This document shows, in pieces, positions 1 to 64,000 of a stretch of 64,000 nucleotides of DNA (the first letter of the stretch is position 1; each line of letters opens with the position of its first letter). The translations under genes were made by a program, and so were the position numbers. The stretch spans positions 1,178,001-1,242,000 of the forward strand of contig NC_088800.1 of assembly GCF_011386835.1 (NCBI RefSeq), given 5' to 3'. The DNA is from Chrysemys picta bellii. Its lineage: Eukaryota. The notes under the pieces were generated by a model that saw only the letters and a list, made by a program, of their open reading frames with translations, ran no database searches and was not told the DNA's origin.

Positions 1-441
1 CTGCGCCTACCCCAGGTACACAGCCAGCCTGTGCCGGGCTCTGTCCTGCCTGGCACCCTGGTGCCAGGGGGTGCGAGGAGAGTCCAGCTGGGGGCTTGTG
101 TGGGGAGCTGGGCTGCACGTCCCCATCGCCCGGCCAGGCTGGCCCCTGTGGGTGGGGCAGCAAACATCCAGGGGGCAGGGAGGGTAACAGAGCAGGCCCC
201 GCGGGGGGTCTTCGGGATGGACTGGCCACTCTGCTGGCTGGCAGGCAGGGCTCAGTCTGTGGGGTATTAGCAACAGGGGATGGGGGGGTCCATTGCCGGG
301 GAGGGTGGGAGGGGGCGGGCGGGGTCCATTGCCGGGGGGGTGGGGGTGGGAGGAGGCGGGGCCATTGGCAAGCAGGGAGGGTGCAGAGGGCACGTCTGGT
401 GCTGTGGCGGGAGGACGTGAGCTTTGCAATTGGCTGTTTAG

Positions 442-589
442 GGCTAAACACATCAGCATCACGCTGGCTCTGAATACCACCACCTACCTGGACAAGGAGC
501 GGGAGTACCTGCCCTGGAGCGCCGCCCTCGACAACCTGGGTTACTTCCGCCTGATGTTTGACCGCAGTGAGGTGTACGGCCCCATGCAG
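442..589 (+). CDS. ANPEP: Aminopeptidase N, internal coding exon (gene continues upstream of the window)
   Basis: tttag|G acceptor and CAG|gtgag donor; encodes (R)[49 protein letters not shown], matching the M1 aminopeptidase N C-terminal domain (human [18 protein letters not shown]). Confidence 0.95.
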
Positions 590-920
590 GTGAGCCCCCG
601 CCTGCCCCAGGCCAGGTGGATTGCGGGCAGCATGGCTGGATGGCGCTCGGATGGCCACTCTGCCGTTCCCGCCTGTGCGGGGTCAGTTCAGCCGTGGGCC
701 TGGCACAAACGCAGGGCATAGGGTGGGCTCTGCAAATCGCCCCAGCGAGGCGGAGAGGCGGGCCCCAGAGGGTCGGAGCTGCCCGGGGAAGGGCATGGGG
801 TGGGGGGAAGGAGGCGGCAGGAGCCGGGGGTGCGCTGGGTGATCGTGGCGTGACGGGGGGAAGGCTCAGAGCTCCTGATCCTTCTGGCAAGTGGTGCTCA
901 CCCTGCCCATCTTCCCCCAG

Positions 921-1012
921 AAATACATCCGGAATCAGGTGACCCCCTTGTTCCAGTACTTTGGAAACATCACCTCCAACTGGACCAGGCTCCCGGACGG
1001 CTTGATGGAGCA
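921..1012 (+). CDS. ANPEP: Aminopeptidase N coding exon
   Basis: cccag|AAA acceptor, CA|gtgagt donor; KYIRNQVTPLFQYFGNITSNWTRLPDGLMEQ; phase fits both neighbours. Confidence 0.93.
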
Positions 1013-1687
1013 GTGAGTCCCAGCGCGGCACGTCCTCCGGCCAGCCACAGGGCAGGCCCTGCTCACCCGGCGCCCCTGGGGCCTGGAGAACTGGCTCCTC
1101 CCGTGACTGCTGCTGCCTCTTTTCCAAGGGGAGGGCTCTGGGCCCCCCTTTCCTGCCCCACCCCTCAGCCAAGGGGGGTACTGGGCATGGCTCCCAGAGT
1201 GCGGGCACGCTGGGGCCGGTTGGGTGGCCCTGTGTTACGGGCATATGCCACTCTGTGCCCAGTCCCAGGCACCCTCCAGACCCTGCCTCTCCTCTCGCTC
1301 TTCCTCTGCTCCAGCGGACCCCGAGAGGCCGGGCGTTCCCCTCCCCACTGGCGGGATGGCTGAGCTGGGCAGTGGCACCCGCTGGCAGGAGGCAGAAGGA
1401 GCTGCCACGCGGTGCCCGGTGGGAACTGCCCAGGGTGCACCTAGGCAGCACTGTCCCCGGTAGTGCCCACTGCTCGCAGCCTCAGAGCGAGGTGACCCCC
1501 ACCCAACCTGTACGGCGCCTGGCAGATGGGGCAGTGGGAGAGACTCCTCCTGGGCCCGGCTGGTGACGGGCCGGTGGGCGCCTGCCTCTGTCACGGTCAT
1601 TCTGCCTGGTCTCCCTGCCCGCCAGGCCTGGCTCCTAGGGCCCCTTCGCCGGGTCCAGCCGTTGACACGGCTCCTCTCCCCACTCAG

Positions 1688-1798
1688 GTACAACGAGATC
1701 AACGCCATCAGCACGGCCTGTTCCCAAGGTGTCCCTGAGTGCGCGCAGCTGGCGGCCGCCTTCTTCAACCAGTGGAAGCAAAACCCCAGCAACAACCC
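1688..1798 (+). CDS. ANPEP: Aminopeptidase N coding exon
   Basis: ctcag|G acceptor, CC|gtgagc donor; [37 protein letters not shown]. Confidence 0.95.
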
Positions 1799-1889
1799 GT
1801 GAGCCCTTCCCCGTGGCCTCTGGGCAGGGAGGAGGTGGCTGGGGGGATGGGCCGGGCTGGGCCATGGCGCTGTTCTGGGCTGGGGGGCA

Positions 1890-2216
1890 GGGCTGGACGG
1901 GCCTTGGTTCCCCCCTGGGTTGGGGCGCTGGGCTGGACCGGGTCGTGGCGCCCCCCTGGGATGGGGGGCAGGGCTGGACCGGGCCGTGGCGCCCCCCTGG
2001 GTTGGGGGACTGGGCTGGACCGGGTCGTGGCGCCCCCCTGGGTTGGGGGGCTGGGCTGGACCGGGTCGTGGCGCCCCCCTGGGTTGGGGGACTGGGCTGG
2101 ACCGGGTCGTGGCGCCCCCCTGGGATGGGGGGCAGGGCTGGACCAGGCCTTGGTTCCCCCCTGGGTTGGGGGGCTGGGCTGGACCGGGTCGTGGCGCCCC
2201 CCTGGGATGGGGGGCT
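1890..2216. repeat. 41-bp G-rich minisatellite (8 copies) in an ANPEP intron
   Basis: Unit gggctggaccgggtcgtggcgcccccctgggttgggggrct recurs at 1890, 1930, 1971, 2012, 2053, 2094, 2135, 2176. Confidence 0.92.
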
Positions 2217-2484
2217 GGGGCAGGCCCAAGGGGGAGTGCAGGCAGAATTTGCCTATTTCCAGCTGGTAAATACCCAGCTCCCTGGCGCTGCCTGGACCCT
2301 AGTGAGATGCTAGCCCTACGCATGGGCCCGCTCTCTCCGGGTGGGGGGTGCCCCCCCAGCACTCCTCCATGGGAGCCTCTCCCCATGGTCTGCTGTGCCA
2401 GGGCTCTGCTGAGTGGGGCCCGGTGCCTGAGTGCCGAGCGCGTTCCCCGGCACGGCCCCCGTGACAGGCATGTTCCCCCCCCAG

Positions 2485-2652
2485 GATCCCCCCGAACCTG
2501 CGCTCCTCCATCTACTGCAGCGCCATAGAGACGGGCAGCGAGGCAGACTGGGAGTTCCTCTGGCAGATGTTTAAAAACGCCACGGTGGTGGCCGAAGCCG
2601 ACAAGCTCCGCTCGGCCCTGGCCTGCAGCAAGGAGCCTTGGATCTTGAAAAG
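2485..2652 (+). CDS. ANPEP: Aminopeptidase N coding exon
   Basis: cccag|G acceptor, AG|gtgtgt donor; IPPNLRSSIYCSAIETGSEADWEFLWQMFKNATVVAEADKLRSALACSKEPWILKR; absent from the ORF track. Confidence 0.95.
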
Positions 2653-2835
2653 GTGTGTGGGGGACACAGCCGCCTTCGGGGAATGGGGGCCGTGGAGCCC
2701 ATCGGCGTAGGGATGGGGAGGATCCAGGCTGCCATGGGCACGGGGAAGGAGAAGGGTCTGGGGCTGCCTGCAGCGGTAGGTGGCCCTGCGCCTGCCACGG
2801 GTGCCGCGTACCAGCCCTGCCTGCCCCCTCCCCAG

Positions 2836-2976
2836 GTATCTGCAGTACTGCCTGGATCCCAGCAAAATCCGGAAGCAGGACGCCACCTCCACCATCAACA
2901 GCATCGCCAGTAACGTGGTGGGGCAGAGCCTGGCCTGGGACTTCATCCGGGGCAACTGGAAGACCCTTTTCAGCCA
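2836..2976 (+). CDS. ANPEP: Aminopeptidase N coding exon
   Basis: cccag|G acceptor, CA|gtgagt donor; [47 protein letters not shown]. Confidence 0.95.
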
Positions 2977-3335
2977 GTGAGTGCCACGGAGGGGCAGCCC
3001 GTGGGAGGGGGCTGGGGAATGCAGGGGAGCGATGGGGAGTGGAGGAGCGATGGGGAATGGGGGGAGCAATGGGGAGCCTGGGGGAGGGGGAGGAGCAAGA
3101 GGGGATGGGGAATGGGGGGGGGGGCGCTCTCAGTCTCTCTCCCCACACGTTATGTGCCCTTCGTGCCATCCTGGGCTCCTGTGGCTGCCTGGCGAAGAGC
3201 AGGGGGTGCTCCCTGCTCCTATGCCCGGGGCAGCCCCTCTGCTGAGCCTTGGTAGCTCTTTCCGGGATGCTGCCCCTTTGGGAGGAAGGCACCTCCCCCA
3301 TGCCCGCCTGCTCACCCCGCCCCTCCCCTCCACAG

Positions 3336-3417
3336 GTACGGCGGGGGCTCCTTCTCCTTCTCGGGCCTGATCCAGGTGGTGACGCAGCGGTTTGCCTCTG
3401 AGTTCGAGCTGCAGCAG
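3336..3417 (+). CDS. ANPEP: Aminopeptidase N coding exon
   Basis: cacag|G acceptor, CAG|gtgagg donor; YGGGSFSFSGLIQVVTQRFASEFELQQ. Confidence 0.95.
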
Positions 3418-4139
3418 GTGAGGCCCGTCCCAGGCCTATCCGTGCGCGGGGTGGTGGGGCCCCTCGGGAAGGGAGAGCCCCGTCCGGTCTGCTCTAGCCC
3501 TCCCCAGGGCCCGGCCGTCGCTCCCTGCAGCCTCTCCCCAGGGCCTGGCCCAGGTGGGCTGGGAGCCACCCGAGTGCAGGGGCTGGCACCATTTCGCGTG
3601 GGGTCGTCGGCGCTTCACAGCCCCAATCCGTTAGTGCAGCTCTGTCGCCCTTGCCCGGCCACCCTGCAGCAGAGGGATCCTGCCTCCCTGCCGGGCGGGC
3701 GAGTCCGTCAAGCCCCGTCACTTGGGGGCGAGCCAGGGCAGGTCTAGGGAGAGGTCCAGCTGTGATGCCAGCCCCAGGGATGGCAGCGCCCCGCTACCTC
3801 CAGACACACATAGCCTCTGCCCCATTTGTGGGGCCGCAGCCGAGGAACTGGTGCTGCAGGAAACCTCGCGTGTTACCGAAGCACCCCAAGGCTGCATGCC
3901 TGTCCCTTGGGGTTCACATCCTGGCCTCCCTCCCTGCGTGGCCGAGCAGCGCACAGACAGCTGCTTTCCTGCTCCTCCTGGGTCCATCCCTCTGGGCCTG
4001 CAGGTGTCTGGGGCTGCTTGGCGCCCTCCCCAGGTTTGGGGTGCCCGGGTGGTGCCAGGGCTGCATGAGGGCACCGCAGTGCACCGGCGCTGTCCTGCGG
4101 CCGCCCTCACTCCCTCTCGGGCCCGCTCTCTCTCGGCAG

Positions 4140-4292
4140 CTGGAGCAGTTCAAGGCAGACAACGCCGACGTGGGCTTTGGCTCGGGCACGCGGGCGCTGG
4201 AGCAGGCGCTGGAGAAGACCAAAGCTAATATCAAATGGGTGGCAGAGAACAAGCAGACGGTGCTGACGTGGTTTGAGACGGCAAGCAGCTGA
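4140..4292 (+). CDS. ANPEP: Aminopeptidase N terminal coding exon
   Basis: ggcag|CTG acceptor; [50 protein letters not shown] then TGA. Confidence 0.96.
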
Positions 4293-4732
4293 GAGGGTGA
4301 ACTCAGTAACGCCAACCCCTCCCACGTCTGCCTCCTCCCGCTGCTCGGGGGGGCTGTGCCCCGGTTCCTGAGCCCCACACCCTGGGCATGCAGCCTCCTG
4401 AACTCTCCTGTCATTGGGCCCATGTCCCCGCCCCAGAGAGCCCCCCGCCCCCGCCCCCCCCCCATTCTGCCTCCACTCCCAGAACACCCTGCACTGCCTG
4501 GGGCTCAGCCTGGCCGTGCTCCCACAATGCTTTGCACACGGGCCCCATTGACAGGGCCTCGCCACAGCCCTTGTTGCAGTGACTGTCCCAGGGAAGCCCA
4601 GGTGCCCGTGGGGTGGTCATGGGCAGACAGGAGGGTGAGGGCAGCGGGGCTGCTGACTGGGGAGCCCCCCAGCCCCGCCGCGGGCCAGGACATGTGTCTG
4701 CTGTATAGTCCTTCTCAGCCCCAGACATTGTA

Positions 4733-4738
4733 AATAAA
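4733..4738 (+). terminator. ANPEP polyadenylation signal (AATAAA)
   Basis: AATAAA about 440 nt after the ANPEP stop, in an AT-rich patch within GC-rich DNA. Confidence 0.75.
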
Positions 4739-5940
4739 GGCTTAATGTTAAATGGTAAAGCCATGGGGCTGGGGCTCGGCCCAGCGCCTCCTGCACTCCC
4801 ACAGCTCACTCCCACGCTCAGCTTGGGCAAGTGCCCGGGCCGTTCCCTTTGCCACCGGCATGGGCAGTGGTGGAGGAGAACGGGGGGGCAGGATGTGAGC
4901 AGGAGGTAAGGCGGCTCCGGGGACCGGGGAGTGGACATGCTGGGAGAACAGGAAACGAGCCACTCCTCACAGCCGGGGTGTCAGGCGGAGGGGCCAGCCC
5001 CTGCCTCAGGTGAGCTCTGCCCAGCCCGCTGAGGCTGTTAGGAGCCGGGGCGAAGTGGTGACGAAGGCCTGGCGGGGGGCTGTCTGACGGTACATGTCAG
5101 CGATCCCCAGGGGTAGTGCCGGTCCCAGCTCTGCTCCCAGACAGGGTCGGGAGGGCCGGCAGTGGGAGTCGGGCAGGCTGGCGCAGAGCGGGTGCCAGGG
5201 CGGGGGGGAGGACCAGCCCCGCTAAGGCACAGGAGCAGTGGGCCCTGGGGGCAGGGGGCACAGGCCCCATCACAGAGGCTAGAGGAGAGTTCCCTCCCTC
5301 CAGTCCATCCCTTCCCTCCATGGTGCCCGCTGGCACATCCAGAGCTCAGCCCAGCCTGGTTGTGAATCTCCCCCAGTGACGGGGCTCCCGTCCCTTCCCC
5401 GGCTGTCTACCCACTGCGCTGTCTGCTGGGGCAGGAGGCTCTGGCCGTGACCACGGAGCTGCAGTACCCGCAGGGCAAGGAGCTAGGGCTGCTCCGGGCA
5501 GGCCCAGAGTGGCAGTGGCAGGGCACAGGGCGTATAACGCAGGAGGTCCCAGCTATCTGGGGTAGGTACTTGGCCATCTCCTCCAGCTCTGGGCTGGAGA
5601 CACAGGCTGGGGGCAGGCGGGGGGCAGCAGGGACACTGGTTCTATGGAATAAGTTGTCCCAAAGGGATTGTTACCCTTTTCTATGGGTGTAGAGCCTGCA
5701 GATCCCAAGACACCTCACTCTGAGCCCTGGGACTTGGGCTGGGGGCCAGCCAGGGAGAGGCTGCTTTGCCTGATGATTTTGGCCCCGTCCCTGAGGATCT
5801 CAGCGGCTGGCAGGTGCCGTTGTCAGCGCAGCCCTCGGACCCGGCCCGGCAGGGACACAGCTTTGCAGCTTGGCGATGGGGTTGGTGCCCAGGTCTGAGC
5901 TGGGCTCTGGGTGCAGCGACCATTTGGAGAAGTGGCTGGG

Positions 5941-6031
5941 GCTGCAGGGCGTCTCTGGCTGCATCGGGGGGCAGCTCGGCAGCCCGGGGCTCTGGGCTGA
6001 GGCCGGAGGTGTGATGTGGCACCTGTGCAGG
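5941..6031 (-). promoter_or_regulatory. Orphan paralogous copy of the Mesp core promoter (T-box palindrome kept, TATA-like box lost)
   Basis: Gapless hand alignment to the MESP1 promoter (18721-18811): about 20 mismatches in 91 nt; AGGTGccacaTCACACCT conserved; CATAAA replaced by CCCAGA. Confidence 0.7.
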
Positions 6032-6090
6032 TCCAAGCCCGGGGATGCGGGAGGCAGCGGGTGGGGAACGGGGGGTACTCGGAGGCAGAG

Positions 6091-6625
6091 CATAAGAACA
6101 TAAGAACGGCCATACTGGGTCAGACCAAAGGTCCATCTAGCCCAGTATCCTGTCTACCGACAGTGGCCAATGCCAGGTGCCCCTGCGGGAGTGAACCTAA
6201 CTGGTAATGATCAAGTGATCTCTCTCCTGCCGTCCATCTCCACCCTCTGACAAACAGAGGCTAGGGACACCATTCCTTACCCACCCTGACTAATAGCCAT
6301 TAATGGACTTAACCACAATGAATTTATCCATTTCTCTTTTAAACCCTGTGATAGTCCTAGCCTTCACAACCTCCTCAGGTAAGGAGTTCCACGGGTTGAC
6401 TGTGTGCTGTGTGAAGAAGAACTTCCTTTGATTTGTTTTAAACCTGCTGCCTATTAATTTCATTTGGTGACCCCTAGTTCTTATATTACGGGAACAAGTA
6501 AATAACTTCCTTATTCACTTTCTCCACACCACACATGATTTTATAGACCTCTATCATATCCCCCCTTAGTTGCTTCTTTTCCAAGCTGAAAAGTCCTAGC
6601 CCCTTTAATCTCTCCTCATATGTGC
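6091..6625 (-). mobile_element. CR1 LINE 3' fragment
   Basis: cataagaacataagaacggcc terminal repeat; minus strand encodes [28 protein letters not shown] (CR1 ORF2 C-terminus). Confidence 0.9.
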
Positions 6626-7161
6626 CCTGTTCACCTGACTGCACGGTTCTGGAGTCACTTAGACAGCAGCACAATTTCCTTGCCAGGAATGTGACACCTC
6701 CATCTCTGTGTCCCCCCAGTGACCCCCGGCCCCAGGAGTCCCCTTGACTGCCCTCTCCCTGTGACCCCCATGACCCACTGTGATTCGCCTGGCCCCATTG
6801 CCTCGTGACCCCCATCCTTGTGACCCCCATGACAACCCCACCCCACCCTCATGATTCCCCTGTCCCCGTGAGTCCCTGCCCATCTCCCTGAACACCCAGG
6901 TCCTCTGGCTACGTCTGGGGAGCAGGCCTGGAGCTGGGCTAAGGCCAAGACAGAGGCGCGCTGGGCTGCCGTTGCTGTTCTCCAGGCTGCAAAGGGGCTC
7001 GTGGGGCGAAATGGGTCCAGGGTGACTTCGTGCTCTGTGCAGTTGCCTCCAAGAAGTACCATGGGCAGGGGCTGCCCACGTGTGAAGCGCGCTTGCCTCA
7101 GTTCTGGCCTACATCCATGGCTCATTCTCCAGGCCACTGCCCAAGGGATGGTGAGACTTGT

Positions 7162-8175
7162 CAGCCCCACACAGCACCGGGCCCTGCCCAGCACCGCGCT
7201 GGGTCCCCCATCCCCACACAGACCCAGGCCCTGCCCAGCACCGCGCTGGGTTCCCCCCCCCAGCCCCACACAGCACCGGGCCCTGCCCAGCACTGCGCTG
7301 GGTCCCCCCGCTCCCAGCCCCACACAGACCCAGGCCCTGCCCAGCACCGCGCTGGGTTCCCCCCCCCAGCCCCACACAGCACCGGGCCCTGCCCAGCACC
7401 GCGCTGGGTCCCCCCGCTCCCAGCCCCACACAGACCCAGGCCCTGCCCAGCACCGCGCTGGGTTCCCCCCCCCCCAGCCCCACACAGCACCGGGCCCTGC
7501 CCAGCACTGCGCTGGGTCCCCCCGCTCCCAGCCCCACACAGACCCAGGCCCTGCCCAGCACCGCGCTGGGTTCCCCCCCCCAGCCCCACACAGCACCGGG
7601 CCCTGCCCAGCACCGCGCTGGGTCCCCCCGCTCCCAGCCCCACACAGACCCAGGCCCTGCCCAGCACCGCGCTGGGTCCCCCATCCCCATCCCCACACAG
7701 ACCCAGGCCCTGCCCAGCACCGTGCTGGGTCCCCCCCTCAGCCCCACACAGCACCGGGCCCTGCCCAGCACCGCGCTGGGTCCCCCAGCCGCACACAGAC
7801 CCAGGCCCTGCCCAGCACCGCGCTGGGTTCCCCCCTCAGCCCCACACAGCACCGGGCCCTGCCCAGCACTGCGCTGGGTCCCCCCCCTCAGCCCCACACA
7901 GCACTGGGCCCTGCCCAGCACCGCGCTGGGTCCCCCCCCTCAGCCCCACACAGCACTGGGCCCTGCCCAGCACCGCGCTGGGTCCCCCCCCAGCCCCACA
8001 CAGACCCAGGCCCTGCCCAGCATCGCGCTGGGTCCCCCCGCCCCCAACCCCACACAGACCCAGGCCCTGGCCAGCACCACGCTGGGTCCTGCCCCCAGCC
8101 CCACACAGACCCAGGCCCTGCCCAGCACCGCGCTGCCCCCCCCCCCCCCAGCCCCACACAGACCCAGGCCCTGCT
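7162..8175. repeat. ~51-bp minisatellite (~20 copies) with two alternating variants
   Basis: Unit cagccccacacag[caccgg/acccag]gccctgcccagcaccgcgctgggtcccccc; explains the overlapping Pro/Gly-rich ORFs at 7001-8295. Confidence 0.92.
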
Positions 8176-8429
8176 CCCAGACAGCATATGAAGGGACTGG
8201 GTAATTCCCATGCAGGCAGCCCAGCCCTGCCCACACAGCCGGGTAGGGAGCTGACAGCGCCAGTGGGGGAGCTCCCCGTCCTGGCAGGGGACTAATGAAA
8301 TCTAGGACTGCTGAAGAAATGTAACGCGAGTGTGAGTCAGATCAGAGCATGGGAGGAGCAGGGACCCTGGTCATGCGGCTCCGTGCCCATCACCGTTCAC
8401 CCACCCTGCCTTCAGAAACTGTGTCCGCC

Positions 8430-8870
8430 TGCTCCCAGAGCCGCCCCACCTCGCCTGCTCCCAGAGCCGGGCCCTGCCTCCCGCAGCACCTGCCTGCTCC
8501 CAGAGCTGCCTCCCCAGCCCCCCTGCTCCCAGAGCCGCCCCACACAGCGCCCACCCGCTCCGAGAGCCGTCCCCCCAGCACCCAACCGCTCCCAGAGCTG
8601 CCCCACACAGCATCCGCCTGCTCCCAGAGCTGGGCCCCCAGTCCCCACCCGCTCCGAGAGCCACCCCCCGCTAGCGCCCACCCGCTCCCAGAGCAGGATC
8701 CACCCAGTGCCCACTCGCTCCCACCTGAGCCACTCCACCCAGCACCTGCCCATGCCCAGAGCCACCCCTGCTCCCCAGTACCTGCCTGCTCCTAGAGCTG
8801 TTTCCCCCGCACAGCACCTACCTGCTTCCAGAGAAACCCACCCAGCACCCGCCCGCTCCCAGAGCTGGGT
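8430..8870. repeat. Degenerate C-rich repeat with ctcccagagc core
   Basis: cc(c/t)gctcccagagc recurs roughly every 25-35 bp. Confidence 0.7.
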
Positions 8871-8955
8871 CCACCAGCCCACTCAGTGAGCAACAAACCC
8901 GGCAGAGTGACCCTACAATAACAAACCAGCACGAACAAGGGCAGGATGTAAAGGG

Positions 8956-8961
8956 TTTAAT
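8956..8961 (-). terminator. Putative MESP2 polyadenylation signal (ATTAAA)
   Basis: tttaat on the + strand, about 90 nt past the predicted MESP2 stop. Confidence 0.5.
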
Positions 8962-9049
8962 CAGAAAGGCATTTCCCTGCCAGGCACAGCCGGTGTGACG
9001 AGCGGGCCCCGGCAGGGACCTGCCGAGAGCAGAGCTGCTACACTGAGCG

Positions 9050-9241
9050 CTAGTCCGTGAAGAGCCCCGTATCTCTGCACCCAAACGCGGCCGATGTCCT
9101 GCTTCTCATCACCTCTTCCGTGCCAGCTGCCCCCCATTCCTGCTGCTGGGCCGGCTCTGCCGGGACGCCCCTGTGGTGGCTGCAGGCTGGCTGGGGGCTG
9201 GGGTCAATGGACCAGTCCAGGGCTGGAGACATGGGCCCTGC
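9050..9241 (-). CDS. MESP2: Mesoderm posterior bHLH factor 2, exon 2
   Basis: cttttcttttggcacaag|GCA acceptor in phase 0; AGPMSPALDWSIDP...GLFTD then TAG; junction LAAFYQ|AGPMSP parallels human MESP2 LAAVYQ|GLSVSP. Confidence 0.7.
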   Translation of the reverse strand, partial: AGPMSPALDWSIDPSPQPACSHHRGVPAEPAQQQEWGAAGTEEVMRSRTSAAFGCRDTGLFTD

Positions 9242-10072
9242 CTTGTGCCAAAAGAAAAGCCGTGTTTGACAAGGTGCCAGGCGGGCTGGCCGGGGTGAGG
9301 CGCACTGCAGGCCCCGCCAGACTCCACCGGCCCCAGTTCTCAGGCACCCCCTTGCCCAGGGCGCCGCAGGGACAGATCCTGTGTGCCTCAGCTGCATTCT
9401 GAGGGAGCATTTCCCCCTCCCCGCTAGGCTCCGCATTGCCCCAGGCTGAGGGGCCCCGTTGCACAGCCCCTCGGAGGGGTGTGCGGGGCACTGAACATTA
9501 TACTAATGGGCAGTTCCCCTGGCCAGGCCTGGGAAGATCCTGGTGCCCCCACATTGCTGAGGGATCGCCCACATCCTTCCCTGGGCTCCCAGTGCAGAAC
9601 CCGCCTCACCCCGGGCAGGGCACAGCTCCAGGTGCCCTGGTAGCACCTGGCTGTCACGGCAGACCCTTGGGGCTCCATGCCCAGCGGCACGGGTGGTTCA
9701 GCCCTGGCACTGAACACCAAGGGGGGGTGCTTTCTGCCTGGCCACCCTGCCAGCGTTGCTTGGGCAGAGCGGCCTAGGGGACCCCAGGGGGCAGAGAGAG
9801 GCACATTAAAGGGAGGCTCCTGGTTTCCAAGCTGCTGCTCCTGGAGGAGTCCGAGGCACCAGCCCAGATCTCTCTGGCATGGCATTCCAATCGGAACCGT
9901 CCCGCCAGGGCCCAGTGCCCCGGGCAGAGCCCACTGGCTGCAAGCAGGCACTATGGTCCACCGGCTTGGATCCCCTAGGGGAATCTGACCCGGTGTGGAT
10001 GCTGCCGGCCTCCTGCCGGGGCCTCTGTAGCGTATGGGGCAGGGAAGGGGCCCCCCAGAGTGCAGTGCGTAC

Positions 10073-11083
10073 CTGGTAGAAAGCAGCCAGCAGGGGGCAG
10101 TGCGTGGGTGATGTCCAGTGCCTTGCGTCCGTGGCTCCGATCCCATTGGGCTCCGGGGGGGCTGCCGGGTCAGTGCAGGATCCCCAGGACGCTGTGCCAT
10201 GGGGCTCTGGAGGGCTCCCTGCCTTGGGGCGGGAGGTGGGTGAGCCCCAGGCCATTATGTCTGAGATCTGGGCCCCACGGAGCTCCAGGGGAGTCCCTGT
10301 TTCAGAGCAGGAGGTGGGTGACACCCAGGATGCTGCTCCAGTACTTTGAGTCCAAACCAGCTCGGGGGGTGTCCCTGGGGCAGGGCAGTAAGGGGGCGAA
10401 AGCCAAGAGGCTGTGTCTGTGCCGAGTGCCCTGTGCGGCTCGGGGGGTGTCCCTGCGGCAGGGCAGCAGGTGGACGACATCCAGGACTCTGCGGCCGGGG
10501 GGGACCCCTCCCACGGGGCTGGAGATGCTGCCTGGAGGCCAGGGGTCCTGGCCTGGCAGCAACCCAGCCCCTCGGGGCAGAGGGGGCAGTGCCGGCGTGG
10601 GCCCCCTCTCCTCTGGGCCAGCGTCTCCTCGTTGAGCCCCAGCAACTCCGACAGGTGGGAGATGTAGCGGATGGCGAGGCGCAGGGTCTCGATCTTGGTC
10701 AGGCTCTGGCCGGCCGGTGCCACCGAGGGGGGCAGGTAGCGTCGCAGGGTGTGGAGAGCCTTGGACAGGTTCCTCATGCGCAGCTTCTCCCGCTCGCTGG
10801 CGCTCTGCCTCTGCCCGCCGCCTGCCCTGCACTGTGCCCTCTGGCTGCTGTGGCAGGGATCTGCCCGGTGCTTGGGGGGCAGAGCGGGTGCTTGCCCCGG
10901 GAGGCAGCCGTGGAGGGGCTCCCGGGAAGCCAGGAGTGCAGAAGAAGGGGACAGGCTATAGGAGTCTGAGGAGGAGGTGGGAGAGGTGGAGTCTGAGTGG
11001 GCCCAGCCCCACTCCTGCAGCAGGGCCTGGCTTGGGAGTAGCTGGAGGTCCTGGGCTAGGAGCTGGGCAGGACAGCTGGCCAT
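10073..11083 (-). CDS. MESP2: Mesoderm posterior bHLH factor 2, exon 1
   Basis: ATG at 11083; Mesp b[57 protein letters not shown] plus CPLCP; ends LAAFYQ|gtacgc; tail-to-tail with ANPEP as in human. Confidence 0.93.
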
Positions 11084-11141
11084 GGTGTCAGGGCTTGGGG
11101 CTTCTCAGGCTGCGTGTGGGGAGAGCGCAGCAGCCCTGGGC

Positions 11142-11316
11142 TTTATGCTGAGGCTGGAGGTGTGAAGTGGCACCTTCCCAGGTTGCATGGAGGTGTCAAA
11201 ACCCACAGAGGCCTGGCTGGGGCTGAGGCAGGAGGCCCCTGGGAAAGCCAGCCCCATTTGCAGAGGTGTCAGTTCTGACTCCTCTGCCCTTTAATTGGGG
11301 CTGCCTGAGCTGGGAA
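11142..11316 (-). promoter_or_regulatory. MESP2 proximal promoter / presomitic enhancer: TATA-like box, three T-box sites, RBPJ-like sites
   Basis: CATAAA (11142-11147), AGGTGTGAagtggCACCT (11158-11175), AGGTGTCA (11191-11198 and 11264-11271), TGGGAA cores (11175-11180, 11240-11245, 11311-11316); fits known Tbx6 plus Notch control of Mesp2. Confidence 0.7.
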
Positions 11317-11619
11317 GTGTGCAGGGGCCAATTCACATGGCAGTGAGAGCTGCTAATTTTCTTACCATCCCTCCTTGAGTCAACCAGCTCAATCCCACAA
11401 TGCCCCGGGCTGGGCCAGCGGGAGCTCCTCAGTGCGCAGGCTACGCTGGGACCTTGACCTTCCCCAGGAGAGAGACCCCGAGTGTTTTGCCATTGCTAAT
11501 GCTGGGTGTGCTAACCTCCTGCTAGAGTGCAGTGCTCAGAGGGCAAGGCTGGGCTGGCGGTGAACGCCCAGGATGCCTGGGTCCCATTCCCAGCTCCATC
11601 AGACGCACATTGCTGGAGT

Positions 11620-11890
11620 AGGCAGACTGGGAGATTTAAGGCCAGAAGGGACAGGTGTGGTCACCTGTCTGCGTGACACAGGCCGGAGACGTCCCTGAGT
11701 AATTCCTGGCTAAATGGAGGGGGTCGGTTACATTAAATTCAATGATGAGAATCCACCATGCCCCTTGTAAGTTGTTCCAGTGGTTAGTTACCTGTCCTGG
11801 GAAACACCCACACTGAATTTCCAGGCTGAATTTGTCAAGTTTCAGCTGCCAGACGTTAAATCGTGTTAGACCTTCCTCTGCTAAATTAAA
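11620..11890 (-). mobile_element. Old CR1 LINE fragment
   Basis: Minus strand encodes degenerate CR1 RT C-terminus FNLAEEGLTRFNVWQLKLDKFSLEI...VTNHWNNL. Confidence 0.7.
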
Positions 11891-11969
11891 GTGCAACAAG
11901 CACTGGAACGTGGGGTCTGGGGGGGCACCTGGCCCAGCTTTCCCAGCCCCAAACCCAGGGTCCACATGA

Positions 11970-12295
11970 CTTCTGGCCTGGCCTCCCCTACCCCCACAGA
12001 ACCCGGGGTCCGCGTGGCTCCTGGCCTGGCCTCCCCTACCCCCCCAGAACCCGGGGTCCGCGTGGCTCCTGGCCTGGCCTCCCCTACCCCCCCCCCCAGA
12101 GCCCGGGGTCCGCGTGGCTCCTGGCCTCCCCTACCCCCCCAGAACCCGGGGTCCGCATGGCTCCTGGCCTGGCCTCCCCTACTCCCCCAGAACCCGGGGT
12201 CCGCATGGCTCCTGGCCTGGCCTCCCCTACCCCCCAGAACCCGGGGTCCGCGTGGCTCCCGGCCTGGCCTCCCCTACCCCCAGAACCCGGGGTCT
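11970..12295. repeat. ~47-50-bp minisatellite (~7 copies)
   Basis: Unit cagaacccggggtccgcgtggctcctggcctggcctcccctaccccc. Confidence 0.9.
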
Positions 12296-12741
12296 GCGCC
12301 TGGTCTCAATCCCAACCCAGTAGCCCAGGCCCTGCTTTCCCTATTCTCCCTTCCCCCAGTGCTGCTGCTCAGCGGTGGTGGATCCAGGGGGACCCGGGCC
12401 CTGGTGTCACGGGGTAGCTCATACTTCAGCTCAGCCCTACCGCCCCTGGCAGTGCAGGCTGGGGTCAGGGGCCCTCGGGCCTAGTTCTCCCACTGGGGCA
12501 GCCCCTGCCTGTCTAGGGGAGGTTCCGGGGGCTCACACTCATGCTGCCCTGGGGCGTCTCCGCTCGGTGTCTCGGGTGGTTCCTGCGTGAGCCGGGCCAG
12601 GCTGCTGCCCGCGTGGGTGGACTGGCTTGTGTCTCCCTGTGAGTGCAGAGCAGGGTGAGCAGGGCCTGGCCGCTCTCGCGTTGCTGATTCGCACACCGCA
12701 CTCAGCTGTTTGCACAAGTGCCACCTCGCCCGGCCCGCGGG

Positions 12742-12916
12742 TAGGGTTGCCAACCCGCCAAGATTGGCCGGGCGTGTCCCGGAATCGGCATTGCTCTCCC
12801 GGTGACTATTGAGAGCCATCTGGGAGATCTGAATGTGTACAGTACAATTCATGACATCACGGCATGCTGGGAAAAACCATCTCCCAGAATAGCTTTAGTC
12901 AGAGCTGGCAACCCTA
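12742..12916. mobile_element. hAT-family MITE (175 bp)
   Basis: Perfect 11-bp TIR TAGGGTTGCCA...TGGCAACCCTA; 8-bp target-site duplication CCCGCGGG at 12734-12741 and 12917-12924. Confidence 0.9.
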
Positions 12917-13549
12917 CCCGCGGGTCAGCTGGGCCACGGGGCAAGATACAGGCCTCCCGCCACCTGCGGAGCTGGGCCACGGACCTCCTTCCGGGGCGCT
13001 CCTGGCCCCCGTGCCCCACGCCGACCTGGCACAATGGGGCACTCGGGCAGGCTCTGGGCGGGAGGAGAGCTCAGAGGATTAGGGCCGGCGCAGGCGCCCC
13101 AGCGGTGGTTGGGGTATGAGCCCCTAGACTGACAGGCTGGGCTGGCAGGGGCTGCGCCTCCCACTTTGCGGCTTTTCCAAACAGCATTTTAGGAACGTTT
13201 TAGGTTCGTCTCCCCTCCACCCTTCCCCCGCCCCCGGCTGGGCACATTTCTCGGGGTGACAAGTACATTGCCTGGCCTCCAACCCCTCCTGCTGCCGGGC
13301 AGGGGCCCGTCACTGCCTGCCTGGGCTGGGGGGACCCCGCTGGGTGGGTGGGACCAGCATCGTCCATGAGGGGCTCTTGTTCCTTGCCCTGCAGCAGCTG
13401 GTGCCGGCTACTGTCAGAGAAGGACGCGGCTGGGGGGGCCTCTGCTGAGCCACGCTGGCAATTCCTGTGCCCCGTGTCACCCCACCTAGCGCTCTGTGAT
13501 CGGCTTTGTGCTGCCACCTGTCTGGTCCGCACCTGAGGGGCCTGGCCAG

Positions 13550-14320
13550 TGTGTCTGCGACATGCCCAGCACACACGAGCTCTGAAACACGCCTGGCACA
13601 CATGTGTGTTGTGACACACCCGGCGCACACATGCTCTGAGACACGCCCGGCACACACATGCTCTGCAACACGTCCAGCACACACGTGCATTGTGACACAC
13701 TCTGCACACACATGCTCTGTGACATGCCTGGCACAAACGTGTGTTGTGACACGCCCTGCACACACGTGCTCTGAGACACACCCAGCACACACGTGCGTTG
13801 TGACATGCCCTGCACACACGTTCTGTGACACGCCCAGCACACACATGCTCTGCGACACACCTGGCACACACGTACTCAGTGACCACCCTTGCACACATGT
13901 GCTCTGCAACATGCCCTGCACACATGTGCTCTGCGACACGCCCTGCACACACGTGCATTGTGACACACCCTGTACACACATACTCTGCGACACGCTCGGC
14001 ACACACATGCTCTGCGACACGCCCTGCACATACGTGCTCTGCGACACACCCGGCAAACACGTGCGTTGTGACACGCCCTGCACACACATGCTCTGTGACA
14101 CACCCAGCACACACGTGCTCTGCAACATGCCTGGCACACATGTACTCAGTGACAACCCCTGCACACATGTGCTCTGTGACACGCCCCGCACACACGTGCT
14201 CTATAACACATCCTGCACACACGTGCTCTGTGACACGCCCCGCACACACGTACTCTGTGACTCACCCTGCACACATGTGCTCTGTGACACGCCCCGCACA
14301 CACGTGCTCTGTGACATGTT
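13550..14320. repeat. 27-bp minisatellite (~28 copies)
   Basis: Unit tgctctgtgacacgccctgcacacac(a/g); 27-nt spacing checked at 13634, 13661, 13688, 13715; produces 9-aa repeat pseudo-ORFs. Confidence 0.92.
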
Positions 14321-15858
14321 CTGCTCCTGAGCGGCCCAGAATGGTGCAGGCCCCGAGGGACCCAAAGGAATAGGCAGGCATCAGTTCCTGATCATGCCGC
14401 TGGGAAGGGGAGGCTCCCGTGTGCATGAGCCTGGGGCAGTACGGGGTGGGAGGGAGCCCCAGCCGTCAGCACTGTGCAGAGCGCTCCCCTGGAGAGGGGC
14501 AGGGGCTAGCGCTGGCCGTCCATGCAGGGGGAGATAAACCTACCCAGGAGTGCAGGGAGCGGGGGGCGAGGAATGGGGCAGGGGAGCCCTCAGTGGCCCC
14601 TCGCCAGCCCCTCTTGGGCACACGCTGCGTTTGCTGGGAGGTGTCGCTGCACGCAGCCCCCTGCAGCGCTGGGCTCGGGCTGGGCGCATAGTGAGGAGCT
14701 CCCCAGGGAGCTCCCAGCTTGGGGAAGAGGGACGAATAATTGATTCCATATGGTGCTGCAGGCCTGGGGGCTCGGCAAGCTTCCTCCTAAGGCGGGGGGG
14801 CAGAAGCCATAGGACTGGGGTTGCAGCTGAGGCCAGGGGCCGAGCCCTGGCAGCGCGCAGGACGGCGGGGAGAGGTGAGGGCTCAGCGCTCCTGGTGACT
14901 GTGTTTGCCAGTGGGGGGCGACTGGACAGACGACCGAGCGCAGATACCCCAGAGTTTCCGGGAGGTTTCCGGCGCTGGCGAGGGGCATCCCAGGACTCCC
15001 CAGGAGTGAGGGGCCAGGGCCTCCATTCCCTGCCCTGCCCTGCCCTGTCGAAATGGCTCCGAAGTGCAGATCGCCGGCAGGTGTGCAGGGCCCACAGCGG
15101 GCAGGGTGCCTCCCGCACTCCCTGTCTGCCCAGCTCCCTGCCGCCCTTCTAAATACCGCCCCCCCCCCGCAGGGTCCCCATAGCGTGGACGGGATGGACC
15201 CTGGAGCCAGCATCACACCCCTGCAGGGGCCCCCCTCCATTGCAGGGGGTGGGGGGCTCTGACCTTTCACCTCCGGCTGGGAGAGCTCGGGCAGACCCTG
15301 GCAGGGAGAAACACCAGCACTTGTCAAAACCCGGGAGGGGGGGGAGAAAAGCCCCCCCCCCCCCCCCAGCTCCCTGCCCATGGAGTCACCAGCCAGGGCA
15401 TCCACTAAGGGGCTACGGGTGGTGGGACGGGGACAGAGAAGGGGGCAAGTGGAAATGAGAGAGGGGAACAGGCAGGAGACCCTGAGCACTGGGGCTGGGA
15501 CAGGGAATGAGACAGGTTTCCTGGCCTGGCCTCCCCTCAGTCCCAGAACCTGTATTAGTGTGTGTGTGTGTGTGTGTGTGTGTAGTGCAGGGCGGGGCTA
15601 TGTACATGCCTGTAGTAGTGTGAGGTCCATGGACATGCCTGTATTAGTGCAAAGGGGGGCACTGTCCATGCCTGTACTTGTGCAGGGGCGTGCGTGTCTG
15701 TTACATGCCTGTATTCGTGTGGGGGTTGTGCATTCCAGTATTAGTGGCTGGGGTGCATGTACACGCTGTATTGTGCGGGGTTGCGTGTGTGTGTACACAT
15801 CTGTGTCAAAAAGAACAGGAGTACTTGTGGCACCTGAGAGACTAACAAATTTATTAGA

Positions 15859-15898
15859 GCATAAGCTTTCGTGGACTACAGCCCACTTCTTCGGAGGC
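15859..15898 (-). ncRNA. Slightly degenerate hammerhead ribozyme motif (left arm of the palindrome)
   Basis: Minus strand gcctCCGAAGAAgtgggctgtagtccacGAAAgcttatgc; one stem I mismatch and one G-U pair in stem II. Confidence 0.55.
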
Positions 15899-16156
15899 AT
15901 ATAGAGTGGAACATATATTGAGGCGATATATATACACACATACAGAGAGCATGAACAGGTGGGAGTTGTCTTACCAACTCTGAGAGGCCAATTAAGTAAG
16001 AGAAAAAAAACTTTTGAAGTGATAATCAAGATAGCCCAGTACAGGGCTTCAAAAGTTTTTTTTCTCTTACTTAATTGTTGGTAAGACAACTCCCACCTGT
16101 TTATGCTCTCTGTATGTGTGTATATATATCTCCTCAATATTTATTCCACTCTATAT

Positions 16157-16196
16157 GCATCCGAAGAAGTGGGCTGTAGCCCACGAAAGCTTATGC
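16157..16196 (+). ncRNA. Minimal type I hammerhead ribozyme motif (Penelope-type)
   Basis: Stem I gcat/atgc; core CCGAAGA plus extra A; stem II GTGGG/CCCAC; GAAA; palindromic AGCT stem III; NUH = CUU. Confidence 0.7.
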
Positions 16197-16877
16197 TCTA
16201 ATAAATTTGTTAGTCTCTAAGGTGCCACAAGTACTCCTGTTCTTTTTGCGGATACAGACTAACACGGCTGCTACTCTGACATCTGTGTCAGTGCGGCGGG
16301 TGCCTGTGCACACACCTGCACTAGTGCAGGGTGTGTGTGTGTCTGTGTACACACCAGTACCAGTGTGGGGGCCCTGTATTTTGGAAGCACGTCTCACGCC
16401 ACATTCCCTTGAGAGCCTCTCCCCCTTCTGTTTTCTTTTCCAGAATTGCAGCACTGGGTTTCCCTGGTAACCTTTACACCAGCCGTGTCAAGTGCCAGCT
16501 GCATTGGGCCTGGGAACGCAGCCCGGGGGTCCCTCCCAGCTCTTCACACCCTCCCCCCCCCGCCCCGTAGTGAGAACGTGCTGGCTCCAGGGGGACGGGG
16601 TGTGTGTGGAGGGGGCTGTGGTTCCACCCGTGACACTGCCTTGGGTCTGGACTTCTCATTATGAGCGAGGGGCCCAAACTGGTTGGGGAAATCCTGGTGT
16701 AGCCCAGCCTGAGAACGCCCCAGCAGGGGTGTCCAGCCCCCCACCCAGGCTGGGGTTTGTCCTATGGTAACTCTGGGGGGCCCCAGTCAGGGACCAGGGC
16801 TCCACTGTGCCAGGTGCTGACAGACACCCTAAGGGAGACACAGCCCCCACCCTGAGAAGCTTACAATCTAGCGCCAT

Positions 16878-16982
16878 GTCACAGATGGGGAAACTGAGGC
16901 CCAGAGCAGGGACGTGCTGTGCTCAGTGAGTTAGTGGCAGAGCTAGGAGAGGAACCCAGGAGTCCTGGCTCCCAGTCCCAGG
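16878..16982 (+). mobile_element. MIR/CORE-SINE fragment
   Basis: acagatggggaaactgaggcccagag...agtggcagagctagga...gaacccaggagtcctggctcc resembles the CORE-SINE core. Confidence 0.6.
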
Positions 16983-18659
16983 CCGAACTGCCCAGCTGCC
17001 CTGCGCATCACATCTCTGTGCCAAGGCGGTTGGGGGTGTGAGTGCCAGGGCTGGCCAGGCTGCTCCAAGGGAGGGAAACTGAGCAAGGAGAAATTGTGCC
17101 AACCTCAGCCCCTGCCCCCCAGCTGGCGCGTTGGCCTGTCAGGTGCCCGTCCTTCTGGGGAGAGACGCTGGCAGGGGCATCATCCCCGGGAAGGGCTGGG
17201 AGCCCCATGGCTAGAGGCTCTGACTGCTGGAGGGCCTGGCTGTGACCCCGGGGCTCCCCCCTGGGTGTTTATCTGGGGGTCTGTGCACCGGGCTGGGCTG
17301 CCGGGGGCACCTTGTTTCCCTCTTGCCACCCTCCCACAATGCACTGCTTCACCCCCTTCCTGCCGAGCCCCTCCCGCCCCCCTGGAACCAGTGTCCGGCG
17401 GGGGGGGGGGTCAGGGGGTGTTTAATATTCTTGCTTCACAAGTGCTCCAGATCCCTGGGCACAGGGTCCCCGCAGCTGATCTGTCTGCCTGGGACGGCCA
17501 CAGGATCTGGGGCAGCGTCTCCGAACTGCTGGGCCGAGCCCACGCTGCCCCCGGAGTGGGGGGCTCCGGGATCCTTCCAGCCCTGCTGTCTGGTGGCTGC
17601 CCCCTGGGCACAACGAGCCCCTCGGTGGGGCAGGTGCTTGGTGGAGAGGTGCCCCCACGTTCCCAGCCCTGGGGAGCTGGGTCTCCCCTCCCCATGGCAG
17701 CTACCCCAGCGAAGAGCCTCTCACCCCCGTGCCCCCCCCCCCCACATGCTGATGGGCAGCAGCAGACAGACAGACAGACAGGCAGACAGACCCTCCTTCC
17801 TGGCCCCCTGCAGCCAGCAGGCCCAGGTGGGGGGCAGAGCCCCTGAGCCATGGCCTGGATGTGAGAGTGCGGCTGCTGGGCTCATTAGTGGCAGGGTGTG
17901 AAATGCCATTAGCCTGGGCTGGGAGGGGCAGGCTGCTCCGGCTCCCTCGCTGTCTCCCGCCCCCTTAGCCCGGGGTGCCCAGCGCCTGCTGGCAGCCTGC
18001 AGTGCCCCTGCCCAGGCCCGGGCAGGGGCACGTCCCTGGGTTGCTGGGCCCCTCCCCAGAACGTCGCGGCTTGGGCTCCGGAACCGGCTGGGAAATCAGG
18101 GCCCGGAGTTGGGGTTGGGCCCGACGCTCCAGCATCCCCGGGGGATGGGTTTTGGTTCGGGTCCCGCTCTAGGCGGCACCTGCCCCCTGCGCCCCCCGGC
18201 CCAAGCCCTGCCCCTCGCCCACACTGAGTGAGGACGAGTCTCCTGCCCCATCACTCAGGGCAGGGCCCGGACAGGTTTGAGTAGTGTGGGATAATGCTTA
18301 GCACCCGGGCATGCAGCCCGGACTCCTGGGTTCTTTTCCTCCCTGTGTGGCTTTGGACCTCTGTCCCCCACCGTGTAACATGGGCTGCTAGCACTGCCCC
18401 TAGGAACACATACACACAGCTGCCGGGACGCCCTCCCGCATATAGCTTCATCCTGCCCTTGGCAGTGGGGTGCAAGCTGCCCCCTCTGAGCGGGTGGGGG
18501 CCCAGCCCAGACACACAGAGCCACTCTGTGCCCTCGCCAGCCCGCTGGGCATGGGACACCTGGGCAGGCTCCGTCGCAGGCCGGCAGCTGGGGCTCCGTG
18601 GGGTCAGTGACCTGTCACACAGCTCCACCCGAGCTGGGGTAAAATTCAACACCAGCCTG

Positions 18660-18761
18660 TTCAAAGGAGCTCTCTCCCCCAGGCCCTCCAGCCCCCCAGG
18701 GCTTTGATGTGCTGATGGTCCCTGCGAAGGTGCCACTTCACACCTCCGGCCTCAGCATAAA
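18660..18761 (+). promoter_or_regulatory. MESP1 proximal promoter: two TCF/LEF sites, T-box palindrome, TATA-like box
   Basis: TTCAAAG (18660-18666), CTTTGAT (18702-18708), AGGTGccactTCACACCT (18728-18745), CATAAA (18756-18761). Confidence 0.65.
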
Positions 18762-18812
18762 GCCCGGGGCTGCGACGCTCTCCCCACACGCAGCCTGGGA
18801 AGCCCTGACGCC

Positions 18813-19637
18813 ATGGCCAGCTCTCCTGCCCAGCTCCTAGCCCCGGATCTCCTGCTGCCCCCAGGCCAGGCCCTGCTGCAGGAGTGGGGCAGGGCCCAGC
18901 CCAGCACGGAGGGGTACAGCAGCTGCTCCCCAACGCCCTCCACCGACTCCTGCGGCCTCTCGCCCCTCTACCCCCTCTGCCCAGCTCCCCAGGAGCCCTG
19001 CAGCAGCTGCCCTGCAGCCCCGAGCCTGGTGCTGACGCCAAGACGCAGGGCTGGCCTGTGCCCAGCCTACGGGAGCAGGAAGGGCAGCCGGGGAAGGGCA
19101 GGCGGCGGGCAGAGGCAGAGCGCCAGCGAGCGGGAGAAGCTGCGCATGAGGAACCTGTCCAAGGCTCTCCACACCCTGCGACGCTACCTGCCCCCCTCGG
19201 TGGCACCGGCCGGCCAGAGCCTGACCAAGATCGAGACCCTGCGCCTCGCCATCCGCTACATCTCCCACCTGTCGGAGCTGCTGGGGCTCAGCGAGGAGAC
19301 GCTGGCCCAGAGGAGAGGGGGCCCACGCCGGCACTGCCCCCTCTGCCCCGAGGGGCTGGGTTGCTGCCAGGCCAGGACCCCTGGCCTCCAGGCAGCATCT
19401 CCAGCCCCGTGGGAGGGGTCCCCCCCGGCCGCAGAGTCCTGGGTGTCGTCCACCTGCTGCCCTGCCGCAGGGACACCCCCCGAGCCGCACAGGGCACTCA
19501 GCACAGACACAGCCTCTTGGCTTTCGCCCCCTTACTGCCCTGCCCCAGGGGACCCCGAGCCGCACAGGGCACGAATCCTGGATGCGGGGCCGATGCTGCT
19601 GCCAGCTGAGTTTGCAGACATGGGTCTGTCCTCCCAG
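18813..19637 (+). CDS. MESP1: Mesoderm posterior bHLH factor 1, exon 1
   Basis: ATG at 18813; full Mesp bHLH plus CPLCP; ends DMGLSSQ|gtatgt in phase 0; head-to-head with MESP2 as in human. Confidence 0.92.
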
Positions 19638-20131
19638 GTATGTTCACTCTCTGCCCCCTCCTCAGCCTAGGCTGTGTCCTGAGTTACCTGCCAGAGTAAC
19701 CCCCCGTGGTGCGAATTCAGTACCCCCCAAATTCCTGGCCGCTTGTAATGGCCCGTGGGCCGGGTCCTGCGAGGAGGGCAGCATGCACTGCCGGGGGGAA
19801 GGGTTTTCCAGGGTGGATGCTGAGGCATGGAGAGCTGGGAGTGACGTGCTCAGGGCTACTCGGCCGATCAGCACAGCAGAGCCCGGAGGGGCTCTGACCA
19901 CAGACACCCCCCTTCCCTGGCCCTTGTGGGAGTCAGCGTCAGCTGAGAGGGCAGCGCGAATGACTCAGTGCCCTCGCTCCAGGGGCTCGCTGGCCCTGCT
20001 CCTGTCTGTGCCCTCCAGGGGCAGTTTGTGGGTCCTACTCAGAGGGCCCCCACTCCGTCCGGCTCCTGGAGTCAGTGCCCAGGGAGTCTGGCCTTGTGTT
20101 GCTCCACTGATCCCTGTGCTCCTCTCTGCAG

Positions 20132-20185
20132 GATCTCTCCGGCGAGCTCCTCTCCCTCCTGGAGGCCCTGCTTCCCCAGGACTGA
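20132..20185 (+). CDS. MESP1: Mesoderm posterior bHLH factor 1, exon 2
   Basis: ctctctgcag|GAT acceptor; DLSGELLSLLEALLPQD then TGA, resembling the human MESP1 C-terminus LLPGDVLALLE. Confidence 0.82.
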   Translation, partial: DLSGELLSLLEALLPQD

Positions 20186-20539
20186 TCGGCCACTGCCCAG
20201 CCAAGGGACAAGCCTGAGAAGCAGCTGGTGGCAGAACGTGTCCTCATGAGCCCAGGCAGCCCGGCTGGAGAGGGCCACGCACGAGAGGAATGCGAGGAAC
20301 GCTGTCGCTGTCGCTGGCTGACGACTCTGCCTTGGATCACGTGCCGCCTTCTGGGGACAATGCAGCTGTGCGTGGCCATGCAGGCGTGGGGCACGCTGGG
20401 GACATGCAGGCGTGGGGCACATGCATGGTGGGAGGGTATTTATCGAGTTATGGAGGGATGGGAGGGTATTTATCGAGTTATTTCCAGGCCAGGGGACAAT
20501 AGCTGAAGAGCTTTGAAAGCTGATGCGATGCTGTGAATG

Positions 20540-20545
20540 AATAAA
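20540..20545 (+). terminator. MESP1 polyadenylation signal (AATAAA)
   Basis: AATAAA about 355 nt after the stop. Confidence 0.7.
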
Positions 20546-22520
20546 CCCATGTCTGTGATCTCCTGCCTCTTGCTGCCGTGGGGTCCGGGGGAGCGCAGGG
20601 AGGGAAGGGGGAGCTATGATGGATCAGCTGGCGTCTCCGCTTTGGCCTCCTAGCCAGAACTGGACCTGCCGCTTGGGAGGAGCTGCCCTGCTGTTAGGGC
20701 ACTGGGCTGGGAGCCCGGACTCCTGGGTTCTATTCCTGGCTTGGCCACTGAGCTCACGCCCCAGCGGTGGGATCCATGATAAGCCCCTGGGTGGGGGACA
20801 TTGTTTTGGTGTGGGGGCTTGTTGGGAGCTCCCTTTGCCTGGCCTCTGGGCCTCTGTCTCCCTCGGTCCCACTTGGGGAAGATGCCACGTGAGCCCTTTG
20901 CCTGCAGGAGGGATTGTGCGGGGGCTCTCCTGTGGTGGTGGGGGAGGACCCACGGTTCCCTTCCTCCCTCACATCCCTGTGACCCCATGAGACTGGCAGG
21001 GCGCACTGGGCCGGGGACCCACCATGCTGGGAAGCTCGAACCTGCCGTATGTGAGGTCCCTTGGCTGGCGCCCACGAGGAGCCCTGCCTCAGCTGTCTTG
21101 AGGAGCTGGGGAGGCCACTGCCCTGGTTGGGGGGGGATGGGGCCCCTGCTCTCCTCTGCCCTCTCCTGCATTCACCGGCCTGGGATTGTTCGGCACGGCC
21201 CCCACAATCCCAGCTCTGCAAGGGGCGTGAGGCACCCCTGTGCGGCGGCTGTCCTGCCTTCCCCGGGGCTGGGTGCCCCCAGCACATGGCCTGGCTACCT
21301 GGGCTCATTAAAGATCCCCTGGGGTGGGTGAGCTCAGCCCGTGTCCTGCCCCTGTTCCTGTGTGGCTCATTTCCCTCACTAGAGTCCATTGAATGCAGGA
21401 TGCTTCTGAGCTTCCTGTTCTAACATGCTGTGTCATTTTGCTGCCACATCCCACCCCAGAGGTGGCTGCATTTCCACAGGGGGTGAGTGATCCCAGTGTA
21501 TGGGCTGGCAAGCCCTTTGGGATAGACGGTGGGGTGGTAGTTACACATGATATCAAGGGCGACTCTGCGGTTCTGTGCCCGTTTATCTCACAGCTCTGAC
21601 CCCCTGTAGGAAAAGGGCTGTCGCAGGCCCAGCTCGCGGGGGAGAGACGGACATGACAGAAGAGGCTCAGGATTCAGCCCCAGATAAATAGATGGGGGTC
21701 CCATGACACCCGGACCCTGGGCAGAGCGGGGTCCCAGTTCGGAGCACTCTCCAATGCCCTGGCAGGGAAGGCGGGCTAGCTGCTGGGGCAGGGTGTGAAA
21801 CCTCCCAGTGCAGGAGGCAGCAGCCTGTGGGGTGGGTGGGAGGAAATTGGGGAAAGTGATCACAGCTGTTCTCTGGGGAGCCCCGCCCCCTGCAGGCAGT
21901 GGGGCAGCTGGCGTAAGGGGCTGGGCGAATCCCAGCCCATGGCTCTCGGCAGGTAACAGGGTCAGAGCCCAGGGGCTGCTTTCCTGAGAGCCCAGACTCT
22001 CCCCAGGGCCTGGCTCCGGCGTGGGGGCATCGCGGGGGTGGCGGGGAGCTCTGTGCTCAGGAATGGGGATGTGGGGCAGAGCGGGGCCTGTGGGGGTTGG
22101 GTCCAGGGCTCGGCTCTGTTAGGACCTGGCCTGCGCTGGCTCCTGACCCTGGCTCCCAGCATGGGGGTGGCCGTGGGGCGGCTCCGCTCCTGGGGGCTGG
22201 TCCTGGGGTGGCTGGGAGAGCCCATTACAGGGCTGGTGCTAATGAGGATTGACAGGGAGATGCTAATAGACCAGAGGAGGCTCCATCTCCTCCCCACCCC
22301 CAGGCTCTGGGGCAGGGGCTGGGCAGCTAATGAGCTCCACTTAGCTGTGAACTGACTTGCTAATAACATTAATTCCTTCTGCTGGGGACACGGCCTTTGA
22401 GATGCAAAACACCCCTGTTGTGCCAAGGCCTATCTCAGCACGGGCCGCGCTGCCCCCCAGGCCTGTGCTCCTCTGGGCACCATCGGGTCCCCCTTGGCCC
22501 GGGTTCAACGGCCAGTGGCC

Positions 22521-22660
22521 TGTCACGCACTTACAGGTCGTGCCCGCTCTTGGCCCCGTGGCGGGTGAGACAGCCCTTCTCGGGGGGCCACTCTCGGGGG
22601 GGTTAAACAACTCCACCTCTCTGAGCCTTAGCACATCTATCTCAGCCCGGGGGGCGTGGT
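22521..22660 (+). mobile_element. Truncated LTR fragment of the same family as 62963 onward
   Basis: Starts TGTCACG; shares cgtgccc(g/a)ctcttggccccgtg and cacctctctgagccttagcac with 62963-63120. Confidence 0.6.
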
Positions 22661-22685
22661 AGGAGCCTGTATAAGCAATAGACCC

Positions 22686-22730
22686 AAAAATCGGGACTGT
22701 CCCATCAAATCGGGACGTCTGGTCACCCTA
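22686..22730. mobile_element. hAT transposon end fragment
   Basis: Ends cgggacgtctggtcacccta (TAGGGTGACCAG-type TIR); partner TIR not found. Confidence 0.55.
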
Positions 22731-25427
22731 CTGCCAGGGGAGCACTGGGCGCAGATCTGTGAGTCTGGCAGCGATGGGGGGGGGGGCGTCCAGGCAGCCT
22801 CCGGAGGCCAAAGAATTGCTGTTGTGCATCTAGCCCTGCGCCACAGAGAGCTCAACAGACCAGCCTCGGCGTCCGGTCAGAGGCTCCTGCTGAAAGAGGC
22901 CAGGCTGCGCTGTGGCCGCAGAGGCCCTGCCAATTCGCCAGCAGCCCCTGGGCTGCTCCACCCCAGTGCCAGGTTCCACCAGCACCAGAGACAACCCTGG
23001 TGCTGCCGGGTGGGGAGACAGCCCAGCCAGAGGGGAATCCCGGGCGCAGGCCTACAGCTCACCCCACAGCCCTAAGGACCTGGTGCACCCCAGCCAGGGC
23101 CCCCGGCTGTCCTGTCCGCTTGGTCCCCATGGGCAGGGTCTGTACCTGGCACCTGGGCCCAAACGTCCCCAGACAGGGGGCGCTTCAGCCCCTCATCTGC
23201 CCAGGGCTTTGGCTGGAGGAGCTGGAGAGAGAGGCCAGCTGGGGTAGGGCTATCGTGCTTTGGGATGGGGAGCCAGCCAGGGGAGACAGGCTGCTTGGCA
23301 GGGTTGTGTGCCCCATGCCTGCCCCACTGTCCGGCAAGGGAGGCTGCCTGGACAGACCCCCGCACTCATGGCAGTTCTTGGTGGGAGTGCGTGTGTGTGT
23401 GAGAGCGTGGATGTGAGTGTGTGACTGGGCCTGTGATGCCGTGTTAGTGCACATGAATGAGTGTGTGTGTGTGGGTGTGTGTGTGACTGCATGGGACTCA
23501 GGGTTAATGCATGTCTGTGCATGAGTGCACGTGTGAGTGTGTGATGCTGTGTTAGTGCACGTCTGACTGGGAGTGCGTGAGTGCACCTGTGAGTGCGTGT
23601 GTGTGCGGGTGTGACTGCATGGGACTCAGGGTTAGACTGTGTGTGGGTGCCACATGGGGGATGGGGGAGCAAAGCCTTTTGAACACGAGTTTATTACATC
23701 AAGAAGCAACACGAGCTGTCAAGGGCATCTCATCGATCAGCTGCGTCAGCGCCCAGCGAGTCACGTGGGGGCAGATGGCAGAGGGACAGCAGCCCTGGGA
23801 CCGGTGGGACTGGAGTGCGAGGAGAGGCTGCCTGGGAGGTGGGCCACCGGCCGGCTCGCTGCCGCTAATACCGAAGGAGGCTCCGGACACCGAGTGGGAA
23901 CCAGCACCACCAGCTCCAGCCCACGCAGAGCAGGGCAGGCGCCCAGCGAGTGGGAGTTTGTGGCTGGAGGTGAGGAGGGCGGGCGGGTGGCTTGGGGCCC
24001 TGCTCCTTGTCCTCTGGGGCTTGGAGAGCTGTCTGCTGTTGTCCCAGCAGGGAGGGATGCATGGGGTAGGGGTAGGCTGGGCAGGCGTCCCCTTGCATGG
24101 GGTCTGGACAAGCCTGGGGGATGCGGATTGGTGCAGGCTGGGTGTGGGGGGCTGCACGGCCCCACCACTGCCTCAGTGGGTGTCTGGGTGGGACTGGCCA
24201 CGGGAGCGTCTCCCACTGGTAGCGAAAGCGCGGCTCCTGTCGAGAGGTCCCCTCCCCGGGTATTGCTGTGGGCAGGATGTGCCTGTGCCCCAGAGAGTGT
24301 GGCATAGGGCACGGACGCTGACCTGGCATATGGCTCACAGACCCCTGGGACCACGCCAGGCCCGTTGCCAGCCTGGGGCACGGGGGCTGGGAGCAGGAGC
24401 AGCACCTGCCTAGCTCAGCGGAGGCTGATTGCTGGTGACTCCACTATCCTCCACCCCCCTCGGGGGCCAGCCTGGGCCCCCTCCTGAGAGCTGCCCTAGA
24501 GCAGAGACTGGATGGGGGGTTCCCTGTTTAAGGGAGCTGCTGGGCCAGGGTTGCTGTGGGAGCAGCTCTCTGGCTGCGGCAGGGCGGGGAGGGTGAGGTG
24601 GGCTGTGTTCTGGAAGGTGGGACAGCTCCTGGCCCTCCCCTCGCTGGTGCCAGCTCCACGCTCCCCCCTCTGATCGTTAGCTGGAGCCCATCACTGCGGC
24701 GTCTGGGCTGCACATAAAGGCAGGACCAGGGAAGTCGGTGATAGTGGGGAGGGAGGAGAAGCTGTTCCTGGCCCTCCCGGGGGCCTGGTGGATCTTCAGG
24801 GAGAGCTCCACAGCCAGGGGCCTTGGCTGGCAGCGTGTCCCCCCCCCATCTGAGCTCCCAGCCCCCTCCAGGTTCCTGCTCCCCAGCCGGGGCGCTCTGG
24901 AGGCTGGCAGGAAATGTCCCCGGCCGGCCCCCAGCGCCAGCCACTCTCAGATCATTCAGGAGGCCGCTCCGAGAAGAGGAGCAGACACACAAATAGGGGA
25001 CTGCGTGTGGCAGCACCGAGCCGGGCCAGGCCCACTGCCAGGCTGGGGGACTGGGGTCCCGTGGGGGAGCTGCCCCTCTCGCTCCGGTGAGAGCCCCTGG
25101 GCCTGCAGCTCCCCCTCCTGCTGAGCTCAGCTGCCCCCGGCTCCAGGCCGACTGCACCAGTATGAGCAGGACCTCTTCATGCAGCCGCGCAAGGCTTCCC
25201 TGCCCTGCCGTGCCCAGGCCCTGCCAGGCTGTCTCTGCCCGGGGCTCAGCCCATACGGAGGTGCCCTGTGCAGTGCCAAGGATGTGCCTGGCCCCTGTGC
25301 CCATGGGCAGGGGGCTCTGTGTGGCGGGGAGTAGCCTCGGGGATCACACTCCCCAGGAGTGGGTGCTGACGCTGTCTGTCTGTCTGTCGCAGCAGGAGGA
25401 AGCCGGCTGGGCCCACGTGCCCCTGCG

Positions 25428-25961
25428 ATGAACGTCAGCCAGGGAGCGGGCATGGTACCCTGCAGCAGCCTCCTGCCCTCCGAGGGCGGCTGTGGGTGGG
25501 GCCCCTGGCCCAACGGGAGCGAGGGGGCCCTGCAGCTGCCCACCTTCTCCCCCGCCGCCAAGGCCCGCGTCATCCTCACCTTCGTGCTGCTCACCCTCTC
25601 GGCCGCTGGCAACCTGGCGGTGCTGTGGGCGGGCGCGGGCGGGCGGCGTGGGAAGCTCTCGCACGTCCGCGTGCTCCTGCTGCACCTGGCGGCGGCCGAC
25701 CTCCTGGTCACTTTCGTGGTGATGCCGCTGGACGCCGTCTGGAACATCACAGTGCAGTGGCGGGCAGGGGACCTGGCCTGCCGCCTCCTCATGTACCTCA
25801 AGCTGCTGGCCATGTACGCCTCGGCTTTCATCACCGTGGTGATCAGCCTGGACCGCCAGGCTGCCATCCTGCGCCCGCTGGCCATCGCCCAGGCCCACAG
25901 GAGGAACCGGCTCATGCTGTATGCGGCCTGGCTACTGAGTGCTGGGCTCTCCGTGCCCCAG
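25428..25961 (+). CDS. GNRHR2: GnRH receptor, non-mammalian tail-bearing type (chicken type III-like; naming varies), coding exon 1
   Basis: MNVSQ...LPTFSPAAKARV...SHVRVLLLHLAAADLLVTFVVMPLDAVWNITVQW...ISLDRQAAIL...LSVPQ|gtaccc (TM1-TM4). Confidence 0.92.
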
Positions 25962-26748
25962 GTACCCGCCGGTCCCCACCCCCCAGATACCCACTGCCCC
26001 TCCCGCCCCAGGTACCCGCTGGTCTCCACCCCCCAGATACCCGCTGCCCCTCCCGCCCCAGATACCCACTGTCCCTCCCCACCGCAGGTACCGCCCCGTT
26101 CTCCCCCCCACAGGTATCCGTCCCACAGCCCCTGCTGTCCCAGCCCTGGGCTCCCGCCCCGGTTCTGCCGAAGCCCCCTGAGCGGAGCAGAGACTGCTGG
26201 GCCAGTTAGCAATGGGTGGGGATCATGTGCTGTTAGCTCTGTGCAGAACGGGGGCCGCTGAGCCCCCCCAACTCATCTCACATGGAGGGGGCTCCTCACA
26301 CTGCACTGCTCCTCGCCCCACTGGCTGAAGGGGGCTCCCAGGAGCCTGCTGGGGCTGTGAGTCGGGCAGCAGCAGTGTGAGCTGGGGGGTGGGGTGTGAG
26401 GGGGGAGAGGTGGTGTGCGGGGGGCTGTCTGGGGGGGCTCCCTCATGAAAAAGCCATTCCTGGCAGCTCAGGTGGGCAGGGCGGACGCCCCCATCTCCCT
26501 GCGGCTCAGCTCACCCCACAGGGCGTGGGGGGGCTGGAACAGCCTCTTGTCCCCCGATGCCCAGGTCCCCAGCAGGCTAGCTTGGCCCACAAACGTCTGT
26601 GGTTCCAAGCGCTGGCCCTCCCCCGGGTGCTGGAGGGGTTGGGGGGCTGGCAGAGCCCGCTTCCTGTCTCGCTCGTGGCCCGGCTGGGTCGGGCGCGGGC
26701 CCATGCCGGGGTCCAGCTCCCCTCTCTCTCGCTCTGCTTTGCTTCCAG

Positions 26749-26953
26749 CTGTTCCTGTTCCACACAGTCACCATCCGCTCCCCGCAGACCTTCACCCAGT
26801 GCACCACGTGGGGCAGCTTCCCCCGGCGCTGGCACGAGACGGCCTACAACATGCTGGGCTTCGCCTGCCTCTTCCTCCTGCCGCTGCTCATCATGGTCTC
26901 CTGCTACTCCCGCATCCTGCTGGAGATCTCCCGGCGCATGGGCACCGGCCTCT
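26749..26953 (+). CDS. GNRHR2: GnRH receptor coding exon 2
   Basis: ttccag|CTG acceptor, T|gtgagt donor; 205 bp; LFLFHTV...FTQCTTWGSF...YNMLGFACLFLLPLLIMVSCYSRI (ECL2-TM5). Confidence 0.93.
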
Positions 26954-27386
26954 GTGAGTGGGCTGGCGCTAGCTGCAGGAGGCTGTGAGGTGGGCCTAGG
27001 GACACATGGGGCTGTGGAGAAGCTGGGGAGACCTGGGGGGTCCTGAGGCAGCTCTGGCTCATGCCGAGGGTTGGACCGGTCCCGAGTTCCAGACTCAGGC
27101 CCAAGGTCCCTGCCCCGAGGCTCGTCTGTGGGGCCCGGTTTCCCAGAGAGCCGGCTGCCCCGTGTGGGGCAGTGAAGTGAGCCTGGCCCTGGGGCTCACA
27201 GCTGGGCCCTCGTGGCCGGGGCTCCCTGCAGACGGCCGGTCCTCTCGGGAGATGCCACCGGCTAGCACGCTGAGTGGTGTGGGGCCGCGGGGGGCGGGGC
27301 CCTGGGCTTTGCCAGCTCCCCCCATGGCTAACGTGGCGTGTGGGGGCTGCGCCCCGCCCTGACAGCCCTGCTCCCTGTTGCTCTAG

Positions 27387-27847
27387 TCTCCAAGGAGGTG
27401 GCCCTGCGCCGCTCCACCAGCAACATCCCACGGGCACGGCTGCGTGTGCTGAAGCTGAGCCTGGTCATCGTCAGCTCCTTCGTCGTGTGCTGGACGCCCT
27501 ACTACCTGCTGGGCCTGTGGTACTGGTTCTGCCCCCGCGCCATGGAGGAGACCGTCTCCCAGTCCCTCACCCACGTCCTCTTCATCTTTGGCCTCCTCAA
27601 CGCCTGCCTGGACCCCCTCACCTACGGCCTCTTCACCATCCCCTTCCGCAGGGGGCTGGGGCACTGCTGCCGGGGGGGGCACGGAGCGGGGCCCGAGCCC
27701 TGTTCCCCGGCAACTGGATCCTCCCGCTGCTCCGCCACCTCCTTGCACGCCAAGCGGAGCACCACGACCACCCCGGCGCACGAGACGCCCGGAGCCCAGA
27801 GCCGACTGGGCAATGGGACCGGCAGCGTCGACAGCAGCTACCTGTGA
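27387..27847 (+). CDS. GNRHR2: GnRH receptor coding exon 3, including the cytoplasmic tail
   Basis: ctctag|TC acceptor; IPRARLRVLK...CWTPYYLLGLWYWF...NACLDPLTYGLF plus a ~70-aa tail, then TGA; 399 aa in total. Confidence 0.93.
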
Positions 27848-28084
27848 GGCCAGGGCCTGGCTGGGGCCCTGGGTAAAGCCCCGTGCCTGGATGGGCCGGG
27901 TTGGTGGACCCTGCCCTTGTGCCCAGCTCGGCCTGGAGCCGTGAGGGGTCAGTGTGCTGCTGGAGGAGACGGGCCCCTGGGGCTGACACTGAGGGGCAGG
28001 GCCAGCCAGGCATCTCCTTCTGCCCCTGGGCTTCTCATGCTCCTCACCGGACATGAGGAGTGGTGGAGCCCAAATCCACACTGC

Positions 28085-28880
28085 CGGGGCAGGGGCGTGG
28101 GGGCATTGGGAGAGCCGGGGCAGGGGTGTGGGGGGCACTGGGAGGGCAGGGGCGTGGGGGGCACTGGGAGAGCCGGGGCAGGGGCATGGAGGGCACTGGG
28201 AGAGCAGGGGCGTGGGGGGCACTGGGAGGGCAGGCGCATTGGGGGCACTGGGAGAGCCGGGGCAGGAGTGTGGGGTGCACTGGGAGGGCAGGGGCGTGGG
28301 GGGCACTGGGAGAGCCGGGGCAGGGGCGTGGGGGGCACTGGGAGAGCCGGGGCAGGAGTGTGGGGGCACTGGGAGGGCAGGGTTGTGGGGGGCACTGGGA
28401 GGGCAGGCGCATTGGGGGCACTGGGAGAGCCAGGGCAGGGGTGTGGGGTGCACTGGGAGGGCAGGGTTGTGGGGGGCACTGGGAGAGCCGAGGCAGGGGT
28501 GTGAGGGGCACTGGGAGGGCAGGGGCATGGGGGGCACTGGGAGGGCAGGGGCAGGGGCGTGGGGGGCATTGGGAGAGCCGGGGCAGGGGCGTGGAGGGCA
28601 CTGGGAGAGCAGGGGCATGGGGGGCACTGGGAGAGCTGGGGCAGGGGCGTGGGGGGCACTGGGAGAGCCGGGGCAGGGGTGTGGGGGGCACTGGGAGGGC
28701 AGGGGCGAGGGGGGCACTGGGAGAGCCGGGGCAGGGGTGTGGGGGGCACTGGGAGAGCAGGGGTGTGGGGGCATTGGGAGAGCCAGGGCAGGGGCGTGGG
28801 GGGCACTGGGAGAGCCGGGGCAGGGGTGTGGGGGGCACTGGGAGAGCCGGGGCGAGGGGGGCATTGGGAGAGCCGGGGCA
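28085..28880. repeat. G-rich 27-32-bp minisatellite just downstream of the GnRH receptor stop
   Basis: Unit ggggcaggggcgtggggggcactgggagagcc with shorter variants; source of the Gly/Pro-rich ORFs at 27917-29243. Confidence 0.92.
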
Positions 28881-30728
28881 GGCAGTGAGAGGAGCTGGAC
28901 CCACTCCAGGGTCTCTCGCTCCCTAGGATGGGGGATAGGGTGTGAGGCTGGACCCGAGCATGGCAGGCTGGGAGGAGGCCAAGTGGGACGTTTCCCGTCT
29001 GAGGTTATTTGGGGCCGACGATGGTGCTGGCTTCGCAGGGCTCCTGGAGTGAGTGGGCTGCCCCACCAGTGGAGACGCCTCCCTCGGCAGCAGCATCTGG
29101 GTGTTCAGTCTGGGCGTGCAGACTGCAGGCCTGGGAGCTGCTCTGGGGAGGGGCAGCCCCTCACTCCCTGGCAGGGGACCCCTGAGGGGATGGGGAGGGC
29201 TAAGCACCGTACCTGGAGCTTCCTCCACTGGCCTTGGGAATAATTCATCCTTCCTTCGTGTGGGGTGCTGGCTCTGCCTCCCCATCCCGTGTCCCCATGG
29301 GCCCTAGCTGAGGGCTGGCGCCACTGTCAGTGCAGGTGGGGCTGGATGGACACAGGGGTTGCCAGGACATTTGGCTCCGGCTCATGGGCTCTTGCCCACC
29401 TCTTAATCCTGGGAGCTTGTTCCCCTGGAAACTGGAGCCTCCCTGCTCTCGCTGAAGGTCGCTGCTCCCCAGCTCTTCACGGCTCCAGGGTCAGAGCCGT
29501 CTGCACACTGGGCAGGCCACGAGGCGCCCATCCTGGGGAGGGGAAAGCAGGCAGCCTGGGTTCCTGCCATCGGTAGCGTGGGATTTGGGGCAGTCTAGGA
29601 CCCACGGGGTGGTCAGGAATGGGGTCTTGGCTGGGCTGGGCTGGGCTGCCCCTGGAGCCGGGAGGTTCTGGACCCGGTTCCCTGTCCCCAGCACCCGGCA
29701 GGGCCTCACTCTGCTCTGGGATGGACCCCAAAGGGCCTGTCCCGGGGCGAGGGGCTGGAACATGGCCAGCTGGGTGCACAGCAGCGTGTGCGTCACCAGC
29801 CGGCTTTGCTGCATCTCCAGCCGGCACACCCAGCGCTCGCTGCTGGAGACCAGCTAATCCCGGGGGCCTTGGCAGAGATACCAGCAGGCAGAACCTTGCT
29901 CCGGGATCAGTGGCTCTGCCCGCCCTCTCCCCTTGTCCTTGCACCCCCGCTGGCCTGCTTGCCCCCGCTCCGCACAGGATGCAGGGCCAGGCTGAGTGAG
30001 TGGGAAGAGCCAGTCCTAGGCCATTAGCTCTGCCCAGCCCCCCTGGCCAGAATGTGTGTGTGAGAGCACCTTGCTGCAGGGCCAGGGAGGAGAGACGGGG
30101 ACGGGCAGGGGAATGGGTCGGCCATGGCGCATGTAGCCTGCTGCTTCCCCAGAAGGGCTGATGGGTGCAAGGAGGTGAGATTAGCAAGCGAACCACCCCC
30201 CTTCCTGGTGCCTCTGCCCCATCCCCTGCCCCCCAGGTGTCCAGGGAGCATGGGGACACACATCCCAATCTCCTCAGGCGGACTCAGGACTGAGGCTTCT
30301 GCAGCTCCTTGCTGGTGTTGGGTGCTGGGCCAGCAGAAGCCATGAGATCTAGGCTGGCAGGAGCTGGAGGGGGCACTCCTGGAGGTGGGGATGTGGAGCC
30401 TGGGTCAGTGTGGGTTCAGGGGACGTGCTACCCTGGGATTCCCAGGCAGTCTAGGTACCTTCTTCCATCTGCACTTGGTGTCCTGATCTCCTGGTGTGAT
30501 GCTGGCAGCCCAGCGCCAGCTCATGTCACGGTCCCCATGTCTCAGTGGGACTCCAAGTACGTAGCTGGGACCAGTCCGGCTCAGCTGGGTGTTCGTGTTG
30601 TTACAGTAGAGTGATAAGGGCGTGTTTGGTGTTCATACTATTGAATGCTGGTGAGTGGCTGCAGCATTAATCTCACGTCTAGCATCTGGCTCCCATGTCG
30701 TAAAGGAAAACTTGAGCCTTTGCATTGT

Positions 30729-30936
30729 GAGAACATCAGAACGGCCAGACTGGGTCAGACCAAAGGTCCCTCTAGGCCAGTGTCCTGTCTTCTGCCAATG
30801 CCAGGTGCCCCAGAGGGAATGAACAGAACAGGGAATCATCAAGTGACCCATCCCCTGTCGCCCATTCCCAGCTTCTGGCAAACAGAGACTAGGGACACCG
30901 TCCCTGCCCAGCCTGGCTAATAGCCATTGATGGACC
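30729..30936 (-). mobile_element. CR1 LINE 3' end (split by a solo LTR)
   Basis: agaacatcagaacggccagactgggtcagaccaaagg terminus as at 6091; resumes at 31821. Confidence 0.85.
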
Positions 30937-31820
30937 TGTGACGTTGCACTCCGTATGTTTTATGGAAATATACTTATGAGTGTGAATATGATGTAACTGG
31001 AATATGCTGTATGCAAAAGGGCTCTTGTAAGGTATCATAACAAATATATTCCTCCTATTTGTATGTATGTATCATTCTTGTATCTCAAACTAGAAATATG
31101 AAGTATAACCTGATACTGGAATCCATCTTAAATCTGGTACTTTTCCATTTAGCAGGAGGGCTGGGGACCCAGGGAGACAAAAGAGTCCCGCCTTGTGCCA
31201 AAGCTATAAAAGGGGGTGGAACAGGACAAAGGGGTGGCCAGTCATGAAAAAGCCCCTGTTTTCCACCTAAGATGCCTGCTGGAACTAACAAGGACTGTAC
31301 CAGGGGAAAGGATTGGGCCCAGATTAGGTAGGAGTCTAGTCTGTGAAAGAAGCTTATTGGAACATCTCTGAGGGTGAGATTTTACCTGTAATCAGTTTCT
31401 TAATGTATTAGGCTTAGACTTGTGTGTTTTTGCTTTATTTTGCTTGGTGACTTACTTTGTTCTGTCTATTATTACTTGAAACCACTTAAATCCTACTTTT
31501 TATACTTAACAAAATCGCTTTTGTTTATTAATGAACCCAGAGTAAGTGATTAATACCTGGGGGAGCAAATTGCTGTGCATATCTCTCTAGAGGGTGGACA
31601 ATTTATGAGTTTACCCTGCACAAGCTTTTACGAGCTGTTTTCACTTAAAGCCCGCAGCTTTGCGGATGTGGCCCAGACCCTGGGTCTGTGTTGCAGCAGG
31701 CTAGCATGTCTGGCTCAAGGGTTCTGGAAGTCCCAAACTGGCAGGGAAAATGGGCTCAGAGGTAATCTCAGCACATCAGGTGACAGTCCCAAGGAAGTCT
31801 CTCTGACCGAACCCGTTACA
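30937..31820. mobile_element. Solo LTR (884 bp) inserted into CR1
   Basis: TGTGACG...CGTTACA inverted termini; flanks GGACC (30932-30936) and GGATC (31821-31825) form a 5-bp TSD with one mismatch; CR1 is collinear across it. Confidence 0.82.
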
Positions 31821-32350
31821 GGATCTATCCTCCATGAACATATCTAGTTCTTTTTTGAATCCTGTTATAGTCTTGGCCTTCACAACATCCTCTGGCAAGG
31901 AGTTCCACAGGTTGACTGTGCATTGTGTGAAGAAATACTTCCTTTTATTTGTTTTAAACCTGCTGCCTATTAATTTCATTGGGTGACCTCTAGTTCTTGT
32001 GTTATGAGAACGAGTAAATAACATTTCCTTATTTACTTTCTCCACACCAGTCATGATTTTATAGACCTCTATCATATCCCCCCTTAGTCGTCTTTTTTCC
32101 AAGCTGAAAAGTTCCAGTTTTTTTAATCTCTCCTCAAACGGCAGCCATTCCACACCCCTCATAATTTTTGTTGCCCTTTTCTGAACCTTTTCCAATTCCA
32201 ACATATCTTTTTTGAGATGGGGCGACCACATCTGCACGCAGTATTCATGATGTGGGCGTACCAGGGATTTATATAGAGGCAATATGATATTTTCTGTCTT
32301 ACTATCTATCCCTTTCTTAATGATTCCCAACATTCTGTTCGCTTTTTTGG
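31821..32350 (-). mobile_element. CR1 LINE ORF2 3' portion
   Basis: Open frame [14 protein letters not shown]...[24 protein letters not shown]...[17 protein letters not shown]...NLWNSLP. Confidence 0.93.
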
Positions 32351-32359
32351 TGCCGCTTT

Positions 32360-33300
32360 GACTTGACAGCTTCATGCAGCCAGTTCGGGGGTCTGCGTGA
32401 CAGCCTAGTCCACAATGTAACTACCTTCACAGTTAGAACATTTCTCCTGATATCTATCCTAAGTCTCCCCTGCTGCAAACTAAGCCCATCACTTCTTATC
32501 CTGCCTCCAGTGGACATGGAGATCCATCGATCCCCGTCCTCTTTAGAACAGCCCTTCACAGATTTGAAGACTGGTGTTAGATCCCCCCTCTGTCTCCTTT
32601 TCTCAAGACTAAACATGCCCAGGTTTTTTTTAACCTCTCCTCACAGGTCGGGTTTTCTAAACCTTTATCGCTTTTGTCACTCTCCTCTGGACTCGCTCCA
32701 ATTTGTCCACAACTTTCCTGAAGTGTGGGGTCCAGAACTGGACACAGTGCTCCAGCTGAGGTCTCATCACTGCCGAGTGGAGTGGGACCGTTACCGCCTG
32801 TGTTGTATCTACGACACTCCTGATTATACCCCCCAGAATGACATTAGCCTTTTTTGCAACTGCACCACATTTTTGACTCTCCGTCCGTGATCCACTCGAA
32901 TCACCAGGTCCTTTCCAGCAGTACAACCACCTAGCCAGCTATTCCCCACTGTGTAGTTGTATGTTTGAGTTTTCCTTCCTAAGTGAAATACTTTGCACTT
33001 GTCTATGTTGAATTTCATCTTGGTGAATTCAGATCTGTTCTCTAATTTGTCAGGGTTGTTTTTAATTAGAATCCTGGCCTCCGGCTGCTTGCAACCTCCC
33101 AGCTTGGTGTCATCTGCAGATTGTATAAGTACATTCACCTGGGACTCACCCTCTGGGACCCCAATAGATACGTCCTCCCAGTTTAACAGTGAAGCACTGG
33201 TTTGATTTTGGTCTTTCAACCAGTTGTTCACCCAACTTCCTAGTGATTTCATCTCGACCACGTTTCCCTAGTTAGCTGATGAGGATGTCAGGTGGGACTG
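32360..33300 (-). mobile_element. Older frameshifted CR1 fragment (continues briefly after 33704)
   Basis: Broken RT pieces: KKANVILG, RPQLEHCVQFW, FSLEKRR, ADDTKLGG, MKFNIDKCKVFHLG. Confidence 0.85.
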
Positions 33301-33704
33301 TGTCACGGAGTGGGGGAAAGTCAGGGCCCTGCACCCCGCTTCCTGCGATTCACCGGGACTCTCAGCCAGCCAGTGACACAGAAGGGTTATTAGATGACAG
33401 GAACACAGTCCCAAGCAGAGCGTGTAGGTACAACCAGAACCTCTCAATCAAATCCTTCTGGGGGGGTTAGACCCCAGTTTGGGGTTCCCTGCGTTGCACC
33501 ACCCAGCCCAAGACTGAAACCAAAACCTCCTCCAGGAGCTCTCTCCCCCCTCTCCCCTGCTCCTCCTCTCCTTTGTCCAGAAGGTGTCACTTCTCCCAAC
33601 CTCCCCGTCCTGGCTCAGGTTACAGCTCAGGGATCTTCCTTCAAGGGAAGTCCCCCATCCCCAGTGTAACTTCCCTGCAACATTCCCAGGTCAAATCCAC
33701 CCCG
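33301..33704. mobile_element. Solo LTR (404 bp) inserted into CR1
   Basis: TGTCACGG...CCGTCACA termini; perfect 5-bp TSD GACTG at 33296-33300 and 33705-33709. Confidence 0.85.
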
Positions 33705-33839
33705 CTCCGTCACAGACTGCGAAAAGTGTTACTGAACGGTTACATGGTCACTGGACCTCTCCTGCATGGCCAGGGCTGACCCCTGGGGTACGTTGGCCGC
33801 TGAGGCCTGCAGCTCTGCACCGCTAGCTGGAGTGCTGGG

Positions 33840-34828
33840 TGTCACGGAGCTGGACCGCAGGTGCAGTGCGCTGTGTCCTGGAGGGGCCAGTTCCTTGTGC
33901 ATGTAGGTGGGACAGCGTTAGGCTGTGTGGGTGGCTGGGCCAGGCCGAACTGCAGCTGCGTGTCCTGGCTACCCACAGATTGTGTCTTGGTGTTGTCACA
34001 GATCCACAGGGTTGGTGCTATGCCCCCAGCTTTGGAACAGTCTCTTGGGGGAGCCCCTTTGATGGATCAGACCCTCTGGGGGTTCTCTTTCCCTTCAGGG
34101 TCAGCCACACGCTCTCACCACCTCCACAGACTGAACCTCTGGGGCTCCAGCCCTCCTGCTTCACAGTGGGAGCTCTGCCCAGCGAGTCCAACTGCGACAG
34201 CTTGGCAGAGACTCGCCCACTCTGCAGGGACTAAGCACCTCGCCCAGCGGCTGCAGGGACACACGCTGTGAAAACAGTTGGGTTTATAGTCACCTGGACA
34301 TGCCTAGGGAGGCTTTCGGGCAGCACAGAGAAACGAAGGTCCATGCTGGTCAGCCCAGAGCACTTCACCAGCCCCGCTGTCGTGAAGCCCAGTTCAGGCT
34401 CGCTCTCTCCCTGACTTCCTTCCTTAGTTCCTGGGTGAGGGAGCTCTGGCACCTCTCAGAAGCCAATTCCTTAGTTCCCCCCTCACACCTTCCAGTCCTT
34501 TGTGGTGGGGTTTCTCCACCTGCCTCCTGCTGAGAGGTGTGGGAATCCTCTTCCCTCTGGGGCCTTGGTTGCTAGGTGTCCATATCCTGGTGACTGGACT
34601 TGCCCTTGTATTCTGGAATTTTCCATTGATATGGGTCAGCACCAGCCAATCCTTTTTAATGACCCCGGTCAGCTCAGTCAGCTGGTTACACCCTCTCCCC
34701 GCATCTCTTAGCCTGCCCAGTGAGCAAACTCAATCCTCCCACAGGTGGGGAGCCGTGCAAAGTATGAGGGAAACCGAGGCACACATAGGACTCATAAAAA
34801 TATCACAAAAAATTCCAACTCCATCACA
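33840..34828. mobile_element. Probable LTR-derived repeat; boundaries uncertain
   Basis: Begins TGTCACGGAG like the LTR at 33301 and ends ...catcaca; no TSD found. Confidence 0.4.
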
Positions 34829-37546
34829 GCCCATGATGACCCCCTTCCCCCAGTACTGCCCCTGCACCTCTGGGTCTCCTGAAATCAATGGGGCTCCTCC
34901 CCAGGAGAAAGGCAGCAAGATGGAGCCCAGAGCTGGGGCTTCCCGCTCTGTGCTCCAGGCTGGGATAGTCCTCCCAGTAGCCTACCATGTTTTGGCCCTC
35001 CCTGCCGCCATGTGGCACCGCACCGGTGAGAGGGGTTTGCCCCCACCCAGCACATCTCTTCCATAGTATCTCAGCCCACCTTGGACCCCTGGTGACGTCT
35101 TAGGTCAGGCCACGTAGGCGTCACTCAGCCCTTCCAAGCATTTGACAGCAGCTCGAAGAGAAATGCCTCTGCTAGCCCCTTTGGGCGACGGCTGCCATGG
35201 GGCAGGTGAGCTGCCTGCATGGGCGGCGTTCAAAGGCAGCCGCCGAAGGCTTTCCCATGGAGCAGGGTCCGAGCCCCAAACCCTCGGCGAGGGAACTGAC
35301 GAGGCAGGAGGCTTGCGAGTGGGTTATCAAACCTTCCCGCAGTGGCCAGGGGAGGAGAGGGTCAAAGCAGGCAGGGCTCACACAAGGGGGTGAGCTGCGG
35401 GCCCAGGGAATGCAGAATTGGGCTAGAGAAGTGCAGCACTATCCGTCCCATGGGTTCCCTCTGGTGCCCAGCCCCGGTAACGACAAGGCTCTGCTGCCGT
35501 TTACACGGTCCCACACCCACAGCAACGCGGCTCAAGTCAGGGGCCAGATGCTCAGCTCCTTTATTCAGCACAGCTTCAGTGGGGTAGTCAGGGAATTACG
35601 CTGATTTAACCCAGCTGTGGAGCTGGGGCCTGGCGCCAAGCAAGCCAGGACTCCGGCCAGGTGAGTGAAGGGGAGCAGGATGGGGCCTGCAGTTTCCAGA
35701 GCTCTGTGCTCCAGCGGCCAGCACAGGGTGAGCAGCGAGTGACATGCACCTTCAGGAACAGCTGTTGAACTGCAAAGGAGGATGATGAATCGGTAGGAAA
35801 TGCATTTTATTTAAGGCTTCCTAGAACGTGGGTGTTACAACCAGTTACCGGATGGGCTGACGGGGCAGTAGCTGTGCCCTGAGAGGAGAAGCAGCGCTTT
35901 GACTGGCTGATTTGTATCGCACTGCCCAGCGCCCGGGGACAGTGTGTCTAATCAGTGGTGAAAGAAAACTGCGGGCTCATGGGTTTATTGAGAAGTGGCA
36001 AAGGTTGCATCCAGTGGGGTCAGCCCAGCTGAGCAGGGGAATTGCAATTCCTAATCCCCTCCCCCCCCCATGTGGGTGGCTTAGTGCAAAGCATTGTTTG
36101 ACCAATACTAGTATTGTAACGGTTCTTGCACAACAGCCTGTGGTAGCACCAGCTATTTTGTGGCTGGCAATGTGGGGCACATTCAGGCCTAGTGGTTCAG
36201 TCATGGGCCCCCTCCTGGCCCATGTGACTCCTGCTTTGTGTTCTGAAGAAATACCAGGACATTCGCCCAGGAGGCCTTGCTGTCCGAGCAGAGCAGGGCA
36301 TCCCCTGGACTGTTCCCCGACGGGGGGACGGGGCTCGGCAGCCCTAGATTCACGGGGCAGAAGGGACCAGGGATCCCCCAGGCTGCCCCTGAGTACAGCA
36401 CGGGCCAGAGACCTGCCGCAGGAGCAGACCTTGGAGCAAAACATCCCATCTTGATTTCAAAATTGCCTGTGATGGAGCCTCCGCCACAGTCCTGCCTGTC
36501 CTCTGCCTGTGGCACGTAACAGCCCAGTCTCCCGTGGGCTGTAATACGTTGGTCTCATTTCGGGGGGGCCTAGCAGGTGGTGCTGGTGGCCAATGCTATA
36601 CGGGAGGTCAGGCTGGTGATCGAATGGCCTCTTCTGGCCTTAACCTCTCTGACTCTCTGGGGCCACACGATCCCTTTTAGCACAAACAAACCTGGAGGGA
36701 GCCAAGAGCTGCCAATTTCTGCCACTTTTACTGAGCCTCTCGTGATATTTGGTGCTTCTCTGTAAGGCCCAGCTCCTGGAGTCCTGTGATTATGGGAGAA
36801 TTTCAGCTTCCATTAAAAGGATGAGTAGGGTTTTTAGCCTCTCTGGTTGGCAGCAGGACCCACAGCTCACGTAGCGTGCTCTGGCCTGGGCTGAGGGGGC
36901 TGCCTGACGAAAAGCAGATGTTTGGGCACACCGTAGGGTGAGTGGGGTTGCTCTGACTCCTACCTCGGTCCTGACCACGCCGCCCACCTCGGTGAGCACA
37001 GACTGCAGCTCAGGTGAACTACGGCAGTTCAGCTTGTCTGTGCACCGGGAAACGTCCGGCACCCCTTTGTGACACGCTCCCACATGCTGGCCTGGGCCTC
37101 TGCTCTGTGCTGGGAGCAAGTGACCCCACGTGGGCTCTGGGGTAGATCCTCAGGCTGCATGGTGTGGTTACACCTCGCAGTGAAGATGCAACAGGGTTAC
37201 AAACAAGAGTCAAACCATTGCAGTGAAACCGGCGCTAATCTTCCCTGGCCTAAGTCACAGCTCAGCTGCACAGAGAGCCCCTAACCCCTGCACCCCCATT
37301 GCTTCCCAGGGCCCCCAGAGAGAGGCTGCCGGCTATTAACAGCGTTCACTCCGTCAGAACTGCTGCTTGGGTGACTTTCCCATAAATCCCTTTCTGCTCC
37401 CAGTCCAGGTGTGCCGGGCCGGCCCCACTCGGTCCCTTGGCAGCACTCCACTGTGTGACCCATGAGCATCCCTCCTCTCTTCCCCAGCCCCACCCCACCC
37501 AATCCGCTGGCACACGGTGCCACGGCACAGGACCGACTCTGGCTTC

Positions 37547-37783
37547 CTAGGTGCTGACGGCCCCCGGGGTCGCTCTCGTCTCCGTAAAGAAGCTCTTGAG
37601 TAGCAGGACTTGGCTGGCGCTGACCACGAGGAGGAGGACGGTCTCCCCCACAGACCAGTAGGAGACGTGGTCGTTCAGCTCTTCAGCCCGGCTCCGGTCC
37701 TGAGCCTCCCGCAGCCGGTAACGAGTCTGGGAGTCGATCACGGTATTTAAAGCTTCGTGAATGGTGACACAAGCAGATTCCAT
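37547..37783 (-). CDS. TMED3: Transmembrane p24 trafficking protein 3, exon 3
   Basis: cccag|ATG acceptor; [68 protein letters not shown]... then TAG. Confidence 0.95.
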
Positions 37784-38652
37784 CTGGGGAAACAAACACA
37801 CCCCCCTTGGTACCTGCATCACTACACACAGCTGGGCCCGGCTGGGACAATCGGCTAGTCGCTATATTCTGATGAGGGAGTAAAATACCATCCCCCCGTG
37901 TCAGAGAGCGGCAGAGGCGTCACGGGACGGCCCAGGAGGGGCAGAGGAGCGAGTCTCTGGCTAGAGACCGTTCTACTTCTACCTGCAGGCCCAAGTTTTC
38001 CAAAGTGGTCTCTGATTTTGGGTGCCCAACCTGAGGTAGCTAGGGCCTGCTTTTGGAGGTGCTTAGCACCCAGAGCTCTCCAGCTGGGGTCAGTGGGAGC
38101 TGCAGGTGCTGATCGGGCTCAGCTGTGCAGGGCTGAGAACTGGAGGTACACACACACCCCTATATTGTCAAGAGTGGCTTTGGGGTGTGTGTGATTGTGT
38201 GTGTACGTACGTGGCTCACAATGCCTCTCTCTCTCTCCTTGGAGATAAGCCCAAGCCAACGCATGGACCCAAAGACCTCTCCCCCGGCCCCCAGCTCAGG
38301 GAAGGTTCTGCTCTGGATGTGAATTGTGTGGTTGGGCCGGCCTGTCCTTTACCTGAGACTATGGTACATTCCCTTTTTCTAAGCCAGCTGCATTCTTCCC
38401 TTCTGCTGGGACAGGCGTTGCATGACCCTGTACCACACAGTACAGTCACCCTGCGGCTGGAAGTTCTGCTTTTAGCTGAGAGCTAACGTGAGCCTAGGAC
38501 AAGGACACAACAGGGCCTGACCGTTTCTTTCTCAACCCTGGCCACGCTTTATCGGCATCTAACCTCAGAAGCTCTGTGCTGCTCTACCACGAGAGAGAGT
38601 TACAAAACTGCCCCACTCCCATGCAACAGACGCACGCGGGAACCCGACAAAC

Positions 38653-38901
38653 CTGTGTCAAGGCGGTGACCCTGTGGTTCATGTCCGGGAGAATCGGGGG
38701 CTCGTCTCCAACTTGCAAGTCAAAGTAGACAGTTTTGTGTGAAAAAGTGGAGAACTCGTTGCTGAAGCAAAATGTGTAGACGCCTGCGACCTCGGCTCGA
38801 TGGGAAAAGCTGTCGTATTGCTTCTTAGCTTCTTTGTAAAGGGTCTTGCCATTGGGATCTTCCACGTAGCAGTCCACATCGTAATGCCCCCCTGTAATCA
38901 C
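38653..38901 (-). CDS. TMED3: TMED3 exon 2 (GOLD domain)
   Basis: catag|GTG acceptor, CAG|gtttgt donor; [16 protein letters not shown]...[24 protein letters not shown]...VTALTQ. Confidence 0.95.
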
Positions 38902-39539
38902 CTATGGGGACAAAGCATGTCTGTCAGGGACGGAGAATTTACCTCATGCCCCCCCTCCTCCCCGGCTGGGCCTGTCTCCAGACAGCTCCAAGCAGAGGAT
39001 GGCACTGCCTGGATCTCACTCAGGCCATGGCCCCTGGCTTTGCATCCCGCCTTTTCTGTACAAAAGCCATCTGCAAACCTGTCCCTATGGGTGGTGGTGG
39101 AGCTGGTGCTGGAGCCTGACTGACAGGCTCACACGGAATCCCTGAGGCTGGGGGAGATTTTGTAGCTTTCAGAAATATCCCAATAGCCCTTGTCTGGCTT
39201 GGCAGCTCTGAGCTCAGAGGGGTGTTCTCCGGAGGGATCCCGAGTCCGTGTACACAGAGCTCTGCCGCCCGGGTGTTCACATAAAGGCTGGGATGTTAAT
39301 GAGTTAAAGTATGGCCCGGCCCAGGGAGCTTTTCTTTATCCGGCATTTCAGCGAACTGGGAATTCTCTCAACTGCTCCCCCCGCCCCCCGTTTGGTGGGA
39401 GCGGAGGTCGGTTCTGGTCCGGTTCTGCCCAGATCCGGCTGCCCGACAGGTGGCAAGTCCCAGACCAGCCTAGAAAGTGCCCCTGATCTCTGGCACCAGC
39501 CGGAGCTGGTCGCTGGCAGGGGCCCGGGCCCGGCAGGGA

Positions 39540-39918
39540 GATTCATAGATTCTAGGACTGGAAGGGACCTCGAGAGGTCATCGAGTCCAGTCCCCTTCCC
39601 TCATGGCAGGACTAAATACTGTCTAGACCATCCCTGATAGACATTTATCTAACCTACTCTTAAATATCTCCAGAGACGGAGATTCCACAACCTCCCTAGG
39701 CAATTGATTCCAGTGTTTAACCACCCTGACAGTTAGGAACTTTTTCCTAATGTCCAACCTAGACCTCCCTTGCTGCAGTTTAAACCCATTGCTTCTGGTT
39801 CTATCCTTAGAGGCTAAGGTGAACAAGTTCTCTCCCTCCTCCTCATGACACCCTTTTAGATACCTGTAAACTGCTATCATGTCCCCTCTCAGGCGTCTCT
39901 TTTCCAAACTAAACAAAC
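39540..39918 (-). mobile_element. CR1 LINE 3' fragment in TMED3 intron 1
   Basis: attcatagattctaggactggaagggacc terminus; minus strand [21 protein letters not shown]...WNQLP. Confidence 0.9.
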
Positions 39919-39949
39919 AAACTAAAACAAAAGGGAGGACACGGGGCTG

Positions 39950-41100
39950 CCCCAGTCCGGCCAGACCCGGCAGCGACCCGGCGCGGGCAGACCCGGGGCT
40001 GCTCCAGCCCAGGTACAGGGCAGCGGGGACGAGCCGGGCAGTGGGTTCCCGCGGCCGGGGCTGGGCCGGAGCGGAGCCGCTCTCCCTGGTGCTGCAGGCT
40101 CCAGCCCCGGCCCCTGGCGCGGCGCGGGGACCCAGCGGGGAGGCGCCAGCCCGGGGCTCTGGGCGCAGCCGGGCCGGCGGGACCGGGCCGGAGAGAACCC
40201 GGCCGTGGCTGGGGCTTCTCCGCCGCGGAGCCCGGTCCTCTGCGGGGAGCCCCCGAGCTCCGACCGCGGCTCCCCCAGGCGCTCCCCGCCGGCAGCCGCT
40301 AGACCCGCCGGGTTCGGGGCCTCGCACGGGCCGAACGGGGACCCCCCCCCCGAGCCGAGCCGGGCCGAGCGGGGACCCGGCACCCCCCCCCCGAGCCGAG
40401 CGGGGGGACCCCAGCGCCCCCCCCATCCGAGCCGAGCCGAGCGGGGACCCCCCCGAGCCGAGCGGGCCCCTGCCCCCCGGTACCTGGAAGTCCAGCGTGA
40501 AGTGGCGGCCTTGCGGCAGCGGCTGGTGGAAGCACTGCCGGGCGCTGTCGGGCAGCTCGAAGGTGAGCTCGGCGCCCCCGGCCCGGCCCGCCTGCAGCAG
40601 GCAGAGAAGCCAGCACAGCGCCCGGCCGCCCATCCCCGCCGCCGCCGGCCTCCGACGTGGCAGCGCAGCCGGGCGGGGAGCGCCGCTTCCGGGCCCCCAG
40701 CGCGCAGCCGTGCGCCCTCCCCCGGGGGGAGGACGGGGGGGCACAGCGGCGCCCAGCGGCCGCCCAGGGGGGTGCGCGGGGGGCCCGGCCGGGGCGGGGG
40801 TCCTGGCAGGGGCTGCGCGGGGGGGCTGCCCCGGAGTGACGGACTGTGGGAGAGAGAAACCCAGGGAACCCATCCGAGCCAGTCACCCCAACTGCCCCCC
40901 CCGAAATACACCCTCTAGAGGCGCCGGGTCGGGTCACTCCCCGGGGGAAAATCCCGGGGGAATTTCCCTGGTAGCTTCTGCGCAATCCTCCACTTCCCAG
41001 CAGGGCCGGATCCCGGCCGGGAACCGCTCCAGGCCTGGCACCGGCGCCAGCCCCAAGGGGCCCCAGGCCCCCACCGGTGCGGAAAACTCTCCCCCTCCGC
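39950..41100. promoter_or_regulatory. CpG island over the TMED3 promoter and exon 1
   Basis: Visibly high CpG and GC density spanning the ATG. Confidence 0.75.
40484..40633 (-). CDS. TMED3: TMED3 exon 1 (signal peptide and start of GOLD domain)
   Basis: [37 protein letters not shown]...FTLDFQ|gtaccg; 150 bp, phase 0. Confidence 0.93.
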
Positions 41101-41619
41101 CTGGAATTGCTCCTGCCCCATGGGGCAAAGGACAGGCACCAGTGAGTACCCTGACACTGAAAGGGAGCCTCCCCGGCTCCATTCTCCCGGAGGCTGGGCT
41201 GCAACTGGCAACTGCAGCGGGGCAGGGCGGGGGATGCTGGCACACCTTGCTGTTTGTCCTGTGGGCCTGCTGCCCTTTGCAGCCAGGCGATGCCAGGGCA
41301 CTGGAGCAAATGTGATCTGCCAGAAGAGTGAATGGGCCTCGTGTGGCCTGGCTGACTTCCTCCCGCGTGGAAATGGTGCCCCCCTTCACTGCGAGGGGGT
41401 GGGGTGGGGGCAGAAGGCAAGTGAGAACATTTAAGCAAACAGCAGAGTCCTGCTGGGAATTCCCGAGACCCCGGTGGAGTGGCTGTGCCCTGGGATGGGA
41501 ACGGGTGAGAGTTGGTAACTGGCCCAGGTGGTCCATGGCTGTCTTCGGGCTAAAGGAACCATCTGCTCGGTTTGAACACTAATGGACGGGCAAGGAAATA
41601 AGCTGATGAGACAGGCCAG

Positions 41620-41728
41620 AGCCCTGGGATGATTTAGGTGGGAATTGGTCCTGCTTTGAGCAGGGGGTTGGACTAGATACCTCCTGAGGTCCCTTCCAAC
41701 CCTGAGATTCTATGATTCTATGATTCTC
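41620..41728 (+). mobile_element. CR1 extreme 3' end
   Basis: ggactagatacctcctgaggtcccttccaaccctgag followed by an (ATTCTATG)n tail. Confidence 0.85.
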
Positions 41729-42305
41729 ACCCGGCGCTTTAGGAAGGCGATGCCTCCACCCCCTTCCCTTCGGGCTGCAGGCCTGAGCCAAGCGCCGGGG
41801 AAGTCAGGGGAAAGACTCCCATCGACTTGGCTTGGCTTTGGATTAGGCCTTCAGGCCGGTGGGCCTGGCCCAGGCTGCTGTGATGGGCAGCGACCCAGTG
41901 GGTATTGCAACAGCAGAGCTGCCACCTGCCTCGGCCCTTTGCTCCCTTGCCCCCGCGCTGTGGGAAAGGCAGGGGCTCCGCAGGTCCAGGGGAGTTGGCT
42001 CGGTCAGCTGGGTCCGTGGGGGATGGAAGAGCCCCCCTGTTGGGCAGGAAGTAGCCCTGGGCATTGGGCAGGGGGTGCTTGTCCTTGGCGTCACCACTGA
42101 GCCAATGCGCCAGTGCGGTGCTAAGGGGTCGCTGTGCCTGTCGTGGCCCCAATGTCATTTTGCAGCCAACTCTAGATGGAAGCAGCACTGGTGTAAAACC
42201 AGAGCTCTGGCCCCCAGCAGTGGTCCCCTGGTACCTTCTCAGGAGAGGAAGCGTTAGGAGTATTAGTCCTGATGCTCTAGCCAAATTACAGTGTGGATAA
42301 GGACA

Positions 42306-42501
42306 GGTTTCAGAGTAGCAGCCGTGTTAGTCTGTATCCGCAAAAAGAACAGGAGTACTTGTGGCACCTTAGAGACTAACACATTTATTAGAGCATAAGC
42401 TTTCGTGGGCCACATCCGAAGAAGTGGGCTGTAGCCCATGAAAGCTTATGCTCTAATAAATTTGTTAGTCTCTAAGGTGCCACAAGTACTCCTGTTCTTT
42501 T
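42306..42501. mobile_element. Internally deleted Penelope-like palindrome
   Basis: Same termini as 15808-16278 (cagagtagcagccgtgttagtctgtatccgcaaaaagaacaggagtac...gtactcctgttctttt) with the centre removed. Confidence 0.85.
42412..42451 (+). ncRNA. Minimal hammerhead ribozyme motif
   Basis: acatCCGAAGAAgtgggctgtagcccatGAAAgcttatgc; 3-bp stem I and a G-U closing pair in stem II. Confidence 0.5.
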
Positions 42502-42778
42502 AGTGTGGATAATACACTCTGAGACCAGAATTTGGCCCTGGGTTACTCTAAATCCCACCTGATGTTTCAGTTCAGTACAAAATTCTCCTTTGCAGCCTTG
42601 GGACCTTAACTTCCCAGCTGTCCTACAGGATGAGTTCCACTGAATAACACGGAGCTGATTTCCTGGGGGGAGAGGGGGGAAGATGCCCCCCGCCCACCAG
42701 TGGCTAACTGGCCCTACAGGCACGTTTCATTAATAAACTCGGGGAAAGAGTGGTGTAGTTCAGAGGAATATTACACTG

Positions 42779-42784
42779 TTTATT
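42779..42784 (-). terminator. Putative ANKRD34C polyadenylation signal
   Basis: TTTATT on the + strand at the end of an AT-rich, UTR-like block about 3.85 kb past the ANKRD34C stop. Confidence 0.5.
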
Positions 42785-43519
42785 AATGTGACAAGGTAAT
42801 AAAGTCTAAACTATCGCACAGTATCTTCCAACATCTCTGCACACCTGAACGCACACTTTAAAATGTGAACAAACATCATTACAATATGTTCTGCTAAAGG
42901 AGAACGTGTCCTATTTCCAATCCCAATGTACATTACACAGGAAGCTCAAAGCATATCTATCACCTGCATTCTGCAGGGCACCATTGTCCTAAATCAGTGG
43001 CGAAGGACAGTCACTGTCAGGGGGGAAAAAAAAAAAAGCTATTGGAATATCTCGGAATGAACAGAAGTGGCGAACTATAGACTTTAAATCCGCAGTCTAA
43101 AATATATTTCAACAAACACTTCATTACAACAGGGAAAATATGCCTAAAGTTCCATTGAGAAGACATTTGACTTACAGTAGGTATAAACCTTAAGGCTCTA
43201 AAAATGTTCGCTCGCCTTTGATCTAATCAGCTTATTGAAATCTAAAATGCACTTTGAAAGAATGTTCTTGTGCAATTTAAACCACAGATCAAGGCTGCTT
43301 TGGGCAGGAACCTTGCAAGGTTTTGCAACAGTCTAGAGACCAGCTAGTGCACTGGGGAAGGTACGAGCATCACCAGGAGAGCTGCATGAGGGGATTAGAT
43401 GAAACGCGTCATTTGGCTGGTCTGTGCGAGGACACACGGACATAGTGCCCAAGGTGGCAGTGAGCTGCGTGCCAGGTACCGCTGGGCTGGCAGCGGGAGT
43501 CAGGATATTGAGTTCATTA

Positions 43520-44536
43520 CAGTAACTCCTCCTTAACATTGTCGTTATGTTCCTGAAAAATGCGACTTTAAGCGAAATGATGTTAAGCGAATCCAATTTC
43601 CCCATAAGAATTAATGTAAATGGGGGGGGGGTTTAGGTTCCAGGGAAATTTTTTTCACCAGACAAAAAACTATATATGATATAGATATACACACAGTATA
43701 TGTTTTAAACAAACAATTGAATACTGTTCACAGCAATGATGATTGTGAAGCTTGGTTGAAGTGGTGAAGTCAGAGGGTGGAAGAGGGTGGGATATTTCCC
43801 AGGGAATGCCTTACTGCTAAATGATGAACTAGCACTCGGCTGAGCCCTCAAGGGTTAACACATTGTTGTTAATGTAGCCTCTCACACAAGGCAGCACGAA
43901 CACGAGGGAGGGGAGACAGCATAGCAGACAGAGACAGACATACACCTTGTGTGTGGGAGAGAGAGAGAAATGCACACTGCCCCGTTAAGTAAGCTGACCC
44001 ACTCTTAAGTGCATTGTCTTTTTAAGTGGATCAGGAAGTGAGACAGCAGCTGCTGCCCCAAGCTCTCTCTGTCTCTCTCTGTCTGTGTCCCCTCCTTGCT
44101 CTATATGGAGAAGGGATAAGTGGGGTGCAGGAGCAGGGGGGGGGGGAGGGGGACACCCTGACATTAGTCTCCCCTCCCCCCGCACAGGAAGCAGGAGTCT
44201 CTGGGAGCAGCTCCAAGGCAAAGGGCAGGAGCAGCACATGGCAGTGGGGGGAGGGACAGCTGAACTGCCGATTGATAGTCTGTTGGGCGGCTGCAGCACA
44301 GGGAACTTAGGGGAGCCGGGAGCTGATGGGGGGGCTGCTGGTCCACCCTGCTTCCAAGCCCCCACCAGCTCGCTCCAATGGGCTGCTCTTCCTGCAAGCA
44401 GTGGACAAAGCAGGCAGCTGCCAAACCATGTTAGAAGGGAGCATTGCGCAACTTTAAACGAGCATGTTCCCTAATTGGTCAGCAACGAAACAACGACACA
44501 ACGTTAACCGGGAGGACTTGAAGTGAGGAGTTCCTG
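43520..44536. mobile_element. Non-autonomous Tc1/mariner (Tigger/pogo-like) DNA transposon
   Basis: TA flanks (43518-43519 and 44537-44538); degenerate TIRs cagtaactcctc-cttaa and cag(g)aactcctcacttcaa. Confidence 0.75.
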
Positions 44537-46632
44537 TATCTAAGCCTGTGGCCATTCTGCACTCGTGACACGTGTTTACGGGAGATGAACAATCCAAACC
44601 ATTGAGCCCAGGGTTAGAATGAGATTTCGGGCCGGGTTTCCTCTCCCGCGGAGGGGCTGGTTGGGTGGGGTGTAGCTGAGGTTGGTAACAGCTTCAGCAC
44701 CTACAGGCCAAACCAATCCACTCGCCACCCATATCCTCCCCCGTAGCAGATGGGGAGAAACACTTCCGGGAGCTGGGGAATGCAGAGCGCTGAGATGGGG
44801 TTACCTGCCCCCGGCCTTGCTGTCCTGACGTTGCAGCTGCCGTCTGGTATGTATTTCGGCCCCGATCCTGTAACGGGATGCCCGTGCAGAGCTGGCAGCA
44901 GAATGGGGGTCCAGCCGGGGGCATGGACTCTACCACATACACAGCTCTGTACCCACGGTCAAGGTCAAGGCTAGGACTAGGCCGCGTGGACAGCTCTCTG
45001 GGGCACTCCTTTCGTAGGGCTGTCCCTGGCTGCCCCTCCCCCTGCAGCTCCAGCCCCGCTCTGCACTAGCTCAGGTCTGTCCCTGCTCCCCTCCTAGCAC
45101 AGCTTTGGGGCTGGGGGGCAAGGGCTGCCCCTAGGAAGATCCCAGACTTGGCTTCTGGGGCAGGGAAGGTAACTGCCAAACCAGTGTGACACCAGCTCCA
45201 GCCCCCACTCTGGGAGGGGATGGGAGTAGCTAGGTCGGTAAAACACCCTGATCCTTGGCTGCAGGTGAAGAATTCACAGTGCAGCTCAGAGGGGTGGGGG
45301 CGTTGGCTTCAAGGCATCTTTACACTCCCCCAGGCCTGGCCTGGCCTTGAACAGGCTGGTCCCGCTGCATGAGTTAGAGCAGCCTGGAGGCTGCTCCAGT
45401 TTGTGCTCCTGCCAGTGGCCCCACGGGACTGTTGTGGCAGCTGGGGCTCAGCGGGGGAGATCAGGAGCGGCTGTGCTGTCACCAGAGGAGCCCCCTATTC
45501 TGGGTTGAACTGGCTCGAGGCCCCTTTGTGCCCCAGGTGCAGCCGCAGTGAAGCCGAGGGTGACATTGCTGCCTATGTCACCACGGATGCGGCAGGCGGG
45601 GGCTGACCCTGCAGCCCCTCACTCGCCTCCCTGCAGCTGGCCGGGGACCCCAGCGAGGGGCTCCCCACAGCCTCTCGTGTGAAGAGCGGCGGGGGGCTGT
45701 GTGCTGTCGGGGGGGGAGGTCAGATGGCCCCAGGGTAGGAATCCTCTGAGCATCACAGATGTGAACAGAGCCAGTCGCCTCCCCCGAGCGGAGCATGCGG
45801 CTGAATTCACCACGCGCCCTCGGCCCCATACATGGGCCCTGCTCTGCTAAGCACTGGCCTGGGCCCCCGCCCTTCCCACGAGCTAGAGATGGGGAACGCT
45901 GCCCCCCACCCCCCGGCAGCGCAGCGCCCACAGCAGAGCGTCCCACCGAGCAATGGAATGGCCTGGCAGCCTGACGGTGCCGCGCCAAACTCCTCCCCGA
46001 GGCAGTCCCGTTGGTTGCACCGGATCTGCTCCGTTATCTGGCCTGTTCAAGCGCTAGAATTTCTGGGAAGCAGAGAGAATTGTGTCCCTTCTCCGGCTCA
46101 GGGCCGGTGTCGCGGGGACTCGGCTCTTCCTCCTCCTGGCAGCAGTGAGCTCCGCTCTGGTTCTGTAGGCACTTGAGACGTCCACCAGCCCCACAGGCAC
46201 TGGCGAGCCCAGGACTGTCTCCGTGTGGGTAGGAAAGACACGAGATTAAGGACTAAGAACTGGAGATTGAAGGAATGGTGCTCATGTTCCTTGGGGAGAA
46301 GTCTCGTGTGTCTCACACTACCTTCCTCTACAATCAACACTTCGCCAGATTCATCCTGGGAACAAACCCCAGACCTGGGGGCAGTAGCAGAGAAACCCTT
46401 GGTGCTGATTCCCCAGTTGTACCTGGTGTTGTCTCCACAGCTGGGCAACGGGAGTGTTAAATGCTCCTGGCTTGGCCCCGGTGCCCAGCCCCCCAAGGTG
46501 CAAGGCTGTGGGAATCAGACCCTGCTCTGCCCCTCCTGGAGCAGGGGGTGCCAGGCACAGGGACCCCACTGTGCGGAGCACGAGAGAGCAGGGACTTTGC
46601 ACGTGTTTCTGGAAAATCCACTGAAATACAAA

Positions 46633-48249
<1,617 letters not shown>

Positions 48250-51200
48250 CTAGTGGCTGGGAAGGGCAAAGGGAGCCGGCACCTGTTAAAGCAACAGAGA
48301 GATCAGCATCAGCCCCTGCTCTCAAAGGCCTGGCCCAGTGAGCGGCTCTGTTCCCCGGCTCCCCAGTGCCTGTCCCACTGGCTTCGGGCAGTAATAAGCG
48401 CTCCGCAGGGCAGGGGCTGGTCTGTGCAGCTCCCCGCACCGTGCGGGCCCTGGCCAATAACAGCCGAGCTGAGAGGGAGAAACGAGGCGTTATGCTCTCG
48501 CTTATTCTCCAGTGAAGCCCCCGTGGCTGTTAAAAGGTTGGAACTTTCCGCTGCTTTGGAGTGAGCTTTATTCACACCCCGTGAGATTTGTCACGAGTGA
48601 CTTTCAATGGGACCGTGCTCCCGAATGCCCCGGGTGAAGCCCAGTGAGCGTCAATGCGATTTGCGCTCCTAAATCCCCTAGGTGCTTGTGACAATCTCTC
48701 CCGTCACTCATACGCTCAGCAGTTGGGGTCACTTTGATTGCCGTCCATGGCTTTGTTTCAGTCCCCGAAACGCCTTTCCTAGATACCAGGGGGATGGGCC
48801 CTGGAGAACTGGAGCCTGATGGGCAAACTCGCGTGGTTCTCTGCAGCCTGGTCTCCTCCCTCTGCAGAGATGAGTTTGGTCGGCCTTGGCTCGGCCCCTG
48901 TCTCACTGGGCTAGTCGCGCTCTGGCCCTGGGCTCGTGCTGGCCTGCTGGGCACTGTGCTTCCTCTCCTGTTCGCTCAGCCCCTGGGAAGAGTCTCGAGC
49001 CTTAGCTCATTGTCACTGCTGCCCCGAGCCCACGCTACCGGCCTCACGCCCGAGGGGTTCGCTCTCTGCTTACCCTGCCTGGCTCTCGCCCAGTTCATTA
49101 GTGACTGTGCTAAGAGCTGGAGGCTGCCCGGTGAATGTAGATTCCCTTCCGAAAGGGCCCTGCTATGCTGACCCCTCTCTCCACGCGCCTGCGCTGATCA
49201 CTCGAGGCCTGAACCAAAGCCTGTTGAAATGAGCCCCTTGGACTAGTGTCTATTGCTAGTGCTGAGTGTGTCCATCCCTATGTGATGTTTTAATCTATCC
49301 CAGCAGCTCCTCCCGTAAGTCTGCGCTGCCCCATGCAGTAAATCCGCCTCTATGTGGGAGGGCAGCACCTGCCCTCGGGAAATACAGAGAGGATGTTGGT
49401 TGTGTCACTGTCGCCTACAGGACCTGGTCCAAAATCTCCCTCCTATGATGAGCTCGTGTTAATGCTCAGGTGCGCCCTGCCCTGCGTGTGGGCACCAAAC
49501 TCCTGGGGTGGGATGTGGGGTGCGTGGAAGGAAAAGGTGGATACACTGGGACATCCCCTCAGCATGACTCACTGGCCACAAGGGATGAGCTGAGCTCCGT
49601 GCTGCTGAGGTGGGAAAGGGCCTAGGAAGGCAGGGCCTGAGGGAGGTGACCCCAAATCCATAGAAATGGACTGTCTCCTGGATCTTCATCCACTGGATGG
49701 TCAGCAGGCCTTGCAGCCTGTTTGCTTCGCACCTGCACTTACTCCTCCTATGAGAGGTATCCCTAGCCATCCAGGTGTGGCACACCTCCCCTTCCACACC
49801 TTGAGCTGTGAAGAGACGCAGCTGGGCCTGATGTATGTTTCTAACTCTTAATGTTTATGAAATCCTGCTCACAGCTGAACTGGGGACTGTATGTCTGCGT
49901 CCCCAGCGTCCCCAATCCCATGGTACCGTAGGCCCAAGCTGTGTGTATTGTAAAGTGCCATTTCCTGGATTCCCTTCCTACAGGTAAGGGCTGCATTCCC
50001 TGCTGCAGTGCAAGTCCCGTCCTATAAAAGCTCGCCCGCACACCCCAGGTCATCGCGGCACCGTGTCACCCTCCGCTCTCCAGTGGATACGGGGGCAAAC
50101 ATGGTAGGGATAGTGCATCCCCTCATTTTCCTGGGGGGCCTCTAGGTCCTGACTGTATTGTTAAGGTGCGTATGTCATTGGCTCCATGGGCTCCTTCACC
50201 TGCATGTAGTTATGTTTGGAGATACCTGGAGCCACTGCCCGTGTCTGGTGTTTCATTGTCTCTTCCTCATCTGGCCTGAGCTCCCAAGAGAACTCAGAGC
50301 TGCCCCTTCACCCAGGAGGGCTGGTGGCACCTGGGAGCAGAAATGCTACAGCTCCCAGGCTTCCTGTTGGGGCTTTGATCTCGTCAGCTCACCCCGAACA
50401 GCGGCTGCCAGGTTCTAGTGTGGGCCTGGGCTGCAGTGGTGCTTAAATCCCCCCTAGATTCGGCTTGATTTTCAGTGGGGCCTCCTGCCTGAGCCCTGCA
50501 CCCGGGCGGCCTGTCCCCGTCAGGCAGGTAGGGACCAGGGGTCAGCCCCTGCTGCGTCGCAGGCCCTGTATGGTTTGGGGAGTTGGGACGTACACAAGGG
50601 CCCAGGAAAGCCAGAAGCAGGTCCTTGGAGAGAGGAGGCAGGCTCTTGTTCCTTTAACAGCCTTGTACTGCTCCCAGCCATCCAAGCCGAGCCGGGCAAG
50701 GAGGGCAGACATGCTGCCGGAGCCCTGCTTAGGACTGCCTGGAGTGGGGGGCAGCTGAAGGAGGAGCTGGCTAGTAACCCAGCTGCAGAAGGAGGGCGGA
50801 AGGGCTCCTGGATCCAGGAGAGGCTTGTCAGAATGAGCACCCCGGGAGAAGGGTTGGGTTGGCGGGGCTAAATAGGAGTTTTGCATCCAAGGGGGGGATA
50901 CTTGTTCTCAGTGTGTGGGTCTGGGAATAAACCAAGCGGTAGCTGGGGACAGTGTCCCTGCAGGGCCACAAGGGGGTGTGCTTGGCCAGCACACTGCTCC
51001 TAGCACACACCTGCGACCTGGAGAACTGGCGAGCAGGGGGGTCTCTGGGAACCTGGGCGCAAGCAAACCGCACGTGTTTTCATACAGCCCAATGTAAAGA
51101 CACACATCTAGGGCCAAGGAACGCCGGCCCTGCTAACAGCCCGGGGGACTCTCTCCTGGAAGCAGGGACTGAAAAAGAGGCAAGGGTCACGGTGGACACA

Positions 51201-51289
51201 GCTGAGCGTGAGCTCCCCGGGTGTCGCCAAATGGGATGCATGAGCAAGGGACGTGTGAGTAGGAGCAGAGAGGTTATTTCCCCTCTGGA

Positions 51290-51720
51290 TTGGTGCGACC
51301 GCTGCTGGAATCCCCTGTCCAGTTCTGGTGCCCACAATCCAAGGACGGTGATAAATGGAAGGGCTCAGGGACGATCTCCAAGAATGGTCAAAGGATTAGA
51401 AAACCTGCCCAAGGGCGATAGACTCAAGGAACGTTATTGATTTGGCTTAACAAAGAGGAGGTGAAGGGGTGACTGGATGACCAACACGGGGAACAACTAT
51501 TTGATAACGGGCTCTTCAGTCTAGCAGAGACAGATACGGCCTGAGCCAAGGGCTAGAAGCTGAACTAGATAAATCCAGGCTGGAAATAAGAGGGTGCCCG
51601 TTGTTCCTGGTGAGAGTAATTAGCCAGTGGGACATTCCCCAGGGGTCTGGGGGATTCTCCATCACTGGTCATTTTAAAGTCATGATGGGATGTTTTGCTA
51701 CAAGCCGAGCTCTAGGAGGT
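51290..51720 (+). mobile_element. Old CR1 LINE fragment
   Basis: Degenerate CR1 RT C-terminal sequence (RMVKGLENLPKGDRLKE; ctgaactagataaatccaggctggaaataag). Confidence 0.7.
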
Positions 51721-52199
51721 ATGTGGGGGCAGGGCTCGGCCAGACTAGCTGACCCCAGCGATCCCTGCCGGCCTCGGCGTGGGCCCCCTCCGCCACTCAG
51801 GAGCGTGTGCGGCAGGTCCAGCGCCCCCGGCAGGGAGGGAAATCACACCGCGGACGCCCAAGGCAGCTGGGCACTTGCCTCCCTCAGGCCCCAGTGGGAG
51901 TCCCAGACCCAGCCTGAATGCAGAGACCGGGGCTGACACCCCCCTCCAGGCTGCCGAGGCCTGGGCGCAGTGTGCAAGCCAGGGAGGGACCCCGCCTCTC
52001 TCTGCGCCCCCCGGGATGGCAGGGGGTGGGGGACCTCTCCACTCCCCCCAGCTCCGTAGCACCCCGCAGCCGGCTCTGTCGCTAGCCCCCGAGAGTGGGT
52101 GGAATAGAAGTGTACGGGGGTGGGGGCAGGGCCCGCTCTGGAAAGGCCTCCAGGGTAAGTGCAGGGAGCCGAGACCTGTCCCGCAGGGAAGCTGCCCCT

Positions 52200-53330
52200 G
52201 AGACCAGCCTAGTTCCCGGGCGCCTTCCTGTCTAAGCGGCGCTCTCCGGGGCAGTGCCCCGAGCCAGGCGCCCGCCAGGGGACACCCCCAGAGCACGGCC
52301 TGTCCCCCGGCAGGGACAGCTCGGCCCGGCCCCCCGCGGAGCCCAGCTCCACACCCACCAACAGGCTCCTGCGGGAGCTCGAGGGGAGGCGCCGCCCCAG
52401 TGCGCCACGGGGCGAAGGGAGCCGGCCGCCAGCGCTTGGCGGAGGAGAGCTGGAGGGGGCCTGGCCCCAGCGACCCCGGCTCTGCACAGCCCCCGGCATG
52501 TCACCCGGGGGCCCCCGGAGCGACACGGGCGGCAGGGGACCCCGGAGACAGCGGCCGGAGCCCCCCAGGCGGACCCAGCCTGGCGCAGCGGGGCAAACCC
52601 GGAAACTTTGAGCCCCTGACACAAGCCGCCGGCGAGCGGCCGGAGCCGGGGCAGGACGCGGCGCAGCCCCGCGGGAGTCCCCGGAGCGCCGGTCCCCGGC
52701 TTCCTCCAGCTCGCTCCGCTCCTTGCCGGGCCAGCTGCTGACCCGGCTCGGCCCCTCCGCACCCACCGGCCCCGGGGCCCGCGCTCCAGGCTGGAGCTGT
52801 CCAGCGGCCGGGGCCAGGGAGCGGACCCGGCGCCTCTCTCCATGGTGCTGACCAGCCGCCCGCTGCGCGCCGCGCCGCGCCCCGCCCCGCCCCGCGGCAT
52901 CGCCCGGGCCCCGGTTACCTGCTCCGGGCGGGGCCCATCCTGCCCGCGGGCTCCTGCCAGTTCAGGGGCCGCCGCCAGCGCGGCTCCCCGGGCGGCCCCT
53001 GCCGCGCTCCGGGGCGCCCCGGGCTGCGCCCCGCTGGCGGCGCCCCACGGCATGGCTGGCTCGGGCTCCCCGCTGAGCCGCTGCCCGGCAGCCTGGTCCC
53101 TTCCTCTGGGAGCCGAGCGCCTGCGTCACCGGAGCGGGTCTGAGCTCCGTGCCCGGCTCCGACCTGCCCCTGCCCGGCCCCGAGCTGGCCCTGCGCCCCC
53201 CCCGGGGCTCCTGGCCCTGCCCCGTGCGCCCCACGGCGCCGCCGCCTCCCGGAGCCTCAGCCCCGGAGCTCCCGGTGCCCGTCAGAGGAGAGCTGGCTGG
53301 GCAGAGGCAGCCCCGCCGCGTGGAGTCACG
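52200..53330 (-). promoter_or_regulatory. CpG island, probable ANKRD34C promoter and non-coding first exon
   Basis: Very CpG-dense; minus-strand donor CAG|gtaacc (exon end 52919); acceptor ctag| at 48249, 15 nt before the ATG. Confidence 0.6.
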
Positions 53331-53399
53331 GGGGTGGGTGTGTCGGGGGCGTGTGTGCAAAGGGGCCTGGAAGTGTGAGCCTGGGAGTGAATGGGTGGC

Positions 53400-55165
53400 G
53401 GTGAGGGTGGCGGTGTCAGTGTGTGGCTGTGAGTGTCGGTGTCAGTGGGGATGTGGCATCAGTACGGGTGTGGTTGTGTCAGCGTGTGTAAGTGACTGTG
53501 AGTGTGTCAGTCTGTGGCTGTGAGTGTATCAGTCTGTGGCTGTGAATGTTGGTGTGAATGGGCGTGTGGCTGTGAGTGTGTCCATGTCAGTGTGAATGTG
53601 GCACCAGAAGGTGTGTGGTTGTGAGTGTTTTGGTGTCAGTGGGTATGTGGCTGTGAATGTGTCAGTGTGTGGCTGTGGGTGTGTTGGTGTGAGTGTGTCA
53701 GTAAGTGTGTATGTGGCACCAATAGGTGTGTGGTTGTGAGTGTGTTGGTGTGAGTGTCACGGTCAGTGGGTATGTGGCATCAGTAGGGGTGTGGCTGTTG
53801 GTGTCAGAGGGTGTGTGGCTGTGAGTGTGTCAGTGTCAGTATGGGTGTGGATGAGGGGGTGTGGCTGTAAGTGTGTTGGTGTCAGAGGGTGTGTTGGTAT
53901 GCAGATGTCAGTGTCAGAGGGTGTGTGGCTGTGAGTGTGTCAGTGTCAGTATGGGTGTGGATGAGGGGGTGTGGCTGTAAGTGTGTTGGTGTCAGTGGGT
54001 GTGTTGGTATGCAGATGTCAGTGTCAGAGGGTGTGTGGCTGTGAGTGTGTCAGTGTCAGTATGGGTGTGGATGAGGGGGTGTGGCTGTAAGTGTGTTGGT
54101 GTCAGTGGGTGTGTTGGTATGCAGATGTCAGTGTCAGAGGGTGTGTGGCTGTGAGTGTGTCAGTGTCAGTATGGGTGTGGATGATGTTAGAGGGGGTGTG
54201 GCTGTAAGTGTGTTGGTGTCAGTGGGTGTGTTGGTGTGCAGATGTCAGTGTCAGAGGGTGTGTAGCTGTGAGTGTGTCAGTGTCAGTATGGGTGTGGATG
54301 AGAGGGTGTGGCTGTAAGTGTGTTGGTGTCAGAGGGTGTGTTGGTGTGCAGATGTCAGTGTCAGAGGGTGTGTGGCTGTGAGTGTGTCAGTGTCAGTATG
54401 GGTGTGGATGATGTTAGAGGGGGTGTGGCTGTAAGTGTGTTGGTGTCAGTGGGTGTGTTGGTGTGCAGATGTCAGTGTCAGAGGGTGTGTGGCTGTGAGT
54501 GTGTCAGTGTCAGTATGGGTGTGGATGAGGGGGTGTGGCTGTAAGTGTGTTGGTGTCAGTGGGTGTGTTGGTGTGCAGATGTCAGTGTCAGAGGGTGTGT
54601 GGCTGTGAGTGTGTCAGTGTCAGTATGGGTGTGGATGATGTTAGAGGGGGTGTGGCTGTAAGTGTGTTGGTGTCAGTGGGTGTGTTGGTGTGCAGATGTC
54701 AGTGTCAGAGGGTGTGTGGCTGTGAGTGTGTCAGTGTCAGTATGGGTGTGGATGAGGGGGTGTGGCTGTAAGTGTGTTGGTGTCAGTGGGTGTGTTGGTG
54801 TGCAGATGTCAGTGTCAGAGGGTGTGTAGCTGTGAGTGTGTCAGTGTCAGTATGGGTGTGGATGAGGGGGTGTGGCTGTAAGTGTGTTGGTGTCAGTGGG
54901 TGTGTTGGTGTGCAGATGTCAGTGTCAGAGGGTGTGTAGCTGTGAGTGTGTCAGTGTCAGTATGGGTGTGGATGAGGGGGTGTGGCTGTAAGTGTGTTGG
55001 TGTCAGTGGGTGTGTTGGTGTGCAGATGTCAGTGTCAGAGGGTGTGTAGCTGTGAGTGTGTCAGTGTCAGTATGGGTGTGGATGATGTTAGAGGGGGTGT
55101 GGTTGTAAGTGTGTTGGTGTCAGTGGGTGTGTTGGTGTGCAGATGTCAGTGTCAGAGGGTGTGCA
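53400..55165. repeat. GT-rich satellite: degenerate start, then ~12 near-identical 110/117-bp units
   Basis: gtggctgtaa recurs at 53861, 53971, 54081, 54198, 54308, 54425, 54535, 54652, 54762, 54872, 54982 and (variant) 55099. Confidence 0.92.
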
Positions 55166-56509
55166 GCTGCCCGTCTGAGTTTGGAGATGTGCCTCCTCTG
55201 CATTCCTTGGAAATTCCCTGCTCCCTTCCCAGCCGCCCGCACACCCAGCCCCTCCGCCCTGCTGCGTTAGCTGGTCACTTGAAGCAGGAACCTGGTGACT
55301 TTCTCTAGGGAGCATCGCCACAGGAGGTGAACGGAAGCCGGGTTGGGCAGGGCCCAGGCTCCTGCCCTGAGCTGCCATGGACACGTCAGGGGCTGCTGCA
55401 GCTTTGGGCAAAGTCTCTGGAGGGCCTGTCCGGTTGCAGGCAGGGCCCGTGCTCTGCCCAGCCAGATCTGGACAGATAGTCAGAAGGATTCTTGGGGCAG
55501 CCCAGGGACTCTCCATGCCCAGGGACTCTCCATGCCCAGGGACTCTCCGTGCCCAGACACCTTCCCACGGCCCAGAGCTGCCCTGTTTGAACAAAGACAA
55601 TTATACTCTTTCCCACCATCACTGACCCGGTCCCATTGCCCAGCGTGCTGCCTGAGCCCAAGCCACAGAGAGCCCCAAGGGGAAGCAAGGACAGGCACCC
55701 ACCCGTCAGAGGGGCGAGGCTCCCAACGGCCTCCCAACAGGAGTTGCCGGGACAAACAACTTCAGTTGTTTTAGGAGAGAGCTGGATACAGTTCTGAGTG
55801 GGATTGTCTGCCGGGGTGTTTGTGATGGGGATGGGGTGGTGGCAGAACTCAGCAGCCCAGGGGATCCCTTCTGGTTTGTGTCTTACATTCCTAAAGCTCA
55901 TGCTTCAGGTCTCCAGCTGACCACTAGCAGGGTCAGGAAGGGATTTCCCCATCTCCAGCTATCCTGGGGTTGTTTTCTTTTTGTGTGCCTCCTTCCTCTG
56001 AAGCATCAGGGATGACAGTGGCTGGAGATGGGACATTGGATGGCGGGGGTGGGGGCAGGGCCATGAGGAGGCACAGAGTATTCTGGCTGGCTGCATCTTG
56101 TTCACATGCCCAGGGTCTAACAGATCCGCATGTGGGGCCAGGAAGGAATGTTCCCATCAGCTTGGCAGGGACCTGGGTTTTTTTTCCACCTTCCTATGCA
56201 GCGCGTGGGTGCGGGTCACTTCCCAGCGTTGTCTGGGTGTATCTCACTGGCTCCTTTTCCTGCCCCTGCGGAGGCCTGGGGCACAGGTGCCCCTCGGTCC
56301 CACTTGTTCTCTGCTGGTGACAGGTCACAGTCTAGTCTCTGTGGGCTGTACCAGTGTGTCTGATTTCAGTGTTGGGCTGGTGTGCGGGTGCTGGGTGCTG
56401 TTGGTGGCCTGTGATACACAGGGGATCAGACTACATGTTTTAATGGTCCATTCAGGCCTGAAACTCGATGGCCATGACCTTGGGGTGCATAGCTGGACCC
56501 CTCACTCCA

Positions 56510-56972
56510 AATTCTAAGGGATGGTATGATGGGATAGCCTAATTTTGGCAATTAATTCATCTTTGATTATTAGCAGGTAAATATGCCCCATGGCCTGTGA
56601 TGGGATGTTCGATGGGGTGGGATCTGAGTTACTACAGAGAATTCTTTCCTGGGTGGCTGGCTGGTGGGTCTTGCCCACATGCTCAGGGTTTAGCTGATCG
56701 CCATATTTGGGGTCGGGAAGGAATTTTCCTCCAGGGCAGATTGGCAGAGGCCCTGGAGGTTTTTCGCCTTCCTCCGCAGCATGGGGCACGGGTCACTTGC
56801 TGGAGGATTCTCTGCACCTTGAGGTCTTTAAACCACGAGTTGAGAACTTCAATGGCTCAGGCATAGCTCAGGGGTTTGTTACAGGAGTGGGTGGGTGAGA
56901 TTCTGAGGCCTGCGTTGTGCAGGAGGTCAGACTAGACGATCATAATGGTCTATGAGTCTATGAGTCTATGAG
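56510..56972 (+). mobile_element. CR1 3' UTR fragment
   Basis: CR1-type 3' UTR ending gtcagactagacgatcataatgg plus a (TCTATGAG)n tail; similar more degenerate pieces at 55800-56260. Confidence 0.8.
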
Positions 56973-57329
56973 CAAGACCCCACCCACCCTCTCTGCATGA
57001 CTGTGTTAGGTGCCTGCATACTGAACCACATGGTCAAGGCTCGTGGGGCTCTGGCCGCAGGACTGTAAAATTACAAGGTAGACATTTGGGCTTGGGCTGG
57101 ACTCAGGGCGCCGAGACCTCTCGAGGGGAGAAGGTTCCAGAGCTCAGGCTCCAGCGTGAGCCTGAATACGCTGCCAATGTCCAGCCCCGCAGCCCGAGTC
57201 TGCCAGGGGAGCCGCGCACCCACACAGGCCAAGCTGGGCTCTGGCTACAGTTGATTAACTGGGGAAAGTCTATGCACAAGGGCCTTGTAATGCAGTCAAA
57301 TGCAAGGTCAAACATCAGGACCAAAGGAT

Positions 57330-58085
57330 GTAGGTCACCCTTATGAGACGGGCTGGATACTTGGATGCAATGTCTCTGAAAAGTATTTAGGGGGCATGGT
57401 AGGTAACCCACTGACCATGAGCTCCCAGGGTGGTGCTGTAGCTAAGAGGGCTAATGCAACCCTGGGAATATCAAGTAGTTGTAGGAAGGGGATGTATCTC
57501 GGTGTACGGCATTGGTGAGACCATCACTGGCTACGGTGTCCATTTCTGGTGTCCACACTTCAACAGGGACGTTTACATTGGAGGGGTTCAGAAAAGAGCT
57601 ACGAGAATGACTTTTTACTTTACTGGTAATGTTTTATATTAAATATAAACGTGTAACAGAACAAAGCATACAGCAATACATGCGCAAGCTGGAAATACCC
57701 TATAAATAATACAATTGAGTGTTCGTTATTCGTAAACCTGGAGAGAAGAAATAAACCCAAACCAATCAGCCTGAACCCATCGAGGCCATGCCGGGCATCA
57801 GTTCAGAACAATTTGAGATCTGAAATCCTGCCTCACGGTAAGAGACTGAAGAAGTTCAATCTGTTGAGTTTAGCCAAGAGGCTAAGCAGGTCTGTAAGTA
57901 CCTCCTCAGGGCAGAGATTTCTGATAGTAGAGGGCACCTTATTGCTAGTCTGAATATGCCTAGCTTCAGCTTCCAGACACTGGAGTTCATTATCCCTTTT
58001 CCTGCTGGATTAAAGAACCAGCTCCTATCAGAAACCTTTCCCCTGTGTAGTTACTTGTCGACTGTGGTCAAGTCCTCGCTCAGTG
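57330..58085. mobile_element. Cluster of old CR1 fragments in both orientations
   Basis: AVAKRANATLG and gagactgaagaagttcaatctgttgagtttag-type degenerate RT pieces. Confidence 0.6.
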
Positions 58086-59066
58086 TTCACTGATGAAACC
58101 CCGAAGCGGTGGTGAGGACACTGGAGGTGCAGTGGTTTTTGTTTGCACGTGTCAGGAAGTCTCATGCTTTTTCTCTGAGTAAAGTGTGTGTGTTTAAAAA
58201 GTTACTTTGCAAAGCCTCTGTCTGCCTGGATTTAACTGTCCTGTATCCCCAGAAGGCTGACGTGTAAACTGGAGAACCCCCATGGGTGGAGCTCTGGAGA
58301 AGGTGTGCTTACAATCCTGGGAGACCTGGGGGGAGAGCACTGGTCTTGGGGTCACCAGACAGGGAGTCTATACTGCAGGAGTGAGCCAGTGCTGGCCAGT
58401 CCCGGGGATCCACACCCAGCAGCCTGCTGAGAGTCTACCAAGGGGAACGCAGCCAGGGCAGTGTCTGGCCAAGCTGGAAGGCCTCCACTGGGAACCTCCC
58501 CTTCTCCATTGTATAAAGCGCCCTGTCTGCCCCTGGTGGGATGAGACTGTGAGGAGGCAATGCCACATTTGGGGAGAAAGAAGGGAACACTTCTGTGGGG
58601 GGTGGAATTCTTGTCTAAGGGATTCAGACCGCGTCCTCTCTTTGGAGCTGCTTAGGAGTCTGGAAGGTTTGGAGCAGTGCCCGGGGCAATGGCTAAGTGG
58701 GCACAGTACAGGAGCGATGGTCAAAGCTGCATGGCAAATCCAGTTTAACACAGGACCCTGCAATTTAACATGTCTATTGCCCCCCTAGCGTGGTGTTTAC
58801 TGTAGCTGTCTGGATCCGATCAGATTAACATCAGGGGGATGTGGCCCTCAGTTACTAGAGCACTAGCTCAGATCTCAGCCTTCGTTCAGAGGGGACATCA
58901 GCAGGAAGCAGAGCTGGGAACCAAGAACAGGGACGGGGTGTTTTTATTTTCAACGATTTGTGGGAAAAAAGTTCCAGTTTCTTGGTTGAAAAAATGTTTT
59001 GATGGAAATTTCCTGATCAGCTCAAATAATACAAGGATATGCTGATAACATGCTAAATTACCAACA

Positions 59067-59069
<3 letters not shown>

Positions 59070-59116
<47 letters not shown>

Positions 59117-59147
59117 CTGTGTGTGTGTGTAAGAGAGAGAGAGAGAT
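59070..59147. repeat. Compound (GT)n(GA)n microsatellite
   Basis: Read directly from the sequence. Confidence 0.9.
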
Positions 59148-62100
59148 GGATTAAATTATATAGTAGAAACCTTTTACAAACAAAACAAGTTTAAAATCAC
59201 AAACTCCCTCCAGAGAGGAACTGACCGGCCGTTCTGAAACGCTCCCATCCTCCTCCGTTGAGAATATCATGAGCAAAGAAGGCTATTGCAACAACCCGTA
59301 TGAAGCAGGTGCAGCTCGACAGGATCAAGAGAAGAAACCTGGACTATGTCACACACCTCTCAAGGCAATTTGGAGATGAAGGGAAGACGATGGCATAATT
59401 GCATGAGACAAGCAAGCACCAGGGAAAGGAATAAAATGGTCCTTGGATAACATCAAAGGAGAGTGTGTGAGATACCAGCCCGGGTGACAGGACTGGCAAA
59501 CCAGCACAAGCACTGATTACCCATGGCAGACAGGGCTATCTGCTCCTAGCAGAATGGCTGCTGATGAAGAGAGAGTGCCCCTGAGTTTCACAAATACCAG
59601 CTCAGATTTCCACGGGAAAGACTTTATAAACATGCGTCTGCAAAACAGCTATGAAAATATTTGTTTGTTTAATTTATAACTGACGTAAGGAAGAAGACAA
59701 GACTGTCTCTCGGGGGCTGCAAGTACCTTTGAGCTAATTAGAAGCACAATGACATCACTGACAAACCCAACAGCTTCCTTTCACCCCAGGCCCAGAAAAT
59801 AACCCAGTGCAGGTGAATACCAATGCCAAAGAATCCCCCACCTCACCCACAATCCCAGCCTTGCCCAAGAGCCTGCTGGAGAGATGATGGGCCTTCAGGA
59901 TACCTACTGCCAGCAACATCCGTGTACAGTCACACTCCCTTCGGGACACATGGATTCTGTGCGGGGTCACGCCAGCGGCTAGAACCAGAAACCAGAAATG
60001 CGTTGAACAAACGGATTGAAATGTCTGAACCGTGCAGCTTTGAAATGAACTGGTCGTGTTGCTTTCCAATGCAAAGTGAAAACCTCCTGGAGAGAACTGG
60101 TCATTGGCTGCCTCCCTTCCAATGAGAATTTCTGACAGATGGTGAGTCAGATTCAACCTTTCCATAAGGCTCGAACTCTTTATCCTGATAACGCCACAGC
60201 CGCTCTCTCTGAAAGAAGATCCAATGAATGAGAGACACGTAACTAACACCAACTCCCCCCACACCCGCAATGTTGTTCTCTGTGTTCCTTGTTCCTAATG
60301 ATTAAAAACCTCCCTTGAAAGGGACCTTCCCTTCACCTGCTACAGACCCGAGAGCGAGTTCAGCTTTGCCTTAGCCAGATCCACTTTGTGGCATGTGGGA
60401 CACACGAACATCTCTCCACTGACTGGTTGCACTGTTGGTTTCCTTCCTTTGCACTGACCCGAGCAGTGTTTCTTCTGTAGTTCTCTTGTCTCAATGGCCC
60501 CAGGGCAAATCCATTCAGTTCACAGTGTTCTAGGTGCGAATGCAGTGTGGGATCTGAAAGTCAAGCTGGGCTCTTTCCTTCTCATGCATCAGCACAGCCA
60601 GGGGCTGCTGGAGAAGCTTGCTGGTGTACCCCTATGGCCCGGAGCAAGAGCTTTGCCTGAGTAAGGGCCAGTGCTAATTAATCAAGCAGCAAAAGGAACT
60701 GAAGAGAAGGGGGTGCCGATGGTGAGCGACAAACCACCGAAAACAGCACTGTTGGTACCAATTAGTCATCCACATTGGGGTGCCGAGCACCCGGTTCCTG
60801 GGCTGCTCAGACAGGCAAATGAAATGGGAGAAAACAGCACTAATAACATCTCCCTGCTGATCCCACAAGCCCTCCCCACTGCCCCTCTCTCACTTGCTTC
60901 TTTCCGTGAGATCGGATCATTTCAAAAGGGGCTGTCACTTCCCACCCTGTGCCACACTCGACCTTTGAGCGCCAACATGGAGTCAGAGCCTGCCCTCAGC
61001 GGCCCCAGCATACATCTGGAGACACTCGGTTGAAGCCAGTGATGGGATTCCTGAATTCACTGGTGGGACCAAGACCAGAATCCGGCCTGTTATTGACACT
61101 CTAGAAAGGGCTGGTGCTCGTCGTCTCCTGGTCTGTTTCTAAGTAAAGGAGTTCTGTCTTCTTCTTCCGCCCTGGTCTCTTGGTGTGGTCTCTGGAGGGG
61201 CCCAGCTTCTCCTGGCTGACCCAGCCGAGGGAGTGCCGGGACCTTCCCCTCTAATTACGGCTAGCCGCGCTTCCATCTCAGGGCTGGCCGTCTGCCTCAG
61301 TCTCTCGGTTGCTTTCTTGGAGGCAGGCTAGGGCAGGGTTGCCTCCCCTTAGTTGTCCCAGGCCTTTCTGCCTGTTCTTCCTTCTCTGCTCCCCCCTTCC
61401 TAGCAGGCCTTGTGGCCCCTCTCAGCTGCAGCTGCGGGTGCCTGTCTCCGGGACTGGCAGCTCAGGCAGCAGTGCGGGGGTGGAATCAGGCTGCTTGCTT
61501 GTAAACAGGCGAGGGTCTCCTCCCCCTCTGTCTCTGCTCAGCAAGGGGTTTGCACACCCGTCTGAACAAAGGCTGGCTGAATAATTCATGAAGAGCAATG
61601 TGCTGGCAATGCCCCTTCTCCGCTCACAGAGCTGCTAGTAACAGGTTGCAATTTTCTCACATTTGTTCATTATTCAAAGTCGTTTACTGGATCATCTCCG
61701 GCCATAATGCTTGGCCTGTCGTGTGCCTCCGAGCAGTTAATTGTGGGGTGCAGTGACGGAAGCGTGTGCTGTTCCGATTGCAGCCAAGGAGGACGTGTGC
61801 TGGTTCTGGTCCTTGGCCGGATGCGCATCATTCATGGAATCACGGTTCTAGGGCGAATTCTCAAGACTCTGAGTTTGAAATTCACATTCCAGGACTATTG
61901 GGTGATATTTGCCTGGAACCGGCTGCTTTGGCCCCCATCCCACCAGTGGACTGGTTTCCTTGGAGGAGTTGGGGAAGGGAATGCACAAGGGGTGCAGACA
62001 GAGCTGGAAGACCGATCTGAAGTGATTCCAAGAGTCCCCAAAAGTGTTTTTCAGCATCCACCTGGCTCCAGTTTGAACCTTGTCTGTCTTTCTAAACCAG

Positions 62101-62732
62101 TCATCGCCGTGGGCTTGACACCCAGGTAGCCAGCTCTCCCTACCTCCCCAACTAAGATGCAAAGAATACGGTCAGCTCCCATTACAACTAGACCCGCTTT
62201 GAATGCAGACAAGCAGCAGGGCAGGTGGAGAGCCAGGGAGCTAGAGAGGAAATGGTGACGAGCCGGCAGAGTTGCAGCCTTTAATTGTTTCTGTTTTGCT
62301 GCCTTTAGAATCCAGCCCAAGTGACGAAGGGTCCTGAGCTTCCTACAGTGGTTCCATAAGTGACAGCAGCAAACACAGAATAAATCCATGTGCCTCACCC
62401 TGGGCCCACCTTGGACTCCTCAGTGCTCTGGGCAGACTCCTGACAGACGCCCGTGTGGAATGGGCTGCGGGGTGCCAGCTCATGCGAGAGTCCCTGAGAC
62501 TCAGGGGAGCTCTGACAAGCACGCAGCTGGGCGCAGGGATTAGCATGGTAAGAATGTGGTTAGTATTCAGACTTGATTGAAAGCAGGCGAGTGGTTCATG
62601 ATAGCTGGATCCCATGTCGTAAGGGAGTATTTGAGCGGGTGAATTGTAAACTCCCGTGACTGTGTAAGGCACCACACAGGAGAGATGTTGTAGTACCTGT
62701 GTGAGAGAGACGAGGTGGGTGAGGTAATATCT

Positions 62733-62962
62733 TAAGAACATTAGAACGGCCAGACTGGGTCAGACCAAGGGTCCATCTAGCCCAGTATCCTGTCTCTGAC
62801 AGTTGCTGTCACCAGATGTTTCGCAGGGAATGATCAGAACAGGGCAATTTATTGGGTGATCCATCCCCTGGTGTCCAGTCCCAGCTTCTGGAAGTCAGAG
62901 GTTTAGGAACACCCAGAGGGGTTGCATCCCTGACCATCCTGGCTGATAGCTATCGATGGACC
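62733..62962 (-). mobile_element. CR1 LINE 3' end, interrupted by an LTR
   Basis: aagaacattagaacggccagactgggtcagaccaagggtccatctagcccag terminus; stops at gatggacc. Confidence 0.85.
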
Positions 62963-63445
62963 TGTCACGGACTCACAGATCGTGCCCACTCTTGGCCCCG
63001 TGCGGTCCGTGGGGGGTGCCCCTTTCAGTGCAACAGCCCTTCTCGGGGGTCCACTCTCTCTTGGGGTCAGGCCCCTCCACCTCCTGGAGCCGCACCTCTC
63101 TGAGCCTTAGCACGTCTGTCTCTGTCGTGGGCCCCCTCAGGGAGTCCACTCGCTCTGGACCCCCGGGGCCTCCACCCCCGAAGGGGTTGACGCAACCCTG
63201 TTCTCTAGACCGGAGTGACTCTCAGCCAGCATAAAACAGGAGGATTTATTGAGAGTTGAACACAGCACAGGAAACTCTCAGGGCCTCAGGCCTGACCTCC
63301 CTCAGCCCAGCACATCCCAGTCTCTGCATCCAGGTGGGCTCTGCCTGCTCCCCCTCTCCAGCCCCGAGCCCCCCTGCTCCCAGCTGGGCATCTGAGATCC
63401 CCGGCCCCAGGCCCCGCCTCTGTCCACTGTCTTCTCCCCCAGCTC
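62963..63445 (+). mobile_element. LTR fragment (right end not identified)
   Basis: Begins TGTCACGG directly after GGACC; shares motifs with the LTRs at 22521 and 33301 (gactctcagccagc). Confidence 0.65.
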
Positions 63446-64000
63446 TCCGTGTGTCTCTGGCTGCACTGGCTGCTCGAGTGATGCCAGGGGAGCACGGGCT
63501 GGATGCCGGTTGCTAAGACACACAGGAGTGAACCCACTATTTTCCAGCGGGAGCTTTCCAAACACTGAGCTTAGAAAAGTAAAACAGCCACAGCGTTTCC
63601 TTCCAGGCACCAGCTGAGCGGCCACATGCTTACATTCAGTGCCCGGATCCCAGTGGGATGGGTGGGTCCGCATTCGTACCTGGCGAGAACAGAGCTAACC
63701 ACTCCTGGTTCCCTCCACGAACTGATAACAACCCTGGACCAGAGATACTGGGGTTTGGGAACCCTCCTTTCTTGTGTGTTCATGGAGGTGTCTTCTAGTG
63801 CCCAGAGAGCTGTCACCCTGGGGGGACAGAGCTGGGGCGGGCCGGAGGGGGGCCCTCGGCTACCTTTGCTCCCCACTCACCCCTCCATGCCAGGGTGGGC
63901 CGGCCAGCAGTGCACAGAGTGCTTGGGAGAGCGGCTGATTTCTGCTAGTTCCAGGCCTCCGCTTTCATCTCGGACACAGGGAATCACTCAGGCCTTTGGG

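Follow-up and report, generated by a model that had tools for sequence, protein, structure and literature searches.

Structure of the MESP-ANPEP locus and identification of a third promoter copy

The window analysed here is a stretch of 64,000 nt from Chrysemys picta bellii (NCBI RefSeq assembly GCF_011386835.1, contig NC_088800.1, positions 1,178,001 to 1,242,000 of the forward strand), and coordinates given below without a further name refer to it. It holds the 3' end of ANPEP followed by MESP2 and MESP1, with MESP1 (+) and MESP2 (-) arranged head to head. Between MESP2 and ANPEP lies a third segment homologous to the core promoters of both MESP genes, hereafter referred to as copy 3. The features of the locus are as follows.

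4140-4755 (+): last coding exon of ANPEP (stop codon at 4292) and 3'UTR (AATAAA at 4733), convergent to copy 3; supported by the end of a contig of run X6 at 4753
5868-6032 (-), 165 bases: copy 3, probable relic of a Mesp proximal promoter, 5'UTR and first ~20 codons; recognised by BLASTN to MESP1 and MESP2 and by orthologs in five other turtles
5921-5923 (-): downstream ATG of copy 3, without a conserved ORF (ACG in Mauremys; 7-bp indel between testudinoids and sea turtles)
5937-5939 (-): site homologous to the MESP start codon, ATG lost; from the alignments and the ungapped register
5991-5996 (-): former TATA box, CATAAA in MESP1 and MESP2 and CCCAGA in copy 3; from the alignments, gone in all six species carrying copy 3
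6007-6024 (-): T-box palindrome-like 18-mer, AGGTGCCACATCACACCT; among the carriers of copy 3, unaltered only in Chrysemys and Platysternon
6072-6640 (-): fragment of a CR1-type retroelement; recognised by other copies in the window, a contig depth in the thousands and many loose contig ends at 6091-6099
11092-11183 (-): core promoter of MESP2 (ATG at 11083, exon 1 running downwards), paralogous to copy 3 by sequence comparison
18721-18826 (+): core promoter of MESP1 (ATG at 18813), paralogous to copy 3 by sequence comparison

Copy 3 has the orientation of MESP2 and is situated about 3 kb beyond the MESP2 stop codon and about 1.2 kb from the poly(A) site of ANPEP. The original prediction, made by inspection of the letters, had reported an ungapped match to the MESP1 promoter of about 71 of 91 positions, and the count for 5941-6031(-) against 18721-18811 is exactly 71/91; against the MESP2 promoter (11092-11182(-)) it is 68/91, also without gaps. 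When the 91-mer was compared with the whole window at all offsets and on both strands, the mean was 25 identities (sd 4.9) and the next best site reached 48/91. By BLASTN, 5926-6031 matched MESP1 18826-18721 (E 1.4e-16) and 5947-6032 matched MESP2 11098-11183 (E 1.7e-15). With 1/-1 scoring, the alignment to MESP2 was extended to 5868-6032 versus 11025-11183 (70.7% of 167 columns, E 2e-17) and enters the MESP2 coding sequence by about 58 bp. The match is uneven along the segment: of the 33 bases that extend from the 18-mer to the TATA position, 32 agree with MESP1, and over the remaining 58 positions of the 91-mer the agreement is 67%.

The landmarks that had been read from the Chrysemys letters are all in place. 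The T-box palindrome is retained at 6024-6007(-) and differs from the 18-mer of MESP1 and MESP2 by a single change, T to A, in the spacer. The replacement of CATAAA by CCCAGA is located at 5996-5991, and an ATG is present at 5923, within the segment that is homologous to the 5' coding sequence of MESP2. Likewise, the CR1-type repeat has its end at about 6072-6093, some 48-60 bp upstream, close to the 60 bp that had been given; counted from the 18-mer, the insertion is ~48 bp upstream. This repeat contains a CR1 ORF2-like tail in the ORF 6486-6830.

The window contains three copies of the Mesp core promoter, all of them associated with Mesp. The contig depth over 5876-5987 is that of the unique flanks, and it rises into the thousands beyond 6092, in the CR1. 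A dispersed repeat matching many unrelated loci was thus rejected as the identity of copy 3.

Two minisatellites, at 7162-8174 (periods of 54 and 106 bp) and 8473-8865 (about 31 and 63 bp), occupy much of the spacer between the 3' end of MESP2 and copy 3, and yield long spurious proline-rich ORFs on both strands. In the same spacer, upstream of the CR1, the block 6690-6840(-) carries five GGGGTCAY motifs and a AGGTGTCACA motif and seems well conserved, with 11 steps in 64 sites among eight turtles including tortoises. Its part 6760-6839 was considered as a T-box cluster and rejected, since 8% of neutral windows are equally low and the motifs differ between species.

Distribution of copy 3 among species

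We compared 11 orthologous loci with 10-kb flanks, together with the MESP1 locus of Carettochelys; the loci were obtained by a protein search with MESP2 exon 1 and from a cluster listing. The query for MESP2 exon 1 was its open frame, and ANPEP was represented by its last exon. At all three promoters, the Chrysemys picta bellii locus and the window agree to 100%. Five further turtles have copy 3 in the syntenic position, between MESP2 and ANPEP. The identity to Chrysemys is 91% in Platysternon and in Mauremys mutica, and 77-79%, with gaps, in the sea turtles Caretta, Chelonia and Dermochelys. It is absent from the pleurodire Emydura, from Alligator and from the bird Gavia, in which the spacer measures 1.2-1.9 kb. 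The Carettochelys locus, reached through MESP1, has no MESP2 within 10 kb and hence says nothing on copy 3.

Copy 3 is also absent from the tortoises Gopherus and Chelonoidis. Both genera have the same breakpoints, at the equivalents of window positions 6514 and 5624; the interval between them is filled by a C-rich minisatellite of about 80-bp period (L002 13767-15103; L009 14164-15357, with an N gap). It supplants part of the CR1, copy 3 and about 300 bp downstream. Since the breakpoints are identical, the replacement probably happened once, in the ancestor of the tortoises. The presence of copy 3 in both sea turtles and testudinoids dates it at least to their common ancestor, with a later loss in tortoises.

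Several other rearrangements were observed around copy 3. In Platysternon (L001 15341-16559), a minisatellite of 42-bp period with about 29 units has grown from window 4910-4952 and supplants 4952-5909; a gene of 451 residues annotated on it, without a Pfam hit, is probably an annotation artefact. Window 5449-5828, a segment of 380 bp just downstream of copy 3, is gone in Caretta and Dermochelys with identical breakpoints. It is present in Mauremys, and its part 5449-5566 is present in Emydura, a pattern which points to a deletion in the sea-turtle ancestor. In the Chelonia mydas locus (L005, from the old gappy assembly GCA_000344595.1), a MESP1-type promoter faces ANPEP and a MESP2-type promoter stands on the far side, the opposite of the order in every other turtle locus. 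Given the N gaps on its flanks, this is probably a scaffold inversion, and the copy-3 sequence alone was used from this locus. The Platysternon MESP2 protein (TFK04360.1) is mislabelled "solute carrier family 25 member 38" in the public record, and the Mauremys and Trachemys gene models fuse MESP1 with the adjoining 7tm_1 receptor gene.

Extent and origin of the duplicated unit

The sea turtles retain more of the upstream part. When the copy 3 of sea turtles was aligned with the MESP1 of the same animal, the match comprised 154 columns (E 2e-21) and continued to 60 bp upstream of the 18-mer; in the multiple alignment, a GTCACACAG motif of copy 3 coincides with the distal T-box site that MESP1 and MESP2 have about 100 bp upstream. 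From these alignments, the copied unit comprised at least about 260 bp and included the distal T-box site, the proximal palindrome, the TATA box, the 5'UTR and the first codons. In testudinoids, the upstream part was removed by a 13-bp deletion and by the CR1 insertion, which severs copy 3 from its former distal T-box site. This insertion is found in Platysternon, in Mauremys and partly in tortoises, and not in sea turtles. Promoter sequence is part of copy 3, which was therefore copied at the DNA level and is not a retrocopy.

At the other end, the homology breaks off in every species some 58 bp inside the coding sequence, and nothing resembling the remainder of Mesp exon 1 or a bHLH was seen at copy 3 in the six carriers. 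The absence of a bHLH downstream, already noticed in Chrysemys, was borne out by tblastn with the MESP2 bHLH, which found MESP1 and MESP2 only, in the window and in 12 loci; an intact third Mesp gene, envisaged for other turtle, crocodilian or bird loci, was found in none of the 12. The other candidates for Mesp coding remnants, in 1-9000 and in all loci, were proline-rich low-complexity noise only and were rejected. The proposal that the segment is the remnant of a third Mesp gene fits in that it is a true paralogous promoter with 5'UTR and about 20 codons, shared by six cryptodirans; a whole gene may once have stood there.

In the promoter tree, the six copy-3 sequences form one clade (100/99 support) that falls outside the MESP2 clade and nearer to MESP1, a placement with weak support. 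The stem of this clade measures 0.35 changes per site, versus about 0.05-0.1 within the crown. These data bear on a variant of our preferred explanation that differs from it in origin alone, namely that a short 5' fragment (promoter, 5'UTR and first codons, at least about 260 bp) was all that was ever copied and a third Mesp gene never existed. The common end of the homology and the lack of the rest of exon 1 and of a bHLH in all six carriers are what such a fragment would leave. Nevertheless, the long stem is more easily explained by divergence as a working paralog before death, and deletions and minisatellites are frequent enough in the region that they could have erased a gene body. We regard the fragment-only origin as possible, but somewhat less likely than not.

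Substitution rate of copy 3 and state of its T-box site

Rates were measured as parsimony steps per ungapped site on the accepted tree of the six species. Copy 3 shows 0.262 steps per site (27/103), similar to the last intron of ANPEP (0.252) and the ANPEP 3'UTR (0.224). The values are 0.118 for the last coding exon of ANPEP, 0.098 for the MESP2 promoter and 0.080 for the MESP1 promoter (five species), so that copy 3 evolves about three times faster than the two MESP promoters. Among neutral windows of 103 sites, the median was 23 steps with a 5-95% range of 14-37; 31% of them had at least 27 steps, and none had 11 or fewer, that is, none was as low as the MESP1 and MESP2 promoters.

The same contrast is seen in the palindrome itself. 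The 18-mer AGGTGCCACTTCACACCT of MESP2 and MESP1 (11158-11175(-) and 18728-18745(+)), with the CATAAAG that follows it, is invariant in 19 of 19 turtle promoters from 10 species. It is unchanged also in the MESP1 of Gavia and of Carettochelys; the single Mesp promoter compared from Alligator retains only the TTCACACCT half and the TATA box. For MESP1 and MESP2 together this amounts to 0 steps in 36 sites, with a P of about 2e-4 under neutrality. In copy 3, the 18-mer has taken 4 steps in 18 sites, versus 4.3 expected under neutrality on the six-species tree; the supposition that the T-box is better conserved than its flanks therefore fails. Four of the six species have one private substitution each: Mauremys (TCACACGT), Chelonia (TCACAGCT), Dermochelys (GCACACCT) and Caretta (AGGTT). 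Three of these four changes fall in the (C/T)CACACCT half-site.

The start signals have fared no better. All six carriers lack the TATA box CATAAAG that follows the palindrome at a constant spacing in MESP1 and MESP2; its position reads CCCAGA in testudinoids, and the sea turtles have an extra 7-bp deletion beside it. The ATG homologous to the MESP start codon is likewise lost in all six. As to the ATG at 5923, it is ACG in Mauremys, a 7-bp indel right after it shifts the frame between testudinoids and sea turtles, and in Platysternon the 42-bp minisatellite begins directly after its position.

Two mouse enhancers depend on T-box motifs, namely the P2-enhancer close to Mesp2, with its four TBX6 sites, and the I-enhancer. 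That they may be shadow enhancers has been discussed, and after deletion of Mesp2 the P2-enhancer is able to act on Mesp1 and Anpep (PMC8791502). For Tbx6, the consensus is (C/T)CACACCT, with the core CACACCT cited in PMC5471307, and according to work cited there the activity of Tbx6 enhancers is higher with several clustered sites. A turtle counterpart of mouse Mesp2 "site B" was observed upstream of MESP2 at 11252-11283(-), about 100 bp upstream of the palindrome adjacent to the MESP2 TATA box, sharing TCAGAA and ACACCTCTGCAAATGGG with the mouse Tbx6 EMSA probe. The probe (PMC5471307) aligns there and not to the 18-mer, and the identification of the 18-mer with "site B" was rejected.

With this background, copy 3 might be read as a residual T-box-responsive element which, in emydids and Platysternon, would bind Tbx6, T or Eomes and act as a weak shadow enhancer for MESP2, MESP1 or ANPEP. 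The unaltered palindrome in Chrysemys and Platysternon, the 32/33 match to MESP1 from the 18-mer up to the TATA position, and the mouse P2-enhancer with its action on Mesp1 and Anpep would all fit such an element. However, the substitution rate is neutral, the palindrome has been hit independently in four other species, mostly in the half-site that matches the Tbx6 consensus, and tortoises have lost the element altogether. Moreover, there is no cluster of T-box sites in the copy 3 of Chrysemys, only the single palindrome: in testudinoids the CR1 insertion severed or destroyed the distal site, which sea turtles retain, and it is clustered sites that are reported to be more active (PMC5471307). 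We consider a residual element of this kind unlikely, and the T-box shadow enhancer put forward by the original prediction is not upheld by these comparisons. Neutral-looking turnover of copy 3 is, for its part, no proof that enhancer activity is absent. The 32/33 match, set against 67% over the other 58 positions, suggests that T-box-related constraint may have acted on copy 3 for some time along the stem lineage, although it could alternatively be due to fewer CpG sites in that stretch.

Transcripts across copy 3

The runs that hold the copy 3 stretch are available as assembled contigs, from which transcript starts and strand are not readable, and none of them is recorded as RNA. In run X6, a contig of depth 40, about 4-6 times that of its neighbours, covers 4443-4753 and ends 15 nt after the AATAAA at 4733-4738; position 4753 is likely to be the poly(A) site of ANPEP. 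Since this contig ends at the expected ANPEP cleavage site, the X6 run is probably RNA. Two further X6 contigs of depth 6-10 cover 4910-6103, and one of them, 5306-6103, passes unbroken through the start predicted for a transcript from copy 3 (about 5970) into the CR1. Run X11, from a relative with about 3% divergence, has a contig of low depth over 4463-5980 whose end at 5980 is 5 bases from a variant. Variants are seen in X6 and X11 at 5920 and 5976; the palindrome, to which X6 is the only one of the two to extend, shows none. Runs X1 and X3 contain words of the copy 3 stretch, yet have no contig pieces on its unique part.

The low-depth contigs of X6 and X11 could fit a reading in which copy 3 were the promoter of an unannotated non-coding RNA, transcribed from the minus strand towards the 3' end of ANPEP, the more so as X6 is probably RNA and the X11 contig ends about 10 bp from the predicted start. 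Yet a nearby variant, as at the X11 end, is a common cause of contig breaks, the X6 contig reads through the predicted start, and no run holding the stretch is recorded as RNA. In addition, the TATA box is missing in all species, no conserved ORF or ATG follows, no minus-strand poly(A) signal was found in 3000-6100, and conservation is not above neutral. Antisense overlap with ANPEP would require a long transcript, because the ANPEP transcript ends about 1.2 kb away. A promoter for an RNA antisense to ANPEP, the second function that had been suggested for copy 3, is accordingly very improbable.

Origin and fate of copy 3

The best explanation, to which we assign a probability of about 0.8 from the comparison of sequences, is that copy 3 stems from the 5' end of a duplicated Mesp gene and is a relic under neutral decay, probably without function since before the six carriers diverged. 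With more than 100 million years of neutral drift behind it, and with its loss in tortoises, it is most likely a dead relic and no working switch. The duplicate lay 3' of MESP2, in MESP2 orientation, by the common ancestor of sea turtles and testudinoids at the latest. Its TATA box and start codon were lost before that ancestor, the losses being common to six of six carriers. Thereafter, copy 3 drifted neutrally, collecting private hits in the palindrome, lineage-specific indels and, in testudinoids, the CR1 insertion that took the distal T-box site; in tortoises, it was wholly supplanted by the minisatellite. Under this history copy 3 probably does nothing today, and the intact palindrome of Chrysemys would be a chance survival under the slow mutation rates of turtles. 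A fuller history, in which stem cryptodirans had a working third Mesp gene downstream of MESP2 and the relic still has Tbx6/T/Eomes-dependent activity as an extra enhancer for MESP-ANPEP in emydids and Platysternon, appears to us distinctly unlikely.

Compared with known systems, copy 3 resembles the proximal promoters of MESP1 and MESP2 over the 18-mer, the spacer to the TATA position, the 5'UTR and the first codons, and in sea turtles also at the distal T-box site; it differs from them in having no TATA box, no homologous start codon and no bHLH gene, and in its roughly threefold faster evolution. With the mouse P2- and I-enhancers it shares a (C/T)CACACCT-type motif near a Mesp-type core promoter in an ANPEP-MESP2-MESP1 neighbourhood. 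However, their T-box sites are needed for activity, whereas the site of copy 3 is not maintained across species and stands alone in Chrysemys. As far as sequence evolution can tell, copy 3 is unlike these enhancers and "site B" in its working. A further parallel is provided by unprocessed pseudogene fragments and relics of tandem duplicates: like them, copy 3 adjoins the genes from which it was copied, its start signals are gone and its sequence drifts neutrally. It differs in retaining the extreme 5' end only, without a demonstrable pseudogene body.

As a relic, copy 3 matters little, being another decayed fragment of a tandem duplicate. It is of use as an internal control, because it presents what becomes of the T-box/TATA core of Mesp when slowly evolving turtle DNA has been free of selection for more than 100 million years. 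Neutral DNA is still about 85% identical across turtle families, so in turtles an intact motif in a single genome is no evidence of function. Against the decay of copy 3, the invariance of the 18-mer and TATA box in turtle MESP1 and MESP2, with the 18-mer also kept in bird MESP1, is a clean sign of strong constraint.

Follow-up and report, generated by a model that had tools for sequence, protein, structure and literature searches.

Probable recurrent gene conversion across the bHLH region of the ancient, head-to-head MESP1 and MESP2 genes of turtles

Interlocus gene conversion and the concerted evolution of gene copies have textbook cases in the primate gamma-globin genes, the red and green opsins, the HSP70 gene pairs and the arms of Y-chromosome palindromes. 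MESP1, a gene of cardiac and early mesoderm, and MESP2, a gene of the somite boundary, are both heavily studied, and their orthology among vertebrates is notoriously hard to read from the bHLH. In the mouse, Mesp1 and Mesp2 are arranged head-to-head, share enhancers and show genetic compensation, and a Mesp1 knock-in rescues the loss of Mesp2 (PMC8791502). In a survey of chicken bHLH genes, Mesp1 and Mesp2 were marked as failing to form a monophyletic group with the human genes, for which no explanation was given (PMC2862960).

Here we describe the same two genes, in the same layout as in the mouse, within a 64,000-nucleotide stretch of the genome of the turtle Chrysemys picta bellii (the window). 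The mouse study (PMC8791502) is concerned with regulation, and the word "conversion" occurs 0 times in its text; a full-text literature search with little coverage of subscription journals found no report of gene conversion or concerted evolution of Mesp1 and Mesp2. The turtle locus resembles the known cases of interlocus conversion in having a sharply bounded, near-identical tract, a conflict between the trees of tract and flank, and homogenised synonymous sites, and in the apparently recurrent and bidirectional nature of the exchange between copies that lie near each other on one chromosome. Unlike in the textbook cases, the duplication is very old, predating amniotes, and the copies encode two key developmental transcription factors. 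Conversion also appears to be limited to the DNA-binding and dimerisation domain and an adjacent low-complexity stretch, while promoter-distal sequence, the N-terminal linker and the C-termini stay paralog-specific and the 5' edge of the tract is conserved between turtles and a bird.

Two ancient paralogs and their shared tract

MESP2 (gene A) and MESP1 (gene B) lie head-to-head on the minus and plus strands, with their ATGs 7.7 kb apart, and each contains one Pfam HLH domain. The gene models were treated exon by exon, and no joined model was used as a query:

MESP2 exon 1: 10073..11083, minus strand; 337 codons, ATG at 11083, GT donor at 10072; from its translation
MESP2 exon 2: 9050..9241, minus strand; 63 codons and a stop, preceded by an AG acceptor; matched to turtle MESP2 models
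MESP1 exon 1: 18813..19637, plus strand; 275 codons, ATG at 18813, GT donor at 19638; matches turtle MESP1-like models
MESP1 exon 2: 20132..20185, plus strand; 17 codons and a stop, with a MESP1-type C-terminal motif

In a word search, the best matches to MESP2 exon 1 were turtle models named "mesoderm posterior protein 2" and "mesoderm posterior protein 1-like". The closest were those of Platysternon (95% identical over the full length) and Chrysemys (93%), and the "mesoderm posterior protein 2" models of Gopherus and Caretta are 81% identical. The order of genes at the locus is ANPEP, MESP2, MESP1 and a 7TM receptor gene: positions 1-4292 of the window are collinear with the Platysternon ANPEP gene, and positions 25428-27031 (7tm_1) with the 7TM receptor gene that lies beyond MESP1 in other turtles. 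The head-to-head layout with ANPEP beyond MESP2 was also found in five turtle loci and in the loon Gavia, and that of the window agrees with the therian order MESP1-MESP2-ANPEP (bioRxiv 10.1101/2023.05.22.541847).

The identity of each gene can be read from its paralog-specific parts. Because composition adjustment weakened BLASTP comparisons of the linkers with marsupial proteins, we used plain BLOSUM62 local alignment, in which the N-terminal linker of gene A matches a marsupial MESP2-like protein and a newt protein, and that of gene B matches the linkers of bird and marsupial MESP1-like proteins. The 17-residue motif in exon 2 of gene B finds its match at the C-terminal end of bird and marsupial MESP1-like proteins but not of MESP2-like proteins, whereas exon 2 of gene A has no similarity to the marsupial MESP2-like C-terminus that is detectable by BLOSUM62 local alignment. 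These matches to marsupial, bird and newt proteins identify gene A as MESP2 and gene B as MESP1. A preceding reading of the DNA, made without database searches (the sequence-only reading), had matched the C-termini and exon 2s of both genes to their mammalian counterparts; this holds for MESP1 and fails for exon 2 of MESP2. Its view that the duplication is old was correct: ANPEP synteny, the N-terminal linkers and the C-terminal motif of gene B show that the duplication is older than the mammal-sauropsid split.

The same reading had reported a near-identical tract of ~455 bp with four mismatches, and base-by-base comparison gives the same count. Positions 10373-10827 (minus) pair without gaps with 19096-19550 (plus) over 455 nt with exactly four mismatches, and one further matching base at 10828/19095 brings the tract to 456 nt. 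A repeat search of the window lists the pair as inverted repeat I1:

Tract, MESP2 copy: 10373..10828, minus strand; putatively converted; exon 1 codons 86-237, covering the basic region, the HLH and ~93 downstream codons
Tract, MESP1 copy: 19095..19550, plus strand; putatively converted; exon 1 codons 95-246

Read in frame, the mismatches (MESP2/MESP1) are T/C at 10645/19278, which is synonymous (L/L), A/G at 10632/19291 (N/S), A/G at 10480/19443 (M/V) and G/A at 10423/19500 (G/S), the same effects as first described. At the N/S site, N occurs in MESP2 of Chrysemys as well as of the window, and also in MESP1 of Chrysemys and Trachemys. The Pfam HLH match (E 2e-14) spans residues 91-144 in MESP2 and 100-153 in MESP1, so the tract runs ~93 codons beyond the bHLH; its extension into low-complexity sequence was rightly noted, and the earlier figure of ~85 codons was too low. 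The end of the tract is as abrupt as had been claimed, since identity drops to background at both edges, continuing for ~8-14 nt at the 3' end if a 3-nt gap is allowed. When the match and mismatch columns of the MESP2/MESP1 exon-1 alignment were shuffled 100,000 times with a custom script of the GENECONV type (not the GENECONV program), the longest stretch with at most four mismatches was 124, compared with 456 observed, and 0 of the 100,000 shuffles reached the observed length. Chance is excluded as the cause of the tract.

Tract and linker in other species

We compared the locus at the DNA level in Gopherus evgoodei, G. flavomarginatus, Caretta, Emydura, Platysternon, Carettochelys, Alligator and Gavia. 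The DNA trees include MESP1 of G. evgoodei, which has several frameshifts in its assembly; in the tract counts and in the counts of derived states, the G. flavomarginatus pair replaces G. evgoodei. All of the compared species that have both genes have a tract that is near-identical between the paralogs and whose 5' edge is always at one place, immediately ahead of the basic region:

Platysternon: ~470 nt, 2 mismatches
Caretta: ~385 nt, 1-2 mismatches
Emydura: ~395 nt, 4-5 mismatches
Gopherus flavomarginatus: ~397 nt, 5 mismatches
Gavia: ~460 nt, 2 mismatches

Within the 372-nt core common to all, the two paralogs of a species differ at only 1-6 sites, and for any two species the count is 6-30, no matter which paralogs are set against each other. 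The linker reverses this pattern, with paralogs differing at ~43% of sites and orthologs at 2-15%. The MESP2 and MESP1 linkers of the window differ at 75 of 172 aligned sites, plus indels, and the MESP2 linker differs from that of Platysternon MESP2 at only 4 of 172:

MESP2-specific N-terminal linker: 10829..10997, minus strand; apparently unconverted, groups by ortholog in the tree
MESP1-specific N-terminal linker: 18899..19094, plus strand; apparently unconverted, groups by ortholog in the tree, with a marsupial and bird match

In the ML tree of the core, the paralogs are paired by species, with support of 100/99 for Gavia, 98/98 for Emydura, 97/97 for Gopherus and 95/95 for Caretta. The window pair (75/75) and the Platysternon pair (66/37) have more modest support because few sites have changed since those lineages split. 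A turtle MESP2 clade is rejected for the core by the AU test (delta lnL 159, p 8e-106). In the ML tree of the linker, the turtle sequences form one clade for MESP2 (86/95) and another for MESP1 (96/97), and here it is a clade of the window's own MESP2 and MESP1 that the AU test rejects (delta lnL 162, p 1e-14). The expectation of the sequence-only reading that paralogs would group by species in the tract alone is thus borne out by separate trees, with the opposite arrangement rejected in each.

We also built a tree of the core protein (114 columns: the bHLH and ~60 residues downstream) from models found by the word search with MESP2 exon 1. In all 17 species (13 birds, three turtles and one marsupial), MESP1 and MESP2 come out as sisters, and the two cores are identical in five birds. 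By their N-terminal linkers and C-termini, these models can be clearly sorted into a MESP1 and a MESP2 type. Calonectris (one model without the bHLH motif) and Aquila (both models MESP2-type) were left out. Since draft assemblies are the source of many bird models, the 17-species result is support and not a formal test, and collapse in such assemblies could inflate the identity of those models.

Edges of the tract and the 5' block

On its 3' side, the tract ends within an array of 26-codon units that are weakly repeated, at a position that varies by lineage. Tandem Repeats Finder reported nothing in the 3' region of either gene, and the 78-nt periodicity is seen only as 67% self-hits in blastn. 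One unit inside MESP2 is of the MESP1 type:

78-nt (26-codon) MESP1-type unit inside MESP2: 10378..10455, minus strand; 1 mismatch to its twin at 19468-19545

Among the MESP2 genes, this unit is found in the window and Platysternon only, being absent from Gopherus, Caretta and Emydura, and it is present in MESP1 of most turtles. This distribution is the mark of a conversion from MESP1 to MESP2, carrying the whole 26-codon unit, in the common ancestor of the window and Platysternon lineages. Transfer may also have occurred in the other direction: in Gopherus MESP1 the unit is lost and the junction is of the MESP2 type, which points to MESP2-to-MESP1 transfer. Caretta MESP1 has three units.

The MESP1 copy of the window has an end branch of length 0 in the core tree, so MESP2 is the derived side in all three of the differences that the 372-nt core contains; the fourth (the G/S difference at 10423/19500) is located in the 78-nt unit. 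The window's paralogs have diverged by 0.9% in the tract; from Platysternon, the window has diverged by 1.6-2.4% there and by 5.1-5.8% in non-coding DNA nearby. Very roughly, and on four substitutions only, the last homogenisation in the window lineage would date to ~0.15-0.5 of the time since the Platysternon split.

Beyond the linker lies a second block of similarity, from the core promoter to codon 29:

5' block, MESP2 copy: 10998..11182, minus strand; T-box palindrome, TATA, 5'UTR and the first ~29 codons; repeats I3 and I4
5' block, MESP1 copy: 18721..18898, plus strand; 7-nt 5'UTR deletion common to all turtle MESP1 copies

The block had been described as promoter plus ~29 codons, separated from the tract by a dissimilar linker, and both points are confirmed by the linker differences given above and by the identities of the two repeats (I3, 99 nt at 91%; I4, 85 nt at 93%). 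The paralogs differ by 5-9% in cryptodires (9% in the window) and by 15% in Emydura, where the ortholog distance to cryptodires, 10-14%, is about equal to the paralog distance, and both turtle paralogs are equally far (27-29%) from the alligator gene. In the 30 nt just upstream of the block, paralogs differ by 52% and orthologs by 19-31%, with turtle and loon MESP2 differing by 19%. There are also lineage-specific patches: codons 14-19 of Caretta MESP1 are MESP2-like, and several states in Emydura are common to both copies.

On these distances we incline to read the 5' block as a conversion tract of greater age, which is plausible, though not proven. The distances fit a homogenisation that would have taken place after the turtle-archosaur split, around or before the turtle crown, with local patches added later. 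It is nevertheless quite possible, if somewhat doubtful, that the 91-93% identity is instead the product of constraint on a T-box/TATA promoter and an N-terminal motif common to both genes. The T-box palindrome and TATA are kept in alligator and loon, so constraint does contribute to the similarity; in the block tree, the MESP2 copies of turtles form a group of their own (84/91), and the differences between MESP2 and MESP1, including the 7-nt 5'UTR indel, are stable across all turtles. Constraint accounts less readily for window paralogs that are so much closer to each other than either is to the alligator gene, for a 5'UTR part that is not conserved in archosaurs, for the sharp switch in the adjacent upstream 30 nt, or for the states shared within the Caretta and Emydura lineages. 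The block tree itself rejects neither a single turtle clade (p 0.43) nor a MESP2 clade with archosaurs (p 0.23).

Competing explanations and a proposed mechanism

For the tract, three explanations other than conversion have to be weighed. The first is that reads of the two paralogs were collapsed or cross-polished, making the assembled copies falsely alike, which we regard as very unlikely. The repeat is indeed hard to assemble, as indicated by a short-read Chelonia mydas draft that mis-joins or flips the locus at the tract. However, the same tract is present in six assemblies of five other turtle species and in one bird, with changes of its own in both copies each time, and several of those assemblies are chromosome-scale. 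The window's copies, moreover, keep their four differences, and the three that can be polarised are all on the MESP2 side. Of the 31-mers sampled from positions 9800-11400, which include both tract edges, a share of 0.94-0.95 is present in five runs from two studies (shares were taken from Logan contigs of sequencing runs, 19 of which matched). Together, the seven other assemblies and the 31-mer shares exclude collapse or over-polishing in this particular assembly, if only indirectly.

A still more improbable explanation is purifying selection alone, under which the paralogs diverged normally and a constrained bHLH region stayed identical. The bHLH is highly conserved across vertebrates, and the core promoter shared by the two genes is conserved out to alligator and loon. 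Yet the synonymous sites of the core are alike within species and different between them, with 0-0.02 differences per site between the paralogs of one species and 0.02-0.17 between species (for Gopherus, the dN/dS table contains G. evgoodei MESP2 only and has no MESP1 row); the identity does reach synonymous sites, as had been claimed from the window alone. The low-complexity part of the tract also varies freely between species, and always in both copies. Among the four cryptodire pairs, 12 derived states are found in both paralogs of one species and of no other (Gopherus 4, Caretta 4, Platysternon 3, window 1), and another 12 are private to one copy. With Emydura added, the number of shared derived states rises to 29, 16 of them at third codon positions, in a version in which the Emydura changes are mis-polarised. 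Such parallel, species-specific changes in both copies mean that constraint alone cannot be the source of the identity. The GC bias that conversion should leave is only hinted at: all 12 private states are strong-to-weak changes (G/C to A/T), compared with 7 of the 12 shared states (3 are weak-to-strong and 2 neither), a difference that is not significant (Fisher p 0.078).

Least probable of all, independent recent duplications in each lineage with fast divergence of the ends would fit the tract tree taken alone, which resembles lineage-specific duplication, and the bHLH surveys that found no one-to-one assignment of chicken and human Mesp1/Mesp2 (PMC2862960), but they are contradicted by the linker tree and by synteny, as the linkers, the C-termini, the 30 nt upstream of the core promoter and the gene order are orthologous in turtles, birds and a marsupial.

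We therefore return to recurrent interlocus gene conversion, which, judging from the sequence comparisons, very probably homogenises the MESP1/MESP2 tract. Recurrence is shown by the lineage-specific substitutions shared between paralogs, many of them synonymous, by a 3' edge that differs by lineage, and by the lineage-specific patches in the 5' block. The sequence-only reading had proposed recurrent, patchwise conversion with tracts of different ages; the recurrence is upheld, and the greater age of the 5' block is plausible, with a tree that does not decide the matter.

On this reading, the basic region, the HLH and ~90 downstream codons have been homogenised repeatedly by non-allelic conversion between the inverted copies, presumably when a break in one of them was mended with its partner, on the same chromosome or the sister chromatid, as the template. 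The 5' edge is common to turtles and a bird and lies where homology ends in the paralog-specific linker, and selection may keep conversion out of the paralog-specific ends. The identical DNA-binding and dimerisation surfaces could, in turn, underlie the known interchangeability of the two proteins.

The locus is also reminiscent of systems of inverted-repeat-mediated inversion, in that it has inverted arms of ~450 nt with 99% identity, 8.2 kb apart. Were the arms to cross over rather than convert, the segment with both promoters and both N-terminal halves would be inverted. Unlike in those systems, neither the window nor any of the seven other standard assemblies shows an inversion; the flipped arrangement occurs only in the 2013 short-read Chelonia mydas draft, where it may be a scaffolding error. 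A bolder extension of the proposal is that the inverted tract might occasionally resolve as a crossover, flipping the 8-kb promoter segment and swapping the 5' halves, as in that draft.

Gene conversion between paralogs is well known, so what the MESP genes add is a good further example rather than a new principle; the case is clean, domain-restricted and of very long standing, and it concerns two regulators central to development. Homogenisation of the core explains why Mesp sequences cluster by species, and calls of MESP1 versus MESP2 in annotation should use the linker, the C-terminus and synteny, not the bHLH. With a ~450-nt inverted repeat of 99% identity within coding sequence, the locus is also prone to assembly errors. 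In evolutionary terms, conversion offers a mechanism by which the mouse genes would stay interchangeable and able to compensate genetically for each other. By a narrow balance, we favour the broader view that the bHLH-plus-downstream core has been evolving in concert throughout amniotes since their common ancestor, its 5' edge fixed and its 3' edge moving. If so, this would explain why Mesp orthology is unreadable from the bHLH, and also the lasting interchangeability of the two genes and hence the ability of one to compensate for loss of the other.

Gene content and integrity in other reptiles

The locus in Alligator (L007, 1-13000) carries a single Mesp gene, which is of the MESP2 type and has the 7TM receptor gene on one side and ANPEP on the other; a tblastn search of the 10 kb upstream gave no MESP1-type copy. 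The MESP1 copy of Gopherus flavomarginatus is intact (L010, 10001-10750), and that of Gopherus evgoodei contains several frameshifts as assembled (L001, 1774-2528), which stem either from decay of the gene or from consensus errors where the sequence is GC-rich.

We also note that three public gene models bear a wrong name or represent fusions: the Platysternon MESP2 model (P0001) goes under the name 'solute carrier family 25 member 38', and in two Trachemys models (P0016 and P0017) MESP1 exon 1 is fused with the downstream 7TM receptor gene.

An apparently flipped layout in the Chelonia mydas draft

In the 2013 draft assembly of Chelonia mydas (L009, 200-3000 and 9511-12311), the 3' half of MESP2 follows without a break on the promoter, N-terminal half and tract of MESP1, and on the other side an N gap lies beside the 5' half of MESP2, followed by 3' pieces of MESP1. 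If the segment of about 8 kb that separates the inverted tracts had been flipped by a crossover, this is the product that would be expected; a scaffolding error at the repeat could equally have produced it.

Repeats within and around the MESP genes

The MESP1-type unit of 26 codons varies in copy number (window 10378-10455 and 19468-19545; Caretta L005, 10650-10900). Three copies are present in MESP1 of Caretta, one in that of most turtles and none in Gopherus, and MESP2 has a single copy in the window and in Platysternon and none elsewhere. Two further repeats lie in the window:

15807-16248: inverted repeat of 172 nt with 96% identity and a 98-nt spacer, midway between MESP2 and MESP1

about 7000-8300 (-): long array of imperfect tandem repeats on the downstream side of MESP2, which on translation yields repeated Gly/Ala/Val-rich units in all frames

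Base changes in the core and at the Asn/Ser site

Across the 372-nt core in four cryptodire species pairs, all 12 private derived states (those seen in one paralog) are strong-to-weak changes (G/C to A/T), versus 3 of 12 weak-to-strong changes among derived states shared by both paralogs of one species (Fisher p = 0.078), a hint of GC-biased conversion in the MESP core that calls for more data.

At 10632 / 19291, MESP2 has the derived Asn both in the window and in Chrysemys (P0004); MESP1 has it in Chrysemys (P0010) and in Trachemys (P0016) and lacks it in the window. This distribution suggests that emydids have undergone additional, very recent conversion or are polymorphic at this site.
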